A stretch of DNA of 64,000 nucleotides. Origin: Cyanobacteriota bacterium. GTDB lineage: Bacteria; Cyanobacteriota; Cyanobacteriia; Thermostichales; Thermostichaceae. The translations under genes and the position numbers were made by a program. The DNA lies in NCBI GenBank assembly GCA_033764955.1, contig JANRIL010000023.1, positions 64,001 through 128,000 on the forward strand, written 5' to 3'. Below the pieces are notes generated by a model, which was not told the DNA's origin, ran no database searches, and worked only from the letters and a program-made list of their open reading frames with translations. Positions 1 through 64,000 of the stretch are shown here, piece after piece (the first letter of the stretch is position 1; each line of letters starts with the position of its first letter).

Positions 1-127
1 ACCGGGAGGGATCCCCCACCAGGTCGCGGTCAGAAGGATCCGCAGGCGGAGGGTTTTCCTTTTTGGATTGACGAGGACGACGTGAACGACGATCCGAAGG
101 ACGATCTTGATGATCTGAACTAGCCAT
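1..127 (-). CDS. 5' part of a gene running off the left edge (low-complexity N-terminus)
   Basis: ATG at 127-125 opens MASSDHQDRPSDRRSRRPRQSKKENPPPADPSDRD... with no stop before the window edge; product not identifiable. Confidence 0.4.
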   Translation of the reverse strand, partial: MASSDHQDRPSDRRSRRPRQSKKENPPPADPSDRDLVGDPSR

Positions 128-290
128 CTCCCCACCCCCACCGATACAACAACACCTTGCTTTTAAGCGTAGCTGACCGGAGGCGGATTTTCTGGTGGCA
201 AGAACCGAGGGATCCCTTTCCCCCCATATCTTCCCCCCAGCTCCCCGGCATGACTGGGGTTCATTACGGGAGTTCTGGATGGAGCGGGTG

Positions 291-1226
291 TTAGTGATGG
301 GTATCCGGCAGTTTAGGTAGGGAGGCAGATAACACCATTCGCCTAGCCTGAGACTGGTCATAAGCAATCCACAAGCCACTAAAAAAGATGATGGCGCTAC
401 CGATCCAGGTCCAGATTGTGGGCAGTTCTCCGAAGGCAAAATAGCCGATCAGGGTTGCCCAAATCATGGCCGAAAAATCAAAGGGCATGAGGGTGCTGAG
501 GTCGGCTTGGCGGTAAGCCTGGGTGACGGCCAGTTGTCCTAGTGTGCCCAAGGCTCCCAAAGCCACCAACCCCCACCATTCGGTTGCGGTCGGCCACTGC
601 CACACCAGAAGAGCAGGGATGAGGGAGAGGGGGGTTTGCACCAACCCCATGTAGGTAGTAATGGTTAAACTAGATTCCGTTTGAGCCAAAATCTTCACCA
701 AAATCGCCGCCCAAGCCAAAAGGAGTGAGGCCAACAAAATCGTCATCGATCCGGCAGAAATCACCTGAAAGCCAGGGCGAAGAATGACCAGTGTTCCCAA
801 AAAGCCCGCTGCCAGCGCCAGCAAGCGTTGCCATTGGGTAGCCTCCTTTAATATCCAAATCGCCAACAGGCTGGCAAACAAAGGGATCGTAAACCCCAGA
901 GCGGTCGCCTCGGCCAGAGGAACCCAACTCAGCCCCAAAAAAAACAACATCATGCCCGTGTTATTGACCAGTCCCCGCAACAGATAGAAACGCATCTGTC
1001 CCGTTTGTAGGCACCCCCGTCCCACCCGCCCCAACAGGGGCAGCAACCAAAGCAGCCCGAAAAGGTTGCGGAAAAAAGCCAGTTCAAACGGGTGGAGGGA
1101 TCCGGAAAAATAGCGAATCAGGGCATCCATCACCATAAAAGCGGCGGTGGCCAGCAAAACCAAACCAATACCTCGTAAGGTGCGAGTGGAGTGGGTCGAG
1201 GAATCGGTGGCTAATACTCCGACCAT
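291..1226 (-). CDS. EamA/DMT family transporter
   Basis: 311 aa, about 10 hydrophobic segments, two EamA repeats (ELAFFRNLFG...; LAEATALGFTIPLF; AYRQADLSTLMPFDF). Confidence 0.9.
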   Translation of the reverse strand: MVGVLATDSSTHSTRTLRGIGLVLLATAAFMVMDALIRYFSGSLHPFELAFFRNLFGLLWLLPLLGRVGRGCLQTGQMRFYLLRGLVNNTGMMLFFLGLSWVPLAEATALGFTIPLFASLLAIWILKEATQWQRLLALAAGFLGTLVILRPGFQVISAGSMTILLASLLLAWAAILVKILAQTESSLTITTYMGLVQTPLSLIPALLVWQWPTATEWWGLVALGALGTLGQLAVTQAYRQADLSTLMPFDFSAMIWATLIGYFAFGELPTIWTWIGSAIIFFSGLWIAYDQSQARRMVLSASLPKLPDTHH

Positions 1227-1381
1227 AGGAGTCCTTAGAATCTATGCAAACGCTCTTAATCCTCCCATAGGCCAGAGGGGGGTTTATTGCTCAGATCGAC
1301 AGGAATGGATCCCAGCCCACCGCCCTCCTCAATCAAATAGGGGAGACCACCCTATCAAATAGAAATTGAGGATCCCGCTGC

Positions 1382-1521
1382 TCAGTTACTGTCCTTCACT
1401 CCGCCGAATTCTCTAGAGATGATTGAAGGCTCGAAGCGTGAGCTGCCATCAGCATATCAATAGCCCCAATGGCCAGCCCTCTGGTTTTCAAACTGCTTCT
1501 AACCAAACCATAAATAGTTGC
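1382..1521 (-). pseudogene. vapC: VapC (PIN) toxin C-terminal remnant
   Basis: Minus-strand translation ATIYGLVRSSLKTRGLAIGAIDMLMAAHASSLQ, then after a frameshift ISREFGGVKDSN*; resembles VapC YG.IR..L...G..IG..D.LIAAHA...REF; no start or N-terminus. Confidence 0.65.
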
Positions 1522-1632
1522 CTATGGTGGAAGCAAATTACTGAGTAAGCTTATGTATAGAGCTAAGGGATCCCCCCATGGCGCTAGACGGCAAGTTTTT
1601 CCTGTAGTGTTTACCTTCCCTGAGATCCGCCC

Positions 1633-2400
1633 ATGATTGACAGTCATGTTCACCTCAATTTTGATAGTTTTGCCGATGATTTGCAGGCGGTAGCGGAACG
1701 GTGGCGACAGGCAGGAATAACCCAACTCATCCACGCCTGTTGCCGTCCACAGGAGTTCCCTCAATTGCAAGCCGTGGCTGATCGCTTTCCCGAAGTGGCC
1801 TTGGCAGTGGGGCTGCATCCCCTACAAGCATCTGAATGGGATCCTGACACTGAGGAAAGCATCCGGGAACTAGCTCAGCAGGATGCACGGGTGGTGGCAA
1901 TTGGAGAAACAGGTTTGGATTTTTACAAAGCAGATCCGGCCACGATTGAGCAACAAAGAATGGCCTTTCGTCGCCAAATTGCTATTGCCCAACAATTGGA
2001 TTTGGCTTTAATCATTCATTGTCGAGACGCCGCCATTGTTACCCGCGAGATATTGCAGGAAATAAAGGGGATCCGGGCAGTCATGCACTGCTGGGGGGGC
2101 ACTCCCGAAGAAACCCGCTGGTTTGTGGAGATGGGCTTCTACATCAGTTTTAGTGGGATTGCCACCTTCAAAAACGCCAAAACGGTTCAACAGTCCGTGT
2201 TAGAAGTGCCTAGCGACCGCCTCTTGATCGAAACTGACTGTCCCTTTTTGGCTCCTGTTCCCCACCGTGGCCAACGCAATGAGCCTGCCTATGTTGCCCA
2301 GGTTGCCCAGATGATCAGTACCCTCCGCCAGCAACCCCTGGAGGAGATCATCGCCACCACCACCCAGAATGCCCAACGACTGTTTGCCCTAACGCAATAA
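1633..2400 (+). CDS. tatD: TatD family deoxyribonuclease
   Basis: MIDSHVHL, GLHP, AIGETGLDFY, IIHCRDA, MHCW, LLIETDCPFLAPVPHRG.RNEP motifs. Confidence 0.95.
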   Translation: MIDSHVHLNFDSFADDLQAVAERWRQAGITQLIHACCRPQEFPQLQAVADRFPEVALAVGLHPLQASEWDPDTEESIRELAQQDARVVAIGETGLDFYKADPATIEQQRMAFRRQIAIAQQLDLALIIHCRDAAIVTREILQEIKGIRAVMHCWGGTPEETRWFVEMGFYISFSGIATFKNAKTVQQSVLEVPSDRLLIETDCPFLAPVPHRGQRNEPAYVAQVAQMISTLRQQPLEEIIATTTQNAQRLFALTQ

Positions 2401-2436
2401 CACCGAAGAACACCGAAGAACAAAGGGATCCCTCGT

Positions 2437-2745
2437 TTAGTCGCTTTCGGCTTGGGGACGAGGATCCGGCTTGCGGGAGCGGCGGGTTGGCATCCACATA
2501 CTAATGCCAGTTGCCGCCATCACCAGTAGACCCAAGGCATTCAAAAATGGATAAATGACCTGTAAGTTGACGGGTCCCCAGGTACCTTTATGTGCTTCGA
2601 TTAGCCAATAAAAATCTCCGGCCTTTCCAGTTAGTAAGGCAATTTGATAGAGAGATCCGGTGGTTACAGTGAGCAAAATTGGCAGAATCATGACGGGGGC
2701 AATCACCCGATGAGCTTTACGAATTGCTGCTTTATTGACGGCCAT
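2437..2745 (-). CDS. small membrane protein, PepSY-associated TM type
   Basis: RKAHRVIAPVMILPILLTVTTG...WLIEAHKG...YPFLNALGLL pattern with two TM helices. Confidence 0.7.
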   Translation of the reverse strand: MAVNKAAIRKAHRVIAPVMILPILLTVTTGSLYQIALLTGKAGDFYWLIEAHKGTWGPVNLQVIYPFLNALGLLVMAATGISMWMPTRRSRKPDPRPQAESD

Positions 2746-2859
2746 TGCTTTCCTCTCTTCCTAGCTACTTTTCATTACCATTATCCCTAATACGCAAGAC
2801 CACCGCGAGTGGATTTGCTTTGGCTATCCATTTCACTAAACAGGAATTATCCATCTGAA

Positions 2860-3123
2860 TCATAGAAAATATCGGAGGCTTTGCCATTGAGAGAGATTTC
2901 CTGTCTGGGTTTGAGTAGCCAACGGCACATCAATTAACTGTCGGATCCGCTCATCTTGTTGGTTAGAACGTCTGCTTGCCACCGTCACAAACTGATTCAG
3001 GTTTCGCTCTAGTTGATTTAGGTTTGGCTCTAGTTCCTGCATCCCTGTGGATCCGACATCAGCCACCCGCGTCACCGCCTCTGCTAATTGAGAAAATCTT
3101 TGGTTAAGTGCTCCCTCATTCAT
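2860..3123 (-). CDS. short coiled-coil hypothetical protein
   Basis: 87-aa ORF with heptad-like content (LNQLERNLNQF); purine-rich sequence before the ATG. Confidence 0.4.
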   Translation of the reverse strand: MNEGALNQRFSQLAEAVTRVADVGSTGMQELEPNLNQLERNLNQFVTVASRRSNQQDERIRQLIDVPLATQTQTGNLSQWQSLRYFL

Positions 3124-3410
3124 TTTCCCTTCATTGGTTGTTCGATCTTTGTGATGACCATCAGCACATCCGTAAGAGTGAGTTCACAGTCTAAATCGAT
3201 GACAGGGACGATCATAAGGGTTGAGGAGGCTAAAGATAGGTGGATTATTTGACATTCTACCCTGTCAGCATCATCCATCACGAGGGTAGAGTAGTATCAC
3301 CCTCAACAAGCAACTGGTAAGTAGCCAATAGCTTTGTATGGATCCTCAGACAAAATATCTTTATGATCGCCACTGATGAGTTTAGCCTAGCCTCTTTACC
3401 TTAGTTTTTT

Positions 3411-4715
3411 ATGATCAAAGTTTTGCATCTTTCAGATATCCATTTGGGAAGTGGTCTGGCCTATGGCAAAATCAATCCGCAAACGGGTATCAATACACGC
3501 CTAGAAGACTTTTCTTTAACACTCCAACGGTGCATCGATCACGCCCTACAAGAACCTGTAGATTTGGTTTTATTTGGCGGTGATGCCTTTCCTGATGCCA
3601 CACCACCACCCCTGCATCACGAACTATTTGCCCGCCAATTTCGCCGCCTTGCGGATGCCGGGATCCCGACTGTTTTGCTGGTGGGAAATCATGATCAATA
3701 TGGTCAAGGTCAGGAGGGATCCAGTTTGGCCATTTATCGCGCCCTGGGGGTGACCGGGTTTATTGTTGGGGATCAATTGCAAACCCATCGGATTGCTACC
3801 GCCCATGGAGAGGTGCAGGTGACGACCCTCCCTTGGCTCAACCGCTCCGCACTGCTCACTCGCCAGGAGATGATCGGGATCCCGGCGGAGTCGATTGCCC
3901 TGCAACTGCTGCAACGCCTACATCTGGCCCTCGAATCCGAAATTCGCCAATTGGATAGCCAACTTCCGGCCATTCTATTAGTCCATGCTATGGTGGATAC
4001 CGCCAAATATGGCTCAGAACGACATTTAGCCGTGGGCAAAGGCTTTATACTACCTCTTTCCCTCTTGGCTCGCTCGGCTTATCACTATGTGGCATTGGGG
4101 CATGTGCATCGCCATCAGGTACTCTGCCGGGATCCCTGGGTGGTTTATCCGGGTAGCATCGAGCGGGTAGATTTTGGCGAAGAAGAAGAAACCAAAGGGT
4201 TTGTCATCGCAGAAATTGGCTTAGCGGAAACCTCGGTGCAGTTTATCCCCTTACCTACCCGCCCTTTTCATACGATCCGTGTGGATGTTTCCTCTCTCAA
4301 AACAGAGGAGGGCAGCCCACAAACAGCCATTTTGCAGGCCATCAGCAATGTTGCTATTGCGGATGCGATTGTTCGGTTGATCTATCGGATTCGACCTGAC
4401 CAATTGGAAACCCTAGACGAGCCCGCACTCCACAAAGCCCTCAGCCCTGCCTTTAGCTATGCCATAGCCCCCGAAGTCGCCACCCCAACTCGCCTACGTC
4501 TACCAGGCTTGGATCCCCAACAACTGGAGCCGTTGCAACTGTTGCAACAATACCTAGAGACCCGCCCTGATTTAGCCCGGTTACAAACGGATTTACTGGC
4601 GGCGGCTCAGCAATTGTTGGAGCAAGACGGGGGGGAGTGGGAGCGAGAGGAATGGGATCCCGATCCTCCAGAGGAGGCATTTAGCTTGGATCCCCAACAA
4701 TTGCGCCTACTCTAA
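3411..4715 (+). CDS. sbcD: exonuclease SbcCD subunit D
   Basis: LHLSDIHLG, FGGDAF, LVGNHD, YVALGHVH, YPGSIERVDFGE metallophosphoesterase motifs. Confidence 0.95.
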   Translation: MIKVLHLSDIHLGSGLAYGKINPQTGINTRLEDFSLTLQRCIDHALQEPVDLVLFGGDAFPDATPPPLHHELFARQFRRLADAGIPTVLLVGNHDQYGQGQEGSSLAIYRALGVTGFIVGDQLQTHRIATAHGEVQVTTLPWLNRSALLTRQEMIGIPAESIALQLLQRLHLALESEIRQLDSQLPAILLVHAMVDTAKYGSERHLAVGKGFILPLSLLARSAYHYVALGHVHRHQVLCRDPWVVYPGSIERVDFGEEEETKGFVIAEIGLAETSVQFIPLPTRPFHTIRVDVSSLKTEEGSPQTAILQAISNVAIADAIVRLIYRIRPDQLETLDEPALHKALSPAFSYAIAPEVATPTRLRLPGLDPQQLEPLQLLQQYLETRPDLARLQTDLLAAAQQLLEQDGGEWEREEWDPDPPEEAFSLDPQQLRLL

Positions 4716-4868
4716 ACACAGCCAATTTTGACCATTTAACAGCTTTTCAAACTTATTACTGATTTGTCAGCCATAGAAGCTAATCATCAATAAATACTGA
4801 GTTTGGAGAGACTAAATTTGTATATCTGACCCTTCATATTTAGGGTTTGGCCTCATCCGATAGGTTGA

Positions 4869-4988
4869 TACAGCCTATTCAGGAGTTGCCTGTTACAGGC
4901 TAGGATCCCCTCTAGCCCCCCTTGCTAAGGGGGATTTGGGGGGATCGAGATTCCTGGCCTGTCATAGATAATTCGTGAACAAGCTGTA
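4869..4988. mobile_element. MITE-like element with imperfect TIRs, TA flanks and an internal G/C-tract palindrome
   Basis: Left TACAGCCTATTCAGGAGTT vs reverse complement of right end TACAGCTTGTTCACGAATT (15/19); inside is a GGATCCCCTCTAGCCCCC...GGGGATTTGGGGGGATC repeat of the cyanobacterial short-dispersed-repeat type. Confidence 0.6.
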
Positions 4989-5310
4989 ACTCATCTTTTG
5001 ACAGATAGCTCTGTGGGTGAAAAGTCATGGGACTATGGGATCCCCTCATTTTTTGGCTTGTCCTGTTTTTTATATAATCTCTTAGAGAGGGACTATGACT
5101 TCCTCAGTCTGTTTGGTCACGGATATTGCGCGGATGCGTGATGAATTCTGCGTTTTTGCTTGTTCTCTCAGTCAGATGATTTTTTGCAGAATAACATAGT
5201 CTGTTTGCCTCTTTGAGGATGTTTGAGGGTGACAAGAGCGTATCAAAGCTTCTGGCTAATGGCTCTGACGTTGACCCTGTTACCGTTTTATGCAAACCTG
5301 AGGAAACTGT

Positions 5311-5841
5311 ATGCGTATCATGCAAAAGCTTAGTCTAGCGACAGCTACCCTATTCATATCTGGGTTCTTTCATATGGCGGTTATGGCTCAATCTTCCCCG
5401 AATTTTTCCGGTGTTTGGCAGCTTGACTTAAAAGCTTCCGACTCCATTGATGAAATTATGAAGGTGCAAGGCTTTAGTGGGATTGAGCGTAATTTTGCCG
5501 CCAAGATGGCCGTTACCCAAACCATCACCCAAACCGATCAAGTGGTCACCATCACCATCAAAAATCCTGCCAATACCACCACCGAGGAGCTGAAACTGGA
5601 TGGTTCGGAGGAAAACAAATCTACCCCGCGCATGGGAGAAGTCACCACCCGCAGCTTTTGGGATCCCAGTGGCACGGCACTGATTACAGAGTTGGATATG
5701 ACAACGAAAGACGGTGCTCCGGCGGAGCTGATCATCCGTCGCTACCTAGAAGACAACGGCAACACGATGGTGCAGGCCATGGAACTGAAGCTAGCCCAGG
5801 GAGATGTGTTGAAGGCCAACCGTGTCTTTCGCAAATCCTAA
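5311..5841 (+). CDS. secreted calycin (FABP/lipocalin-like) beta-barrel protein
   Basis: Signal-peptide-like N-terminus ending VMA-Q, then PNFSGVW, a helix-turn-helix segment, beta strands and terminal ANRVFRK. Confidence 0.7.
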   Translation: MRIMQKLSLATATLFISGFFHMAVMAQSSPNFSGVWQLDLKASDSIDEIMKVQGFSGIERNFAAKMAVTQTITQTDQVVTITIKNPANTTTEELKLDGSEENKSTPRMGEVTTRSFWDPSGTALITELDMTTKDGAPAELIIRRYLEDNGNTMVQAMELKLAQGDVLKANRVFRKS

Positions 5842-5996
5842 GCCTGCCCGTTCACAAGCCTAGGGATCCCTAGGATCCTATGGGGCAAGATGGGAGCAAC
5901 TCAGGTTATCCTGACGGAGGTGAAGGGGAGAACGAGTGTCTAGTCTTGGGTTTCTCCCCCTTCGATGGGTTGTTTCTGTGGCTGATGGGGATCCCG

Positions 5997-6857
5997 ATGC
6001 GTCGTACTAATCTGCCTAATCTCGATCTATCCAACTTCTTACCCCTGATTGGCCTGCTGCTGGTGGGTTTGTTAGTATTGCCCCGCTGCCTGCTGGTGGT
6101 GCAACCGGGTTATGAGGCGGTGATCTTTAACCGGATTACGGGGGTGGAATTGACGCCCCGCCGCGAGGGGGTTCACATCTTGATCCCGATCATGCAGTTT
6201 CCCACCCTCTATGACATCCGCACCCAAACCTATAGCATGGCTAGCCAAAGCGAGGAGCGCAGTGTCAAAGCGGATGATTCGTTGACGGCTTTAACAGCGG
6301 ATGGGCAACGGGTGGAGTTGGATATCTCTGTGCGCTATCGTTTGGATCCCGCCAAAGTGCCAGAAATTCATCAGCGGGTCGGCCCCAACTATCTCAACAA
6401 AATTATTCGTCCCGCCTCCCAGGCTATGGTTCGCAATGTGATTGCCCGCTATTCTGCCATCGGGGTGTATTCGGAGCAACGGGCGGAAATTCAAAATCAA
6501 ATCGAAGCGGAACTGGGCACCCTTATGCAGCCCGAGGGGCTGATCCTGCAAAGTCTACTGCTGCGGAATGTGGAATTTTCCAAAGAATTTCAGTCGGCTA
6601 TCGAGGCTAAACAGATCGCGGAACAGGAAAAACAACGGGAAGTCTTTCGCGTCGAACAGGCCGAGTTAATTAAACAACGCATGATCGTCAACGCAGAAGG
6701 AGAAGCCCAATCCATCCTCCTCAAGGGAGAAGCTTTGCGGAACAACCCCAACGTCATTCAACTGGAGTATGTTCGCAACCTGCCCGATAACCTACAAGCC
6801 ATCGTCAGCGAACAAAACACAATCTTCAATTTCAGCAGTTTCCTCGAACGGGAATAG
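5997..6857 (+). CDS. prohibitin / SPFH (band 7) family membrane protein
   Basis: N-terminal TM, VVQPGYEAVIFNRITG, TADGQRVELDISVRYR, FQSAIEAKQIAEQE; ATG 5997 preferred over 5880. Confidence 0.9.
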   Translation: MRRTNLPNLDLSNFLPLIGLLLVGLLVLPRCLLVVQPGYEAVIFNRITGVELTPRREGVHILIPIMQFPTLYDIRTQTYSMASQSEERSVKADDSLTALTADGQRVELDISVRYRLDPAKVPEIHQRVGPNYLNKIIRPASQAMVRNVIARYSAIGVYSEQRAEIQNQIEAELGTLMQPEGLILQSLLLRNVEFSKEFQSAIEAKQIAEQEKQREVFRVEQAELIKQRMIVNAEGEAQSILLKGEALRNNPNVIQLEYVRNLPDNLQAIVSEQNTIFNFSSFLERE

Positions 6858-6982
6858 AGGGATTGTTCTCAGCCTTTGCCTGCTAGTCAAGGAATCCCTT
6901 AACTTTACAAGTCATAGTCGGTATGAGTATGATTTAGATATGCAACAAATCACAGTAAAGGTTCGGCTGTGGAGGCATTTCG

Positions 6983-7594
6983 ATGACAACAGCAACACTC
7001 CAGCCCAACTCCCCAACTCCGGCAGAGCCGGGGATCCCGATCAAAATAGTTGCGTTGGGGGGAAGTTTACGCCATCCTTCTACCACCTATGCCGCCCTCC
7101 ACTATTTGGCGGAGGAAATGGCACAACTGGGCGTGCATCTAGAGATTTTGGATCTGCGGCAGATGCGGCTGCCCTTTTGTGACGGGGGAGAAACCTATCC
7201 CGACTTTCCCGATGTGGCGCACCTCAAAGCGGCAGTCAAGGCCGCCGATGCTATTGTCCTGGCTAGCCCCGAATATCATGGCAGTATCAGTGGGGTCTTA
7301 AAAAATGCCCTTGATTTGTTGGGGTTTGAAGAAATGGCAGACAAAGTGTTTGGAGCCATCAGCGTTTTGGGGGGCGAGTCTAACAGCAATAGCTTGAACG
7401 ATCTGCGGGTGATTGTGCGTTGGCTGCATGGCTGGATGATTCCCGAACAAATCGCTATTGGTAAGGCTTGGCAGGCTTTTGATACCAATGGCCAGATCAA
7501 AGATGAGCGACTCCGCCAACGCTTTACTGCCTTTGCCCGTAGTCTGATCAGCCATACCGCCAAACTGCGCGGGATCCCCTTGCGGTTGGATTAG
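6983..7594 (+). CDS. NADPH-dependent FMN reductase
   Basis: GGSLRHPS, ASPEYHGSISGVLKNALD flavodoxin-like motifs. Confidence 0.9.
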   Translation: MTTATLQPNSPTPAEPGIPIKIVALGGSLRHPSTTYAALHYLAEEMAQLGVHLEILDLRQMRLPFCDGGETYPDFPDVAHLKAAVKAADAIVLASPEYHGSISGVLKNALDLLGFEEMADKVFGAISVLGGESNSNSLNDLRVIVRWLHGWMIPEQIAIGKAWQAFDTNGQIKDERLRQRFTAFARSLISHTAKLRGIPLRLD

Positions 7595-7642
7595 GTTGCA
7601 TTAGGATTATCTGAATCTCGTGGTGATTGTCACTGGCTTTGA

Positions 7643-8464
7643 TTAGCTGTAGCTGGTGATCAACACCTCTGAGATTTTACCTCGCCCCTTAGCTTGAGAA
7701 TTAATGGCGCGACCGGCAAAGATAGTGTGGATGTGAAATCCTTGATAAAGCTCTCGAATAAATTGACAATCAGAATTGGAAAGCATCACTTTTACCCGTC
7801 GGCTTGTTAGCTCCTGCATAACATTCCGCAAACGAATTTGTTCAGCCTCAGCAAAGGTATAGCGACTGTAGGAGGTAAAACTACTAGTTGGGCTGAGGGG
7901 ATGATAGGGGGGATCCAGATAAACAAAATCAGTTGGCGAGTGAGCTTTTTTGAGAATCTCATCAAAAGAGCACACTTCAATGCAGATATTTTGCAGAGCA
8001 GATGCGGCTAATCGTAGCAGAGAAGGATTACAAATTGCTGGATTTTTATAGCGTCCGATAGGCACATTAAACTCACCTCTAGTATTTTCTCGATAAAGGC
8101 CGTTAAAACAGGTTTTGTTGAGATAAAGGAATCGGGCAGCCCGCCAAATTGGATCGAGAGTGGTTGCGGATCGGATCTGATAATAATAATCGTGGTTATG
8201 TGCTTCTTGATGTTTATGTAAAAGGGTGATGAGGGCTTCAATGTGATCCCGCACGCATTGATAAACATTGACTAGCTCTGGATTGATATCACTCAAAATA
8301 GCCTGCTTAGGTTGCAAATGAAAAAAAATAGCCCCGCCACCCAAAAACGGCTCATAGTAGGTTTGATACTCTTTAGGGAAGTAGGGTTGATACTGAGCAA
8401 TTAACTGATGCTTTCCGCCTGCCCATTTTAGAAAGGGACGAGCTATTGATGAGCTAGGTGACAT
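7643..8464 (-). CDS. dam: Dam-type (D12 class) DNA adenine methyltransferase
   Basis: PFLKWAGGK, YYEPFLGGGA, YLNKTCFNGLYREN..GEFNVP.G, FVYLDPPY, VMLSNS. Confidence 0.9.
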   Translation of the reverse strand: MSPSSSIARPFLKWAGGKHQLIAQYQPYFPKEYQTYYEPFLGGGAIFFHLQPKQAILSDINPELVNVYQCVRDHIEALITLLHKHQEAHNHDYYYQIRSATTLDPIWRAARFLYLNKTCFNGLYRENTRGEFNVPIGRYKNPAICNPSLLRLAASALQNICIEVCSFDEILKKAHSPTDFVYLDPPYHPLSPTSSFTSYSRYTFAEAEQIRLRNVMQELTSRRVKVMLSNSDCQFIRELYQGFHIHTIFAGRAINSQAKGRGKISEVLITSYS

Positions 8465-8482
8465 GATAATTTCAGAACCATA

Positions 8483-9031
8483 TCAGCTAAAAGGCTTATG
8501 TTTAAGAGTAAGGGAGTCAATTAATTCTTGTATTGCCTGAACCAGCCGCTCCTCTAATTCAGCTTCCAACTGAATGGCTCCTTCTGGCGTAAATTGAATT
8601 TGGGAATTGACGGCATATACTCCCTTCAAAATATGAGCGGCTCCCATCACTGAAAAGAGGGGCTTCATGCCATAGTCGATGGCAAGCAGATGGTTAATCG
8701 TTCCTCCCACGGCCATCGGCAAAATAATCTTGTCGGCAAACGCATATTGAGGCAGCAAGTCCAATAGGGCTTTGAGAACTCCCGTATAGGTGGCTTTATA
8801 AACAGGAGTGGCGACTATCACCGCTTTCGATGCTTCGATAGCCAGTTGAATCGTTTTGAGAGCATCACTTTCAAAATTGCCGTAGACTAAATCTTCAGGA
8901 GATAGGTCGCGGATCGTAAAAAGACGGGTTTCAATTCCCTGCTGACTTAAGAGGTGAGTGGCTTGCGACAATAGGGCATGAGTGCGAGAGGTGGGGGCGG
9001 GACTGCCACATAGGTTAACGACAGCATACAT
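8483..9031 (-). CDS. ssuE: NADPH-dependent FMN reductase, SsuE type
   Basis: GSPAPTSRT, VATPVYKATYTGVLKALLDLLPQ, GGT.NHLLAIDY..KP. Confidence 0.85.
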   Translation of the reverse strand: MYAVVNLCGSPAPTSRTHALLSQATHLLSQQGIETRLFTIRDLSPEDLVYGNFESDALKTIQLAIEASKAVIVATPVYKATYTGVLKALLDLLPQYAFADKIILPMAVGGTINHLLAIDYGMKPLFSVMGAAHILKGVYAVNSQIQFTPEGAIQLEAELEERLVQAIQELIDSLTLKHKPFS

Positions 9032-9504
9032 AAATGGAAGCTCACAAGAGGGGATAAAAAATCAAGGAATCCTTCAGGTAGATACTCATCTTTATCACTA
9101 TAAGTGTCTAGGGTAAATGCCTGATCCCCCATCGCTGAGGCTAGATGGCAGGGGCACCTACCCAATCTCCGTAACGAAACGGTGGGTTTTACCCCTTGGA
9201 CTGGCCATCGCCCTCGATCATGCTGGGTATACCCTTGTTTGTGGTTTGGTCAACTGGCATTTTCATAACATCCCAGACTTCCGTTCTGAATAGCTTGCGG
9301 GTATGCTGGCTGTGGTTAGACTGGTCAACACTGCCCATAGCGGTAGGATAGGGTCTGAAGTTATGGCTATCTACTAGCAGCAGTATTCTTAACAGCAGAC
9401 AACACCGATCGTAACTTGCATTGACAGCGTTCCCTGACCAATCATTCTGAATTCAATTGCTTGGATCCCTTTTTTTGACTTCTTTTCGACCCATAGGTGA
9501 TGAG

Positions 9505-10389
9505 ATGCAGTACAACTCCAGAGGATCTATTCCTCCGATGGCCGACAAAGCGAATGGGCGCAGACAGTCTGTCTTTTCAGAAACCGCTTATCCTCCATCA
9601 ACTCATCAACCCAGCCAGCCGGCTCAACGAGCCACTCATCCTGGTGTGCCCTTGGCTATCTATCAAGAGGTGTTGCAGGAGCTGGAGTTGACTCGTCAGC
9701 AGCTACAGCAGGTATTGGTTGAAAAGCAGCGCATGGCTAGCCAGCAGGTTGAGCTAGAACAAGTAGCCACCGAACTGTATAGTGTTTTGGCTAATAAAAT
9801 CGCTCAATTGCAGCGGATACAAGCAGTCACTGCCCCTCCTCCTGGAATGATGCCCCCTCCTAATTCTGCTGCTCCTGCTAGCTATGAGTTTTTGGATCGC
9901 CTTAAGCAACGGCAACAACCCTTTCCACCCCAAAATACAGCCGAAACCAGCTATGGAGGGATCCCTTCCCTAGAGGAGTTACAACGCTCCTCGCCCAGCC
10001 AGTCTGCGCCGCCCTTTGAATCTACCTATGCTCCCCCGCGAGGACGGAGTGCTCCCCCCCGTCCGGACTCCCGCCGCCCCTCAACCCGCAACAGCTATAG
10101 TTCTGAGATGGGCTATACCAGTCGCTCCGGCAAGTTTGACTCTCCTAAGAAGGAAAGCGCAGAAGAAGCGGATTTGTTCGCTGGATTGGCAGAAGAGGCT
10201 CCCGATTATCCCAGTGGCTTGTATCAGCGAGCCCGCGAACAGCATAGCAACTCTCAACCCCTTGCCCTTTGGATCATTGCTGCCCTGCTCTTGGTGCTGG
10301 GATCCTTTGGGGCTGGTTTTTTGGTGGTTCAGCCATTTGTACGGGAAGCCGATCCACCCTCGGTTGCTCCTCCCACGGAATCTCCGTAG
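9505..10389 (+). CDS. hypothetical protein: coiled coil, low-complexity region, C-terminal TM
   Basis: Long ORF; VPLAIYQEVLQEL coiled coil; WIIAALLLVLGSFGAGFLVVQP TM. Confidence 0.7.
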   Translation: MQYNSRGSIPPMADKANGRRQSVFSETAYPPSTHQPSQPAQRATHPGVPLAIYQEVLQELELTRQQLQQVLVEKQRMASQQVELEQVATELYSVLANKIAQLQRIQAVTAPPPGMMPPPNSAAPASYEFLDRLKQRQQPFPPQNTAETSYGGIPSLEELQRSSPSQSAPPFESTYAPPRGRSAPPRPDSRRPSTRNSYSSEMGYTSRSGKFDSPKKESAEEADLFAGLAEEAPDYPSGLYQRAREQHSNSQPLALWIIAALLLVLGSFGAGFLVVQPFVREADPPSVAPPTESP

Positions 10390-10422
10390 AATCACAGGGT
10401 AGGCTCAGGAATAGGGTGCCGG

Positions 10423-10965
10423 ATGGGTGTGTCCCTAGTGGAGATATTGGATGCTTCAGCGTTAGATCAAACCTGTCAGGGGCTAGCGGCAGATATTCTG
10501 GCTGCCTACCCAGTTTGGCAGCAGGTGGTTCTGATCGGCATCCGCACTCGTGGTGTTCCCTTGGCTCACCGACTGGCGGGTCATTTGCAACAGTGGACGG
10601 GTTCAGAGCGACGTATCCCTGTGGGAGCCTTGGATATCACCTTTTTTCGGGACGATTTGACACAGTCTGGCTTGCGAACCCCAGATCTCAGCCAAATTCC
10701 TGGGGATCTGACTCAGCAGCAGGTGATCTTAGTGGATGATGTTATTTTTCGGGGGCGCACGATTCGGGCAGCTCTGGAAGCCCTCAATCATTTGGGACGC
10801 CCCCAAGTGGTGCGTTTGGCCGTATTGATTGATCGCGGACACCGTGAGCTGCCCATCCATCCTGATTTTGTCGGACTTTCCATCACCACCCAGCCCAACG
10901 ATCAGGTGCGGGTGCATTTACGCGAACAGGACGGTGAGGATCGCGTTTTTGTAGAACAGAATTAG
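10423..10965 (+). CDS. pyrR: bifunctional pyr regulator / uracil phosphoribosyltransferase
   Basis: GIRTRGVPLA, GALDITFFRDDL, ILVDDVIFRGRTIRAAL, DRGHRELPIHPDFVG. Confidence 0.95.
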   Translation: MGVSLVEILDASALDQTCQGLAADILAAYPVWQQVVLIGIRTRGVPLAHRLAGHLQQWTGSERRIPVGALDITFFRDDLTQSGLRTPDLSQIPGDLTQQQVILVDDVIFRGRTIRAALEALNHLGRPQVVRLAVLIDRGHRELPIHPDFVGLSITTQPNDQVRVHLREQDGEDRVFVEQN

Positions 10966-11065
10966 GGATCCCTGAATCTCCCCCTTGCCACCGTTCTCCT
11001 ATCGGTCTCATGAACTACCACCCAACACCGATCCTCCTCCTGTTTGGATCATCTCCCCTCAGCCT

Positions 11066-12031
11066 CTAGAGCCAGTCGTGGCGAGGCAAGATCGCTTTGG
11101 GCAACAGACCATGAACTCCTTTCTGGGGGCTATTAACCACCTGAGTAATGTGAAAATGAACCCCCAAACTGCATAGTACATAGGCTTCTTCCGGATCCAG
11201 ATGGAGACGGGTGACCAAAAAGTCAATCATCTGTTGCAGAGCTTGTTCAAAGGCTTGATCGAGGGTGGAGCCAAACCCCATCGTGATGAAATCGCTGGCG
11301 GTTTCTGCCAAGGGCAGGGTGAGGGATAAGTCTCGGCGGAGGATCAACTGCAAACGGCCATTCATAGAGGTTTCAATAGCCGTCACATCGATTTCCCCAT
11401 CCCCCTGTACGGCATGTCCATCCCCTACTGAAAACAGTCCCCCCGCCAAAAAAATAGGCAAAAAGACACGGGATCCCGGACGGAGATGGCGGTTATCCAG
11501 ATTGCCACCATAGATACCCGGAGGGATGGAATTGCGATCCGTCTCGGCGGTGGCCACCCCCAAAATGCCAAAAAAGGGAGCCAGAGGGATGCGGATGCCA
11601 CTTGCTGGGGGAAATTCGGCAACCTGATGCTGCAAATCAAGGTCAATAAAGCGCAGGCGGGGCTGATCAAAGCGTTGGGGTAAAGCTCCCCAGCCGGGGC
11701 GGATGGCGTTAAATCCCACGGATAAACTGGGCTGAATGGATCCCAACCGTACTTCTAGGACATCCCCCGGCATCGCCCCCTGCACGGCAATCGGGCCTGT
11801 TAACAGGTGTGGTCCTGGCCCTACCTTCCGATCCGCCGCCAAATTTTCCACAATGTCTGCCAAAGCAGGTGGCACAAAATGGGGGGGAGCTACCTGACAC
11901 ACGCCAAATCCAGTAAAGGTTTCCACCTCCACCCAGTCCCCCGAATTGACGGTGAGGGCAGGCGGTAAAGCTGACGAAAATCCCCCCAGATGAACGGTTT
12001 GACAAGTGGCTTTCAGGATATGGCAAGTCAT
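11066..12031 (-). CDS. acetamidase/formamidase family protein
   Basis: GPHLLTGPIAVQGAMPGDVLEV, PPGIYGGNLDN, SVGDGHAVQGDGEI...AIET. Confidence 0.9.
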   Translation of the reverse strand: MTCHILKATCQTVHLGGFSSALPPALTVNSGDWVEVETFTGFGVCQVAPPHFVPPALADIVENLAADRKVGPGPHLLTGPIAVQGAMPGDVLEVRLGSIQPSLSVGFNAIRPGWGALPQRFDQPRLRFIDLDLQHQVAEFPPASGIRIPLAPFFGILGVATAETDRNSIPPGIYGGNLDNRHLRPGSRVFLPIFLAGGLFSVGDGHAVQGDGEIDVTAIETSMNGRLQLILRRDLSLTLPLAETASDFITMGFGSTLDQAFEQALQQMIDFLVTRLHLDPEEAYVLCSLGVHFHITQVVNSPQKGVHGLLPKAILPRHDWL

Positions 12032-12161
12032 GGACAACCCAGCAAAAAATGGATGAGCCATATTAGCAAACAAACCCTATTTGGGGATCCCACCCACCTG
12101 ATGAGCAGAGGGACGTCAGCATAGGTTGTAGAGTGGTTTTGCAAAAGGAGATGGAATCGCC

Positions 12162-12698
12162 GTGTTAAAGGGTTGGGGGGGAATCAATATTCCGACATGG
12201 ATCACCATCGCTCGCCTGCTGGGGATCCCGGTGATTTTGTGGGGACTAGCACTGGCCACTCCCCAGGGACGTTGGATTGCTCTGCTGGCGTTTGGGGTTG
12301 CCGCCCTAACAGACTGGCTGGATGGCTATCTGGCTCGGCGTTGGCAGCAGGAGACAGAGTTGGGCAAGTTTTTGGATCCCTTGGTGGATAAATTGTTGGT
12401 GTTAGCCCCCCTCTTGAGCCTGGTTGAGTTGGGACAGGTGCCCGCTTGGGGAGTGTTTTTGTTGCTGGCACGGGAGTTAACCATTGCCGGATGGCGGGTG
12501 CAGCAAACCCAAATTGCTGGAGCCAATCTGTGGGGCAAAGCCAAAACAACTCTGCAAATGGTAGCGATTGGGCTGCTTATCCTCGAATGGACGGGGGGAT
12601 TGCTGATGTTTTGGTTGGCGGTAGCCTTGACGTTGATTTCCGGACTGATCTACCTGCTTCCCCCCCCCAGATATCCAGCCCTAAGGGATCCCCTATGA
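12162..12698 (+). CDS. pgsA: CDP-diacylglycerol--glycerol-3-phosphate 3-phosphatidyltransferase
   Basis: [21 protein letters not shown]...[16 protein letters not shown]. Confidence 0.95.
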
Positions 12699-13183
12699 AA
12701 GAGTGCATTTTAGGGATAGATCCCGGCATGGCGACGGTGGGCTTTGGCAGCATTTGGGCGGATCCTCAGGCAGAAACCGTTGAACCATCCGAGTATGGCG
12801 TGATCTCAACTCCCACCTCCGCCTCTATCCCTGAACGATTAGCTATTCTCTACGAAGATCTGACCCATTTGCTGGGGCAGATCCAACCGCAGCGGGTGGG
12901 GATTGAAAAACTCTTTTTCTACAAAATGGGCAATACCATCCTGGTAGCTCAGGCTCGCGGGGTGATTTTACTGGTTTTGGCTCAGCACCATCTGATCCCT
13001 GAGGAATACACTCCCGCTCAGGTGAAGCAAAGTTTAACGGGTTATGGTAAAGCTGATAAACAGGCCGTCCAAAGTGCTGTCACCCACGAACTACGCCTCT
13101 CCCAGATTCCCCGACCGGATGATGCAGCGGATGCCCTCGCCATTGCCCTGACCGTCTGGCACCATCGCTTTGCCCGTGATTGA
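12695..13183 (+). CDS. ruvC: Holliday junction resolvase
   Basis: [52 protein letters not shown] overlap with pgsA stop. Confidence 0.95.
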
Positions 13184-13220
13184 AACGGATCCCTCCCTAA
13201 ACGTGGCTAGGGATCCGTTT
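13183..13220. repeat. perfect 12-bp inverted repeat after ruvC
   Basis: AAACGGATCCCT-N14-AGGGATCCGTTT. Confidence 0.7.
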
Positions 13221-13271
13221 ATCCGTCGATCTGCGTCAAAATTGATCTGCATTGCTATGGCTATTTTCTGA

Positions 13272-13622
<351 letters not shown>

Positions 13623-13720
13623 ATTGAGGCATCCTTCCCCACGCTTTCCCCACGCTTTTTCCGGTTCTGGATGTCTTTGGATCCCTCTGCTCAGTTGCCC
13701 TAACATTGCCTCAACCCATC

Positions 13721-14236
13721 ATGACAGCCCGTAGTTTCTCCTTTGCCCGTGTGCGCGAGCATCTGCTGTTTCAAACCCTCAGCGATGAGGAATGGCAGGA
13801 ATTGTTGACCTACCTGCGGCCTAGTCGCTATCAGCCGGCCCAGACCATTTTTCAAGAGGGGGATGCCAGCAGTGATCTCTATCTCATCTTGAGTGGGGTG
13901 GTGGAACTGCGGCGACAATTTGCCCGTCATCCCGGCGATTATCTCTTAGCTACCCTTCATGCCGGACGAGTCTTTGGAGAAATGTCTCTCTTGACGGGGC
14001 GACGGCGCACCACCACCGCCATTGCCATCATTGATGTCGAGGCCGCCCAACTGCCCGCCCGCAACCTCACCCTCATGTCGCCGCCTTTGCAGGTCAAGCT
14101 GCATCGCGCCTGGGGAGAGATGATCGGGGAGCGCCTACACGCCCTAGAAAGCATGTTTGCCGACCTACTGGAGCAACGGGGAGCCGAAAATGCTGCCGTT
14201 ACGATGGCTACCCTCCACCAACGCTACCAGCCTTAA
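13721..14236 (+). CDS. cyclic-nucleotide-binding domain protein
   Basis: IFQEGD...LYLILSGVV...GRVFGEMSLL...RTTTAIA; no HTH tail. Confidence 0.85.
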   Translation: MTARSFSFARVREHLLFQTLSDEEWQELLTYLRPSRYQPAQTIFQEGDASSDLYLILSGVVELRRQFARHPGDYLLATLHAGRVFGEMSLLTGRRRTTTAIAIIDVEAAQLPARNLTLMSPPLQVKLHRAWGEMIGERLHALESMFADLLEQRGAENAAVTMATLHQRYQP

Positions 14237-14348
14237 ACCAGAGAAGCTTACCCTGTCGATCCCAAAGATTTTCAGAAGTGTGGTAAGGAGTTGCGATATC
14301 ATGTGCTAAGCAGCAGGCAAAATTTGTAAGCAGTGAGGTCAAGGAGCA

Positions 14349-15368
14349 GTGGTAAGAGTAGCAATCAATGGATTCGGACGAATTGGCAGAAATTTTCTAC
14401 GGTGCTGGTTGGGTCGCTCTAGCTCAAACCTGGAGGTCGTTGCTGTTAACGACACATCCGATGCTCGGACTGCTGCTCACCTCCTCAAATACGACTCGAT
14501 TTTGGGCCCGTTACAAGGAGCTGAGGTCTATCCCGAAGATGGCAACTTAGTGGTGAATGGTCAGACCATTCAAGTGGTTTCTGATCGCAATCCCAGCAAC
14601 CTACCCTGGAAGAGCCTGGGCATTGATCTGGTAATTGAGTCAACAGGGGTCTTTGTTGACTACCCAGGAGCCTCTCGCCATATCGAGTCGGGAGCCAAAA
14701 AAGTGATGATCACCGCCCCTGCCAAAGGAAGCGAGATACCCACATTTGTTTATGGGGTGAATCAACATACCTACGATCCGGTTCGCCACAACATTGTCAG
14801 CAATGCCAGTTGCACCACCAACTGCCTCACCCCCATCATCAAGGTGATTTTAGAAAAATTTGGCATTGTGCGCGCCACCATGACCACTACCCACAGCTAC
14901 ACCGGTGATCAACGCATTTTGGATGGTGGACACCGCGACCTGCGGCGGGCACGGGCAGCGGCATTGAGCATGGTTCCCACCACCACAGGGGCAGCAAAAG
15001 CGGTAGCCTTGGTGATTCCCGAATTGAAGGGCAAGCTGAACGGGGTCGCGGTGCGCGTGCCCACCCCCAATGTCTCTCTCGTGGATTTGGTGGTGCAGAC
15101 TGAAAAGCAAGTGATTGTTGAGGAAGTGAACGCCGCCCTCAAAGAAGCCTCCGAAACCGACCTAAAAGGGATCCTAGCCTATTCGGATATCCCCCTGGTG
15201 TCGATTGATTATCGTGGTCATGATTGCTCCTCGATCGTGGATGCAGAACTGACAGCCGTGCTGGGGGGAGATCTGGTCAAGATTATGGCTTGGTATGACA
15301 ACGAGTGGGGCTATTCGCAGCGAGTGGTTGACCTAGCGGAATATATGGCTAATCACTGGGTCGCTTAG
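14349..15368 (+). CDS. gap2: glyceraldehyde-3-phosphate dehydrogenase (Gap2 type)
   Basis: [53 protein letters not shown]. Confidence 0.95.
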
Positions 15369-15427
15369 GGTAAGGATGACTTGCCCCAAGAGCTACTTAT
15401 CCCCTACCTCAGCTAGTCCCCACGGTT

Positions 15428-15468
15428 AACCCCATGTCCTCTGTTTTGAATGGAGTCATGGGGTTTTT
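15428..15468 (+). terminator. hairpin with T-tail between convergent gap2 and hemL
   Basis: AACCCCATG...CATGGGGTT followed by TTT. Confidence 0.55.
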
Positions 15469-15477
15469 CAGGTTCAT

Positions 15478-16773
15478 TTACAGTGCCGCCATGACCTGAC
15501 GAGCGGCTGCCAGGGTGGCGGCAATATCCTCATCGCTATGGGCTAACGAGGTAAAACCGGCTTCAAATTGAGAGGGAGCCAAATAAACCCCTGCCTCTAA
15601 CATGCCGCGGTGAAAGCGACTGAATTTTTGCAAGTCGGAGGTTTTGGCCTGCTCGTAGTTGTGAACAGGGCCGGCGGTGAAGAAGAAGCCAAACATTCCG
15701 CTGATCGAGCCACCACAAGCCGCATGTCCGGTTTCTTGGGCAATTGCCAATAACCCCTCCGCTAAGGTGTGGGTAATCCGATGCAGATATTCATAGGTGC
15801 CCGCTCGCTGCAAAATTTCCAGGGTTTTGATGCCGGCTGTCATAGCGAGGGGATTGCCAGACAAGGTTCCAGCCTGATACATTGGCCCCGCCGGGGCTAC
15901 CATTTGCATGATCTCCCGCCGTCCCCCATAGGCTCCCACCGGCAGTCCCCCGCCGATCACTTTTCCCAGGGTGGTCAGATCGGGAGTAACGCCAAAATAA
16001 GCCTGTGCCCCCCCATAGGCAATGCGAAAGCCCGTCATCACTTCATCAAAAACCAACAGTGCTCCGTGGGCCTGGGTCAGTTCCCGCAATCCCTGCAAAA
16101 ATCCGGGCTGAGGCGGAATAAAGCCAGCATTCCCCACCACCGGTTCCAGAATCAGTCCCGCAATTTCGCCAGGGTTTTCTTCAAATAGGGCGGCTACTGC
16201 CGCCAGATCGTTAAAGGGAGCCGTCAGGGTTTGGCTGGTGACGGACTTAGGCACTCCTGGTGAGTCGGGTAAGCCCAAGGTAGCCACACCGGATCCCGCC
16301 TTGACCAGAAACATATCGGCATGACCGTGGTAGCAGCCTTCAAATTTGATTACCTTTTCCCGACCCGTATAGGCTCGCATCAGACGCAACACCGCCATAC
16401 AAGCTTCGGTGCCGGAATTGACAAACCGCACCATTTCAACGCTCGGAACCGCAGCAATCACCATCTCCGCCAGTTGATTTTCGAGGGGGCAGGGGGCACC
16501 AAAACTCGTGCCTTTGGACAAAGCAGCCTGCAAGGCCGCGATTACTTCGGGATGGGCATGCCCGACAATGGCTGGCCCCCAACTGCCGATGTAGTCGATA
16601 TAACTGTTGCCATCCACATCCCAGGCACGGGATCCCGCTACCCGATCAAAGACAATCGGCTCTCCCCCCACTGATTTGAAGGCACGCACAGGAGAATTGA
16701 CCCCTCCCGGCATCAGATCCAGGGCTTGGGCAAAAAGGGTTTGGGAACGAGAGGTGTTGAGGAGGCTGGTCAT
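15478..16773 (-). CDS. hemL: glutamate-1-semialdehyde 2,1-aminomutase
   Basis: [52 protein letters not shown]. Confidence 0.97.
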
Positions 16774-16920
16774 TGCTATTGGGGATCCCTGAGTGACGGA
16801 ATAGATGGTGAGTCAAACCCATGCTTACGGGAGCGGTTGGGGGGCACCAATCAGGCCACATCTTAAGGGATCCCTTCCCCAAGTTCACGCTTTCTGTTAC
16901 AAATCCTCAAGCAGGTCAGC

Positions 16921-17856
16921 TCAAGCCCTGGCGGATTCTACGGGGAGAGCGGTTTGCATAGCGATGGTTTTACCTTCGTTGAGCAAATAGTCGGCAAAAG
17001 TCCGCGCTACCACCGAGAGATGTTTGCCCGCCAGATAGACCAAATACCAATCCCCCGGCAAAGGAAAGCCTTGCACGTCCAAGACGGAAAGATGTCCTAA
17101 TCCATCCCCCAGGGCTAACACATGCTTGGATAGGACGGAAATTCCCAGCCCGCCTACGACGGCTTGTTTGATGGCTTCACTGCTGCCCAACTCCATCCTG
17201 ACCTGCGGCGTCACCCCATGCTGGGCAAACCAGCGCTGAACGGCGGTGCGGGTGCCGGAGCCAGGTTCGCGCATCAGAAAGGGTTCTTGAGCCAGTTGGG
17301 CTGCCGAAATGTTGCAGGTGTGCGCCAGGGGGTGATCGGGGGCGGCCAAGACGAGCAAAGGGTTTTCCAAAAATGGTTGCGCCACAATATCAAGATCGGC
17401 GGGGGGAAGTCCCAAGATATAGAGGTCATCCAGATTATTGACCAGCCGCTCCAGCAATTGTTGGCGATTCGTTACTTGCAGGGTGATATCAATGCCGGGA
17501 TAGCGGTGACAAAAAGGCCCCAGCAGACGGGGAATAAAGTATTTGGCCGTTGTCACCACCGCCAGCCGGAGCCGCCCCTGCTTCAGCCCCTTCAGATCGG
17601 CGACTTTCATCTCCAGTTGATCCAGTTGGTCAAAAATGGCCTGACAGGTGCTATAGAGTTCTTGACCTGCTTCGGTCAGGTAGAGTTTCTTGCCCAATTG
17701 TTCAAATAAAGGCATCCCCACCGCTTTTGCCAGTTGCTTCACCTGCATGGAAACCGTCGGTTGCGTCAAAAACATTTCTTCGGCAGCCCGTGTAAAGCTG
17801 CGGTGACGAGCGGTGGCTTCAAAAACCTTGAGTTGATGGAGGGTGGCGTGCTTCAC
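16921..17856 (-). CDS. ccmR: LysR regulator of the CbbR subfamily (CcmR/NdhR/CmpR-like)
   Basis: ATLHQLKVFEATARH.SFTRAAEE..LTQPTVS, KQGRLRLAVVTTAKYFIPRLLG, MREPGSGTR, ELGSSEAIKQAV; exact ortholog (ccmR vs cmpR) uncertain. Confidence 0.8.
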   Translation of the reverse strand: MKHATLHQLKVFEATARHRSFTRAAEEMFLTQPTVSMQVKQLAKAVGMPLFEQLGKKLYLTEAGQELYSTCQAIFDQLDQLEMKVADLKGLKQGRLRLAVVTTAKYFIPRLLGPFCHRYPGIDITLQVTNRQQLLERLVNNLDDLYILGLPPADLDIVAQPFLENPLLVLAAPDHPLAHTCNISAAQLAQEPFLMREPGSGTRTAVQRWFAQHGVTPQVRMELGSSEAIKQAVVGGLGISVLSKHVLALGDGLGHLSVLDVQGFPLPGDWYLVYLAGKHLSVVARTFADYLLNEGKTIAMQTALPVESARA

Positions 17857-17899
17857 GGTGAGGGGATCCCCTAGCCCAGCACAGGTACTTTATCATTTA

Positions 17900-17919
17900 C
17901 CATTGTTAAAAGTCTATGG
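17900..17919 (-). promoter_or_regulatory. candidate autoregulatory CcmR/CmpR box
   Basis: Minus strand CCATAG-ACTTTTAA-CAATGG, i.e. ATAG-N8-CTAT with one mismatch, about 45 bp upstream of the LysR start. Confidence 0.5.
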
Positions 17920-18069
17920 ATTTGAAGGAAATGATTGACTAAGCCTGATTCAAGAAAAAGCCAGACGGATCCCGCTAGACCAGATGACCGGCTCTGAGAT
18001 CCAGCCTGCGACTCCCCTTAAAACGATAAAATGGGGGTGTTCCTGACTTAGTAATCGTTTGCTGATGCT

Positions 18070-19056
18070 ATGACTGAAGTAATGAAACCGGATCAGTTAA
18101 CGTCGGAGCCATCGGTTGCTAACGCTATTGCGGTAACGGGGCTAAGCAAGACCTATCGCACCGGATTTTGGCTCAACAAAGTTGTGAGACCGTTGCAAGA
18201 TTGTTCCTTGACGGTGGCTCAGGGAGAAACCTTTGGCCTATTGGGGCCGAATGGAGCCGGAAAAACCACTACCATCAAATGTTTGTTGGGAATTGTTCAG
18301 CCCTCGGCGGGATCCGGATCCCTGTTGGGCAGGCCGTTGGGGGAGCGCCAGATCAAGCAGCAGGTGGGGTATCTGCCGGAAAATCCTTACTTTTATGATT
18401 ATTTGACCGCTTGGGAGTTTTTACAGTTTGCCGGTCAGATTTTTCAACTGGCTCCAGCCCTATTGCAGGAGCGGATCCCGGCGTTGCTGGAGTTGGTGGG
18501 GTTACCGATAGATGTGGCTCGCAAGCGGCAATTACGCACCTACTCAAAGGGAATGCTGCAACGCACAGGCATGGCACAAGCCCTGATCAATGATCCCGCT
18601 CTCGTCTTTTTGGATGAGCCAATGTCGGGGTTAGATCCGATGGGGCGCTATCAAATGCGGGAAATCATTCTTTCGCTGAAAAAACAGGGGAAAACCGTCT
18701 TTTTTAATAGCCATGTCTTAGCCGATGTAGAGGTGATCTGCAATCGGGTGGGGTTGATTATCGGCGGCAAGCTGATTCGGCAGGGATCCCTAGATGAGTT
18801 GCTGGGACATTCGGAGGTCTACCAAGTCAAAGGCTATGGCGGCAATGTCCAGGCGGTGCGAGAGCGTTTTCAGGGGCTTGAGCAGCAGGGAGATCGTTGG
18901 CAGGCAGAATGGTCGGGATCCCCGTTGGATTGTGTTCAACTGGTGCAGGAGGCGGGGGCAACGTTGACGGATCTGCATCGGCAACGGCCTAGTTTGGAGG
19001 AGTTTTTTATTAGTCAGGTGCGGGCGCATCAACACCCCGATCACCCTACCGATTGA
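18070..19056 (+). CDS. ABC transporter ATP-binding protein
   Basis: GPNGAGKTT, YSKGMLQR, FLDEPMSGLDP. Confidence 0.93.
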   Translation: MTEVMKPDQLTSEPSVANAIAVTGLSKTYRTGFWLNKVVRPLQDCSLTVAQGETFGLLGPNGAGKTTTIKCLLGIVQPSAGSGSLLGRPLGERQIKQQVGYLPENPYFYDYLTAWEFLQFAGQIFQLAPALLQERIPALLELVGLPIDVARKRQLRTYSKGMLQRTGMAQALINDPALVFLDEPMSGLDPMGRYQMREIILSLKKQGKTVFFNSHVLADVEVICNRVGLIIGGKLIRQGSLDELLGHSEVYQVKGYGGNVQAVRERFQGLEQQGDRWQAEWSGSPLDCVQLVQEAGATLTDLHRQRPSLEEFFISQVRAHQHPDHPTD

Positions 19057-19072
19057 GAGGGATGGGGCGGGA

Positions 19073-19873
19073 TCACGCTTCAGCGGAGAGGGAAGAACTT
19101 TCGGTTTCGTCCGGTTTGCCCAAATAGGCTTCGATCACCCGTGGGTTGGCCTGCACTTGGGCGGGGGATCCCTCCGCAATTTTGATGCCATACTCCATCA
19201 CACTCACCTGATCGGAAATCTCCATCACCACCTTCATGTCATGTTCGATCAGCAGGATGGAGAGTTTGAGATCGCGTTTGAGGCGGTCAATCAGACGGGT
19301 GAGTTCGGCGGTTTCTTGGGGATTCATGCCAGCGGTCGGCTCATCTAAGAGTAAGAGCTTGGGATCCGAGGCCAAAGCACGGGCAATTTCTAAGCGCCGT
19401 TGATCACCGTAGGAGAGGTTCATCGCCTGATCTTCAGCTTTTTGGCGACCCAACCCCACAAAATCCAGTAAATCGAGGGCTTTCGCCTTGGCGTTAGCTT
19501 CCTCAGCTTTGACCCAACCGGGGCGCAAAAAAGCTCCCCATAGTCCTGCTTTGAGACGGCTGTGCTGCCCAACCAGAACGTTTTCTAAGGTGGTGAGGTT
19601 GCTAAACAGGCGGATATTTTGAAAGGTGCGAGCAATGCCCAAACGCACCAGCAGGTGGGGTGGGGATCCCGTGATGGCTCGTCCCTCAAACATCAACTGC
19701 CCCTTGGTGGGGGTATAAACACCCGTAATCATATTGAAAAAGGTAGTTTTGCCGGCTCCGTTCGGACCAATCACGCTGGCGATCATCCCCCGTTCAATAG
19801 CAAAGTCGATTTGATTAACAGCGGTTAAGCCACCAAATTGTTTGGTTAGTTGGATTGCTTCAAAAAAAGCCAT
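19073..19873 (-). CDS. branched-chain/neutral amino acid ABC ATP-binding protein (LivG/NatA-like)
   Basis: FGGLTAV, GPNGAGKTT, ARTFQNIRLF, LSYGDQRRLEIARALA, IEHDM. Confidence 0.92.
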   Translation of the reverse strand: MAFFEAIQLTKQFGGLTAVNQIDFAIERGMIASVIGPNGAGKTTFFNMITGVYTPTKGQLMFEGRAITGSPPHLLVRLGIARTFQNIRLFSNLTTLENVLVGQHSRLKAGLWGAFLRPGWVKAEEANAKAKALDLLDFVGLGRQKAEDQAMNLSYGDQRRLEIARALASDPKLLLLDEPTAGMNPQETAELTRLIDRLKRDLKLSILLIEHDMKVVMEISDQVSVMEYGIKIAEGSPAQVQANPRVIEAYLGKPDETESSSLSAEA

Positions 19874-19937
19874 ATCAATCCTGATCTCCTTGCTCAGCAA
19901 CAGCCATCATCCCCTGAATCCTTCCCTGTTGTTATGC

Positions 19938-21524
19938 TCAGTGGGATCCCGAACCGGAGGAACTGATCGCCGTTTCTTCGGTTGCTGGAACCTCCCCATT
20001 GGGATCCCCATGATGTAACTCTGCCCGCCGCGTCGCGCTGGGAATCAATCCTTCCGGTCGCACTAACATCATGATCACCAGGGTCAGGCCAAACAAAAAT
20101 AGGCGCATCTGAATCGGGTCGATGCTGGTGCTGATAAATTCTTGCCAAGCCGGACTGGGAATGTTGGGCAAAATTGAGGTTTGTAAAACTTTTTTCAGAA
20201 CCTGCGCCAGTTGGGGGAGGTAGAGGCGATCCGCCCCCATGATGATAAAGCAGCCCAAAAGCACCCCCGTCATGTTGCCCAAACCCCCCAAAATCACCAT
20301 ACACAGGATAATCACCGATACTGAAAAATCAAACACCGTCGGGAAGATGGCGCGGATATAGGAGGCATAAAAGGCTCCGGCAAAGCCTGAAAACGTTGCC
20401 CCCATGGCAAAGGCCATCAGTTTGGTTTGGACAAGGTTAATGCCCATCGTGCTGGCAGCCAATTCATCCTCCCGCATGGCCGCCCAGGCTCGTCCGATCC
20501 GGCTTTGCCGCAACCGTCCAATCGCAAACAGCGCCATCACCACCAACGACAGAATCAAAAAGTACCAGGGCAGATAGTTACTGGAGGTAAATGACCCGAT
20601 CAAAGGCAAACTGGGGCGACCAATCGGGTTAATGCCTGCTTCTCCCCCCGTCAAATTGAATGGTTCTTCACAGCCCACCCAACAAATCACCCACTCCGGT
20701 CGATTGAAGAGTCCTCCCAAAAAAGCGCTGATCGGTTCATTCAAGCGAATGCTTGTCAAGTTGCGAAATACAATCGGCACAATCTCGCCAAAACCAAGGG
20801 TGACAATCGCCAGATAGTCTCCCCGTAGGGGCAACGTAGGGGATCCCAAGGTGACCCCCGCCAGCGCCGCCACTGCTGCTGCGATCCAGATAACAATCCA
20901 AAAATTCCACTGCAAGCCCAACTGAGGGGAGGAGAAAAAAGCGGTGGTATAGGCTCCGATGGCAAAAAAAGCCGCATAACCCAGATCTAATAATCCGGCA
21001 TAGCCCACCACAATATTGAGACCAAGAGCCAGCATGGCAAAAATCAAAATTTGGATGACCGTAGCAGTCCAACCCAGCCCAGCCCAATAGTCAATCAACG
21101 GATACAGCACGGCAAATCCGGCCAATACCCACTTGTTGTTGCGTTGGCGATGCTCAGGCAAACCCTGGAGGGATCCCATCCCTAAACCCGTCAGATAGGC
21201 TCCAATCAGCGTACATCCGGCAAACACCACGGTTTGTAGCCAGCTAAGCGCTTCTTCACCTGCCGCCGGCAACAAAACTTGAGCCTCGATCACCGTCGCC
21301 ACCACCCCGACCAGTCCGAGGGTGAGTCCGGCCAGTTGCCCCACCTGTGCCCCTCGGCGTGGGGATCCCAGATCGGGCGTCCAATAGCAGGCCACATGAG
21401 CCGCCGCTGCCCCCAAAATCGCTCCGATCACCACGCTACTCCATCCGCCAAACAGCAGAATCGTTAAAGCAGCAATCAAGCCTAAGAGCAATCCGGCTTT
21501 GGCCGGGGCAGACAGATGAAGCAT
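19938..21524 (-). CDS. branched-chain amino acid ABC permease (LivM-like) with N-terminal TM extension
   Basis: LGLNIVVGYAGLLDLGYAAFFAIGAY, LRGDYLAIVTLGFGEI, GRAWAAMREDELAA. Confidence 0.92.
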   Translation of the reverse strand: MLHLSAPAKAGLLLGLIAALTILLFGGWSSVVIGAILGAAAAHVACYWTPDLGSPRRGAQVGQLAGLTLGLVGVVATVIEAQVLLPAAGEEALSWLQTVVFAGCTLIGAYLTGLGMGSLQGLPEHRQRNNKWVLAGFAVLYPLIDYWAGLGWTATVIQILIFAMLALGLNIVVGYAGLLDLGYAAFFAIGAYTTAFFSSPQLGLQWNFWIVIWIAAAVAALAGVTLGSPTLPLRGDYLAIVTLGFGEIVPIVFRNLTSIRLNEPISAFLGGLFNRPEWVICWVGCEEPFNLTGGEAGINPIGRPSLPLIGSFTSSNYLPWYFLILSLVVMALFAIGRLRQSRIGRAWAAMREDELAASTMGINLVQTKLMAFAMGATFSGFAGAFYASYIRAIFPTVFDFSVSVIILCMVILGGLGNMTGVLLGCFIIMGADRLYLPQLAQVLKKVLQTSILPNIPSPAWQEFISTSIDPIQMRLFLFGLTLVIMMLVRPEGLIPSATRRAELHHGDPNGEVPATEETAISSSGSGSH

Positions 21525-21876
21525 GGAGTTAGGGATCCCTCACAGAGCAATGACAACATTCTAAGGATCATCTGACTAGATGGGTGATTTTGGCTTCAAT
21601 TTGCACAATTCAGCTACCCCAATGGATCCCCTTACCTAAACACCTTTTCCGATGGTAGATCACCTCAAACTCAGCACTAGCGACTCTTAGCCGTCTGCTG
21701 CATTTGAATTGCTTAGACAACCCAGAGAAACCAAAACCCTATACTGGAAGTTCAACTATGGAATAGCCACTCCTCATTTTACGTAACTAAAGTCATATTC
21801 CAGTTTCAGATTGGTGTCTCTCAGAACGAGTAGTAGAAAAAGCTGAAAATAAGTCGAACACCACTACACGACTCGG

Positions 21877-22953
21877 TTACACCTTCTCCTGCACATTTTC
21901 ACCCAACAAGCCCGTTGGTCGAAACACTAAAATTACCACCAAGATCAAAAAGACCCAGGCATTCGTCCAGCGACCCGACAGATATTGATCGCTGAGCGCC
22001 GCCAACACCCCAATCAAAATACCCCCCAGCATCGCCCCCACAATGTTGCCGATTCCCCCCAACACTGCCGCCGTAAATGCCCTCAATCCAGCCGTAAAAC
22101 CCATCGTAAACACAACTGTGTTGTTGTAAAGGCTCACCAACAATCCTCCGGATCCCGCCAAGGCACCCCCAATCAAAAAGGTGAGGGCAATGATTCGATC
22201 CACGTTAATGCCAACAATTTTGGAAGCATCCCGATTTTGTGCTGTAGCTCGCATCGCCTTGCCCAGTTTAGTTTTTTGTACAAACAAGTTGAGGCTAATC
22301 ATTAACACCAAAGCCGTTACCAAAACAACCAGATCCTTGGTGGTGAAAGTAATATTCGTTTGCAGCCCAATTGCCTGTAAAAGGTCAATCCGTGGTAGCA
22401 GATCTGGAAAACTTTTTGGGGCAGCCGCATTGCTGCCCATCAACGGAATAAACGACCGTAAACCTCCCCAAAATAACCCTAGGTTTTGAAAGATAAAGGA
22501 AACACCAATGGCTGAGATTAGAGGAGCTAGACGAGGGGCATTACGTAAAGGACGATAGGCGTATCGCTCAGTAATCACATTCAATAAGGCACAAAAACCT
22601 GCGGCTCCAATTAAGGATATCAAGATGGGTATGATAGCAGACTGAAACGATGTTTCATCCCCCACCCCTAAAACACTCATAATTGTCAGAGCCATAAAGG
22701 CACCGAGCATATAAAGATCACCGTGGGCAAAGTTAATCAATTCGATAATGCCGTAAACCAGCGTATAACCCAAGGCAATGATGGCAATAATCGCTCCATT
22801 GGTAATGCCCACTAAGAGCTGCTGCACCAACAGTTGAGGGTTAGCCACAATATCTTGGATGATACGGGCAGGGTCAAATCCGGCTAGCTGACCCAACAAC
22901 AGGGTGAGATAAATCACCACTACCAAAAGCAAACTTTTCTGCCAGTTTTTCAT
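21877..22953 (-). CDS. branched-chain amino acid ABC permease (LivH-like)
   Basis: IALGYTLVYGIIELINFAHG, LGKAMRATAQN, AFTAAVLGGIG. Confidence 0.93.
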   Translation of the reverse strand: MKNWQKSLLLVVVIYLTLLLGQLAGFDPARIIQDIVANPQLLVQQLLVGITNGAIIAIIALGYTLVYGIIELINFAHGDLYMLGAFMALTIMSVLGVGDETSFQSAIIPILISLIGAAGFCALLNVITERYAYRPLRNAPRLAPLISAIGVSFIFQNLGLFWGGLRSFIPLMGSNAAAPKSFPDLLPRIDLLQAIGLQTNITFTTKDLVVLVTALVLMISLNLFVQKTKLGKAMRATAQNRDASKIVGINVDRIIALTFLIGGALAGSGGLLVSLYNNTVVFTMGFTAGLRAFTAAVLGGIGNIVGAMLGGILIGVLAALSDQYLSGRWTNAWVFLILVVILVFRPTGLLGENVQEKV

Positions 22954-23375
22954 AACGGTTATTGCAAGAGATTGAAGAAATTTTCATGAATGGACAAACT
23001 ACCCTAACAGCTAGATGGAGGCCATCGCTGAGCTGCGACCCATGGAAGGATCCCTCAACGGGAATTCCTAAACAATAGCCATGCAAAAAGCAATGTTAGG
23101 AGATTTATCTTCAGGAGATCTTTAGGATAATACTCCCTCTCCTGGCTGTTAGCTCAGGTAACCCCAATATTTGCTTGGGCTAGCCAAACAATGGGTGTTT
23201 CGCAAATAAGACTCTCTCACCTTGCTTGCTTGTGGACAGGTTGTTGGTAATGAACGATACTTTTCTCAAAGAAAATTCACAGGGATCCCTGGCACTTTCG
23301 TCAAGCCCAATACCTTCTTACCCTCGGATCCCCGCCTAGCATTTGAGCAGAGCAGAGGAATGGAGAAGGAAGCTC

Positions 23376-24386
23376 ATGATTTGCATCCCGAACAAGAGGA
23401 GGCAGGGATCCCTACTCTGGGAATCTGTCTTCTGGCTGATGGGTGGCTTTGTGGTTGGGACTCCAGGGGCTGAGGCATACCCAAAAACCTTTCAAAAAGG
23501 GATTGTTCAGTCGGTTGAAAATGGCGACACCATTTGGGTGAAATTACCCGAATCCGGCAACAGGTTGGTGCAGGTGCGCTTAGCCAATATTGATGCCCCC
23601 GAGATGGGTCAATACCCTTGGGGAGAGTTATCCCGACAGGCACTGGCCGCTCGGCTCCCCCAAGGACAGGAGGTGATGCTCAACACCCGCTATGTCACGC
23701 CGGATCCCTTGCATATTGCGGAGGTGTATACCCCCAAAGGCTTAATTAACCTGCTGATGCTCAAGGAGGGGCAGGCTGTTCTGTATGGGTATCATTTGCC
23801 TCCTAGCTCGGATCTCAGCTACTACCAGGCAGCTCAGTTGGGGGCGCAGACCGCCCGCCTTAACTTTTGGGATCAAGCCCAGCCGGAAATGCCCTGGGAT
23901 TTTCGCGCCAGTCAACTGTCAACCAGCACCTATGGAAGTGTTCCATCCGCAATTCCTTTCTGGAATCGGGTGGTTGATGCTCCCCTAGCCCCCGTGGGAT
24001 TTGGACTGCTAGCGCTCCTGATGGTGATCGGATCGGCTTCATGGATGAAGCAGAAGATGTTAAAAGCCTTGCCTTCAGTCTCTCTCTCCCGCCAGGAATG
24101 TCAGCGGTCACTGCTGCATAGTCTAACTCTACAAAAAAAATTGGAACGGCTACTGGATCGAGCCAAACAAGAGGAACATCGTTGGCAGGAGAGACTAGCC
24201 CTAGCCTTGCAGCAAGAAAATCTTCCCTTGAGTGAAACCTGCCTCACCCAGAAAAATCGCCATAGCCAAACGATCAACGATCTGCAAAGCTCCTTAGAAG
24301 AGGTGACGAGAGACGTGACCCACTGGCGAGAATCTCTTATCCAGGCCGAACAGCCCGTCAGCCATCTGACTCCACCTCAGACCTAG
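23376..24386 (+). CDS. thermonuclease (SNase)-like domain + TM + PspA/Vipp1-like coiled coil
   Basis: VENGDTI...VRLANIDAPEMGQ.PWG...MPWDFR; TM GFGLLALLMVIG; QKKLE...EEHRWQERLALALQQEN..L...L.QK; start uncertain (23343 or 23376). Confidence 0.75.
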   Translation: MICIPNKRRQGSLLWESVFWLMGGFVVGTPGAEAYPKTFQKGIVQSVENGDTIWVKLPESGNRLVQVRLANIDAPEMGQYPWGELSRQALAARLPQGQEVMLNTRYVTPDPLHIAEVYTPKGLINLLMLKEGQAVLYGYHLPPSSDLSYYQAAQLGAQTARLNFWDQAQPEMPWDFRASQLSTSTYGSVPSAIPFWNRVVDAPLAPVGFGLLALLMVIGSASWMKQKMLKALPSVSLSRQECQRSLLHSLTLQKKLERLLDRAKQEEHRWQERLALALQQENLPLSETCLTQKNRHSQTINDLQSSLEEVTRDVTHWRESLIQAEQPVSHLTPPQT

Positions 24387-24515
24387 GCAACAATTTTCCC
24401 TATCTTCATCTCACGATTGAACAAGCTTGGCCAGAACCCTATCTCGCTCACTAATGAAGGGAATAACTGTATTGGTCACTGAAAGTTTCCTACTCAAATT
24501 TCCAATCAACGTCTC

Positions 24516-26213
24516 TCAAGGATAATGTTCAGGTAAGGTGTGGGTTGGAGAGACTCGCCAAAGATGATTCAGTTGATTAGCTGGGAGTGTTAAATATAAA
24601 ACGTCACCCGGAGCTAGTTGTGTTTCCAAAAGCTGCCAACTGTGTAAGGTTTGGTTACGGCGTTCTAAATAAAGGGGCACAAAATCGATACCCGTGGCAG
24701 CTTCTTTAACTTGTCGTCCACAAAAGGCGTGATTTTCGGTAATTAAAGTGGCTAGAGCCACCCAAAGACTATTGGCAATCTGACCATTTCCTAAAATTCT
24801 GCCTCCCAAAGCGGCTGCCGCAAACGTAGGAGCCACCAACTCTGCAGGACTCAAAACAGCCTCAAACTCAAAAACATGCTGAACCTTCCGTGCAAATAAG
24901 GGATCATGATTACGAGCGACCACACGAATACGGGGAGCTAATCCCTTGCTAGCTAGAGCTATTTCCAGGTTGACGGTGTCGTTACTTGTGACCGCAATGA
25001 TGGCTTCTGCCTGTTCGATATTCACCATTTGCAAAGTAGCAGATAAGCTCGCATCCTCAATTAAAACGGGGATCCGCAAAGAACGAGCTGTATTGAGAAA
25101 ACGACAGTTAGGATCTTGTTCAATCACAACCACTTCATGCCCTTGTTGATGCAAATAGATAGCAACATGAACACCAATTCCCCCCAATCCGCAAACAATA
25201 TAATGATGACGTTGTGGCACACGAGCTACATCCCAAAACTGTCGCAAACGGGTTCCTAAAACAAAATCATTGAGGAGGGCATAACAAATACCAATAATTG
25301 CTGCTCCGACTAGCATCATCAGCACTGTAAAAAGTTTGATGGATAGAGGAGCACTCTCAACTATATCGTCTTTTCCACCAGCTCCCGTAATCATCCCCAC
25401 CGAGAAGTAAAGAGCATCAACGAAAGAGGTATTGAGGTTGCTAAAAATGTAGGTAAATGTTGCTAAGAGAATAGTCAATAATAGAATTAATATAACTCCC
25501 AAAATAGGCTGTTCATATTCACGAAATCGTTGCAGGCTAATCATAAATCGCACCAAAGGAGCGCGCCATGATCCCCTCTGGGAATGGGTCTTTGGCTTGC
25601 TACCAATCAGCAAGCGATCTCCACTGTGAAGGGTTTGTCCTTTAATCACCGCCGAAACTAAATCAAGGGATTCATAGATAGGCAGGTAGTAGAGCAACAT
25701 TTGATTTGGATTGTCCCAAAGCTCACTTAGTTTTTTGCCCTTCCAGGGGTGATCTTCATCGATCAATTCCTCATGAATTGGCCAGGTTTTCCCAAATAAT
25801 TGCAGTTGTCCAATGGCTTGGTTTCCCATCGCCGCAAATGAGAAAATGGGGGCTGCCAATGCCGCAACACTCATGGAAAAATGATCAGTTAATGTCCGGT
25901 CTAGATGCTCCCCTAAACTACTATCAAAAATTCGATTAATCACTCGAATTCGAGGATTTAGGAAGCGCGCCTGGACTAAAATCGCTAAATTGAGGCTGTG
26001 ATCAGCCCCTGCCAAGATTAAGGTCTGGGCAGAACGGATCCCGGCAGCAAGTAGGGTTGTGGAAGCACGGGGATCCCCAACCACGATATCTTCTGACTCG
26101 GAGGCAAGCGGACAATCGCTAATCCCTTTCACTAGGGATCCCTGTTGCCGAAGCAGGCGAAAAATCTTGTAGCCAGTGCGACCCATGCCGCAAACAATGA
26201 TTCGAGGATCCAT
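24516..26213 (-). CDS. potassium channel protein with TrkA/RCK NAD-binding domains
   Basis: IIVCGMGRTG and YIVCGLGGIG Rossmann motifs; DALYFSVGMITGAGG pore segment flanked by TMs. Confidence 0.9.
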   Translation of the reverse strand: MDPRIIVCGMGRTGYKIFRLLRQQGSLVKGISDCPLASESEDIVVGDPRASTTLLAAGIRSAQTLILAGADHSLNLAILVQARFLNPRIRVINRIFDSSLGEHLDRTLTDHFSMSVAALAAPIFSFAAMGNQAIGQLQLFGKTWPIHEELIDEDHPWKGKKLSELWDNPNQMLLYYLPIYESLDLVSAVIKGQTLHSGDRLLIGSKPKTHSQRGSWRAPLVRFMISLQRFREYEQPILGVILILLLTILLATFTYIFSNLNTSFVDALYFSVGMITGAGGKDDIVESAPLSIKLFTVLMMLVGAAIIGICYALLNDFVLGTRLRQFWDVARVPQRHHYIVCGLGGIGVHVAIYLHQQGHEVVVIEQDPNCRFLNTARSLRIPVLIEDASLSATLQMVNIEQAEAIIAVTSNDTVNLEIALASKGLAPRIRVVARNHDPLFARKVQHVFEFEAVLSPAELVAPTFAAAALGGRILGNGQIANSLWVALATLITENHAFCGRQVKEAATGIDFVPLYLERRNQTLHSWQLLETQLAPGDVLYLTLPANQLNHLWRVSPTHTLPEHYP

Positions 26214-26448
26214 AGGGCAATGGGAGTAACATCCTCCTAAAACTCTAGCGCGATCCGCAGAATCCACAACTACCCGGTGGAGACAAGAAGCGCGGCCAAC
26301 GGACAAAGTTCAAACTGTTGAGTCAGCCTCCCCCCATCAATTGCCCAAAATTACCCCATTTGGATAGTCTAAATATCCACAGCCCACATAACCATAAAAA
26401 GGGCTTCTCCTGCTGAGGACACCATCCATCAACACTCGTGAATTTTTT

Positions 26449-29190
26449 CTAGTGAATCTTTTCCAGCCAAGTGCGAACATTGACCCGCAAAACCTGCCCC
26501 AGTTGCAGGAGTTGCAGCAATCTCGGAGTAGAAATATCTTGGCAAGCTTCTTGAGGCCATGCCTGACATCGGGGAACAATTTGACTTTCTAAACAGGCCA
26601 AATAAAGCTCTTGTAAACGATCCAACCCAATGGGTAATTCCAGATCAGCAGCCAGATGTAACCAATACTCTAGTTTGATCAGTTGGGTATTGAAATCAGA
26701 AAGATTAAAGAGATGAGCCAGTTGCCATAGACAACGATGCAACAAGCGATCTAGGGTTTTGGCTGCCTCCCCCCGCCGCAGTTGACAGCCCAATTGCTGA
26801 GCTTCGTGGAGAATGGCTCGCAACTCCAGGGCATGATCATCTTGATGGCTATCTTCCATCTCCAAACCTTGTAAGCAGGCGATGAGTCGCTGATTGAGGC
26901 TGATCTGGGCAGCCACCTGGAGTTCTTCAGGAACTTCTAGGCCATCAGCCCGAAACGCCATCAAAATGCTGTAGTTATCCAGATAGGTTTGGCGATAGAG
27001 CTGATTGAGGCGACTGAGGGTGTCTTGGGTGAGCCACTGCATAATCTGCTGTCGCTCTTCCGTGGCTAGGTGGCTCAGGTTATAAACTTCCCGACCGAAC
27101 AGATCCTGAATAGCGATGACTAGCTCGACGCGGTTGAGCTTTCGGGATCCCCCCAACAATTGCGCCTTCAGTTCTTCGTAGGCACGTCGCCCCGGAAACA
27201 GTTGGATGCCGCAATGAAAGTCCCATCCCCCCAAATGCAAAACAGCATAGGCTAGTTCTTGGCTTTCGCGGGTGAGACTGGAATGGAGCTTCAAGCGCCC
27301 GACCGCTAATGTGGCTCCCCCCAGGGTGCGACGGTCGTGATCCAGTAGCTCCAATAGGTAGCCCTGTAATTCGGTGCGACGACCGCTATTGGCAAACAGG
27401 GAACTCATAGCATACTGAGCTGCTACCTTGCTGGGACTGATCAGGGCAGGTTGCACGAGGGCGCGGTAGACCCCTTCTCCATCGCGGAATTGCCCAACAT
27501 TACTAGGGGCGGGTTCCAGGCGGGTGCGAAACTCAGGTTCTAGATTGACCCCGGTCACCTCAGCCGCCAGTTCCATAGCCCGTGCTGCATAGCGGAGGAT
27601 TTGTACTCCCTCAGGGCGGGAAATTTCTTCAAAAAACCAGCCGCAACTGGTGAACATCAGTTGACTGTAGCGTTGGCTTTCCAGTAGTCGCAAGACATCC
27701 GTTTGTTCGACTGGGGTGAGGTCGTGCCGTTGGTGGCTTTGCAGAAAGGCAGACGTGGCTTCGCGGTTGAGGATCACCTCAATGTAGTGATCCCGTGCTT
27801 GCCAGGGATCCCGTAAATAGGCTTCCGCCTCGGTGACAAACAATCCAGCCAACTGATCCCGCAACCAGTTGAGAGCGGAACGGAGGGGTTGTCGCCATTT
27901 TTGATGCCAGCCACCGCCACCGCCACACCCACAGTCCGCCTGCCAGCGATCCACACCGTGGGAGCAACTCCAGGCGGTGACGGGTTTCAACTGCACCTCC
28001 CAGGTGGGGGGATGTTGGCTGAGGTAATGGGCATAATTGCTGACTTGCCAACCCCGACGGGGAAAGTCTTGAGTGAGAGCATAGGCGAGGGTGCGCTCCA
28101 CGCCTTTTTTGTGATGCCCAAAAGTCTCGCCATCGGTGGCACATTGGATGATTCGGTTATGGGGAAGGGATCCCTTGCTAGCGGCAGCCATCCGCCCACT
28201 TAAACGGCTGCTGTCATAGACCACATCACTAAAGCCAAGATCGCGGGAAATCGGGCCATCAAAAAAGAAAATATCCAGATAGGCTTCCCGGTTGGGCAGG
28301 TAATAGCGGTAGGGACGGGTGGGATCAATCTGCCCTTGGCTGACATCTTGCCACTCACTTGCCCCGGATCCCCCGATGGGACGACAGCGATAGGCTTGGC
28401 TGGGGGCAAGGATCGTAAAGCGGATGCCAGCTTCGATCAACGCCACGGCGGTAGCCTGATCAATGGCCGTTTCCGCCAGCCACATCCCCTCCGGTTGCCG
28501 TCCGAAGCGATGGCGAAAATCCGCGATGCCCCAGGCAATTTGGGTGCGTTTATCCCGTTCGCTGGCGAGGGGCAGGATGATGTGGTTGTATACCTGGGCG
28601 ATGGCGTTGCCATGCCCGTTTAGCCGTTGGGCACTGAGGCGATCGGCGGCCAGAATGCGTTGATAGACTTCGATATCCTGCTGCTCAATCCAGGAGAGGA
28701 GTGTGGGGCCAAAGTTAAAGCTGAGGTATTCGTAGTTGTTGACGATTTGTAACACCTGTCCCTGTCCATCCAAAATGCGGGCGAAGGCGTTGGGACGATA
28801 GCATTCCGCCAAAATCCGCTCGTTCCAGTTGTGGAAGGGGGCAGCGCTGGGTTGTCGTTCGATCGAGTTTGTCCAGGGATTTTCGCGGGGGGGCTGGTAA
28901 AAATGCCCGTGCATGGTCACGTAGATGGCGGGCTGGGTAGAGTTCGCCGTCAGCGCCTGTTTTTGCTCTTCCGAAATCAGTGGCGACAGCTCAGGCTGAG
29001 TTCCCTGCTCCATCGGGGACTGCGGCTGATTTTCTAGGGATTTTTCTAAAAAAGCATGGCTGCCAGCATCGAGTAGGGGAGAGGGGATCCCTGCCCCATG
29101 CTCCACAGGAGGAAGATCCTGTCTGTCGGGGGCTTGACCCACAGCTCCTAGGGAAGGGATGGCCGGAGTGGTTTCGGGAGGAGGGAGCAT
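26449..29190 (-). CDS. DUF3536 / glycoside hydrolase family 57 protein
   Basis: HGHFYQPPRENPW, SFNFGPTLLSW, YNHIILPLA, GMWLAETA, ATDGETFGHH, MFTSCGWFFEE. Confidence 0.9.
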   Translation of the reverse strand: MLPPPETTPAIPSLGAVGQAPDRQDLPPVEHGAGIPSPLLDAGSHAFLEKSLENQPQSPMEQGTQPELSPLISEEQKQALTANSTQPAIYVTMHGHFYQPPRENPWTNSIERQPSAAPFHNWNERILAECYRPNAFARILDGQGQVLQIVNNYEYLSFNFGPTLLSWIEQQDIEVYQRILAADRLSAQRLNGHGNAIAQVYNHIILPLASERDKRTQIAWGIADFRHRFGRQPEGMWLAETAIDQATAVALIEAGIRFTILAPSQAYRCRPIGGSGASEWQDVSQGQIDPTRPYRYYLPNREAYLDIFFFDGPISRDLGFSDVVYDSSRLSGRMAAASKGSLPHNRIIQCATDGETFGHHKKGVERTLAYALTQDFPRRGWQVSNYAHYLSQHPPTWEVQLKPVTAWSCSHGVDRWQADCGCGGGGGWHQKWRQPLRSALNWLRDQLAGLFVTEAEAYLRDPWQARDHYIEVILNREATSAFLQSHQRHDLTPVEQTDVLRLLESQRYSQLMFTSCGWFFEEISRPEGVQILRYAARAMELAAEVTGVNLEPEFRTRLEPAPSNVGQFRDGEGVYRALVQPALISPSKVAAQYAMSSLFANSGRRTELQGYLLELLDHDRRTLGGATLAVGRLKLHSSLTRESQELAYAVLHLGGWDFHCGIQLFPGRRAYEELKAQLLGGSRKLNRVELVIAIQDLFGREVYNLSHLATEERQQIMQWLTQDTLSRLNQLYRQTYLDNYSILMAFRADGLEVPEELQVAAQISLNQRLIACLQGLEMEDSHQDDHALELRAILHEAQQLGCQLRRGEAAKTLDRLLHRCLWQLAHLFNLSDFNTQLIKLEYWLHLAADLELPIGLDRLQELYLACLESQIVPRCQAWPQEACQDISTPRLLQLLQLGQVLRVNVRTWLEKIH

Positions 29191-29351
29191 TTCTATCCAA
29201 AGCAATCATTTTCAACACGTTACAATGATCCCTGGATCCCAGCTATGAATGTAAAGAATTTCGTCAGAATGTTTGTCCCCTGAAAAGTAGTTTTGAATAC
29301 GGAAATAATTGCTCAAAATAGAGATCTTGCTTTTTTCGTCCCGATCCCCCC

Positions 29352-30980
29352 CTACTCTAAATACCCCAATTCCTGCATCTGTTTAACCAAGTTGGCATCG
29401 CTGGTCAGGTCGATGGGAGTGGGATCCGTCAAACGATGGGGGCGACGGGCTTCCGCGGCAGCCACTTGAGTCTGCAACAGGGATTGCAGGTGGGCGGCAG
29501 ATTGGGGATCTGCCTGTAGTAGATCTTGGCTTTCGGAGGGATCCGCTTCGAGGTGGTAGAGGCTGGGGGTGGATCCCACCTGCACGAGCTTTTGGGATCC
29601 TTGGTAGAGGGCACGGCGGATGGTGTGACAGGCAAAGCGCTGCAATTGTTGATCGGCGCGTTTTTCCATAGCCCGAATCAAAATATGGGGGGGGAAACCT
29701 TCGCTGAGGACGGTGGCCTGTTCGGGATCCTCGCCGACGAGGGTGCGGCTCAGGCTCAGGCGGCTGATCTCACGGCGTTGCTGGCGATTGAGCAGGGCTT
29801 GAGAACTGGCTTGGGCGGTGGCAAAGGGGATCCCAGCTACTTCTAGAAGGGTGTGAAAGAGGCGGCGGGTGGACACAGGGGTAGCAATGCGTGCGCCAGC
29901 GGGGAATTGTTGGGGATAACGGATGATCAGGGGAACCCGCACCAACTCTTCATAAACCACAAAGGCATGGCCGACAAACTGGTGTTCCCCCAGCCCTTCG
30001 CCGTGATCCGCCACCACCACCACCAGCGTATTGCTGTCTAAGCCCGTGTTGTGCAGGGTTTCAAATAGGGATCCCAGTAAATGATCTTGATAGGCCACCT
30101 CGGCATCATAGATATCGCTCAACACCTGCGATTGCAAAGGGGTAAGCGGCTCCGGCAAGGGAGCCATCCAGCGATAGGGCTGATGGTTGTATTGCCGCAA
30201 AAAATCACGGGCAGCGCGATCTTGTAAAAAATAAGGAGCAAACTTTTGGATAAACGGTTCGGGGGGCCAGTAGGGGAGATGGGGTTCCATCAGGTTGACA
30301 AAGCAAAAGAAGGGCTTGTTTTGCTCCTGGGGACGGGATTGATCTAGGGCGGCTTGCCGCAAAAAGCGACTGACATCCCGCAGAGATTCGGCGGTATTGC
30401 CCTTAAAACTGATCGCCTTTGTCCAGAGAGGCACCAGCCAAGGATGTAAAGCCAGTTGGAAGAGGCGATCCGATTTAGCAAAGGCATTTTGTAGGGGGTA
30501 GGAGAGCTTCCGCCAAAATTGCGTGTACTGCTCCAGGAGGAAGTTAAGCGGGGGTGGCAGGGGGGTGGCGGCGGCGGGGCGGGTGGGCAGCGCTCCCCCA
30601 TAGTTATAAAAGGCTTCAAATCCACGGCGCAGGCCGTTTTTGAGAACCCCCACCAGAGGGTTGTTGCAAAACCCAACGGTGTGATACCCCCCCAACTTGA
30701 GGATCTCCGCCAGAGTAGGAAACTCCCGCCCCAATTCAATATCTGCCTGCACCGTTTGGTGGGTGCTGGGGTATTCACCCGTAAACATGGAGGCATGAGC
30801 TGGGATCGTCCACTGGGCAGGAGAAATGGCTCGCTCAAACAGGGTCGATTCCTCGGCAAAACGATCCAGGCAGGGGGTAGTGGGCGGACGTTCGGGATCC
30901 CGGTGCGAGGGATTGTAACAGGACAACCGATCCGCTCGTTGCGTATCGAGCACAACCATCAAAATATTCGGCTGCTGCAT
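29352..30980 (-). CDS. sulfatase-like (alkaline phosphatase superfamily) hydrolase
   Basis: PNILMVVLDTQRADRL, WTIPAHASMFTG, NLMEPHLPY, YDAEVAYQD, ADHGEGLGEH, ELGYL. Confidence 0.9.
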   Translation of the reverse strand: MQQPNILMVVLDTQRADRLSCYNPSHRDPERPPTTPCLDRFAEESTLFERAISPAQWTIPAHASMFTGEYPSTHQTVQADIELGREFPTLAEILKLGGYHTVGFCNNPLVGVLKNGLRRGFEAFYNYGGALPTRPAAATPLPPPLNFLLEQYTQFWRKLSYPLQNAFAKSDRLFQLALHPWLVPLWTKAISFKGNTAESLRDVSRFLRQAALDQSRPQEQNKPFFCFVNLMEPHLPYWPPEPFIQKFAPYFLQDRAARDFLRQYNHQPYRWMAPLPEPLTPLQSQVLSDIYDAEVAYQDHLLGSLFETLHNTGLDSNTLVVVVADHGEGLGEHQFVGHAFVVYEELVRVPLIIRYPQQFPAGARIATPVSTRRLFHTLLEVAGIPFATAQASSQALLNRQQRREISRLSLSRTLVGEDPEQATVLSEGFPPHILIRAMEKRADQQLQRFACHTIRRALYQGSQKLVQVGSTPSLYHLEADPSESQDLLQADPQSAAHLQSLLQTQVAAAEARRPHRLTDPTPIDLTSDANLVKQMQELGYLE

Positions 30981-31159
30981 AGTTCACTCACCCACACATA
31001 CCACTATCATTCTGCAACGGTGGCCTTGGCCGACCCCTGCCTTTGTTTACTTTAGTGGAGGGATGCCTGCTCTTCCAAGGGGATGCCTGGTTTGTGCCGC
31101 CGTGGGGTAGGCAAGACTTGTTAGAGTGAACCTTGGTTTTTTGAGAAGCGGCGTTATCT

Positions 31160-32458
31160 ATGGTGGGATCCTCCACGCTTTGGCGAGGGTTGCGGTTGTT
31201 AGATCCCCTAAATGATCTCGATCAGGAGGGGGATCTCTGGATCGAGCAAGGGGTGATTCGCTATGTGGGAAAGGCGGTCGAGCGGATCCCAGCGGCGACG
31301 ACGGTGGTGGAGGCACGGGGTTGGGTGGCAGGGCCAGGATTGATTGATCTCTATGCCCAAAGTGGGGAACCTGGCTTTGAACAGCGAGAGACGTTGGCCT
31401 CCCTGGCAGCGGCAGCACGGGCGGGGGGCTATACGCAGGTGGCGCTTTTGCCCTCCACCCATCCGGTTTTGGATCAGCGGGAACAATTGGATCGCTATCC
31501 CCAGAAGGTAGGGGATCCGCACTGGCTGCCCCTGATGGCGCTAACCTTAGGCGGACAAGGGGAACAGTTGAGCGAATTGGGATCCCTAGCGACTTCCCCA
31601 GGGGTGGCCTTTTGCCAGGACAACCCAGGGCTTTCTCTGGTGCTGCTGCAACGGGTTTTGGAGTATTTGCAACCTTTTCAAAAACCCCTTTTGATCTGGG
31701 CTTGGGATCCCCGTTTGGCGGCGGGAGGCGGCCTGTTTGAGGGAGATTGGGCGCTGCGGTTGGGGGTAAAAGGTATCCCCGCCACAGCAGAAACCACGCA
31801 AGTCGCCAGTGTGCTGGAATTGCTGCGGCGGATCCCGACTCCCATTCATCTGATGCGAATTAGCCAAAGCCGCAGTCTGGAGTTGATTGCCCAGGCGCAA
31901 CAGGCGGGGATCCCTGTGACGGCTAGCACCAGTTGGATGCATCTGCTGCATTCAGAGGCAGATATCTGGGATCACCACTATCATCCCGCTCTGCGGGTGC
32001 AGCCCCCCCTGACCAGTTTGCCGCAACAACAAGCCTTGATTAGCGGGATCGCCCAAGGGATCCTGACCGCCATCGCCAGTGATCACCACCCCTATACGTT
32101 TGAGGAAAAAATGCTGGCCTTCGCGGATGCCCCTCCTGGCGCGATTGGTTTAGAACTGGTGCTCCCCCTCCTGTGGAACCACTTGGTGACTCGCCAGCAG
32201 TTGACCCCTCTGCAACTGTGGAAAGCCCTGTCGGTGGGATCTGCCACCTGTTTGGGCTTGCCTCCCCCTCATCTGCAAGTGGATACCCCCGCCAACCTGG
32301 TGCTGTTTGACCCAGAGTACGCTTGGCAACTGACACCCGAAACCCTGCATTCCCGTTCCCAGGCGACCTGCTGGCTGCATCAGTCCATGCGGGGTAGGGT
32401 GATGGGGGCGTGGATCGATGGGGTGTGGGGGGATCCCTACGGAGATGAACGGGGATGA
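31160..32458 (+). CDS. pyrC: dihydroorotase-like protein (PyrC'-type, metal ligands degenerate)
   Basis: GPGLIDLYAQSGEPGFEQRETL.S...AA.AGGYT, AIASDHHP, APPGAIGLE. Confidence 0.8.
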   Translation: MVGSSTLWRGLRLLDPLNDLDQEGDLWIEQGVIRYVGKAVERIPAATTVVEARGWVAGPGLIDLYAQSGEPGFEQRETLASLAAAARAGGYTQVALLPSTHPVLDQREQLDRYPQKVGDPHWLPLMALTLGGQGEQLSELGSLATSPGVAFCQDNPGLSLVLLQRVLEYLQPFQKPLLIWAWDPRLAAGGGLFEGDWALRLGVKGIPATAETTQVASVLELLRRIPTPIHLMRISQSRSLELIAQAQQAGIPVTASTSWMHLLHSEADIWDHHYHPALRVQPPLTSLPQQQALISGIAQGILTAIASDHHPYTFEEKMLAFADAPPGAIGLELVLPLLWNHLVTRQQLTPLQLWKALSVGSATCLGLPPPHLQVDTPANLVLFDPEYAWQLTPETLHSRSQATCWLHQSMRGRVMGAWIDGVWGDPYGDERG

Positions 32459-32766
32459 GCGGATAAAATTACATTAATTTTCAGCAAAAATGCGGACGAC
32501 AAACCGAGGATTTTCTGATGCTCCGATGGGGGATCCTCGTTAAATTGTTTAAGGCAGGGTGAATTTTTGCACCGTAGTTTGTGAATATTTGACTCTGAAC
32601 CTGGTTGAGCTTAGTTAGGCTAGAGCAGGGTCGCCCCCCTGGGTTCTGGAGAACTGATTTCTCTCCAGGGGTTTCTTGTCTTGATCTTTTGGTAGGCTCC
32701 CTACTTTCACCAAACAACCTCTCTTCCCCATCATCGTTGACCCAAGTCAAGAGGAGTCCTCTCGTT

Positions 32767-35700
32767 ATGGTGTCCAGTCATTCCCCAGTTCGTCTTGAGG
32801 AGATGACCGCGGCTTTCCAAAAGGCATTGACCGCCGAGGGATTTCAGGTGCGTTTTACCATGAAGCTGCAAACTCTGCATGTTTTTGTGGAGTATGTCAG
32901 CATTCAGCCGAGTGAGCGGGATCGGGTGATTCGTTTTGTGGGTCAATATCTGCGAAGTATTGATCCCCCTGCCGATCTGCATCAAGTGGTGATCTTTGGT
33001 TGGCAAAAAGGCCAATACCAACAGGACTGGCAGGAAAGTTTTCAACTGGCCTCTCTACAAGCCAGGTTGCAGGGGATCCTCCCCTCCCGCACAACGTTAC
33101 CGGCCACGGCGGTAGCTACCACCAACGGAGCCTCCCCCCACCCCAACGGACATGTCTCTCTGTCGGGGCGATCTCCCATCACAGGGGGTTTTCCAGGTGG
33201 CATGGCGCTGCGGATCCCCCCCAGTCTTCGCACCTATCAACCGGAGGATGAAGACGAGGAAACGGCTACTCCCGCCGCCGCTGTGGAACTCGAACCGGAA
33301 TCCTCTCCAGTAGAGCCAGAGCAGGAGGTCGATCCAGTTCCTTCGCCCCCGCCAGCTTCTCCTCCACCAACCATTGCCCCTGTCCCTCCGGTTCCCCCCC
33401 TGGTTCTTGACCAACTGAAAACCCTGCCTCCCACTTGGGATCCCTCTCCTATTCAGGGAACGCCGCTCCTGCTCATGCTGGTGAGCGTGTTGGGCAGTTT
33501 TGGGTTGGGACTGCTGGGGGGATTGGCCTTTCAGCAATGGCAGGATACCCGCATCGCCCAACAGCTTTATGAGCAGGCCGAACAATTGACCACCCAGGGC
33601 GAGTGGCAGCAGGCGATCCAAACCTATCAAGCCGCCCTGATTCACCGCCCCCACTATCCCACCGCTCAGTTGGCGCTGCAAAAGGCGGAACAAGCCCAGC
33701 AGGCCCTCCTAGATAGGATCCAGCAAGCCCGTGCCCAGATTGCGGCTCAACCCCAGAATGGGCAAGCCCGCCTGCAACTGGCTGAGGGACTCACGCAACT
33801 GGGGGATTTGGAGCAAGCCCAGCAGGAACTCTCCACCGTGATCTGGCTAGATCCTGAGAACGTCAGCGCTTATCTGCAAAAAGGGCAGATCCTCATCCAG
33901 CAGCAGCAGTGGGATCCGGCCATCCGCCATCTGCAAGCTGCCCTGAAATGGGATCCCGACAATCCGCAAGCCCAAGCCGCTCTCCAGTACATCCAAGCCA
34001 CCCAAGCCCAGCTCACCCCTTTACCCCTCACGGATCCGACTCTGCAACCTCTGCAAGCGGCTCTGGCTAAAAACCCTCAGGATCCCCAAACCCATTTCGC
34101 CCTGGCACGGCAACTGTTACAAATGGGGCGGGTGGATGCCGCTATTGGGTATTTGCAGGCAACCCTGCGGTTGGATCCCGACTATCCGCAAGCCCAGGCG
34201 TATATGCAGATAGCTACCCAACAGCAACAAGCTCTGCGACAGGCGCTTAGCCAACTCACAGCTAGCCCACCCCCCGCCACGCGCCTTCCCCAAAATCCTT
34301 CCACCGCTCAACTGACTAACCCCACCCCAAAAACTCCGCTCCCCCCCCCAAAAACTCCGCCCCCCACCCCCGCCGTCCTACAAGCTGCTGCCAGCGGAGA
34401 GATTTCTCCTTCTCGTTCGCCTCTCCCCTGGCTGCTGGGGCTGGGTAGCCTAGGATTAGGGATCCCCTTACTGTTCCTGTTGGGCAAGCATCGCTCATCG
34501 CTACGCCTGCCCCGACCTCGGCCTATTTCCCCGTCAGGAGGCAACAATCGTGTCTTGCGCCATTATCAGCAGGCTCTAGAGGCTTTGCAGCAGCAACAGG
34601 AGACGCAGGCTCTCACTGAACTGGAAACAGTTCTCAAACTCAACCCCCGTTTTGCCCCCGCCTATCAACTGCTGGGATCCTTAGCCGCTCAAAAAAGTGA
34701 TTGGCCGACGGCACTCAACAATTATCGACAGGCGGAAGCCGTCAGTCCTGATCTGCCAGAACTAGCCCAGCAAATAGACCGCACCCTGATCGCCTACGGC
34801 AAGACTTTACTCAGCCAGAAAGCCTTTGATCAGGCACTGGAACATTTACGGATGGTCATCCCCAGCAAAACCCTCACCAAAAGCGAAAAGGCTCCTATTC
34901 ATACTTTGATTGGGCATATTCTTTTGAAACAAAATCTTTGGATTGACGCCCGTAACGAATTTCAACAGGCATTGATTGAGGATGCTAAACAACCGGAAGC
35001 ATTTGTGGGCATGGGGCATGTTTTGCGTTGTCAAGGGGAACGCGAACTCTCCATCGATATGTTTGAAACTGCCCTTGGTTTGGATAAAAATCTGGCCGCC
35101 GCCCATCACGGCAAGGGACTTTCTTTGTTGATATTGGGTCAGTTATCGGCTGCTTTAGAAGCCTATCAAACCGCCATCGATCTGGCTGCCTCTCCTCCCC
35201 CCGATTTTTATGTGGATTTGGGGTTAGCCCTATTACAAGCTGGCGATCTGCATCGCGCCAAAGAATATTTTCAGCAAGCCATTGATCACGATCCCCAAGC
35301 TGCCCGCGCCCATTGTGCGATGGGTCAGCTATTGTGGATGCAAGAGGAGGTGGAGGAAGCCATAGAAAAACTGGAATGGTCGTTACAGTTGGATCCCGAA
35401 TTGTGGTTGGCTACTGCCATCATTGGCCTGACTCATTTGTCCCGCAAACGGCATAGTATTTCTGGCAAAAAATTTGTCCTCCCGCAGGATGCTGATCTGG
35501 CGGCCAGCCAATTTGAACGGGTGATTGCCAACGATCCCTCCGTGGCGGAAGCCCATTTTGGTATGGGGGAACTATTTCGGATTCGTGGTAATTTGCTCTT
35601 TTCTGTACAGCACTATCGTTCGGCCATTAACGCCAATGGCAGCTACACCGCCGCCTATTTTCGCCTGGGATCCATCTACGCCAAATTGGGTCAATTGGAT

Positions 35701-35829
35701 AAAGCCGCCCAGGAGCTCCGGCAGGCGCTACTCCTTAACCCCCACCACACCGAAGCCAAAACCACCCTCAATCGCGTCTTAGCCCGACGAGTGGATGATT
35801 CCTTCACAGAAATTATGAATCCCCCCTAA
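32767..35829 (+). CDS. large TPR-repeat membrane protein
   Basis: Many TPR units (e.g. AYLQKGQIL...AIRHLQAALKWDP), two TM segments, Pro-rich linkers; start uncertain. Confidence 0.85.
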   Translation: MVSSHSPVRLEEMTAAFQKALTAEGFQVRFTMKLQTLHVFVEYVSIQPSERDRVIRFVGQYLRSIDPPADLHQVVIFGWQKGQYQQDWQESFQLASLQARLQGILPSRTTLPATAVATTNGASPHPNGHVSLSGRSPITGGFPGGMALRIPPSLRTYQPEDEDEETATPAAAVELEPESSPVEPEQEVDPVPSPPPASPPPTIAPVPPVPPLVLDQLKTLPPTWDPSPIQGTPLLLMLVSVLGSFGLGLLGGLAFQQWQDTRIAQQLYEQAEQLTTQGEWQQAIQTYQAALIHRPHYPTAQLALQKAEQAQQALLDRIQQARAQIAAQPQNGQARLQLAEGLTQLGDLEQAQQELSTVIWLDPENVSAYLQKGQILIQQQQWDPAIRHLQAALKWDPDNPQAQAALQYIQATQAQLTPLPLTDPTLQPLQAALAKNPQDPQTHFALARQLLQMGRVDAAIGYLQATLRLDPDYPQAQAYMQIATQQQQALRQALSQLTASPPPATRLPQNPSTAQLTNPTPKTPLPPPKTPPPTPAVLQAAASGEISPSRSPLPWLLGLGSLGLGIPLLFLLGKHRSSLRLPRPRPISPSGGNNRVLRHYQQALEALQQQQETQALTELETVLKLNPRFAPAYQLLGSLAAQKSDWPTALNNYRQAEAVSPDLPELAQQIDRTLIAYGKTLLSQKAFDQALEHLRMVIPSKTLTKSEKAPIHTLIGHILLKQNLWIDARNEFQQALIEDAKQPEAFVGMGHVLRCQGERELSIDMFETALGLDKNLAAAHHGKGLSLLILGQLSAALEAYQTAIDLAASPPPDFYVDLGLALLQAGDLHRAKEYFQQAIDHDPQAARAHCAMGQLLWMQEEVEEAIEKLEWSLQLDPELWLATAIIGLTHLSRKRHSISGKKFVLPQDADLAASQFERVIANDPSVAEAHFGMGELFRIRGNLLFSVQHYRSAINANGSYTAAYFRLGSIYAKLGQLDKAAQELRQALLLNPHHTEAKTTLNRVLARRVDDSFTEIMNPP

Positions 35830-35968
35830 CCCTCGATCCCCTTTCGGGCACAACCCTCTTTTATGCTGAAGAAGAGGGGGCAATGGCTGCTTCTGACCAA
35901 CACGCTTTGCTTGCCCCCGTTGCCGTGCCCTGCTGACGACTGTTCTACCCTTCCCTACTGCCAAACCT

Positions 35969-36628
35969 ATGACACCAGGGTCTTTGCCGCCTGCCGATAG
36001 TTCCACATGGCCAGAATGCCAGTCATCGATGGTGCGCGGTCTAGCCACCCTAACCGATCCCGAACTTCTGCACCTACAAAAGCAAAATCCTGAGGCTGCC
36101 CGCTATTTCATCTGCCTATTTTGTCGCCACGAACAGACCATCGAACACCACCTACAACAAACCGTTCTCCCCAGTGAACTGCCCCAGCGCCTCCATCAAG
36201 TTTGGCAACGCCTCCATCGCCAGTTGGGACAACTGGATCCCCGTTCTGCCGATGCTACCAACCTGCGGACGTGGTTGATCCAGCAAACCAGCGCCATTTT
36301 GCAGGGAGGAGTCGAGGGATCCCCTCTGCTAGCTGCTCCCGTCAGCCCCCTCTTCTCAACGGGATCCCTTAGCTTGGCACGGGTTTCTCCAGCTCTCGTC
36401 TGTTTTTTATTGATGGGATTAGAACGCCTACCGGGGGATCTGCGGTTTATTGTTCTGCTGCATGATCGCTTCCATTGGTCTACCAGCCAGATTGCCGCCC
36501 AATTAAAACTGGATGGCTACATTCTCTCCCCCAGCGAAATTACCGAAAAGGTAGAGGAAGCTCGCCAACGACTATTTCAAGAATTACCCGCTGATATTCG
36601 TGCCCTCTACCTAACGACTAAACCTTAG
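35969..36628 (+). CDS. cyanobacterial sigma-70/ECF-like protein
   Basis: PEC...LTDPELL...YFICLFCRH N-terminus; region-4-like LERLPGDLRFIVLLHDRFHWSTSQIAAQL. Confidence 0.65.
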   Translation: MTPGSLPPADSSTWPECQSSMVRGLATLTDPELLHLQKQNPEAARYFICLFCRHEQTIEHHLQQTVLPSELPQRLHQVWQRLHRQLGQLDPRSADATNLRTWLIQQTSAILQGGVEGSPLLAAPVSPLFSTGSLSLARVSPALVCFLLMGLERLPGDLRFIVLLHDRFHWSTSQIAAQLKLDGYILSPSEITEKVEEARQRLFQELPADIRALYLTTKP

Positions 36629-36874
36629 ATCAGGGCTGCTTCCACCCACTGGATGAACCCCTGGATTGAGAAACTCCACCTCCCTGGTTTCCCCCTCAAA
36701 AGATAGAGAAGATTTCCCCCAAAGTCTGTGTCATCCTGAAGAGAGGGATCCTCACCTCGCATCAGCCTAGGTTGACGAGGGATCCCCTTGAGTGCCTGCC
36801 TGCCGATCTGTCAAGATTGCGAAACGTAACTAGATATGTGATGAATATTTGAGCGCTCTTGTGAGTGGTTTGTT

Positions 36875-38086
36875 ATGACAACGCCTTGGATTTCCTCAAC
36901 TGACGATCATACCCCTGAGCACCTGCTGAATCAGGAACGGAGTGCTTCCCCTAGGGCTGAGTCAACCCCAAATTCTGGTGAGCGGATTAGCCAATCCACA
37001 CCGCTTCCCCATCCGGTTTATCACTCCCTTCAGCAGTTATTGGGGGTGCTAGATTTGGATGTTTTACGAGAACTGGAGTCTTTTCGGGCATGGCAGCAGC
37101 AACAACGGACGGACGCCATTGCCTCCCCTTTATTGGGTAAAAACTTTCCCCACGGGGCACGAGCAAGCAATGAGGGGTTCGCGGATGAAGGAAATCGCCA
37201 ATCCTATGCCCCCTATCTACAACCTCAAGATGTCTTGGAGGATCTAGAGCTAGACGAAACCCAAAATCACCCAGGGGTATTTTCGCCCCTCTCGATTTTA
37301 TTGATGTGGTTGCTCTCCTGCTTTGGCATTGGCTTGGGATTATGGTGGCTGATTTCTCCAGGGGATCCCAATCGTCCAGTGCGCCTGACTGAATCCCCCC
37401 CCACCCCCGTGGCGACTCCCACTCCCGTGGTGGCCGCCACCCCATCCCCCACCCCCACCCCCCTAACCATTGATCTCGCCAAGCTACCCTTAATTCCGGT
37501 GCCCGTCTCCGAACGGATCCGCGAGTCGGCTACAGCCGACAATGCTCCCGATCCGGATCAAGATGACCGCTTGACCGCTCTGATTAACTCCCAGCCCGAA
37601 CCCCTGACCGAAGAGGTAGAGCCACTCCCCCAGTCGATCAACTGGCTCGATTCTCTGCAAAACGAGACCTCAGAATTGGTGGTTTCTCCTCCCCAGTCCA
37701 CCGCCGCCAGCAGCGATGAACGAACCCCTCCTGAATCAGCTTCTGCGCTTGCTGCTTCCCCTGTCCCTGATAGTCCAAACGCCGCTGCTGCCGCTACCAA
37801 TCCGGCTCCGGCCTCTGCTCTCAGCCCTGAATCCCCAGCCCTCTCCCCCACGACACCGGATCCCTTGGGGCCGAACCAAGGAGAAGGGGTTTTTGTCGTT
37901 CTAATTCCCTACCAGGGAGATAGCAGCCTCGCCCAAGCCCGCCAGATTTCAGGAGGGGCATTTGTTAAAGATATCAACGGACAAAAATATGTGCAGCTAG
38001 CCTCATTTGAACAACTGGAATACGCTCGCTACGAGGCAGAAAAGTTACGGAAACAGGGTTTACCCATCGAGATTCGAGATTTGTAG
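36875..38086 (+). CDS. membrane protein with Pro-rich linker and C-terminal SPOR-like domain
   Basis: TM at aa ~138-160; C-terminal VLIPYQGDSSLAQARQISGGAFV...VQLASF...AEKLRKQG. Confidence 0.7.
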   Translation: MTTPWISSTDDHTPEHLLNQERSASPRAESTPNSGERISQSTPLPHPVYHSLQQLLGVLDLDVLRELESFRAWQQQQRTDAIASPLLGKNFPHGARASNEGFADEGNRQSYAPYLQPQDVLEDLELDETQNHPGVFSPLSILLMWLLSCFGIGLGLWWLISPGDPNRPVRLTESPPTPVATPTPVVAATPSPTPTPLTIDLAKLPLIPVPVSERIRESATADNAPDPDQDDRLTALINSQPEPLTEEVEPLPQSINWLDSLQNETSELVVSPPQSTAASSDERTPPESASALAASPVPDSPNAAAAATNPAPASALSPESPALSPTTPDPLGPNQGEGVFVVLIPYQGDSSLAQARQISGGAFVKDINGQKYVQLASFEQLEYARYEAEKLRKQGLPIEIRDL

Positions 38087-38210
38087 GTTGGGAGCTAAAT
38101 CAAATTGATCCACTACCCAAAATTCTCCCCAAATCCTATAGCACCCCCGATTGACCGGATGGAAGAGCGCTGAACCCATGGCCTGACACCCCAGTCTAAT
38201 CCCATGTAGA

Positions 38211-39491
38211 GTGCGAGCCATCATGGATGCTATTAGACAAAAAGGCCATTTCTACCGTCGTGCCAGCTTTGGGGCAACCCTTGATGAATTGGAGGCGAAT
38301 GTCTCCCCCCAGACGTTGCTAGAAGGTTGGTTGCAAGCGGGATCCCAGTCCATTCCCTCTCCGCAACTCCCCATGCTTCCCCCCCTCAACCGCGAGAGGG
38401 ATCCCGCAAGCCAAAAGCAGTTGCGCCTATTGGGAGGGCAATTCGCTACTGGGTTGTTGGAACAAATGGTTACGGCTACCAACCCTTTGCATGAACGGAT
38501 CACCACCATCTGGCGAGATCATTTTGTGGTGGGAACCAATAAGTTTAATATCCCTCACTTTTTGCGCGACTATGAGATCAGATTGCGAACCTTTGCCTTA
38601 GGAGATTTTCGAGATTTGCTCTGGAGTGTCACAACCAGTCCGGCCATGATGCTCTATCTGGATAACCAACAAAATCGCCAGGGCAAATTGAATGAAAACT
38701 ATAGTCGAGAACTGCTGGAACTATTCACCGTTGGACAGGGAAACTATACCGAACAAGATATTCAAGAGGGATCCCGTGCCCTGACCGGTTGGACTATCAA
38801 CTTTCCCAAGGCTGCTCTCACGGGCGAGGTGGAATCTTTATTCGTAGCCCGCCGCCATGATGGCGGAAGCAAAACCTACCTGGGACACATGGGAAATCTT
38901 GCTACGCAGGACGTGGTGGATATTCTAGCCAATAGTCCCCATACCGCCCGCCGCATCAGCAGCAAATTGTGGAGTGAATGGGTTTATCCCAACCCTGAAC
39001 CCGAAATCGTTACATCGTTGGCTGGTGTTTATCAAGCGCACCAACGGCAGCTAGCCTATGTGGTCGAGGCCATTTTTAGCCATCCCGCCTTTTATAGTGA
39101 GCGGGCTTATCGCAGCCGCTTAAAAGGACCTCTGGCTTTTGTGGTGGGATCCATCCGCCAGTTGCAGTTGCAAGCGGATTACGGTCAAGTGCTGCGTTCT
39201 CTAGCATTTATGGGACAGCGACCCTATGGTGCCCCTACGGTCAAAGGCTGGCCGAGTGATAGCGGCTGGCTGAATGCGGTGGCTCTCCTGGATCGACTCA
39301 ATCTGGCGCAGCAGATGACGCAAGACAATGGGGACGAGGGCAAATTTCGCTATGACCCTGCCAATCTAAACCCTCAGGCTGTTGTGCGCTTGTTGTTGGA
39401 TGGCGAAACCCCTTCTGGATCCCTTCCTTCCCTTGACATTCGTGACCTAACGGCTCTTCTGCTGGCCTCTCCCACCTACCAACTGGCTTAA
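38211..39491 (+). CDS. DUF1800 family protein
   Basis: HFYRRASFG, SPAMMLYLDN, NENYSRELLELFTVG, RALTGW, PTVKGW. Confidence 0.9.
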   Translation: MRAIMDAIRQKGHFYRRASFGATLDELEANVSPQTLLEGWLQAGSQSIPSPQLPMLPPLNRERDPASQKQLRLLGGQFATGLLEQMVTATNPLHERITTIWRDHFVVGTNKFNIPHFLRDYEIRLRTFALGDFRDLLWSVTTSPAMMLYLDNQQNRQGKLNENYSRELLELFTVGQGNYTEQDIQEGSRALTGWTINFPKAALTGEVESLFVARRHDGGSKTYLGHMGNLATQDVVDILANSPHTARRISSKLWSEWVYPNPEPEIVTSLAGVYQAHQRQLAYVVEAIFSHPAFYSERAYRSRLKGPLAFVVGSIRQLQLQADYGQVLRSLAFMGQRPYGAPTVKGWPSDSGWLNAVALLDRLNLAQQMTQDNGDEGKFRYDPANLNPQAVVRLLLDGETPSGSLPSLDIRDLTALLLASPTYQLA

Positions 39492-39495
39492 ACTT

Positions 39496-40641
39496 ATGAT
39501 TTGGCAACGCCGACAATTCCTGACCCTGCTAGCCGGAGCGACCGCCGTGCTTGCCCTCAAGCCGAGCGTCTCGGCTCAATCCCGCAAAAGCCTGCTGGTC
39601 ATCGAACTAGCGGGGGGGAACGATGGTCTCAACACCTTCATTCCCTATGCGGATCCTCACTATCGGCAACTACGCCCCAACTTGGCTATCCCAGACGGGA
39701 TCCCCATTAGCTCTCAGGTGGCCTTACACCCCGCCCTAGCCGATTGGCAGCCCCTTTTCCAAACGGGAGTCATGGCTCTCATCCAAAACGTCGGCTACCC
39801 CAATCCTTCTCTCTCCCATTTTCGTGCCAAAGAAATCTGGCAAAGCGCCTCTACGGATCCCAGCCCAGATACAGGTTGGTTAGGTCGTTACTTAGAGGCC
39901 AGCCAAGCCACCACCCAGGATGGTGTTTTTTTGGGCAACGAATATCCCCTCGCCCTGATGGGATCCACTACCCGCTATCTTTATCTGGCTCCGAAGTTAG
40001 TGGTCAAAACGGATAATGCCTTTGGGCAGGCCATGCGCGCCCTTTATCAACAACCTCTGGCCGAACCCCTAGCCGAACAGGTGCGCCAAACGGTTTTAGA
40101 AAATCTAGAAGCTGTGCAAACTCTCACCCGCGATCTGGAGGAACAGGCGGATCAGCAGGGATATGCCCCAAGCCCGACAGGACGAAGTTTTGCCTTAGCC
40201 AGCCGACTGATTCAAGCGGGATCCCCGGTGGTTTATCTAACGATTGGCGGCTGGGATACCCATGTCAACCAACCTGTCCGCCAGCAGTCGTTGCTCAGTC
40301 AGCTAGCCTCCGGTCTGACTACCTTCTATCGCCACCTGCAACAACTAGGGAGGCAACAACAGGTTTTGGTGATGGTGCAGAGTGAGTTTGGTCGGCGGCC
40401 TGCCGAAAATGGAGCCAGAGGAACTGATCACGGCACGGCTGGAGTGGTGTTGTTAGTGGGAGAAGGGGTGAAAGGGGGCTTTTATGGGGGGGATCCCCAT
40501 CTGGACAGTCTGGAAAAGGGCAACCTACCAATTGTTGTAGATTTTCGCAGCCTCTACAGCGAGATTTTGGATCGATGGCTAACCATTGAGAGTAAGCAGG
40601 TGATAGCTGGGAGTTTCCCCGCTTTGGGAGTGCTGAGTTGA
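39496..40641 (+). CDS. DUF1501 family protein with Tat-like signal
   Basis: RRQFL, GGNDGLNT, YPNPSLSHF, GGWDTH, SEFGRR..ENG..GTDHG. Confidence 0.9.
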   Translation: MIWQRRQFLTLLAGATAVLALKPSVSAQSRKSLLVIELAGGNDGLNTFIPYADPHYRQLRPNLAIPDGIPISSQVALHPALADWQPLFQTGVMALIQNVGYPNPSLSHFRAKEIWQSASTDPSPDTGWLGRYLEASQATTQDGVFLGNEYPLALMGSTTRYLYLAPKLVVKTDNAFGQAMRALYQQPLAEPLAEQVRQTVLENLEAVQTLTRDLEEQADQQGYAPSPTGRSFALASRLIQAGSPVVYLTIGGWDTHVNQPVRQQSLLSQLASGLTTFYRHLQQLGRQQQVLVMVQSEFGRRPAENGARGTDHGTAGVVLLVGEGVKGGFYGGDPHLDSLEKGNLPIVVDFRSLYSEILDRWLTIESKQVIAGSFPALGVLS

Positions 40642-40782
40642 ACCCATAAAACGGGATCCCTGTTGCAGAAACTTCAGAGCTATGACTAGAGAAAGGGGTG
40701 GATCCGCTTTCTGTCATTCAGTTCATCCGCAATATTAAACAATTATGATTTTTTAGAAAGTTGCTTAATCGTAGGTAGCCTC

Positions 40783-41334
40783 ATGAGTATTTACCACTTA
40801 GTTCCTGATGCTAATAGGTATCAATCCTTAGTTGTAGGAAGTGGCAAGAGACTCAATGAAGTAAGTAAGTTTACTTTTGGAAATCCTGTATTAGAAACTT
40901 GGAAGCCAGTACAAGTCAGACTTGCTACTGATCTTGACAAACCTCCCCTACCAGTTAGTGATTTTCCAGGATTGAGTGGAATGCCTGCTTTTACGGAGAA
41001 AGCAGTAAATGCTCTGGGAGAAATACTTAGAATCAATGGGGAGCTATTGCCATTAGAAAGTGATGATGGAATATTTTATCTCTACAATACTACAACTATT
41101 ATAGATGCTCTTGACGAAGGAAAGTCAGACTTATCAAGGAATCAAAATGGTTTAGTTCGTTTTATTAAAAAACATCACTTTGTTCCACAAAAGATTTCAC
41201 AACTTACTATTTTTAGACCTATACAGCTTCCTGATTATAGCTATCCCTGTGTGACAGATCGATTTGTAGAGGTTGTCGAACAAGCTCAGCTAACAGGCTT
41301 TCTGTTTCGCAAGCTTTGGTCAAGTGATGAGTAG
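40783..41334 (+). CDS. Imm11/DUF1629-like immunity protein (Imm-1)
   Basis: SDFP...PAFTEKA...NGELLPL...YLYN.T..IDALDE.KS...IF...VTDRFV..V....LTGF.F..LW. Confidence 0.75.
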   Translation: MSIYHLVPDANRYQSLVVGSGKRLNEVSKFTFGNPVLETWKPVQVRLATDLDKPPLPVSDFPGLSGMPAFTEKAVNALGEILRINGELLPLESDDGIFYLYNTTTIIDALDEGKSDLSRNQNGLVRFIKKHHFVPQKISQLTIFRPIQLPDYSYPCVTDRFVEVVEQAQLTGFLFRKLWSSDE

Positions 41335-42638
41335 CGAGTTGCTTATTCAGTCCGCCACCACCGCCGCCTCCCAGCCCAACTCCCACTCCGGATCCTTGCC
41401 ATTCTGACCAAAGTAGACTTCACCTCTCTGAGGGCGAAAGCAAAACTAGTTCTGTTTCCCCACAAGCCTTTGCAACTGCTATTAACCAATTCTTGGCTCT
41501 TGCCAATCCCAATGGCTGTATCCTCACGACTATTGAAGTTTTTGGCTTGGTAGGATACTCCACGGCTCAGTTGTTAGCCTTGGTTGAGGAGTATATGACA
41601 CCTGAGCAACTAGCTGCTTTTGCCGCTGCTCTAGAAGAGATTTATAACCAACCCGATCCGTTACCTTCTCCCAGCCCGACTCCCACACCTACTCCGGATC
41701 CTCCCCCAACTCCGGATCCCACTCCCTCCGCTTGTCCTTCTCCCTCTCCTAGTCCTTCACCGGATCCCAAAGTTGACGATAAGATTCCTGTCAAGGTTGT
41801 GGTGCATGACTATCAACAATTTACGATGAAGCTTAATGATAATGGTCATCATACTTCTGATGGTGATTCCGTTACTATTACCGTTGAACCTACTGGATAT
41901 ACTCTTAGTCCTGCTACAGGTGAGCAAGATTCTGTTAATTTATCGGCTCAAGATAAATCAAGTGTATTTGATCTCCAGTCAGTTGAGAACAAAGTCACCA
42001 TTGAGGGATTATCCGAGGGAGAATATCCGCCAGCTACCCTAGAATTTAAGATAGAAAAAGTAGAACTAGAACCGACTCCTGCTCCTGGATCTAGTCAATC
42101 GGTTAGCCTTACTACGTTTGAAGGGAGTGTTTTATTGAGTGCTAACCAGAATATTACCTTTGAAGTGGAGTGTCGTCGTCCTCCGGCTAGAGGCAGCGAC
42201 GATCCAGCTAAGCTAGCTAGAAATATGGAGAAAGGAGTACACATAAATTTATCTGGAAATGTGTTTTCAGAGCCATTTGGATATTATGGGCAAAGGATGC
42301 CATGTGGTACGACAGCTCATCATATAGTGCCGAAAGGAAACTTTAGCGGTAGTCCGGTGATGAGTGAAGCAGTACAAGCGTCTAGAGAGATTCTGGCTCA
42401 GTTTGATATTCACATTAACAGTGCATCAAACGGAGTGGTTTTGCCACAGAATGATAGTATTCCAGTGCCAGGAACACCTCATAATCAATCTCCAGGGCTT
42501 CATACGAACACTTATGTTCAGGAAGTTAGAAGGAGATTAGAAGCAGCAGCAAACAAATCAGGAGCAACAACATTATCAATACAGACTGAATTAAATCAAA
42601 TACGACAAGAGCTTATTGCAAAAACATTTCCCCATTGA
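41331..42638 (+). CDS. orphan toxin tip 1: Pro linkers + beta module + AHH nuclease
   Basis: Frame open from 41331 (first ATG 41595; TTG 41493); MPCGTTAHHIVP...INSASNGVVLP...HNQSPGLHTNTYVQEVRRRL. Confidence 0.8.
   Translation, partial: VASCLFSPPPPPPPSPTPTPDPCHSDQSRLHLSEGESKTSSVSPQAFATAINQFLALANPNGCILTTIEVFGLVGYSTAQLLALVEEYMTPEQLAAFAAALEEIYNQPDPLPSPSPTPTPTPDPPPTPDPTPSACPSPSPSPSPDPKVDDKIPVKVVVHDYQQFTMKLNDNGHHTSDGDSVTITVEPTGYTLSPATGEQDSVNLSAQDKSSVFDLQSVENKVTIEGLSEGEYPPATLEFKIEKVELEPTPAPGSSQSVSLTTFEGSVLLSANQNITFEVECRRPPARGSDDPAKLARNMEKGVHINLSGNVFSEPFGYYGQRMPCGTTAHHIVPKGNFSGSPVMSEAVQASREILAQFDIHINSASNGVVLPQNDSIPVPGTPHNQSPGLHTNTYVQEVRRRLEAAANKSGATTLSIQTELNQIRQELIAKTFPH
41715..41789 (+). repeat. 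75-bp Pro-linker repeat (copies at 44938-45012, 49000-49074; partial at 43288-43326)
   Basis: GATCCCACTCCCTCCGCTTGTCCTTCTCCCTCTCCTAGTCCTTCACCGGATCCCAAAGTTGACGATAAGATTCCT, identical in copy 2, one mismatch in copy 3. Confidence 0.95.
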
Positions 42639-42647
42639 GGCTGAAGC

Positions 42648-43199
42648 ATGAATATTTACCATTTAGTTCCTGATGCTAATAGGTATCAATCCTTAGTCGT
42701 AGGGAGTGGAAAGAGACTCAGAGAAGTAAGTAAGTTTACCTTTGGAAATCCTGTATTAGAGATTTGGAAGCCAGTGCAAGTCAGACTTGCTACTGATCTT
42801 GACAAACCTCCCCTACCAATTAGTGATTTTCCAGGGTTGAGTGGAATGCCTGCTTTCACAGGGAAAGCAATCGAATCTTTAGGAGAAATGCTTAGGATGA
42901 ATGGGGAGCTATTGCCGTTAGAAAGTGATGATGGAATATTTTATCTCTACAACACTACAACTATTGTTGATACACTTGATGAAGACAAATCAGACTTATT
43001 AAGGGATGAAAATGGTGGAATTCTTCATATTAAGAAACATTGCTTCATTCCTCAAAAGGTTGTAGAACTTACCATTTTTAAGACTGTGCAAATTCCTCAT
43101 GATAGCTATCCCTGTGTGACGGATCAATTTGTTAATGCTGTTGAACAGGCTCAATTAACGGGATTTGTGTTCCGCAAGCTTTGGTCAAGTGATGAGTAG
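42648..43199 (+). CDS. Imm11-like immunity protein (Imm-2), probable cognate of tip 1
   Basis: 9 nt after tip 1 stop; about 81% identical to Imm-1 by manual count. Confidence 0.8.
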   Translation: MNIYHLVPDANRYQSLVVGSGKRLREVSKFTFGNPVLEIWKPVQVRLATDLDKPPLPISDFPGLSGMPAFTGKAIESLGEMLRMNGELLPLESDDGIFYLYNTTTIVDTLDEDKSDLLRDENGGILHIKKHCFIPQKVVELTIFKTVQIPHDSYPCVTDQFVNAVEQAQLTGFVFRKLWSSDE

Positions 43200-43221
43200 T
43201 GAGTTGCAGGCAAATCAGTGA

Positions 43222-44175
43222 TTGTTCTTCATTGCCAGATCTAACTCACCCAGCCCAACTCCTACTTTCGATCCGACTCCTCCCCCAGATCCCACTCCCT
43301 CCGCTTGTCCTTCTCCCTCTCCTAGCCCTGACCTAAAGGATCCTGTTCCGTTTGCCTTTAAGTCTGCCGAAAGAGTTGTCTTGAAAGATGATATTTATTC
43401 CCTGAATATGAACTTTGAAGATAACGGATATCATCAAGATCAAGATCGCATCAAGATAACTATCGAATCTGCCGGATCTTTTAACCCTTCTACACCTGAT
43501 ATTGCAGCTCAACCTGCGCTTCCTCCTATCCATCTCACAGTCACTTTAGGAAATTCAGAGAAAATTGATTTGCCAGGATTTATCAATGATGTCACAATCG
43601 AGGCGATGGATTTAGGGAGCTATTCTGATGCTGCTACCCTCAACCTTTTGTTTAATAATTATGACCCAACAGGAGGGAGTATTAGTAGTTATAGTCAGTT
43701 CGAGTCATTGAGTGCCAATCTGCCAATGCTAGAGCTGGGTCAAAAGTATCAATTTAATTTGGAATGCAGGAGATTATTTTATACTTCCAGCAGTAACTCT
43801 GACCAACTGGCAAGGGCATTAGAAGCTGTTTATGGGGATATGCCCTGTGGCACAAGACCTCATCATATTGTGGCTGCAACGGCAACAGCAGCGAAATTAG
43901 CCCAGGATATTCTGAGAGATTATAGTATTGGCATCAATAGTGCTGAGAATGGAGTGATGTTGCCTGCTAATAGTGAGGTAGCGAAGCGTGTGCCAGGTGC
44001 TATCCACAATGGTGGGCATAGTGGTGATTATTATAGATCTGTTAACAATCGACTGAGAATAGCTAGAGATCAAGCACTTAGCAGCAATAACGATTACCAG
44101 CAGATTAGAGGGAAAATAATTGATGAACTAAGAGAAATTGCTAACGATCTAGTTGATGGAAGCCTACCATTGTAA
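43222..44175 (+). CDS. orphan toxin tip 2: Pro linker + beta module + AHH-type nuclease
   Basis: MPCGTRPHHIVA...INSAENGVMLP...HNGGHSGDYYRSVNNRL; only a TTG directly after an in-frame TGA. Confidence 0.8.
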   Translation: MFFIARSNSPSPTPTFDPTPPPDPTPSACPSPSPSPDLKDPVPFAFKSAERVVLKDDIYSLNMNFEDNGYHQDQDRIKITIESAGSFNPSTPDIAAQPALPPIHLTVTLGNSEKIDLPGFINDVTIEAMDLGSYSDAATLNLLFNNYDPTGGSISSYSQFESLSANLPMLELGQKYQFNLECRRLFYTSSSNSDQLARALEAVYGDMPCGTRPHHIVAATATAAKLAQDILRDYSIGINSAENGVMLPANSEVAKRVPGAIHNGGHSGDYYRSVNNRLRIARDQALSSNNDYQQIRGKIIDELREIANDLVDGSLPL

Positions 44176-44211
44176 AACCAAATCTCTAACAAAGACACAG
44201 AAGAGAAGCAA

Positions 44212-44850
44212 ATGAATATCTATATTCTTGACCAAGATGTAAATCCTTACAACTTGCTTAATCTTGAATCAAGTGATTCCAGAAGAATTACTGCTAACAA
44301 CAGAGAGAGAAAATGGCTCCATAAAAAGCCAATTAAGCATGAATGGATTCCTTGCAAAGCTTATTGGGTAACTGATGAAAAACCTAAAAAGTATCCTCTT
44401 TCAGACTTTCCCGGCTGTACAGCATTTCTAGCCTTCAGTCAGAAAGCAGTAAATGTATTAGAAGACCTGCTCATTCCAAGTGGTGAATTATTACCCATCA
44501 TTACCGAAGATGGAACCTATTACTGCTACAACGTAACTAACTTTGTGGATGCTCTGGATACAGAAAACTCTGAGTTTGATTATTACTATACTGCTGAGGA
44601 AGCTAAATTGCTAGCTCCTGGTTCTTATGGCTATTTAAGGACTAAGGGATTATTAACTGATCGTAGCCTTGGTCATATCATAAATTACAAGTTTCATCTT
44701 GATTTAGTCAAGAATCAAACTGTTTTCAGAATGAATTTATATCACTCAAAAGCTGGTTTGCTTTATGTGTCAGACATATTTGTTGAGCGGATCCAAGAGC
44801 ATGGGTTGTTGGGGTTTGCTCCCAAGTTAGTTTGGTCAAGTGATGAGTAG
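44212..44850 (+). CDS. divergent Imm11-like immunity protein (Imm-3), probable cognate of tip 2
   Basis: SDFPG...AFSQKAV..L...L..SGELLPI...YCYNVTNFVDALD..NS...YVSDIFVERI....L.GF...LVWSSDE. Confidence 0.75.
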   Translation: MNIYILDQDVNPYNLLNLESSDSRRITANNRERKWLHKKPIKHEWIPCKAYWVTDEKPKKYPLSDFPGCTAFLAFSQKAVNVLEDLLIPSGELLPIITEDGTYYCYNVTNFVDALDTENSEFDYYYTAEEAKLLAPGSYGYLRTKGLLTDRSLGHIINYKFHLDLVKNQTVFRMNLYHSKAGLLYVSDIFVERIQEHGLLGFAPKLVWSSDE

Positions 44851-45801
44851 CGAGCTGCTTATTTCAGTTCGCCTCCTTCACGCAGTCTAACTCCCACACC
44901 TACTCCGGATCCTCCCCCAACTCCGGATCCTCCCCCAGATCCCACTCCCTCCGCTTGTCCTTCTCCCTCTCCTAGTCCTTCACCGGATCCCAAAGTTGAC
45001 GATAAGATTCCTCCCTCCAGCATTGTCATTAGTTCCAATGAATATTTGCTTGAAAATGAGTTGTGGGATAATGGACATTATCCTGATGATGGAGACAGAG
45101 TTAGCATCACTGTTACACCTCTCCTGAATAAGCAAAATGGAGTCACTATCAACTCTCCATACCCACAAGTCGAAACTACCCAATCAAGCCAATTGCTTTG
45201 GGATCAGGGAACCGTAGCAAACCAGCCTCTTCAACTCAGAGCAGTTTTCAGTAAGATAAAGATTGAGGTAGCTTCTGAGGGGACTTATCCGCCTGCCACT
45301 ATGGGTTTTCAACTGCTGAACAGTATTTCTCCATCCTCAGCTACTGTTTGGAGTAGTCTTCTTGGAAGTGACGGTCAAGCCAATCAATTTATAGAATTTG
45401 AGGTGGAATGTCGGATATCACCCACTAATCGCCTAGCCCAAAACATTCAACAAGGGAGCCATTTACCTGAAGCGCCTCCCCCAACCTTTCAACCATGTGA
45501 TACTCAGACGCATCATATCGTAGAGCAAAATGATCTTTGTGCTCAGCAAGCACGAGATGTATTAGATAGCTATCAAATCAGCATTGATGATGCAGTGAAT
45601 GGAGTTTTCTTACCTGGGAGAAGAGAGTCCTATGCTCCTGGCCCATATCATCAAACTGTTCATACGGACAAATATATTGATACAGTAAATGAACTCTTAC
45701 AAATAGCAAAAACCAATAATAAACCAGTTAATGAAATAGTTCAAATCCTCAATGGATTAAGAGCTAGACTTCTGAACCATGATTCAACCCTATGGCTTTA
45801 G
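44851..45801 (+). CDS. orphan toxin tip 3: Pro linker + beta module + AHH-type nuclease
   Basis: Frame open from 44851 (track starts at TTG 45046); QPCDTQTHHIVE...IDDAVNGVFLP...HQTVHTDKYIDTVNELL. Confidence 0.8.
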   Translation, partial: RAAYFSSPPSRSLTPTPTPDPPPTPDPPPDPTPSACPSPSPSPSPDPKVDDKIPPSSIVISSNEYLLENELWDNGHYPDDGDRVSITVTPLLNKQNGVTINSPYPQVETTQSSQLLWDQGTVANQPLQLRAVFSKIKIEVASEGTYPPATMGFQLLNSISPSSATVWSSLLGSDGQANQFIEFEVECRISPTNRLAQNIQQGSHLPEAPPPTFQPCDTQTHHIVEQNDLCAQQARDVLDSYQISIDDAVNGVFLPGRRESYAPGPYHQTVHTDKYIDTVNELLQIAKTNNKPVNEIVQILNGLRARLLNHDSTLWL

Positions 45802-45805
45802 GCTT

Positions 45806-46351
45806 ATGAACATATACCATCTTGATATTGATAATGAGGGCGTCATGTTTCATTTTACGGATCCCAAACAATCCAAGAAACTGCTGGAAAATGGATGGAC
45901 GGAAGACAAATCAATTCAAGATACTTGGAATCCAGCCCATATTTCTATGTCAAAAAGACAAAGAGGTAAAATCCCAGGAGACCGTGCTACTATTTATGGA
46001 ACTATTCCAGTTTTTAGTGATTTAGCAGTTAAGGTTTTAGGCAGTTTCTTATTAGAGAGTGGAGAGCTTTTACCGCTGCAACCATGTTTTGGCACATATT
46101 TTGTTTATCACTTTACCTCGTCTTGTGATTGCCTAGATGAACGAAACTCTGAGTTTAGAACACTCCCTTCTGGATCACCAATAGAAATCATAAAACATTC
46201 ATTCTTCCCAAGTAAAATAGGTGATTTACAAGTTTTTAGGGTTCCTCATAAAAAATTTAAGATTTTCGTTCGCGATCAATTTGTCGAGTTAGTTCGCCAA
46301 CACCATTTAACAGGATTTAAGTTTGATAAAGTTTGGTCATCCTCTTCTTAG
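45806..46351 (+). CDS. Imm11-like immunity protein (Imm-4), probable cognate of tip 3
   Basis: MNIYHL start 4 nt after tip 3 stop; PVFSDLAV...SGELLPL...DCLDERNS...FVRDQFV..V....LTGFKF. Confidence 0.75.
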   Translation: MNIYHLDIDNEGVMFHFTDPKQSKKLLENGWTEDKSIQDTWNPAHISMSKRQRGKIPGDRATIYGTIPVFSDLAVKVLGSFLLESGELLPLQPCFGTYFVYHFTSSCDCLDERNSEFRTLPSGSPIEIIKHSFFPSKIGDLQVFRVPHKKFKIFVRDQFVELVRQHHLTGFKFDKVWSSSS

Positions 46352-46444
46352 ACACTCCAAAGCTCCTATCAGAGAAATGAAGAGTTAAACAATATAAGAA
46401 CAGGTTAAAATCAGATATATTTTCTCTTAATTAGGTCAAAGTGA

Positions 46445-46978
46445 ATGAATGTGTACGAACTTTATCCAGATGCCAATCAATTTCGGGGTTTCACTGTGGT
46501 AAAAACAGAGAACTTAAGTCTTGAGAGTTGCTTCTTTAGAGGAACCCCACTCCTAAATTCATGGCACTCACTTCATATAGAACCAGTCGAGCAGCATGTC
46601 ATTGAAAGCAGGAAATTGAGTGACTTTCCTGCTTTTTTTTCAATGATCTGTCCTGTATTTAGTAAAGCATCTGTTGATGTTTTACAAGATATTCTTTTAG
46701 AGAACGGAGAGGTACTACCTTTAATTTCCTCAATTGGCAATTATTTTGCTTATAATATCACTTGTATAGCTGATGTATTAGATGCTGAAAGTTCGATTAT
46801 AAGAAATAAAAATATCGAAAAACATGTATTTCATTCTAATAAAATTAGATCATTGAAAATATTTAAGATTCCGCAAACTATTTTAGTTAGAGCTTATGTG
46901 ACTGATGAATTTGTTGATCGAGTCAGTGTGGCTAAACTTACTGGATTCAAATTTAGATTTCTTTGGGCTGATTCATAA
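46445..46978 (+). CDS. orphan Imm11-like immunity protein (Imm-5)
   Basis: MNVYEL.PDAN, SDFP...PVFSKASV...NGEVLPL...YN.T...DVLD..SS...YVTDEFVDRV....LTGFKF. Confidence 0.75.
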   Translation: MNVYELYPDANQFRGFTVVKTENLSLESCFFRGTPLLNSWHSLHIEPVEQHVIESRKLSDFPAFFSMICPVFSKASVDVLQDILLENGEVLPLISSIGNYFAYNITCIADVLDAESSIIRNKNIEKHVFHSNKIRSLKIFKIPQTILVRAYVTDEFVDRVSVAKLTGFKFRFLWADS

Positions 46979-47097
46979 CTAATATTTCGATTGCAATCCT
47001 TCCTCGAACCACGAGATCTTGGGATTCTCAAGCTAAATTGGAACGGCTATAACTATCGATCATTTATCAACAACTACCAATTTTTCGAGGTGCCTAA

Positions 47098-48231
47098 ATG
47101 TATAACTGGATGTCAAAGAAAATTGGACAGGCAAAGCAAATTGCTAGCAAATATGACATCGAATGGTCATTTGTTTTTGAGCCTCCGGCTAGTTTGGAGC
47201 AAATTAATGATCATGAACTTTCACTAGATATTGTATTTCCACCAAGTTATCGAGAGTTCTTAATGTTACATAATGGTATGACGTTGTTCCTATCAGAAAA
47301 TTACTCAACAGCCATCAAGATATATGGACTTTCCGAGATAAAAAGATCTGAAAATCAATCAATCTTTGTTTTTTCTGACGACACTAATCGAGAATTTCAC
47401 TCAGGATTTCATATTAGCAAGGAACACTATGAGAGTAAAATAGTGAAATGCTATTATGACTATCCGTATGAAGATTGGCCTTTCCTAGTTATTGCTAATT
47501 CATTTGATCAATGGTTAAAGAGAATATTTAATGCTGTTACCTTTTGGGAGATAGACCCTAAATACTGGTTAACAGCCTACCAATATTCGGGATGGAGTCA
47601 AGATAATATCCTCCGGGTCTCAAAAAATAGATTTCTCGAATATTTATCTGAATCTTCTCAAGAAAGTCAGATCATCAAAGATTTAGTTTGCCGTGGAAAT
47701 CAGAAGAGACTGGAAAAAGATTTTCATAGCGCAATCGAATATTTTAATCGAGCAATAAACATTGATCCATTTAATTACTCTTATTTTTCTTCTCGTGGTT
47801 ATCTGCTTTTTCAAGCTAATCAGATTGAAAAAGCTCTAAGTGATTATAATTATAGCATTAGTAATTACCCTATGCCTTCTGACTATAAATATCGAGGGGT
47901 TATTCGTCATCAACTCGGTGACTTATGGGGTGCAGCACAGGATTTTACTTGTGCGATAGAGCATTATTGGACATGGACTAGTTATGACTTAGGAGATCCA
48001 TCCATTATTGCTGATATTTATTGTTTGCGTGCTCAGGTGCTTGTCAAAGTGAATAGAGGGATAGGAGCAGTGGAAGATTTAAAAAATGCTGCTATTATTT
48101 ACGATCACTGTCATAGAAGCTCTGAATATGAAGCTACTATTATCAAAATTAAGGAGATCCATCTGGATTGGGATGAAGCTGAGATTGCGGAAGTTGAAGA
48201 TTGGCTTAAACACCAGTTGCAACGATTTTGA
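47098..48231 (+). CDS. SMI1/KNR4 (SUKH) immunity domain fused to TPR repeats
   Basis: PPASLEQINDHELSLDIVFPPSYREFLMLHNG...IANSFDQWL; C-terminal RG...AIEYFNRAINIDP...SRG...ALSDYN TPRs. Confidence 0.85.
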   Translation: MYNWMSKKIGQAKQIASKYDIEWSFVFEPPASLEQINDHELSLDIVFPPSYREFLMLHNGMTLFLSENYSTAIKIYGLSEIKRSENQSIFVFSDDTNREFHSGFHISKEHYESKIVKCYYDYPYEDWPFLVIANSFDQWLKRIFNAVTFWEIDPKYWLTAYQYSGWSQDNILRVSKNRFLEYLSESSQESQIIKDLVCRGNQKRLEKDFHSAIEYFNRAINIDPFNYSYFSSRGYLLFQANQIEKALSDYNYSISNYPMPSDYKYRGVIRHQLGDLWGAAQDFTCAIEHYWTWTSYDLGDPSIIADIYCLRAQVLVKVNRGIGAVEDLKNAAIIYDHCHRSSEYEATIIKIKEIHLDWDEAEIAEVEDWLKHQLQRF

Positions 48232-48257
48232 GACAAGACTTTAGTCAGTCAACCAGC

Positions 48258-48344
48258 AGCAACAACATTATCAATACAGAATTAATACAGACTCAATTAA
48301 ATCAAATACAACAAGAACTAATTGCAAAAACATTTCCGCATTAA
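48258..48344 (+). pseudogene. remnant of a tip-1-like toxin 3' end
   Basis: AGCAACAACATTATCAATACAGA...AATTAAATCAAATAC.ACAAGA..T.ATTGCAAAAACATTTCC.CATT closely matches ~42563-42638. Confidence 0.85.
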
Positions 48345-48353
48345 GGCTGGAGC

Positions 48354-48905
48354 ATGAATATTTATCATTTAGTTCCTGATGTAAACAGATATCAATCCTT
48401 GATTGTAGGAAGTGGCAAGAGACTCAATGAAGTAAGTAAGTTTACTTTTGGAAATCCTGTATTAGAGATTTGGGAACCAGTACAAGTCAGACTTGCTACT
48501 GATCTTGACAAACCTCCCCTACCAATTAGTGATTTTCCAGGTTTAGGTGGAATGCCTGCTTTTACAGGAAAAGCAATCGAATCCTTAGATGAAATGCTTA
48601 GGATGAATGGGGAGTTATTGCCATTAGAAAGTGATGATGGAGTATTTTATCTCTACAACACTACAACTATTGTTGATGCTCTTGATGAAGAAAAATCAGA
48701 TCTCTTAAGAAATAAAAACGGTCAGATTCGTCATATTAGGAAACATCACTTCATTCCTCAAAAGGTTATAGAACTTATGATTTTTAAGACTGTGCAAGCT
48801 CCTCGAACAAGTTATCCCTGTGTGACAGATCGATTTGTTAATGCTGTTGAACAGGCTCAATTAACGGGATTTGTGTTCCGCAAGCTTTGGTCAAGTGATG
48901 AGTAG
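48354..48905 (+). CDS. Imm11-like immunity protein (Imm-6), paralog of Imm-1/Imm-2
   Basis: About 89% identical to Imm-2 by manual count; same 183-aa length. Confidence 0.8.
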   Translation: MNIYHLVPDVNRYQSLIVGSGKRLNEVSKFTFGNPVLEIWEPVQVRLATDLDKPPLPISDFPGLGGMPAFTGKAIESLDEMLRMNGELLPLESDDGVFYLYNTTTIVDALDEEKSDLLRNKNGQIRHIRKHHFIPQKVIELMIFKTVQAPRTSYPCVTDRFVNAVEQAQLTGFVFRKLWSSDE

Positions 48906-48933
48906 TGAGTTGCTTATTCAGGCAAATCAGTGA

Positions 48934-49132
48934 TTGTTCTTCATTGCCAGATCTAACTCACCCAGCCCAACTCCTACTTTCGATCCGACTCCTCCCCCGG
49001 ATCCCAGTCCCTCCGCTTGTCCTTCTCCCTCTCCTAGTCCTTCACCGGATCCCAAAGTTGACGATAAGATTCCTCCCTCCAGTATTGTCATTAGCTCCAA
49101 TGAATATTTGCTTGAAAATGAGTTGTGGGATA
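48934..49132 (+). pseudogene. truncated chimeric toxin tip 4
   Basis: Leader matches tip 2 (LFFIARSNSPSPTPTFDP), continuation matches tip 3 (KVDDKIPPSSIVISSNEYLLENELWD); similarity ends at ~49132 and there is no nuclease domain. Confidence 0.85.
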
Positions 49133-49336
49133 TCACGTGTCTCAGTAATTACTATGCAGGACTACCCGCCCCATGCCCTATTAGCTTTTGTCCCAATCAA
49201 TCTCAAAGGGATGCAAAGTTAGCGTATCAGCGAAATCACTTGGAAGCCTGAAGGGGGGTGATTGCTCCGTAGCCCCTTTCCCAGGGCAGTCGAGGGGGGT
49301 TAGCCTCTACCCGACCTTCAAGAGAAGAGCAGTATC

Positions 49337-51190
49337 TCAGCAGATCGGATCCCTGGTTGGGGGAGGTGGGAGAGTATAGCCCCGTGGTGTAATCAGATAG
49401 TGATGGTGATAGAAAGTCTGGCTGTTGCCGATCAACACCAGGGTCATCATATCGATCTGGGCTAAATCAGCCGCTTGTAGGGTGGTGCGGGTCAACGATT
49501 GATCCGCTCGATAGAGGGAGCGGGCTAACACCACCGGAGTTTGGGGATCCCGATAGCGCTGGAGAATCTCCCAGGCTTTTGTCAGTCCAGCCGTCCGCTT
49601 TTCGGAACGCGGGTTATAGAGGGCGATGACAAAATCGGAGCTGGCGGCGGCCTCTAGTCGCTCCTCAATGCGCGACCAGGGAATCAGCAGATCCGATAGG
49701 GAAATGGCACAAAAATCCTGCATCAAAGGGGATCCCAGTTGAGCCGCCGCCGCCTGCAAGGCTGTAATGCCGGGGAAGGTTTGTACCATCGGATGTTCCC
49801 CATCCCAGCCTGTTGCTGCCAAACACTGCAAAACCAAGCCCGCCATGCCATAGATCCCCGCGTCACCTGAGGACACCACTGCCACCCGCAACCCCCGCTG
49901 GGCAAGGGTGATAGCTCGTTGGGCACGGGTGATTTCTTGGGTGATCGGGCTGGCTTCCACAATTTGTCCGGCATGAAGCAAGGGATCCAGTAGTTCCAGA
50001 TAGAGCTGATAACCAATCACCACCTCTGCCTGGGTGAGAGCCGCCCGTGCCGCCGCCGTCATCTGGCTGAGTTCTCCAGGTCCCATGCCGATCAAGGCCA
50101 GAGATCCCTGACGAGGGGTGTATTCCTGCTGAGCACGGGCAATCGCTAGGGTGCAGGATCCCTGAGGGTGAAGATAGATCTGTTTTTCCACTAGCAACTG
50201 CTGAGTCTGAGCCGCTTGTAACGCCGCCGCTTCCGCCACCGATGGGGTTCCCACCGCCTGCTCCACCACCTCCGACGGATGAGGAACGGCCTGCCCAGCC
50301 AATTGGGATGGGGAATAAAAGCGAAGCGGCCACTGATAGCGATCCGCTAGCTCCTGAAGCGCCCGTTCATCCCGCTTCAGATCGAGACTGGCTAATCCCG
50401 CCATCGCCGCAAAGGCCAGATCATGCTGCTGCAACGTCGTGCGAATCGCCTCTACTAACACCTCCGTAGGGATCCCCCGTTCACAGCCCACCCCCACCCA
50501 GAGGGTACGGGGATGCCAAACCACCCTGGGTTGAGCCGTTGATGGCACAACCTGATCGGTAATCCAAAGCTGAGCTACTCCCTCTTTTCCCTCCCCACCT
50601 CCCGCCAAACCGAGCAGGGAATGGGATCCTGACCAGGCTTGTTTCCAGAGATCCCACCCACAGGTTTGTTTCACCTGCACCGGTTGTTGTTGGGTGAGGG
50701 CGGCAGCTACCGCTGTCCAATCTCCCGTGCCTTTTTGCCATCCATAGGGATCCCCTAGCTGATCGAGGGCAGGCAGGGCTTGGCCGCTGGAGGCGGAAGT
50801 AATCACTGCTTCTACTCCCAACAAAGCCGCCACCCGCCGACTTAAAGCATCCGCTCCCCCCCGATGCCCGCCACTCACACTGACCACAAATCGGCCTGTC
50901 TCATCCACCGCTACCACACCGGGATCCGAAGCCTTGTCCTGTAAGTGGGGGGCAATCAGCCGCACCACGCATCCCACCGCCAGAATAAACACTAGCCCAC
51001 TCCCCCGCCCCCACAACTCCCCCACCGCCTGCGCCAGGGATCCCTCATACACGCACAACTCTGCGGCCGGTAGGGTGGCGGCGGTGGCTGCCGAAGTCCA
51101 GATGGCGCAATTGGATAAGCCCTGCCGCAGTTGTAACGCCAAGCGACAGCCGCGCGGGGTCGCCGCCATGATCACTATCGACACAAGCAA
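49337..51190 (-). CDS. cobJ: CbiG-CbiH fusion (precorrin-3B C17-methyltransferase)
   Basis: DPGVVAVDETG...GGHRGGA, WVGVGCERG, VGTPSVAEAAAL; IGMGPG, VSSGDAGIYGMAG, DFCAISLSDLL, LYNPRS, ITPRGY. Confidence 0.93.
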   Translation of the reverse strand: MLVSIVIMAATPRGCRLALQLRQGLSNCAIWTSAATAATLPAAELCVYEGSLAQAVGELWGRGSGLVFILAVGCVVRLIAPHLQDKASDPGVVAVDETGRFVVSVSGGHRGGADALSRRVAALLGVEAVITSASSGQALPALDQLGDPYGWQKGTGDWTAVAAALTQQQPVQVKQTCGWDLWKQAWSGSHSLLGLAGGGEGKEGVAQLWITDQVVPSTAQPRVVWHPRTLWVGVGCERGIPTEVLVEAIRTTLQQHDLAFAAMAGLASLDLKRDERALQELADRYQWPLRFYSPSQLAGQAVPHPSEVVEQAVGTPSVAEAAALQAAQTQQLLVEKQIYLHPQGSCTLAIARAQQEYTPRQGSLALIGMGPGELSQMTAAARAALTQAEVVIGYQLYLELLDPLLHAGQIVEASPITQEITRAQRAITLAQRGLRVAVVSSGDAGIYGMAGLVLQCLAATGWDGEHPMVQTFPGITALQAAAAQLGSPLMQDFCAISLSDLLIPWSRIEERLEAAASSDFVIALYNPRSEKRTAGLTKAWEILQRYRDPQTPVVLARSLYRADQSLTRTTLQAADLAQIDMMTLVLIGNSQTFYHHHYLITPRGYTLPPPPTRDPIC

Positions 51191-51289
51191 CTCCTCAAGA
51201 CCAAAAAAGAAAGGCTGTTCCTCAGTCTGGCAGGAGAGTTAGACTATGCCCACTGCCACCTGTGCGGTTGTTGCCTGAATAGCCATGCT

Positions 51290-53047
51290 ATGACACCTTC
51301 ACCACTCCTCGACCTTGCCAAACAGGGGGATCCCCAGGCGATTGCCCACCTGCTCAACCACAGCCTGCGCTCCCGTGGGTTAACCGCCACCGTCACCCGC
51401 CAGCACCACATCCTCACCATCCAGCTAACGGGGGATCCATCTCCGGATCCCGCCTCCACCCTGAGTATGTTGCACAAAGGCTTGGTGCGCTTGGCCGTTC
51501 AGGGCATCACCCAAGTTGAGATAGCCGCCTTTCTAAAAAATCAGGCCACCCCAGTCTGGCAGCGCTCCTTCACCCTCTTCCCCCCTGCCCTCAGCCCCCC
51601 TCCCCTCCAAGTGGGATCCCTTCTTCACAACCGCTATCGCTTAGAAAAGCTGCTGGCCGAAAATGCCTTTCGGCAAACCTGGTTAGCCAAAGACCGAGAT
51701 CAGCGCCCCGTTGTGGTGAAATGGCTCACCTTTGGTGGACAAATGAGCTGGCAAGACTACGATTTATTTGAGCGAGAAACCAAAGTCCTACAGCACCTCA
51801 ACCACCCCCATATTCCCTGCTACCGAGATTCCTTTGTGATCGAGGGATCCCCTACGGTTTTTGGCCTTGTCTATGACTATGTGCCCGGATATTCCCTCAA
51901 AGAATGGTTGACCCAGGGAAAACATTTTACCGAATCCGAGGTACGTCAGATTGCTGAGAGCGTCCTCAATATTTTGATTTATTTACATCAACTCAATCCT
52001 CCCCTATTGCATCGCGATATCAAACCCAGCAACCTGATTGTGGGGGAAGATCAAGAGATTTATCTGGTGGATTTTGGAGCGGTGCAAGATCACTCCACCC
52101 GCGAAGGGCGCACCTTTACGGTGGTGGGTACCTACGGCTATGCGCCCACCGAACAGTTTGGCGGACGAGCCGTCCCCGCCTCCGATCTCTATGGTCTCGG
52201 AGCCACCCTGATTCACCTGCTGACCGGCACCGCTCCCGCCGATTTGCCCCAACGGGAGTTACGCATTCAGTTTGCCGGACGGGTTAGCATTGATGCCAGT
52301 TTTGCCCGTTGGCTCAGCCGCCTGGTGGAACCCGCCCCCGAACATCGCTATCGCACCGCTCAGCAAGCCCTAGCCGTCCTGCAAAATCCCCGCCTCGACA
52401 GCGTGGATCCCCAAGCCAAAATGAACCTTGCTCAGGCGGAAGTCAAAGCCTTGGTGGGATCCCTGCAAACCCCCCATCAAGTAGATCGTCTCCTACAAAC
52501 CTCTCACCTTCGATCCAATAAAATTGGCAAACCCTACGGTACGCAAGTGGAAGTGAAACATTCCCCCAATCAGCTATCCATTCATATTCCCCGCCGCGGC
52601 ATCCGATTGTTAGATATACCTTTTTTAGGTATTTGGGGATTTTGGATTATCACGATACTGGTCGGGAGCATCATTCACCTGCTGACCAATTTAACAGCTC
52701 CCATCGGCCTCCCTCTATTTTTTTTGCTCCTTGCCATAGGGATCCTGACCTGGTTGCTGCAATTTTATTTGGGTACGACAGAAGTAAAATTCACCCAGCA
52801 AGACTTTCAAATTGAGCGCCGTTTTGCCGGGATCCTCCTGCGCCGAGGGGGGATTATTGCCCCCATTTTGGATGTCTTTCAAGAAACCCGTTATAATCGC
52901 CACTGGAGCGGCGTGCTTCTCCCCAAAGATGACCAAGTGACCATTCAGATGGGGATCCACACCTACTCCTTCGGGCATCAAGCCCTTACTAAAGTAGAAT
53001 GCCTCTGGATTGCCCACGAGATCAAACAATGGATAGGATTAGCTTAG
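51290..53047 (+). CDS. Ser/Thr protein kinase with cyanobacterial N-terminal domain and C-terminal TMs
   Basis: VVVK, FERE..VL, HRDIKPSNLI, LVDFGAVQ, VVGTYGYAP.EQF, SDLYGLGATL. Confidence 0.93.
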   Translation: MTPSPLLDLAKQGDPQAIAHLLNHSLRSRGLTATVTRQHHILTIQLTGDPSPDPASTLSMLHKGLVRLAVQGITQVEIAAFLKNQATPVWQRSFTLFPPALSPPPLQVGSLLHNRYRLEKLLAENAFRQTWLAKDRDQRPVVVKWLTFGGQMSWQDYDLFERETKVLQHLNHPHIPCYRDSFVIEGSPTVFGLVYDYVPGYSLKEWLTQGKHFTESEVRQIAESVLNILIYLHQLNPPLLHRDIKPSNLIVGEDQEIYLVDFGAVQDHSTREGRTFTVVGTYGYAPTEQFGGRAVPASDLYGLGATLIHLLTGTAPADLPQRELRIQFAGRVSIDASFARWLSRLVEPAPEHRYRTAQQALAVLQNPRLDSVDPQAKMNLAQAEVKALVGSLQTPHQVDRLLQTSHLRSNKIGKPYGTQVEVKHSPNQLSIHIPRRGIRLLDIPFLGIWGFWIITILVGSIIHLLTNLTAPIGLPLFFLLLAIGILTWLLQFYLGTTEVKFTQQDFQIERRFAGILLRRGGIIAPILDVFQETRYNRHWSGVLLPKDDQVTIQMGIHTYSFGHQALTKVECLWIAHEIKQWIGLA

Positions 53048-53156
53048 TGAGACACCGATTAGGGATCCCAAAAATTGTCCCCTCTTGCGTATAACTTGCC
53101 CACTTAGGCTTCTCCAAAAGCATCCCTTCAACCGACCGATACGAACCAGCACCAAT

Positions 53157-53414
53157 ATGGCTATCGTCAACCCCTTCTCCCTCAAACTAGAAATTAGCAA
53201 GCTATTTCAACAGGGACAATCATTTTTTGCCCTCTCCAAAGTGGAATCTTGGTTACGGGAGCATCACGAAAATCCTGGCGATTTTGACATCACCTTTCAC
53301 CAAGAAATGCCCTCTCCTGATGACAGCGCCGTCATGCTGATTGGCATTCAACTCAGCCGACGGGATGGGCAAGCGGTGGATCCCTGGCTAATCGAAGAAA
53401 TTAATCGCTTGTAG
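53157..53414 (+). CDS. conserved small hypothetical protein
   Basis: MAIVNPFSLKLEISKLF...SFFA..KV..WL...L.R.DGQ.VDPWL. Confidence 0.6.
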   Translation: MAIVNPFSLKLEISKLFQQGQSFFALSKVESWLREHHENPGDFDITFHQEMPSPDDSAVMLIGIQLSRRDGQAVDPWLIEEINRL

Positions 53415-53504
53415 CCGCGATCGATCGTAACTGACAGGAATGGTTGTAACCCCTATTCCACAACTCAATCAGCCGGATTTATTGAAAACCTCACTAATTT
53501 CTTT

Positions 53505-53870
53505 TTACTGAACGTATTGATAAACCGTTTCTAACAGTTCTTTGGGAGCATAGGGCTTGGTGATATAAGCATTTCCCCCTTGCCGCATCGCCCAAAACTT
53601 ATCAAACTGTTCATTTTTGGAGCTGCAAAACACAATCGGCACCTGCGCCAAATGAGCTTCTGAGCGAATCATGCGACAGAGTTCTAGGCCACTTTGACCG
53701 GGCATGACAATATCCAACAAAATCAAGTTGGGAGGAGTATGGTTTTGTAGCCACTGCCAAGCATCTTCGGCAGTACCCACGGTTTCTACGCTAAACCCTG
53801 CCTGGGAAAGCAGCCCTGTCGCCACCTGCCGCTCGGTTTGCCCATCTTCCACAACGAGTACTGTTTTCAT
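53505..53870 (-). CDS. CheY-like single-domain response regulator (PilH/PixH type)
   Basis: VLVVED, LILLDIVMPG.SGLELCR, FCSSK...DKFWAMRQG..AYITKP. Confidence 0.92.
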   Translation of the reverse strand: MKTVLVVEDGQTERQVATGLLSQAGFSVETVGTAEDAWQWLQNHTPPNLILLDIVMPGQSGLELCRMIRSEAHLAQVPIVFCSSKNEQFDKFWAMRQGGNAYITKPYAPKELLETVYQYVQ

Positions 53871-54122
53871 TGGAGGATTCCATGATTAAGTAGCTTTCCT
53901 CCTACAATACAGCACTCCCCCTCACCTATGAGGGCTACCCCCTGAACAGCCCAGCTCATTCCAGGATTCCTAAAGATTCGGGTGATCAAAAGATTATCAA
54001 AACCCTATGCTTGTTGCCAATTTTGTTTAAGGATAGGGATCCCTAGCATCATTCATCTGCCCATTTTGCTTCAAAAAAGGGATTAAGCTAAAAAGGATTT
54101 TCTTTCTTGTCCGTGTGAATTG

Positions 54123-55178
54123 ATGCCTGATTTTGCTACCCCTGATTCTACCGACTTACTGACGGAATCCTACCATTACGACCTACCCCCCCACCTGATT
54201 GCCCAAGCACCCATTCATCCCAGAGATGCCGCCCGCCTATTGGTTGTCCACTCAGATAACCACAGCCATAGCACCTTCCGCGACTTGCCTCTTTGGCTCC
54301 AGCCCCGCGATTTATTGGTTCTCAATGATACTCAGGTGATCCCAGCCCGCTTATACGGGCACAAGCAAACCGGAGCCAAGGTGGAAATCTTGCTCTTAGA
54401 ACAGCAGGAATCTGATAGTTGGCTGGCTCTGGTCAAACCAGGGCGGCGGGTGCGGGTGGGGGATCGGCTCACCTTTGCTCAAGGACTGCAAGCGCAGGTG
54501 ATGCAGACGGATCCCGCCACAGGCGGTCGCATCTTGCAGTTTTTCTGGCCGCCGGATCGCCTCTTTCGTGAAATCTTGCAGGCCATCGGAGAGGTGCCTT
54601 TGCCCCCCTACATCACCGAACGCACTAGCTCCCCCAGCGACTATCAAACCCTCTGGGCTTGTCAGCCGGGATCCGTTGCTGCCCCCACCGCCGGATTGCA
54701 CTTCACCGCCGATCTCCTGAATGCCCTCAAAGCACGAGGGATCCTGACCGCCACCATCACCCTCAATATTGGTCTGGGCACCTTCCGCCCCGTCGAGGTG
54801 AAACATCTGCAACACCACCCCATGCATGCCGAGTGGTTGCAGGTTCCCGCCGCCACCACCGAAAAAATTAAGCAAACCCAAGCCCAGGGCGGACGAATTA
54901 TCGCCGTAGGTACTACCGTTGTGCGTGCCCTAGAAAGCGCCGCTCAGCAGGGCAACCTGGATCCCTGGCAGGGCAAGAGCCAGTTGTTTATTTATCCCGG
55001 CTATCGCTGGCGGGTGGTGCAAGGGTTAATTACCAACTTTCACCTGCCCCGTTCCAGCCTGTTGATGCTGGTGAGTGCCCTGATCGGTCGGGATCGTGTC
55101 CTCCGCCTCTATGCGGAGGCGATTGAGCAGCAATACCGCTTCTTTTCGTTCGGGGATGGAATGTTGATCCTGCCTTAG
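54123..55178 (+). CDS. queA: tRNA preQ1 S-adenosylmethionine ribosyltransferase-isomerase
   Basis: YDLPPHLIAQ.P..PRD, NDTQVIPARL, PLPPYI, AAPTAGLHF, GTFRP, ITNFHLP, YRFFSFGDGMLI. Confidence 0.96.
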   Translation: MPDFATPDSTDLLTESYHYDLPPHLIAQAPIHPRDAARLLVVHSDNHSHSTFRDLPLWLQPRDLLVLNDTQVIPARLYGHKQTGAKVEILLLEQQESDSWLALVKPGRRVRVGDRLTFAQGLQAQVMQTDPATGGRILQFFWPPDRLFREILQAIGEVPLPPYITERTSSPSDYQTLWACQPGSVAAPTAGLHFTADLLNALKARGILTATITLNIGLGTFRPVEVKHLQHHPMHAEWLQVPAATTEKIKQTQAQGGRIIAVGTTVVRALESAAQQGNLDPWQGKSQLFIYPGYRWRVVQGLITNFHLPRSSLLMLVSALIGRDRVLRLYAEAIEQQYRFFSFGDGMLILP

Positions 55179-55179
55179 T

Positions 55180-55404
55180 CTAGTCGTCATCATCGCTGTC
55201 AAAGTCATCGTCATAACCATCATCATCTAGCAACCCATCGATATCCTCGATATCTTCTTCGGTCACGGCTGCCGTCAGATCCGGCGCTTGCTCAATTAAA
55301 CGTCCCTGCCGTCGCAGCCAGTCAATAATCGAAAGGCTGTCTTTCGCGGGCACGACGGTCGGGGGACTATCCCACCGTTCTTCAGTTAAGGAAGGATTAT
55401 TCAT
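55180..55404 (-). CDS. DUF3134-like small acidic protein
   Basis: NPSL.EE....P..V.P.K...SIIDWL...GRLI followed by an acidic tail. Confidence 0.7.
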   Translation of the reverse strand: MNNPSLTEERWDSPPTVVPAKDSLSIIDWLRRQGRLIEQAPDLTAAVTEEDIEDIDGLLDDDGYDDDFDSDDDD

Positions 55405-55513
55405 AGCTAATCACCAATTGGATCATTCAATGGAGGCATTGCGTGGGGGCATTCAGTAAAATCAAAACTGGTTGCCCAACAGCCAGGGATCCACCATAAC
55501 CCAAAGTTGCCCC

Positions 55514-55885
55514 ATGCACCCAGAACCCCCTCCCATTCCCCTCTATCACTGGCATCTGTTTCTGTGCGCGGATCAAACGAAACCAAAATGTTGTGAGAAA
55601 TCCTTGGGTCTGGAGGTTTGGGATTATCTCAAGCAGCGCCTAAAACAGTTGGGTCTAGAGAGCGACCGCCTGCGGGTTTATCGCACCAAGGCCAACTGTT
55701 TGCGAGCCTGTGATCAGCAAATCCCTGGCCCTGTGCTGCTGATCTATCCGGGCGGCTTTTGGTATGAACGAGTGACCTCTGATGTGCTAGAGCGGATTTT
55801 GCAGGAGCATATCTTGTCCGGGATCCCCGTAGTCGAGCATCTGGTGGCTCAGGATCGCTTGGTGTCCTCTGGTTTAACGGGCTAG
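55514..55885 (+). CDS. thioredoxin-like [2Fe-2S] ferredoxin
   Basis: HLFLCADQTKPKCC, RTKANCLRAC, GPVLLIYP.G.WY..VT...LERI.QEH. Confidence 0.85.
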   Translation: MHPEPPPIPLYHWHLFLCADQTKPKCCEKSLGLEVWDYLKQRLKQLGLESDRLRVYRTKANCLRACDQQIPGPVLLIYPGGFWYERVTSDVLERILQEHILSGIPVVEHLVAQDRLVSSGLTG

Positions 55886-55911
55886 CTGGAGTAAGAATTA
55901 TCCATCTCAGC

Positions 55912-56460
55912 TCAAGAGCGACGGACGCGGTAGGAGCGGCGGCGGGGTTTCTGCCAGCGTTTGCGCCAGCGTTTCCAGCTAGAAAACGTCCAATCGCTGA
56001 GGGAGTGGTTGATGGATCCCAGTTCTAGTCCACAAAAAATCCCGATTAAAAGCGGTTGATGCACCTGTCCCCACTGCCAGAGATCCGAGAGCCAGGTGGA
56101 GGGCTGCCAGAGCCAATAGCCCGCCAAAGCCCCTAAAGCTGCCACAGGCAAAAGGAGAATTCCCAGCCAGACCCCTAGATAAAGCAAGCGAATCAGGGAT
56201 CCCACCAACAATCCGTGAGACCAAAAGGAGCGATGGCGCATCAGCCGCCGATAGGGGATCCAAATCCAGCGCAGCCCCAGCCAGCGACGATACTGCTTAG
56301 AATAAATATCGAGATCGCCGGAAAACATCAGCCCACTAAACAAATAGGCGGTGGCCGTTGCCAAGGTGATATCCGCCTGCTCCGTTACCAATCCTGTGGC
56401 CAGTATAATGGCGGGAGCCGTCCAGAGGGTGATCCGATCATGGGTAGTTGCTAGGGGCAT
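55912..56460 (-). CDS. DUF2227-type metal-binding membrane protein
   Basis: THDRIT, FSGDLD, W..LRWIW.PY....HRSFWSHG, H..SD. Confidence 0.8.
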   Translation of the reverse strand: MPLATTHDRITLWTAPAIILATGLVTEQADITLATATAYLFSGLMFSGDLDIYSKQYRRWLGLRWIWIPYRRLMRHRSFWSHGLLVGSLIRLLYLGVWLGILLLPVAALGALAGYWLWQPSTWLSDLWQWGQVHQPLLIGIFCGLELGSINHSLSDWTFSSWKRWRKRWQKPRRRSYRVRRS

Positions 56461-56575
56461 ATTCTGTCTCTCCTCAAGCCCGTGGGGGAAATCCTCTCCC
56501 CGTCTGAAGCTGATTCAAGCAAAAATTCAGCTCTCGTCAAGGCGGATCCCTTTTTCTTCAGGGAACCCCAGCCGA

Positions 56576-57733
56576 TCATGGCTTTGGCTTCACCACTTCC
56601 ACCTTGACAGGCACCACACCCGATTGAATCATGCCTAAAGCTTGCGCCGCTCCCAAGGAGAGATCGATAATCCGGTTTTGGATAAAAGGTCCCCGATCAT
56701 TAATTTCGACAACCGTTCGCTTACCATTCTCTAAATTGGTTACCTGCACCTGGGTGCCAAAGGGAAGCGTCAGGTGAGCGGCGGTCAGCGCCTCCGGCTG
56801 AGCAGAGTGTCCATACCAGGAGGCCAATCCTTGTTGTTGGCTGCCGGGGAGCACCGCCACCGGATTGCCTGGTGAGGCGGCGGAGAGATTCTCAGGGATG
56901 CCGGTATCGGCGCTAGGCAAGGGGGGAATCGAGAGGGGGGGAGCATCCAGCAAGAGGCGGCGCAGGCGGTTAGTGGCTAAAAGCGCCGCATTCGCCACTT
57001 CTGCCGGGGTATCCGCCTGCCAAATGCCCCGATCAAAACGCACCAGTTCTTGGTCGGCACTTTTGATGGCATAAATAGGCTGGGCTTGCCCCGGCTCCGT
57101 CACCAGATCGAGGGTGATGGATTGATCTTTCAGATAGTGTTGCGCCAAATGATTGATTTGTGCTGCCAACGCACTCCCCCGCAAGAGGGGGCTGGCTGTA
57201 TCTGGTTCCTCCACAAAACTGACGATGGGCAAATCCCGCACATAAACGGTGGTCACCGAGCGGTTGTCCATCTCATAGTCATAGAGGGTAGCAACGGGCA
57301 ACGGAGAGAGAGAGTCTTGTTCATACCGTTGGCCGATCTTGAGAGCCTCCTCCGGCTGGGGCTGATCCTGGAGGGTGGTGATGTCGGTCAGTAGACTGGG
57401 TTGCGGTGAAGACGCCACCTGAGCGGGGGTAACAAAAGCCTGAATGGGATCCTGGGCGGCGGCCTTGCGGGAGGGAGAGGGAGATTGGTCAGGGCTGGCC
57501 GCCACTACCCCCGCTACCACAGAAGAGTCCGTCAAAGGGGAAGGATGCAGGCTGCTGATCCAATCAGACGGTGGATTTAGGGTGGGGGAAGGAGAGGGAT
57601 CGAGGGAGGGAGATTCCGTGGCTTGCGCCCAAGGTGACCCCGTAGCAAGGGGGAAGGCTTGTACCACCGTAGCGCCTGCCAGGGTTGATTTCAGCAAAAA
57701 TACGGTGATGCTTAGCAGTCTGTAGCTCCTCAT
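56576..57733 (-). CDS. rlpA: septal ring lytic transglycosylase RlpA family protein
   Basis: [43 protein letters not shown]. Confidence 0.88.
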
Positions 57734-57868
57734 AAGGACGGAGATCCTCCTGAATTCGTACACAACATGGGAAGCAGGAGTTAATGTACCATAGGTTTTC
57801 AGGACTACCTGTTTTGAGTAAAGTTGCTCAGCCGTTTGAAGTCTTATCAGGACAAGGATTCAGAGATT

Positions 57869-58879
57869 TTGGATTATCGTTCCGCAGGGGTTGACACCGA
57901 TCTAGGGCGCTCACTTGTCAAGGGGATTGCCCACCGAGTTCAGCGCGCAAAACAACCAGGGGTCTTGGCGGGTATCGGGGGGTTTGCGGGACTGTTTGCC
58001 CTGCCTGGAGGCATGAAAAATCCCGTCTTGGTGGCAGGCACGGATGGGGTAGGAACCAAACTGATGATCGCCCAAGCCTGCCAGCAACACACCTCTGTTG
58101 GCATTGACTTAGTGGCGATGTGTGTCAACGATGTCTTGACCGTGGGGGGCAAGCCCTTATTTTTCCTGGATTATCTGGCAACGGGCAAACTGCAACCAGA
58201 CTCCGTTTTGCAGGTGATCGACGGCATTATCGCTGGATGTGAGCAGGCGGACTGTGCCCTGCTGGGGGGAGAAACGGCTGAGATGCCAGGGTTTTATGGG
58301 GCAGAGACCTACGATTTGGCGGGTTTTTGTGTGGGTGTGGTCGAGCAATCCGCCATTTTGGATGGGTCACAGGTGCAGGTTGGCGACCGTGTATGGGGGT
58401 TGCCCAGTTCCGGTGTCCATAGCAACGGGTTTAGTTTGGTACGGCGGATCGTGGCGGCTGGCGGCTGGAGGTGGCAAGATGTGCCAACCGGCTGGACAAC
58501 GGACTTGGCAGAGACCTTCTTGACCCCCACCCGTATCTATGTCAAAGAAGTGCTGGCGGCTTTGGCGGCGGGATTACCCGTGCACGGTATGGCGCACATT
58601 ACGGGAGGGGGGTGGCCAGAAAATCTACCCCGATGCTTGGGATCCGGTCAATCCATTCAGGTCGATCTGAGGGGATGGCGGATCCCGCCGATCTTTGCCT
58701 GGTTGCAGACGCAGGGTCAGGTTAGCCTCAGGGAAATGTTTCGCACCTTTAACATGGGGATGGGATTGGCTCTGATTGTGCCCCCTGATGTAGTGGTGTC
58801 CCTCTTCCTGCCGGACGCCTTTGTTGTGGGAGAAGTGGTGGCGGGGAGCGGAGAGGTGGTAGGACTACCCGACGATTGA
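57869..58879 (+). CDS. purM: phosphoribosylformylglycinamidine cyclo-ligase
   Basis: DYRSAGVD, GTDGVGTK, GIDLVAMCVND, GGETAEMPG, HSNGFSL, HITGGG, TFNMG; start approximate. Confidence 0.96.
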   Translation: MDYRSAGVDTDLGRSLVKGIAHRVQRAKQPGVLAGIGGFAGLFALPGGMKNPVLVAGTDGVGTKLMIAQACQQHTSVGIDLVAMCVNDVLTVGGKPLFFLDYLATGKLQPDSVLQVIDGIIAGCEQADCALLGGETAEMPGFYGAETYDLAGFCVGVVEQSAILDGSQVQVGDRVWGLPSSGVHSNGFSLVRRIVAAGGWRWQDVPTGWTTDLAETFLTPTRIYVKEVLAALAAGLPVHGMAHITGGGWPENLPRCLGSGQSIQVDLRGWRIPPIFAWLQTQGQVSLREMFRTFNMGMGLALIVPPDVVVSLFLPDAFVVGEVVAGSGEVVGLPDD

Positions 58880-59091
58880 TCGGGGGCGCTCAAGGGATCC
58901 CACATCATGGTGGGGGTGCAATCCCCCCGGCAAGCTGTGCTACTGTTTCTGATGGACAAAATACCTACCACAACAATTCATCGTGGGGGATTGGACAACG
59001 TTTCAGGAGGAATGATAGGTATCCACATTCATAACGGGTTAGTTCGAGCCAAATTCGAGCAGCCAATGCCAGCAGTGAGGAACCCTAACCG

Positions 59092-60096
59092 ATGATAGAA
59101 GTCGAGCAATTGAGCAAAATTTACGGCAGCTTTTCCGCCATTCGCAATATCAACTTTCGCGTCGAACCCGGAGAAATCATGGGTTTCTTGGGGCCGAATG
59201 GGGCGGGCAAGACCACATCCATGCGAATTTTGTCCGGTTATCTGCCGGCTACCTCCGGCACGGCACGGGTGGCTGGATTTGATATCAACGACGATTCCAT
59301 GGCGGTTCGGCAACGGATTGGCTATTTGCCGGAAAACCCGCCCCTCTATACCGAGATGACCGTTGAGTCTTTTCTTTATTTTGTGGCGGAACTGAAAAAG
59401 GTGAGTGCTGGGGATCGCCCTAAGCAGGTGGATCGGGCGATTGAGCGCTGTAGCCTCCAGGAAAAACGTCAGGTGTTGATCCGCAAGCTCTCCAAGGGCT
59501 TTAAGCAGCGGGTGGGGATTGCCCAAGCACTCGTTCATGATCCGCCCGTGATCATTCTGGATGAGCCAACGGTGGGATTGGATCCCAAGCAGATCATCGA
59601 GGTTCGCAACCTGATCAAAAGCTTGGCTGGGGATCACACGATTATTCTGTCCACCCATATCCTGCCGGAAGTCAGCATGACCTGTGATCGGGTGGTGATC
59701 ATCAATCGTGGGGAGGTGGTAGCGACGGGAACCCCCAGCGATCCTACTGGGCAGTCGATGTTGGGACCGCAACTACAACTGCAACTGGAGGGATCCGCCG
59801 AGCAGATCCGTGCCCTCTTGCAAGGGATCCCGCAGCTCTCCATTTTGCACCTACAGCCCCTTTCTTTGGAGAATGGACAGGCGCTCCCCACCGATCACTG
59901 GATGGTGCAGGTGAGCCATCAGTCTGCCGAAGGGGGATCCCAGCCTCGTTGGATGCGAGATGTGGTGTCCACACTGGTGCAGGGTGGGATCGGGATCTAC
60001 GAGGTCCGCCAAAAGCAGGCTTCCCTAGAAGAGGTCTTTTTGCAACTCACCACCCAAGAGGAGTCCAGTTCACCCACGGAGGAAAGCGAACCATGA
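59092..60096 (+). CDS. ABC transporter ATP-binding protein (GldA-like)
   Basis: GPNGAGKTT, LSKGFKQRVGIAQALVHDP, DEPTVGLDP, STHILPEV. Confidence 0.92.
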   Translation: MIEVEQLSKIYGSFSAIRNINFRVEPGEIMGFLGPNGAGKTTSMRILSGYLPATSGTARVAGFDINDDSMAVRQRIGYLPENPPLYTEMTVESFLYFVAELKKVSAGDRPKQVDRAIERCSLQEKRQVLIRKLSKGFKQRVGIAQALVHDPPVIILDEPTVGLDPKQIIEVRNLIKSLAGDHTIILSTHILPEVSMTCDRVVIINRGEVVATGTPSDPTGQSMLGPQLQLQLEGSAEQIRALLQGIPQLSILHLQPLSLENGQALPTDHWMVQVSHQSAEGGSQPRWMRDVVSTLVQGGIGIYEVRQKQASLEEVFLQLTTQEESSSPTEESEP

Positions 60097-60896
60097 TGCC
60101 GAGTATCGTCGATGCCAGCAACAGTGTGATTGCTATTTTTCGTAAAGAACTACGCGGCTACTTTACCTCGCCAATTGCCTATGTAGTGGCAGCCGCTTTT
60201 TGGATCTTGGCGGGTTTCTTTTTTGTTAATTTTGTCGTGCAGGCGGTCAATATTTCTCAGCAGTTTGATGTTTTTAATCAACCGGGACAAACCTTTGATG
60301 CCCCGATGGAGGTCAGCCGCCGCTTTTTGAGTTTGTTGGGCACCCTTTCCCTATTTATTTTGCCCAGCTTAACAATGGGTCTTTATGCCGAGGAACGGCG
60401 GCGCGGCACGATGGAGCTACTCGCCACCTCTCCCATTACCAATCTGGCGGTAGCCGTGGGGAAATGGCTGGCGGTTTTGGTCTACTACATTACTCTATTG
60501 ATTCCGTTATTGGCCTATCAGGTGTTGGCCTACAGCTCAACCCGACCGATGATGGATTATCGGCAAATGCTGTTTGGCTATCTGGGTTTGGTGTTGATGG
60601 CGGGCAGTGTAATGGCCTTGGGGCTGTTTGTCTCCTCCCTCACCGATAGCACCCTGGTGGCTGCCGTCGGAACGTTTGGAATTGTTCTCTTGCTCTGGGT
60701 GATCGACGCCGCCGCCGGACAAAATCAAGGGATCCTAGCGGATGCCCTGCGCCACCTCTCCCTCCTCCAACAGTTTGGCAGTTGGGTGCAGGGGGTGGTC
60801 AGTACCAGCAGTTTGGTTTTATTTCTCAGCATGATCGTGTTGGGCTTGTTTTTGACGGTGCAGTCGGTGGAAGCCCTGCGCTGGCAGCAAAATTAA
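60093..60896 (+). CDS. ABC-2 permease (GldF-like)
   Basis: IFRKELRGYFTSPIAY, AEERRRGTMELL.T.P, six TMs; ATGA overlap with the upstream gene. Confidence 0.9.
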   Translation: MMPSIVDASNSVIAIFRKELRGYFTSPIAYVVAAAFWILAGFFFVNFVVQAVNISQQFDVFNQPGQTFDAPMEVSRRFLSLLGTLSLFILPSLTMGLYAEERRRGTMELLATSPITNLAVAVGKWLAVLVYYITLLIPLLAYQVLAYSSTRPMMDYRQMLFGYLGLVLMAGSVMALGLFVSSLTDSTLVAAVGTFGIVLLLWVIDAAAGQNQGILADALRHLSLLQQFGSWVQGVVSTSSLVLFLSMIVLGLFLTVQSVEALRWQQN

Positions 60897-61000
60897 GCCC
60901 ATACCCACAACTCCCTATTTCAGGATCCCCACGTGCTCTAACCCAGGCTCAGCCGATCAGCCGGGGATCCTCTGCGGACAAGCAATCGAGAGAGGTTGAG

Positions 61001-62587
61001 ATGAAGAACAGCAGTCAAGGAACCAGTGAACTTACAGCATGGTCAGGCATAGTCGGCATCGCGGTGGTGGCGGTAGGGCTGTTACTGGGATCCGTCTTTA
61101 CTGGCTGGACAGCGGCTCCGTTGATCATTATCGGGATCGGGGTGGCTCTGCTGCTGCTCTGGGTCGTCAGCCATCAAGACCTGATCACGGCCGTTTTGGG
61201 GATGCGTTCCACCCGCAGCAATGTCAACGGTTTGGTGGCGGCGCTAGCGATGCTCCTAATCCTGGCATTGATCAATGTGCTGGCGGTGCGCTATCAGACC
61301 AAATTTGACTTGACCCAAGAGGGACTCTATACCCTCTCCCCACAAACAACCCAGTTGGTGCGCCAACTCCAGCAACCCGTCAAGGTTTGGGTTGCCACTA
61401 CCACACCGGATCCCTACAGCCGCGATCAGTTAGAGCGCTACCAACGCCTCAACCCCAACCGGTTTAGCTTTGAATTTTTTAATCCCAATAACTCCCCCGA
61501 ACGGGCTCGCCAACTGGAGGTCAAGCAACTCAATACCTTTGTGGTGGAATCGGGATCCCGCCGTCAGCAGTTTCCCCGCCCGACAGGGGATCTGGAAAGC
61601 ACCCTCACCCCCACCCTAGCTAAAGTGCTGAGTACGACAGCTCTGACGGTCTATGTTGTGCAGGGGCATGGCGAGTTTCCCCTCACCCCCAATGCTCCTG
61701 GATCCCCCGGTTTATCGCAGGTGGTAGCGGGGTTAGAGCAGGATACCTATCAAGTCAAGCCCCTTAATCTGATCGACTCGGATATCCCAGCAGATGCCAG
61801 CGTGATTATTGTGGCAGGGCCTCAACGGGCTTATTTCCCTGGAGAAGTGGACAAATTAAAGACCTATCTGAATCAGGGGGGCAAGTTGCTGTTGTTGCTC
61901 TCACCCCAGGTCGAAACCGGATTGGAACCACTACTCAGCGAGTGGGGGGTCAGCTTGGGCAATGATGTTGTGGTGGATGTGAGTGAAGTCAGCCAACTGC
62001 TAGGGTTTGGCCCTTCAGTGGCTCTCGTCAACACCTACGGATCCCATCCCATTACGGAACCTCTGGCAAGCCAAGGGTTAGTCACCCTCTTTCCCCTCGC
62101 CCGCTCGGTTACCACAACCCCCATCGAAGGATACGTAGCCACCCCGATTCTGACCAGTAGCCCTAAGAGTTGGGGAGAAACTGACTTAGCGGGCGGCAAA
62201 GCCCAGTTTGATCGGGATCGGGATAAACCAGGTCCACTCACCTTGGGAGTCGCCCTCAGCCATGCCATGCCCCCAGAGGAGGCCAATTCATCTTCCGAAT
62301 CCACCCCCATTCCTCCTGAAAATCAAGGGCGATTGGTGGTAATTGGTAACGCCAACTTTGCGGTGGATGGCAACTTCCGGCAGCAGGGCAATGGGGATCT
62401 CTTCTTAAATAGCGTCAACTGGTTAAGCGAACAGGCCGGTCAGATCTCGATTCGCCCCAAATCTGCCACCAATCGTCGCTTTAGCCTCAGCCGCCAAAAC
62501 TTGAATGGATTGGTGGTAGTGGCGATGCTGGGTCTGCCTTTATTGGCGTTGGGATCCGGTGGCTATATCTGGTGGCAACGGCGCTAG
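61001..62587 (+). CDS. GldG-like ABC auxiliary component
   Basis: FDLTQEGLYTLSPQT, QGHGE, IVAGP, YLNQGGKLL, GRLVVIGN, NGDLFLNSVNWL, C-terminal TM WWQRR. Confidence 0.9.
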   Translation: MKNSSQGTSELTAWSGIVGIAVVAVGLLLGSVFTGWTAAPLIIIGIGVALLLLWVVSHQDLITAVLGMRSTRSNVNGLVAALAMLLILALINVLAVRYQTKFDLTQEGLYTLSPQTTQLVRQLQQPVKVWVATTTPDPYSRDQLERYQRLNPNRFSFEFFNPNNSPERARQLEVKQLNTFVVESGSRRQQFPRPTGDLESTLTPTLAKVLSTTALTVYVVQGHGEFPLTPNAPGSPGLSQVVAGLEQDTYQVKPLNLIDSDIPADASVIIVAGPQRAYFPGEVDKLKTYLNQGGKLLLLLSPQVETGLEPLLSEWGVSLGNDVVVDVSEVSQLLGFGPSVALVNTYGSHPITEPLASQGLVTLFPLARSVTTTPIEGYVATPILTSSPKSWGETDLAGGKAQFDRDRDKPGPLTLGVALSHAMPPEEANSSSESTPIPPENQGRLVVIGNANFAVDGNFRQQGNGDLFLNSVNWLSEQAGQISIRPKSATNRRFSLSRQNLNGLVVVAMLGLPLLALGSGGYIWWQRR

Positions 62588-62599
62588 GAGGAGAAGCTG

Positions 62600-64000
62600 A
62601 TGTTAAAACGCAGTACCTTGGGATTATTGGTGGTGGCGCTCCTTTTAGCCGGGGGGCTGTGGTTGGCCGATACCCTACAAAAACAGTCAGGACAACGCGC
62701 AGCCGATCAGAATCGCCTGCTAACGTTTGCCAGTGAGGCGGTAGCCCAGATTCACATTGAAACCCCTTCTGCCAACGCCGCCGTCGATACCCAACCGCAA
62801 CGCATCCAACTGGAGAAACAACCCCTTTCCCCCACCCCCGCCACCACTTCCAATCCAGCTACTCCCACCTCGCCTACTCCCGCCACCTGGCAGATCACCC
62901 AGCCCTTGACCACTCCCGCCGATGGCTTGGTTGTGGACAACCTCTTGCGAGCTGCTACCACTCTCCAGCCGCAAGCTACGATTCGTGAGGCAACGGACTA
63001 CGCTGAGTTTGGCCTAGAGCCTGCCCGTGACCAGCTAACCTTTGTTCTGGAGGATGAGAGCCGCCACACCCTCAAACTGGGATCCCCTAACTTTGACGGC
63101 AGCAGTCTTTATGCCCAGGCTGAGCAGGGATCCGTAGTAACCATTCCTGTCAGTCAACGCACGGCGCTCCTGCCCAGTCTGTTTGCCCTGCGAGACAAGC
63201 GAGTCGTCACCCTAAATGCCTCCGAGATTGGGTCGATCCACTTACAATCTACGGACAAAGACCGACCTAGCTTGAAGCTGCTCAACTCCCCTTCCTCCGG
63301 CTGGCAAATTGTAGAACCCCGCCCCCTCAACACCGATACCACGGTGATCAACCAATTTTTGGGGCGTTTGACCAATCTGCAAGCCACTGAGTTTGTGGCT
63401 GAATCGCAGGAAAACCTGGCCTCCTTTGATCTGGCTCGTCCCCAAACCCAACTGATCATCTCCCGAAAAGACTCTACCCCCCCCATTACCCTAGCCATCA
63501 GTGGCAAAAAAGAGGAAAAGGTCTATGCCTTCTCCTCCCAGATTGAGGGGGTTGTCACCTTGGATCCCGAAATTGCCGAGGGGTTGCGACCCGATCTGGC
63601 AGCATGGCGGGATCCCCACCTAGTGAGCTTGGTGCCCAGCCAAATCGGTGAGATTCAGATTGAAGCGGCAGATGACAGCCTCAGGCGCAGTTTGATGCCC
63701 TCTACTAGCACCCCCGCCACCAGCTCCAGCCCTAGCCCTGCCGAACTCACTTGGGAACTCTCCGATCAGCCAGGACGAGCGGTTGTGTTGACCAGCCTGT
63801 TTACCACCCTTCAGGAGGCAAAAGCAACGGAGTTTTTGCCCGCCAGTGATCGGCAAGCCAATCGTTTGTTGGAGAAACCGGAACTCACCCTCACCTTGAT
63901 GCCCCAGGCTGGACTGGCAACAGAACCCGTGCGGATTAGTCTGGCTCAGGAGGGATTCGATCTCTATGCCCGCAGCAGCACCCAAACCGATATCCTAAAG
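62600..64000 (+). CDS. DUF4340-like protein, runs off the right edge
   Basis: ATG 62600, MLKRSTLGLLVVALLLAGGLW...; repeated W.I..P....AD / FGL..P segments; usual fourth gene of Gld-type operons. Confidence 0.75.
   Translation, partial: MLKRSTLGLLVVALLLAGGLWLADTLQKQSGQRAADQNRLLTFASEAVAQIHIETPSANAAVDTQPQRIQLEKQPLSPTPATTSNPATPTSPTPATWQITQPLTTPADGLVVDNLLRAATTLQPQATIREATDYAEFGLEPARDQLTFVLEDESRHTLKLGSPNFDGSSLYAQAEQGSVVTIPVSQRTALLPSLFALRDKRVVTLNASEIGSIHLQSTDKDRPSLKLLNSPSSGWQIVEPRPLNTDTTVINQFLGRLTNLQATEFVAESQENLASFDLARPQTQLIISRKDSTPPITLAISGKKEEKVYAFSSQIEGVVTLDPEIAEGLRPDLAAWRDPHLVSLVPSQIGEIQIEAADDSLRRSLMPSTSTPATSSSPSPAELTWELSDQPGRAVVLTSLFTTLQEAKATEFLPASDRQANRLLEKPELTLTLMPQAGLATEPVRISLAQEGFDLYARSSTQTDILK

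Follow-up and report, generated by a model that had tools for sequence, protein, structure and literature searches.

The known systems most similar to the locus described here are toxin systems with exchangeable ends. In the CdiA-CT/CdiI and Rhs-CT/RhsI systems, cassettes that lack a promoter or a start codon, each of a toxin tip and an immunity gene, lie behind a full-length toxin gene; through a short conserved junction common to cassettes and main gene, homologous recombination can exchange the tip of the latter for that of a cassette. The general principle of tip replacement by cassette recombination has been stated by Zhang et al. 2012, who also label a signal-peptide-only class of toxins 'T2SS' in the sections used here (PMC3482391). 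As described in the parts of the SitA literature used here, the SitA toxins of Myxococcus are lipoproteins in which an escort domain at the N-terminus precedes a polymorphic nuclease at the C-terminus, AHH being one of its types; the SitAI5 family includes ahh-imm11 loci, and SitA/SitI delivery in Myxococcus xanthus proceeds by TraAB outer membrane exchange (PMC8546572, PMC12077181). These SitA lipoprotein toxins, some of them AHH-Imm11 pairs, are the closest known analogue of an array that we found in a cyanobacterium.

An array of AHH nuclease and Imm11 genes

The window is a 64,000-nt stretch of a Cyanobacteriota bacterium genome (an assembly of 48 contigs, 89% complete), and it contains a low-GC island at 40649-49132 in which all elements lie on the + strand. 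Over 40500-48999 the GC content ranges from 0.32 to 0.46; the flanks have 0.49-0.61. The initial annotation had described an AT-rich island at 40783..49132 with all of its elements on the + strand; the composition, the order of the elements as read from gene coordinates and the right edge at 49132 all stand, but the true left edge is at 40649, the start of a 124-nt stretch common to an array on contig C4 (blastn). The island contains three complete modules of Pro-rich linker, beta-sandwich and AHH nuclease, and a different type of Imm11 gene comes after each. It also has four extra immunity genes (ImmA1, ImmA3, ImmD and SUKH-TPR) and debris, namely what is left of a Tip1 tail and a chimeric tip that is cut short, TipDelta. 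The features are as follows:

40649..40771, + strand: shared 124-nt stretch (blastn), abutting the ImmA1 start codon
40783..41334, + strand: ImmA1, type-A Imm11 (PF07791, 30.4 bits; cut-off 22.1)
41315..41347, + strand: conserved junction of the last Imm11 codons, stop and tip leader (repeat family D6, TTTGGTCAAGTGATGAGTAG[C/T]GAG..)
41331..42638, + strand: Tip1, a 5'-truncated carrier, as an open frame; poly-Pro, helical module, Pro linker, beta-sandwich 41781-42179, AHH 42180-42635 (AHH E 9.5e-14)
42648..43199, + strand: ImmA2, Imm11 of Tip1 cognate type (PF07791, 33.9 bits)
43222..44175, + strand: Tip2; Pro linker, beta-sandwich 43339-43773, AHH 43774-44172 (AHH E 2.5e-12)
44212..44850, + strand: ImmB, type-B Imm11 of Tip2 cognate type (PF07791, 34.1 bits)
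44851..45801, + strand: Tip3; Pro linker, beta-sandwich 45004-45417, AHH 45418-45798 (AHH E 3.4e-13)
45779..46351, + strand: ImmC, type-C Imm11 of Tip3 cognate type (PF07791, 40.7 bits)
46445..46978, + strand: ImmD, orphan Imm11-like gene with no toxin upstream (PF07791, 15.6 bits, below the cut-off of 22.1)
47098..48231, + strand: orphan immunity-type gene, SUKH (SMI1_KNR4) plus TPR (PF09346, TPR_1)
~48251-48341, + strand: Tip1-type C-terminal remnant (repeat families D7 and D2)
48354..48905, + strand: ImmA3, third type-A Imm11 (PF07791, 36.1 bits)
48919..49132 (frame 48934-49251), + strand: TipDelta, truncated chimeric tip (repeat families D5 and D4)

By profile and motif, the window tips are AHH-family HNH/EndoVII domains, with all three matching PF14412 above its curated cut-off of 22.3 bits (51.8, 47.2 and 50.0 bits). 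Across an alignment of 11 AHH domains (A3), the first H of the HH pair and the I and V of HHIV are invariant, as are the N and G of INSA.NGV.LP plus H, H, Y, V and L; the second H of the pair is kept in 10 of the 11, the exception being the C4 Tip2-type copy, which has PHY for PHH and may be inactive. The residue preceding HH is A, P or T, extending beyond the A or G of the Tox-AHH motif tabulated as [AG]HH, N, H, H, Y (Zhang et al. 2012, PMC3482391). Each of the three window tips retains its catalytic residues, and their frames of 435, 317 and 316 codons have no internal stop.

All six Imm genes are full length with an ATG start, and five of them match PF07791 above its cut-off (30.4-40.7 bits). 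ImmD falls below it, aligns with the other Imm genes (alignment A4) and has as its nearest match, at 52%, the Imm gene adjoining a lipoprotein AHH toxin in a related genome, G017. The A4 profile also matches the solved Myxococcus Imm11 protein MXAN_0049 (6a4c; E 7e-4). The type-A genes are close relatives, with ImmA1 74-81% identical to the others and ImmA3 89% identical to ImmA2, and the SUKH-TPR protein matches PF09346 at 43.9 bits (cut-off 25.4) and TPR_1 at 47.2 bits. The initial annotation had assigned the tips to AHH from motifs that prove real in the alignment, and had placed a distinct Imm11-like gene after each tip; profiles bear out both assignments, ImmD excepted, and the pairing recurs in two arrays. 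ImmA2 is 76% identical to the Imm gene 3' of the full-length carrier on C4, and ImmB and ImmC are 91% and 82% identical to their C4 counterparts. Identity within a type is 72-91% for Imm genes and 78-87% for AHH domains, compared with 31-42% and 35-45% between types. Spacing is tight (9 nt from Tip1 to ImmA2, 36 nt from Tip2 to ImmB, and an overlap of Tip3 with ImmC), in keeping with Imm11 genes as direct 3' neighbors of AHH, HNH or SHH toxins, the order is the same on C4, and each tip type retains its own Imm type in both arrays. Toxin-immunity pairing, with cognates assigned by type, is thus conserved across the two arrays.

The 5' ends of the tips are less complete. Tip1 has no signal peptide, and its frame is open from 41331 with TTG at 41493 as the first canonical start; that of Tip3 is open from 44851, with TTG at 45046. 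Further copies of the junction lie at 43180, 44831 and 48886. The GTG that overlaps the TAG stop at the junction reads GCG at Tip1 (junction 41315..41347) and Tip3 (44851), and at 43199 (Tip2) and 48905 (TipDelta) it is present but out of frame with the tip. None of the four window tips keeps the in-frame GTG start of the C4 Tip2-type gene, and they may therefore be silent. TipDelta, whose similarity to the tips ends at 49132, begins as a Tip2-type leader and passes, within the linker, into the initial ~25 codons of a Tip3-type module. Its segment 48919-49041 matches 43207-43329 at 98% identity (family D5), and 48984-49132 matches 44922-45070 at 96% (family D4). The Tip1-type remnant comprises the last ~26 codons, with residues 410-435 of P0001 matching window 48264-48341 (C44:112264-112341). 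The 124-nt stretch at the left edge has exactly three copies in the genome at 92-93% identity (blastn), one in the window, one directly upstream of the C4 carrier gene and one at C44:209-332; in a simple scan, this stretch upstream of ImmA1 showed no sigma-70-like promoter.

The lipobox-bearing carrier and its relatives

Following the linker through the whole genome, as the initial annotation had suggested, leads to a full-length carrier, a lipobox protein on contig C4. The accompanying idea that the carrier may be undescribed is not supported in that form; lipoprotein carriers of AHH-Imm11 pairs have already been described in Myxococcus SitA (PMC8546572, PMC12077181, in the sections used here). 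The C4 array begins with this 614-aa protein, which is 91% identical to window Tip1, with Tip1 corresponding to its residues 183-614. Its N-terminus is a signal peptide with a lipobox (MARSIWLWGGLLSFGLAAC), followed in order by a Cys/Tyr-rich domain, poly-Pro, a helical module, linker, beta-sandwich and AHH (PF14412, 49.0 bits). This export head, the signal peptide plus the Cys domain, is missing from the window copy, where an Imm11 gene, ImmA1, occupies its place. The carrier N-terminal domain matches no named family, and residues 1-170 folded poorly in the structural model (pLDDT <40).

Using a PS51257-style regular expression, our own pattern rather than a trained predictor, we found a lipobox in the C4 carrier and every full-length relative checked (9/9; seven with ATG and two with TTG/GTG starts), against a background of 62 among 2247 ORFs of at least 200 aa (2.8%) in the same genome. 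The genome also encodes LspA, signal peptidase II (PF01252). LolA had no match in the genome, nor in a Synechococcus elongatus control, which makes it uncertain whether the lipoprotein is sorted to the outer membrane. Among the relatives, one carries two beta modules and AHH after the lipobox and is followed by an Imm11-like gene (G017); two have a beta module and EndoU_bacteria (E 2.4e-11 and 5.2e-11), followed by a small ORF (G005 and G013); and two, with a lipobox after a TTG/GTG start, have a large N-terminal domain, a beta module and AHH, followed by Imm11-like genes (G003 and G010). Such a lipobox head with a beta module on AHH or EndoU ends, and the linker DNA shared by the stand-alone orphan cassettes of the window, mark a polymorphic toxin system in the sense of Zhang et al. 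2012, with a common N-terminal trafficking region, toxin domains that vary at the C-terminus, neighboring immunity genes and free-standing cassettes.

The Pro linker and unnamed beta module that the initial annotation saw as common to the tips are both present, and the beta module indeed matches no named family. Structure searches with it returned generic fold matches only (best Z 6.0-6.7; Foldseek E 0.018 or worse). Among the 23 genomes from one family, seven contain it, and none of 378 other genomes of the same class does.

The two arrays are paralogous, with 5060 nt aligned at 88% identity and an identical order of cassettes, and the divergence between them is uneven. Two tracts, 41726-42025 and 44917-45616, are 95-99% identical between the arrays (96-99% for the second), compared with 64-92% elsewhere, and both begin in Pro linkers. 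Synonymous divergence (dS) is 0.012 for the Tip3 beta module, 0.235 for the Tip3 AHH domain and 0.767 for ImmC, and the Tip2 AHH domain is 85% identical to that of its C4 counterpart. Values of dN/dS are 0.11-0.32 in nine of ten comparisons of beta, AHH and Imm segments; the tenth, the Tip3 beta module, gives 0.58 with almost no divergence. The earlier proposal of a reservoir of swappable tips gains direct support at the sequence level from the linker-joined chimera TipDelta and from inter-array tracts that start in linkers; its setting in mats or biofilms is speculation.

Proposed function and alternatives

We favor, at a probability of about three in four, the reading that the island is the disarmed member of two paralogous polymorphic-toxin arrays whose unit is a lipoprotein AHH toxin plus Imm11. 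Since the window copy has no export head, it is no weapon by itself; it would be a disarmed reservoir with surplus immunity. The C4 protein would be exported by Sec and lipidated, signal peptidase II being encoded in the genome, and would be membrane-held and facing outward, with rigid Pro spacers extending the toxin end, which could reach a neighbor on contact, via vesicles or after release. The beta-sandwich might aid binding or entry, a role proposed purely by analogy with the escort or entry domains of SitA, CdiA-CT and colicins, and the AHH domain would cut the neighbor's DNA unless a matching Imm11 were present. The window array would supply the surplus immunity and donate alternative beta-sandwich/AHH/Imm cassettes by homologous recombination, the exchange running through the conserved DNA that starts at the 3' end of an Imm gene and reaches to the Pro linker.

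The window array could instead be a decaying duplicate of the C4 array, without expression and serving as neither immunity nor cassette donor. The loss of the signal peptide and Cys domain, the start codon, which reads GCG instead of GTG in Tip1 and Tip3 and does not share the tip frame in Tip2 and TipDelta, the tail remnant and truncated chimera, and the lack of a promoter-like site 5' of ImmA1 in a simple scan all fit such decay. We nonetheless consider it unlikely, given that the three long tip frames lack internal stops and keep their catalytic residues, all six Imm genes are full length with ATG starts, dN/dS against the C4 copies is 0.11-0.32, and the conversion tracts, being almost identical in sequence, reveal that the two arrays have exchanged DNA recently. 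It is very unlikely that the carrier is a soluble bacteriocin, released through signal peptidase I cleavage or clipping of the Pro linkers so that the toxin diffuses, because a lipobox cysteine ends the signal peptide in the C4 carrier and its full-length relatives (9/9 versus the 2.8% background); this reading draws on the T2SS export given for Tox-AHH, with cyanobacteria among the hosts (Zhang et al. 2012, PMC3482391), on the failure to find LolA in the genome, and on the two long Pro linkers, which we infer to be plausible protease-accessible sites.

That the modules are intracellular toxin-antitoxin or phage-defense pairs, acting in addiction or abortive infection and not exported, seems less likely still, even though the window tips lack a signal peptide, the toxin genes are closely linked to the immunity genes, with a stop-start overlap at the junction, and the low-GC island looks acquired. 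The full-length paralog and all full-length relatives start with a signal peptide and lipobox, and the proteins have long PT/PS-rich spacers and conserved cysteines, which are features of exported proteins. PADLOC at E 0.01 matched none of ten tip, Imm11 and carrier proteins, and gave one weak match for SUKH-TPR (PDC-M40A, E 0.0032, 15.3 bits). Moreover, the experimentally studied AHH-Imm11 pairs described in the sections used of PMC12077181 are interbacterial toxins.

More tentatively, we speculate that a single family of cyanobacteria has developed a SitA-like weapon of its own, in which lipid-anchored toxins would pass between neighbors without TraAB, by outer-membrane contact or fusion, vesicles or release from the Pro stalk, and the family-restricted beta-sandwich would be a new target-entry or receptor module exchanged as one unit with the nuclease. 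In that case, myxobacteria would not be alone in lipoprotein-toxin exchange and kin discrimination, and the locus would give a first handle on lipoprotein exposure and transfer in cyanobacteria, which appear to be without LolA.

Comparison with known systems

Searches for known delivery systems agree with the initial annotation, which had reported no Rhs, CdiA, LXG, MafB, PAAR or VgrG marker: none of these is found in the tips or carrier. Their Pfam matches (E up to 0.1) include no PAAR, VgrG, Hcp, FHA/TPS, RHS, LXG/WXG or MafB family, and the carrier's include no PF09533, the family named for SitA6. VENN and TpsB features are absent from tips and carrier, and the TraA-type MYXO-CTERM signal (TIGR03901) has no match in this genome, nor in the control genomes.

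Like CdiA-CT and Rhs-CT arrays, the locus has a shared junction, which here extends from the 3' end of the Imm gene up to the Pro linker. It differs from them in having no FHA, VENN, Rhs, PAAR or TpsB features, in using a low-complexity Pro-rich linker as the handle, in including the beta-sandwich in the swapped unit, and in having a small lipoprotein as carrier. The Myxococcus T6SS AHH toxin and MXAN_0049, the prototype Imm11 (6a4c), share the combination of AHH toxin and Imm11 immunity, consistent with the A4 profile match, but no T6SS marker was found here: Hcp (PF05638) had no match in the 89%-complete genome although an E. coli control was positive. The Amoebophilus proteins APD1 and APD2 likewise have a signal peptide with lipobox, a conserved N-terminal domain restricted to their lineage, and C-termini that are polymorphic; however, they are predicted to act on the eukaryotic host and are described as being without immunity genes in the sections of PMC3482391 used here, whereas the ends here are nucleases of AHH or EndoU type, each accompanied by an immunity gene.

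SitA shares the most with the C4 carrier: a lipobox signal, a non-toxic N-terminal region, a modular polymorphic C-terminal nuclease that may be AHH, an Imm11-family immunity gene immediately 3', and several loci per genome. The host here is a cyanobacterium, and in place of a single escort domain of ~375 aa, of which SitA has six families, there are Pro spacers, a helical module, a beta-sandwich and a small Cys/Tyr-rich domain, none of a named family. The arrangement of a main gene with orphan cassette arrays likewise sets this locus apart, there being no mention of it in the parts of the SitA literature used here (PMC8546572, PMC12077181). The export-ready carrier, whose N-terminal and beta domains belong to no named family, appears to be much like the myxobacterial kin-discrimination toxins.

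The window array and its setting

The initial annotation had described polymorphic toxin tips, each with a Pro linker, a beta module and an AHH nuclease, interspersed with Imm11-type immunity genes and all on the + strand, and the ORF list returned the same order. Pfam places all three window tips in the AHH family (PF14412), and five of the six Imm11-type genes lie above the curated cut-off for PF07791, with ImmD at 15.6 bits against 22.1; the observed array is real and its family typing correct. The Imm profile also matches MXAN_0049, a Myxococcus Imm11 protein of solved structure (6a4c; E 7e-4). The features below include a Tip1 remnant and TipDelta, a truncated chimeric tip.

Features of the window array
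40783-41334, +, ImmA1
41331-42638, +, Tip1 (open frame; AHH PF14412, E 9.5e-14)
42648-43199, +, ImmA2
43222-44175, +, Tip2 (AHH PF14412, E 2.5e-12)
44212-44850, +, ImmB
44851-45801, +, Tip3 (open frame; AHH PF14412, E 3.4e-13)
45779-46351, +, ImmC
46445-46978, +, ImmD (Imm11-like)
47098-48231, +, SUKH and TPR gene
about 48251-48341, +, remnant of a Tip1 C-terminus, ~26 codons
48354-48905, +, ImmA3
48934-49251, +, TipDelta (tip homology ends at 49132)

The GC content is 0.32-0.46 within the island and 0.49-0.61 outside it, and Pfam identifies the flanks as a DUF1800/DUF1501 pair and a cbiG-cobJ fusion, the latter a single 617-aa ORF (49337-51190, -) with CbiG N-terminal, middle and C-terminal domains and a CobJ-type tetrapyrrole methylase. 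Beyond it lies a 585-aa ORF (51290-53047, +) with hydrophobic helices near its C-terminus and HRDIKPSNL and DFG motifs, which we take by eye to be those of a Ser/Thr protein kinase. A dispersed repeat of ~90-130 nt (75-95% identity) occurs on many contigs (C44:372-600 and over 30 further sites), with a partial copy at window 47013-47052, just 5′ of the SUKH-TPR gene. The host is a cyanobacterium, since its genome has 11 phycobilisome-family matches. When the DUF1501-cobJ locus was compared across the family, DUF1501 orthologues were found in 9 of 22 genomes; cbiG/cobJ follows DUF1501 in none of the seven downstream stretches examined, several of them short, and hence no empty site is definable. 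A scan of genome contigs with DUF1501 brought up distant loci only, none of them cyanobacterial.

Each tip frame in the window begins right behind the stop of the preceding Imm11 gene, at a junction, TTTGGTCAAGTGATGAGTAG[C/T]GAG.., that is conserved as DNA even across Imm types with only 37% protein identity. In the copy on contig C4 of the same genome, the TAG stop is overlapped by a GTG that serves as the in-frame start of a 320-aa Tip2-type gene (starting MSCLFSSPPPP). Ahead of Tip1 and Tip3 in the window, GCG stands in place of this GTG; ahead of window Tip2 and TipDelta the GTG is present, but not in the tip frame, and none of the window tips has a signal peptide. Among the orphan tips, the Tip2-type gene on C4 (L020:9084-10046, -) alone has its in-frame GTG start intact; PHY replaces PHH at its catalytic motif, and the start-less window Tip2 retains PHH.

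A lipobox carrier and a paralogous array on contig C4

The full-length carrier, for which the initial annotation had proposed searching the whole genome and relatives, was found on C4, where whole-genome searches with Tip1 and with the AHH family turned up a second array (locus L020). Every one of the genome's nine Imm11-family matches falls within these two arrays. The carrier is the first gene of the C4 array and encodes 614 aa (L020:10608-12452, -).

Parts of the carrier, from the N-terminus
MARSIWLWGGLLSFGLAAC: basic N-region, hydrophobic core and lipobox Cys at residue 19
Ser/Pro-rich stretch
Domain of ~80 residues with eight Cys and many Tyr
Run of more than 20 prolines
Helical module
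Second Pro-rich linker
Beta module
AHH domain (49 bits)

Window Tip1 is 91% identical to carrier residues 183-614. Behind the carrier, the C4 order is ImmA, a Tip2-type gene, ImmB, a Tip3-type gene, ImmC, a Tip2-type AHH fragment and a second ImmB-type gene, and the array matches window 41352-46377 in a blastn alignment of 5060 nt (88% identity). A 124-nt stretch has exactly three copies in the genome: one at window 40649-40771, directly against the ImmA1 ATG; one at C4:64483-64608 (L020 12484-12609), stopping 27 nt 5′ of the carrier ATG; and one at C44:209-332, whose first part coincides with the 3′ end of an unrelated gene ending ..GSLLQKLQSYD. The shared alignment and the 124-nt stretch make the window array a paralogue of the C4 array, with an Imm11 gene in place of the export head. 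The part replaced is carrier codons 1 to about 182, and the join lies between the leader of the tip (SCLFS-PPPP) and the first poly-Pro tract of the carrier. The first ~28 nt of the 124-nt stretch recur behind the last C4 Imm11 gene (L020 5658-5686), and a Pro-linker fragment is attached to both C4 copies; the C4 array is therefore bracketed by a direct repeat.

Both arrays pair toxin and immunity types alike: Tip1 precedes type A, Tip2 precedes type B and Tip3 precedes type C, and a type-B gene again stands behind the Tip2-type AHH fragment on C4. Imm identity is 72-91% within types and 31-42% between them; the corresponding AHH values are 78-87% and 35-45%. Between the two arrays, dN/dS is 0.11-0.32 in 9 of 10 usable segment comparisons, the Tip3 beta module giving 0.58 on a dS of 0.012; the comparison of the Tip1 helix and linker was left out because its C4 side was not in frame.

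The alignment of the arrays is a mosaic, in which tracts 41726-42025 and 44917-45616 reach 95-99% identity against 64-92% elsewhere, both starting within a Pro linker. TipDelta joins a Tip2-type leader in its 5′ part (98% to 43207-43329) to the end of a Tip3-type linker and the first ~25 codons in its 3′ part (96% to 44922-45070). Together, the mosaic tracts and the chimeric TipDelta show that cassettes, and likewise the two arrays, recombine with one another via the linkers; what is exchanged is the beta-sandwich together with its AHH domain and Imm gene.

Domains of the carrier and their relatives

The AlphaFold2 model of the carrier, built from a 10-row alignment, has a mean pLDDT of 56.8, with values below 40 in the N-terminal 170 residues, 75-90 in the helical module (217-282), 62-83 in the beta module and 72-95 in the AHH domain. 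Modeled in isolation, the beta module is a sandwich of nine strands (pLDDT 84.5, pTM 0.79). Fold searches with it matched generic sandwiches only (Ig, Calx-beta, PLAT, C2; best Z 6.0-6.7, best Foldseek E 0.018); no specific relative can be named. A word-based search with the beta module returned only Tip1 of our own window, scanning the 12 members against Pfam at E up to 10 produced no consistent match, and the ESM Atlas yielded no usable match. The best fold matches of the helical module, an RxLR effector (Z 6.7) and CdiA-CT 6vek (Z 5.7), are below the noise level for helical folds and were set aside, and NCBIfam TonB model matches on the Pro spacers are due to Pro-rich composition only. Searched against longer proteins, the AHH domain brought back only our own window protein; a PDB profile search gave nothing meaningful, and a metagenome scan with the AHH alignment gave 24-residue matches only, at seven loci. 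A complex prediction for the Tip1 AHH domain with ImmA2 scored 0.25 (mark 0.32).

The carrier head, the N-terminal export part, has few relatives. A word-based search with residues 1-150 or 1-147 found none among proteins of 337-1075 aa, nor did the metagenome scan, and phmmer against 1.84 billion representatives gave two matches. One, P0003, is a low-complexity repeat protein and was discounted; the other, P0002 (511 aa, 1.3e-11), carries a C..C..(D/P)HCW..Y.Y..C domain repeated four times in tandem and is the only credible relative of the Cys/Tyr-rich head. Its C-terminal tail resembles, by eye, a T9SS sorting signal. Possibly the head is an extracellular domain that is rare but found in more than one phylum.

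A beta-module profile built from 12 aligned copies (alignment A1) matched 7 of the order's 30 genomes and 7 of the 401 in the class, all within one family (7/23, our own genome counted; 0/378 outside). One of the two unnamed domains is thus restricted to a single cyanobacterial family. In relatives, the proteins bearing it begin with lipobox signals.

Beta-module toxins in related genomes
L022:1492-3072 (G017): 526 aa, ..LTLYAC, two beta modules, AHH (58 bits), then an Imm11-like gene
L036:4651-5907 (G005) and L043:1081-2334 (G013): ..LILFVGC, one beta module, bacterial EndoU (E 2.4e-11 and 5.2e-11)
G003 and G010: ..FLTSC and ..FLSSC from a TTG or GTG start, N-terminal region of ~700 aa, hydrophobic helix, Pro linker, beta module

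Behind the lipobox, the toxins of G017, G005 and G013 share a Cys motif, C.TCCRRC..GKACG..CI.....C....GCAC, that has no Pfam match, and a small ORF (~140 aa) follows both EndoU toxins. The G003 and G010 toxins have a weak AHH match (19.9 bits), with three and two Imm11-like genes downstream, respectively; in a further genome, G002, the lipobox protein is 817 aa long, matches the beta module weakly (1.8e-8) and has no toxin domain known to Pfam. Lipoboxes were called with a PS51257-style regular expression, a pattern match that 7 of 9 N-termini satisfy from ATG and the other two from TTG or GTG, against a background of 62 of 2247 ORFs of at least 200 aa (2.8%) in our own genome. One lipoprotein scaffold is thus fitted with different toxin ends, as is characteristic of polymorphic toxin families.

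The large lipoprotein AHH toxin of G010 (L035:3-3072) is in two frames, of 644 and 385 aa, and a second beta-AHH copy in that genome (L034:6520-7257) has in-frame stops (one TAA in one match; one TAG and one TAA in the profile match), so toxin decay occurs in relatives too. Another lipobox protein, without a beta module and possibly an accessory factor, adjoins the toxin-immunity cluster in G003 (L033:658-2349) and G010 (L035:4477-7434), with a weak VWD-domain match below cut-off (E about 9e-4).

Proposed mechanism and known systems

We propose that the C4 carrier would be exported and anchored by its lipid, that the Pro spacers would keep the toxin end off the membrane, and that this end would get to neighbouring cells; the beta-sandwich would aid binding or entry, and the AHH domain would cleave DNA where the matching Imm11 protein is absent. 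This lineage-restricted module, the beta-sandwich, may determine whether a target is entered. Signal peptidase II (LspA, PF01252) is encoded in our genome and in the Synechococcus elongatus control; LolA (PF03548) was found neither in our 89%-complete genome nor in that control. The window array, which has no head, most likely supplies extra immunity, with six Imm11-type genes and one SUKH gene, and also donor cassettes.

To our knowledge, little is known of how cyanobacteria fight or recognize kin. This genome offers a compact system, with one export-ready lipoprotein toxin, two arrays, three matched toxin-immunity types and clear recombination handles. If the lipoprotein route is borne out, the SitA principle of Myxococcus reaches beyond myxobacteria, and the question arises of how a lipid-anchored protein exits a cyanobacterial cell; if it is not, the locus remains a neat case of orphan-cassette dynamics, with a Pro-rich linker as recombination site.

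The carrier's kind has clear precedent. Tox-AHH and Imm11 in cyanobacteria are already in the survey of Zhang et al. 2012 (PMC3482391), which also describes lipobox-anchored polymorphic effectors in Amoebophilus. A literature search, with most subscription journals outside its coverage, found no lipoprotein-borne polymorphic toxins in cyanobacteria and only the 2012 survey. What is new here is the host phylum, the two unnamed domains, the Pro-linker recombination handle and the putative delivery route. The closest described system is SitA of Myxococcus, whose members are lipoproteins that carry an escort domain (~375 aa) at the N-terminus and polymorphic nucleases, including AHH, at the C-terminus, are delivered by TraAB outer membrane exchange, and include ahh-imm11 loci as SitAI5 (PMC8546572, PMC12077181). 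Like SitA, the cyanobacterial toxins have a lipobox, arrange their parts in this order, belong to these toxin and immunity families and occur at multiple loci. TraA-type markers of SitA delivery were not found in our genome, in a search run without a positive control, and the layout of a main gene with an orphan array is instead like that of CDI and Rhs loci.
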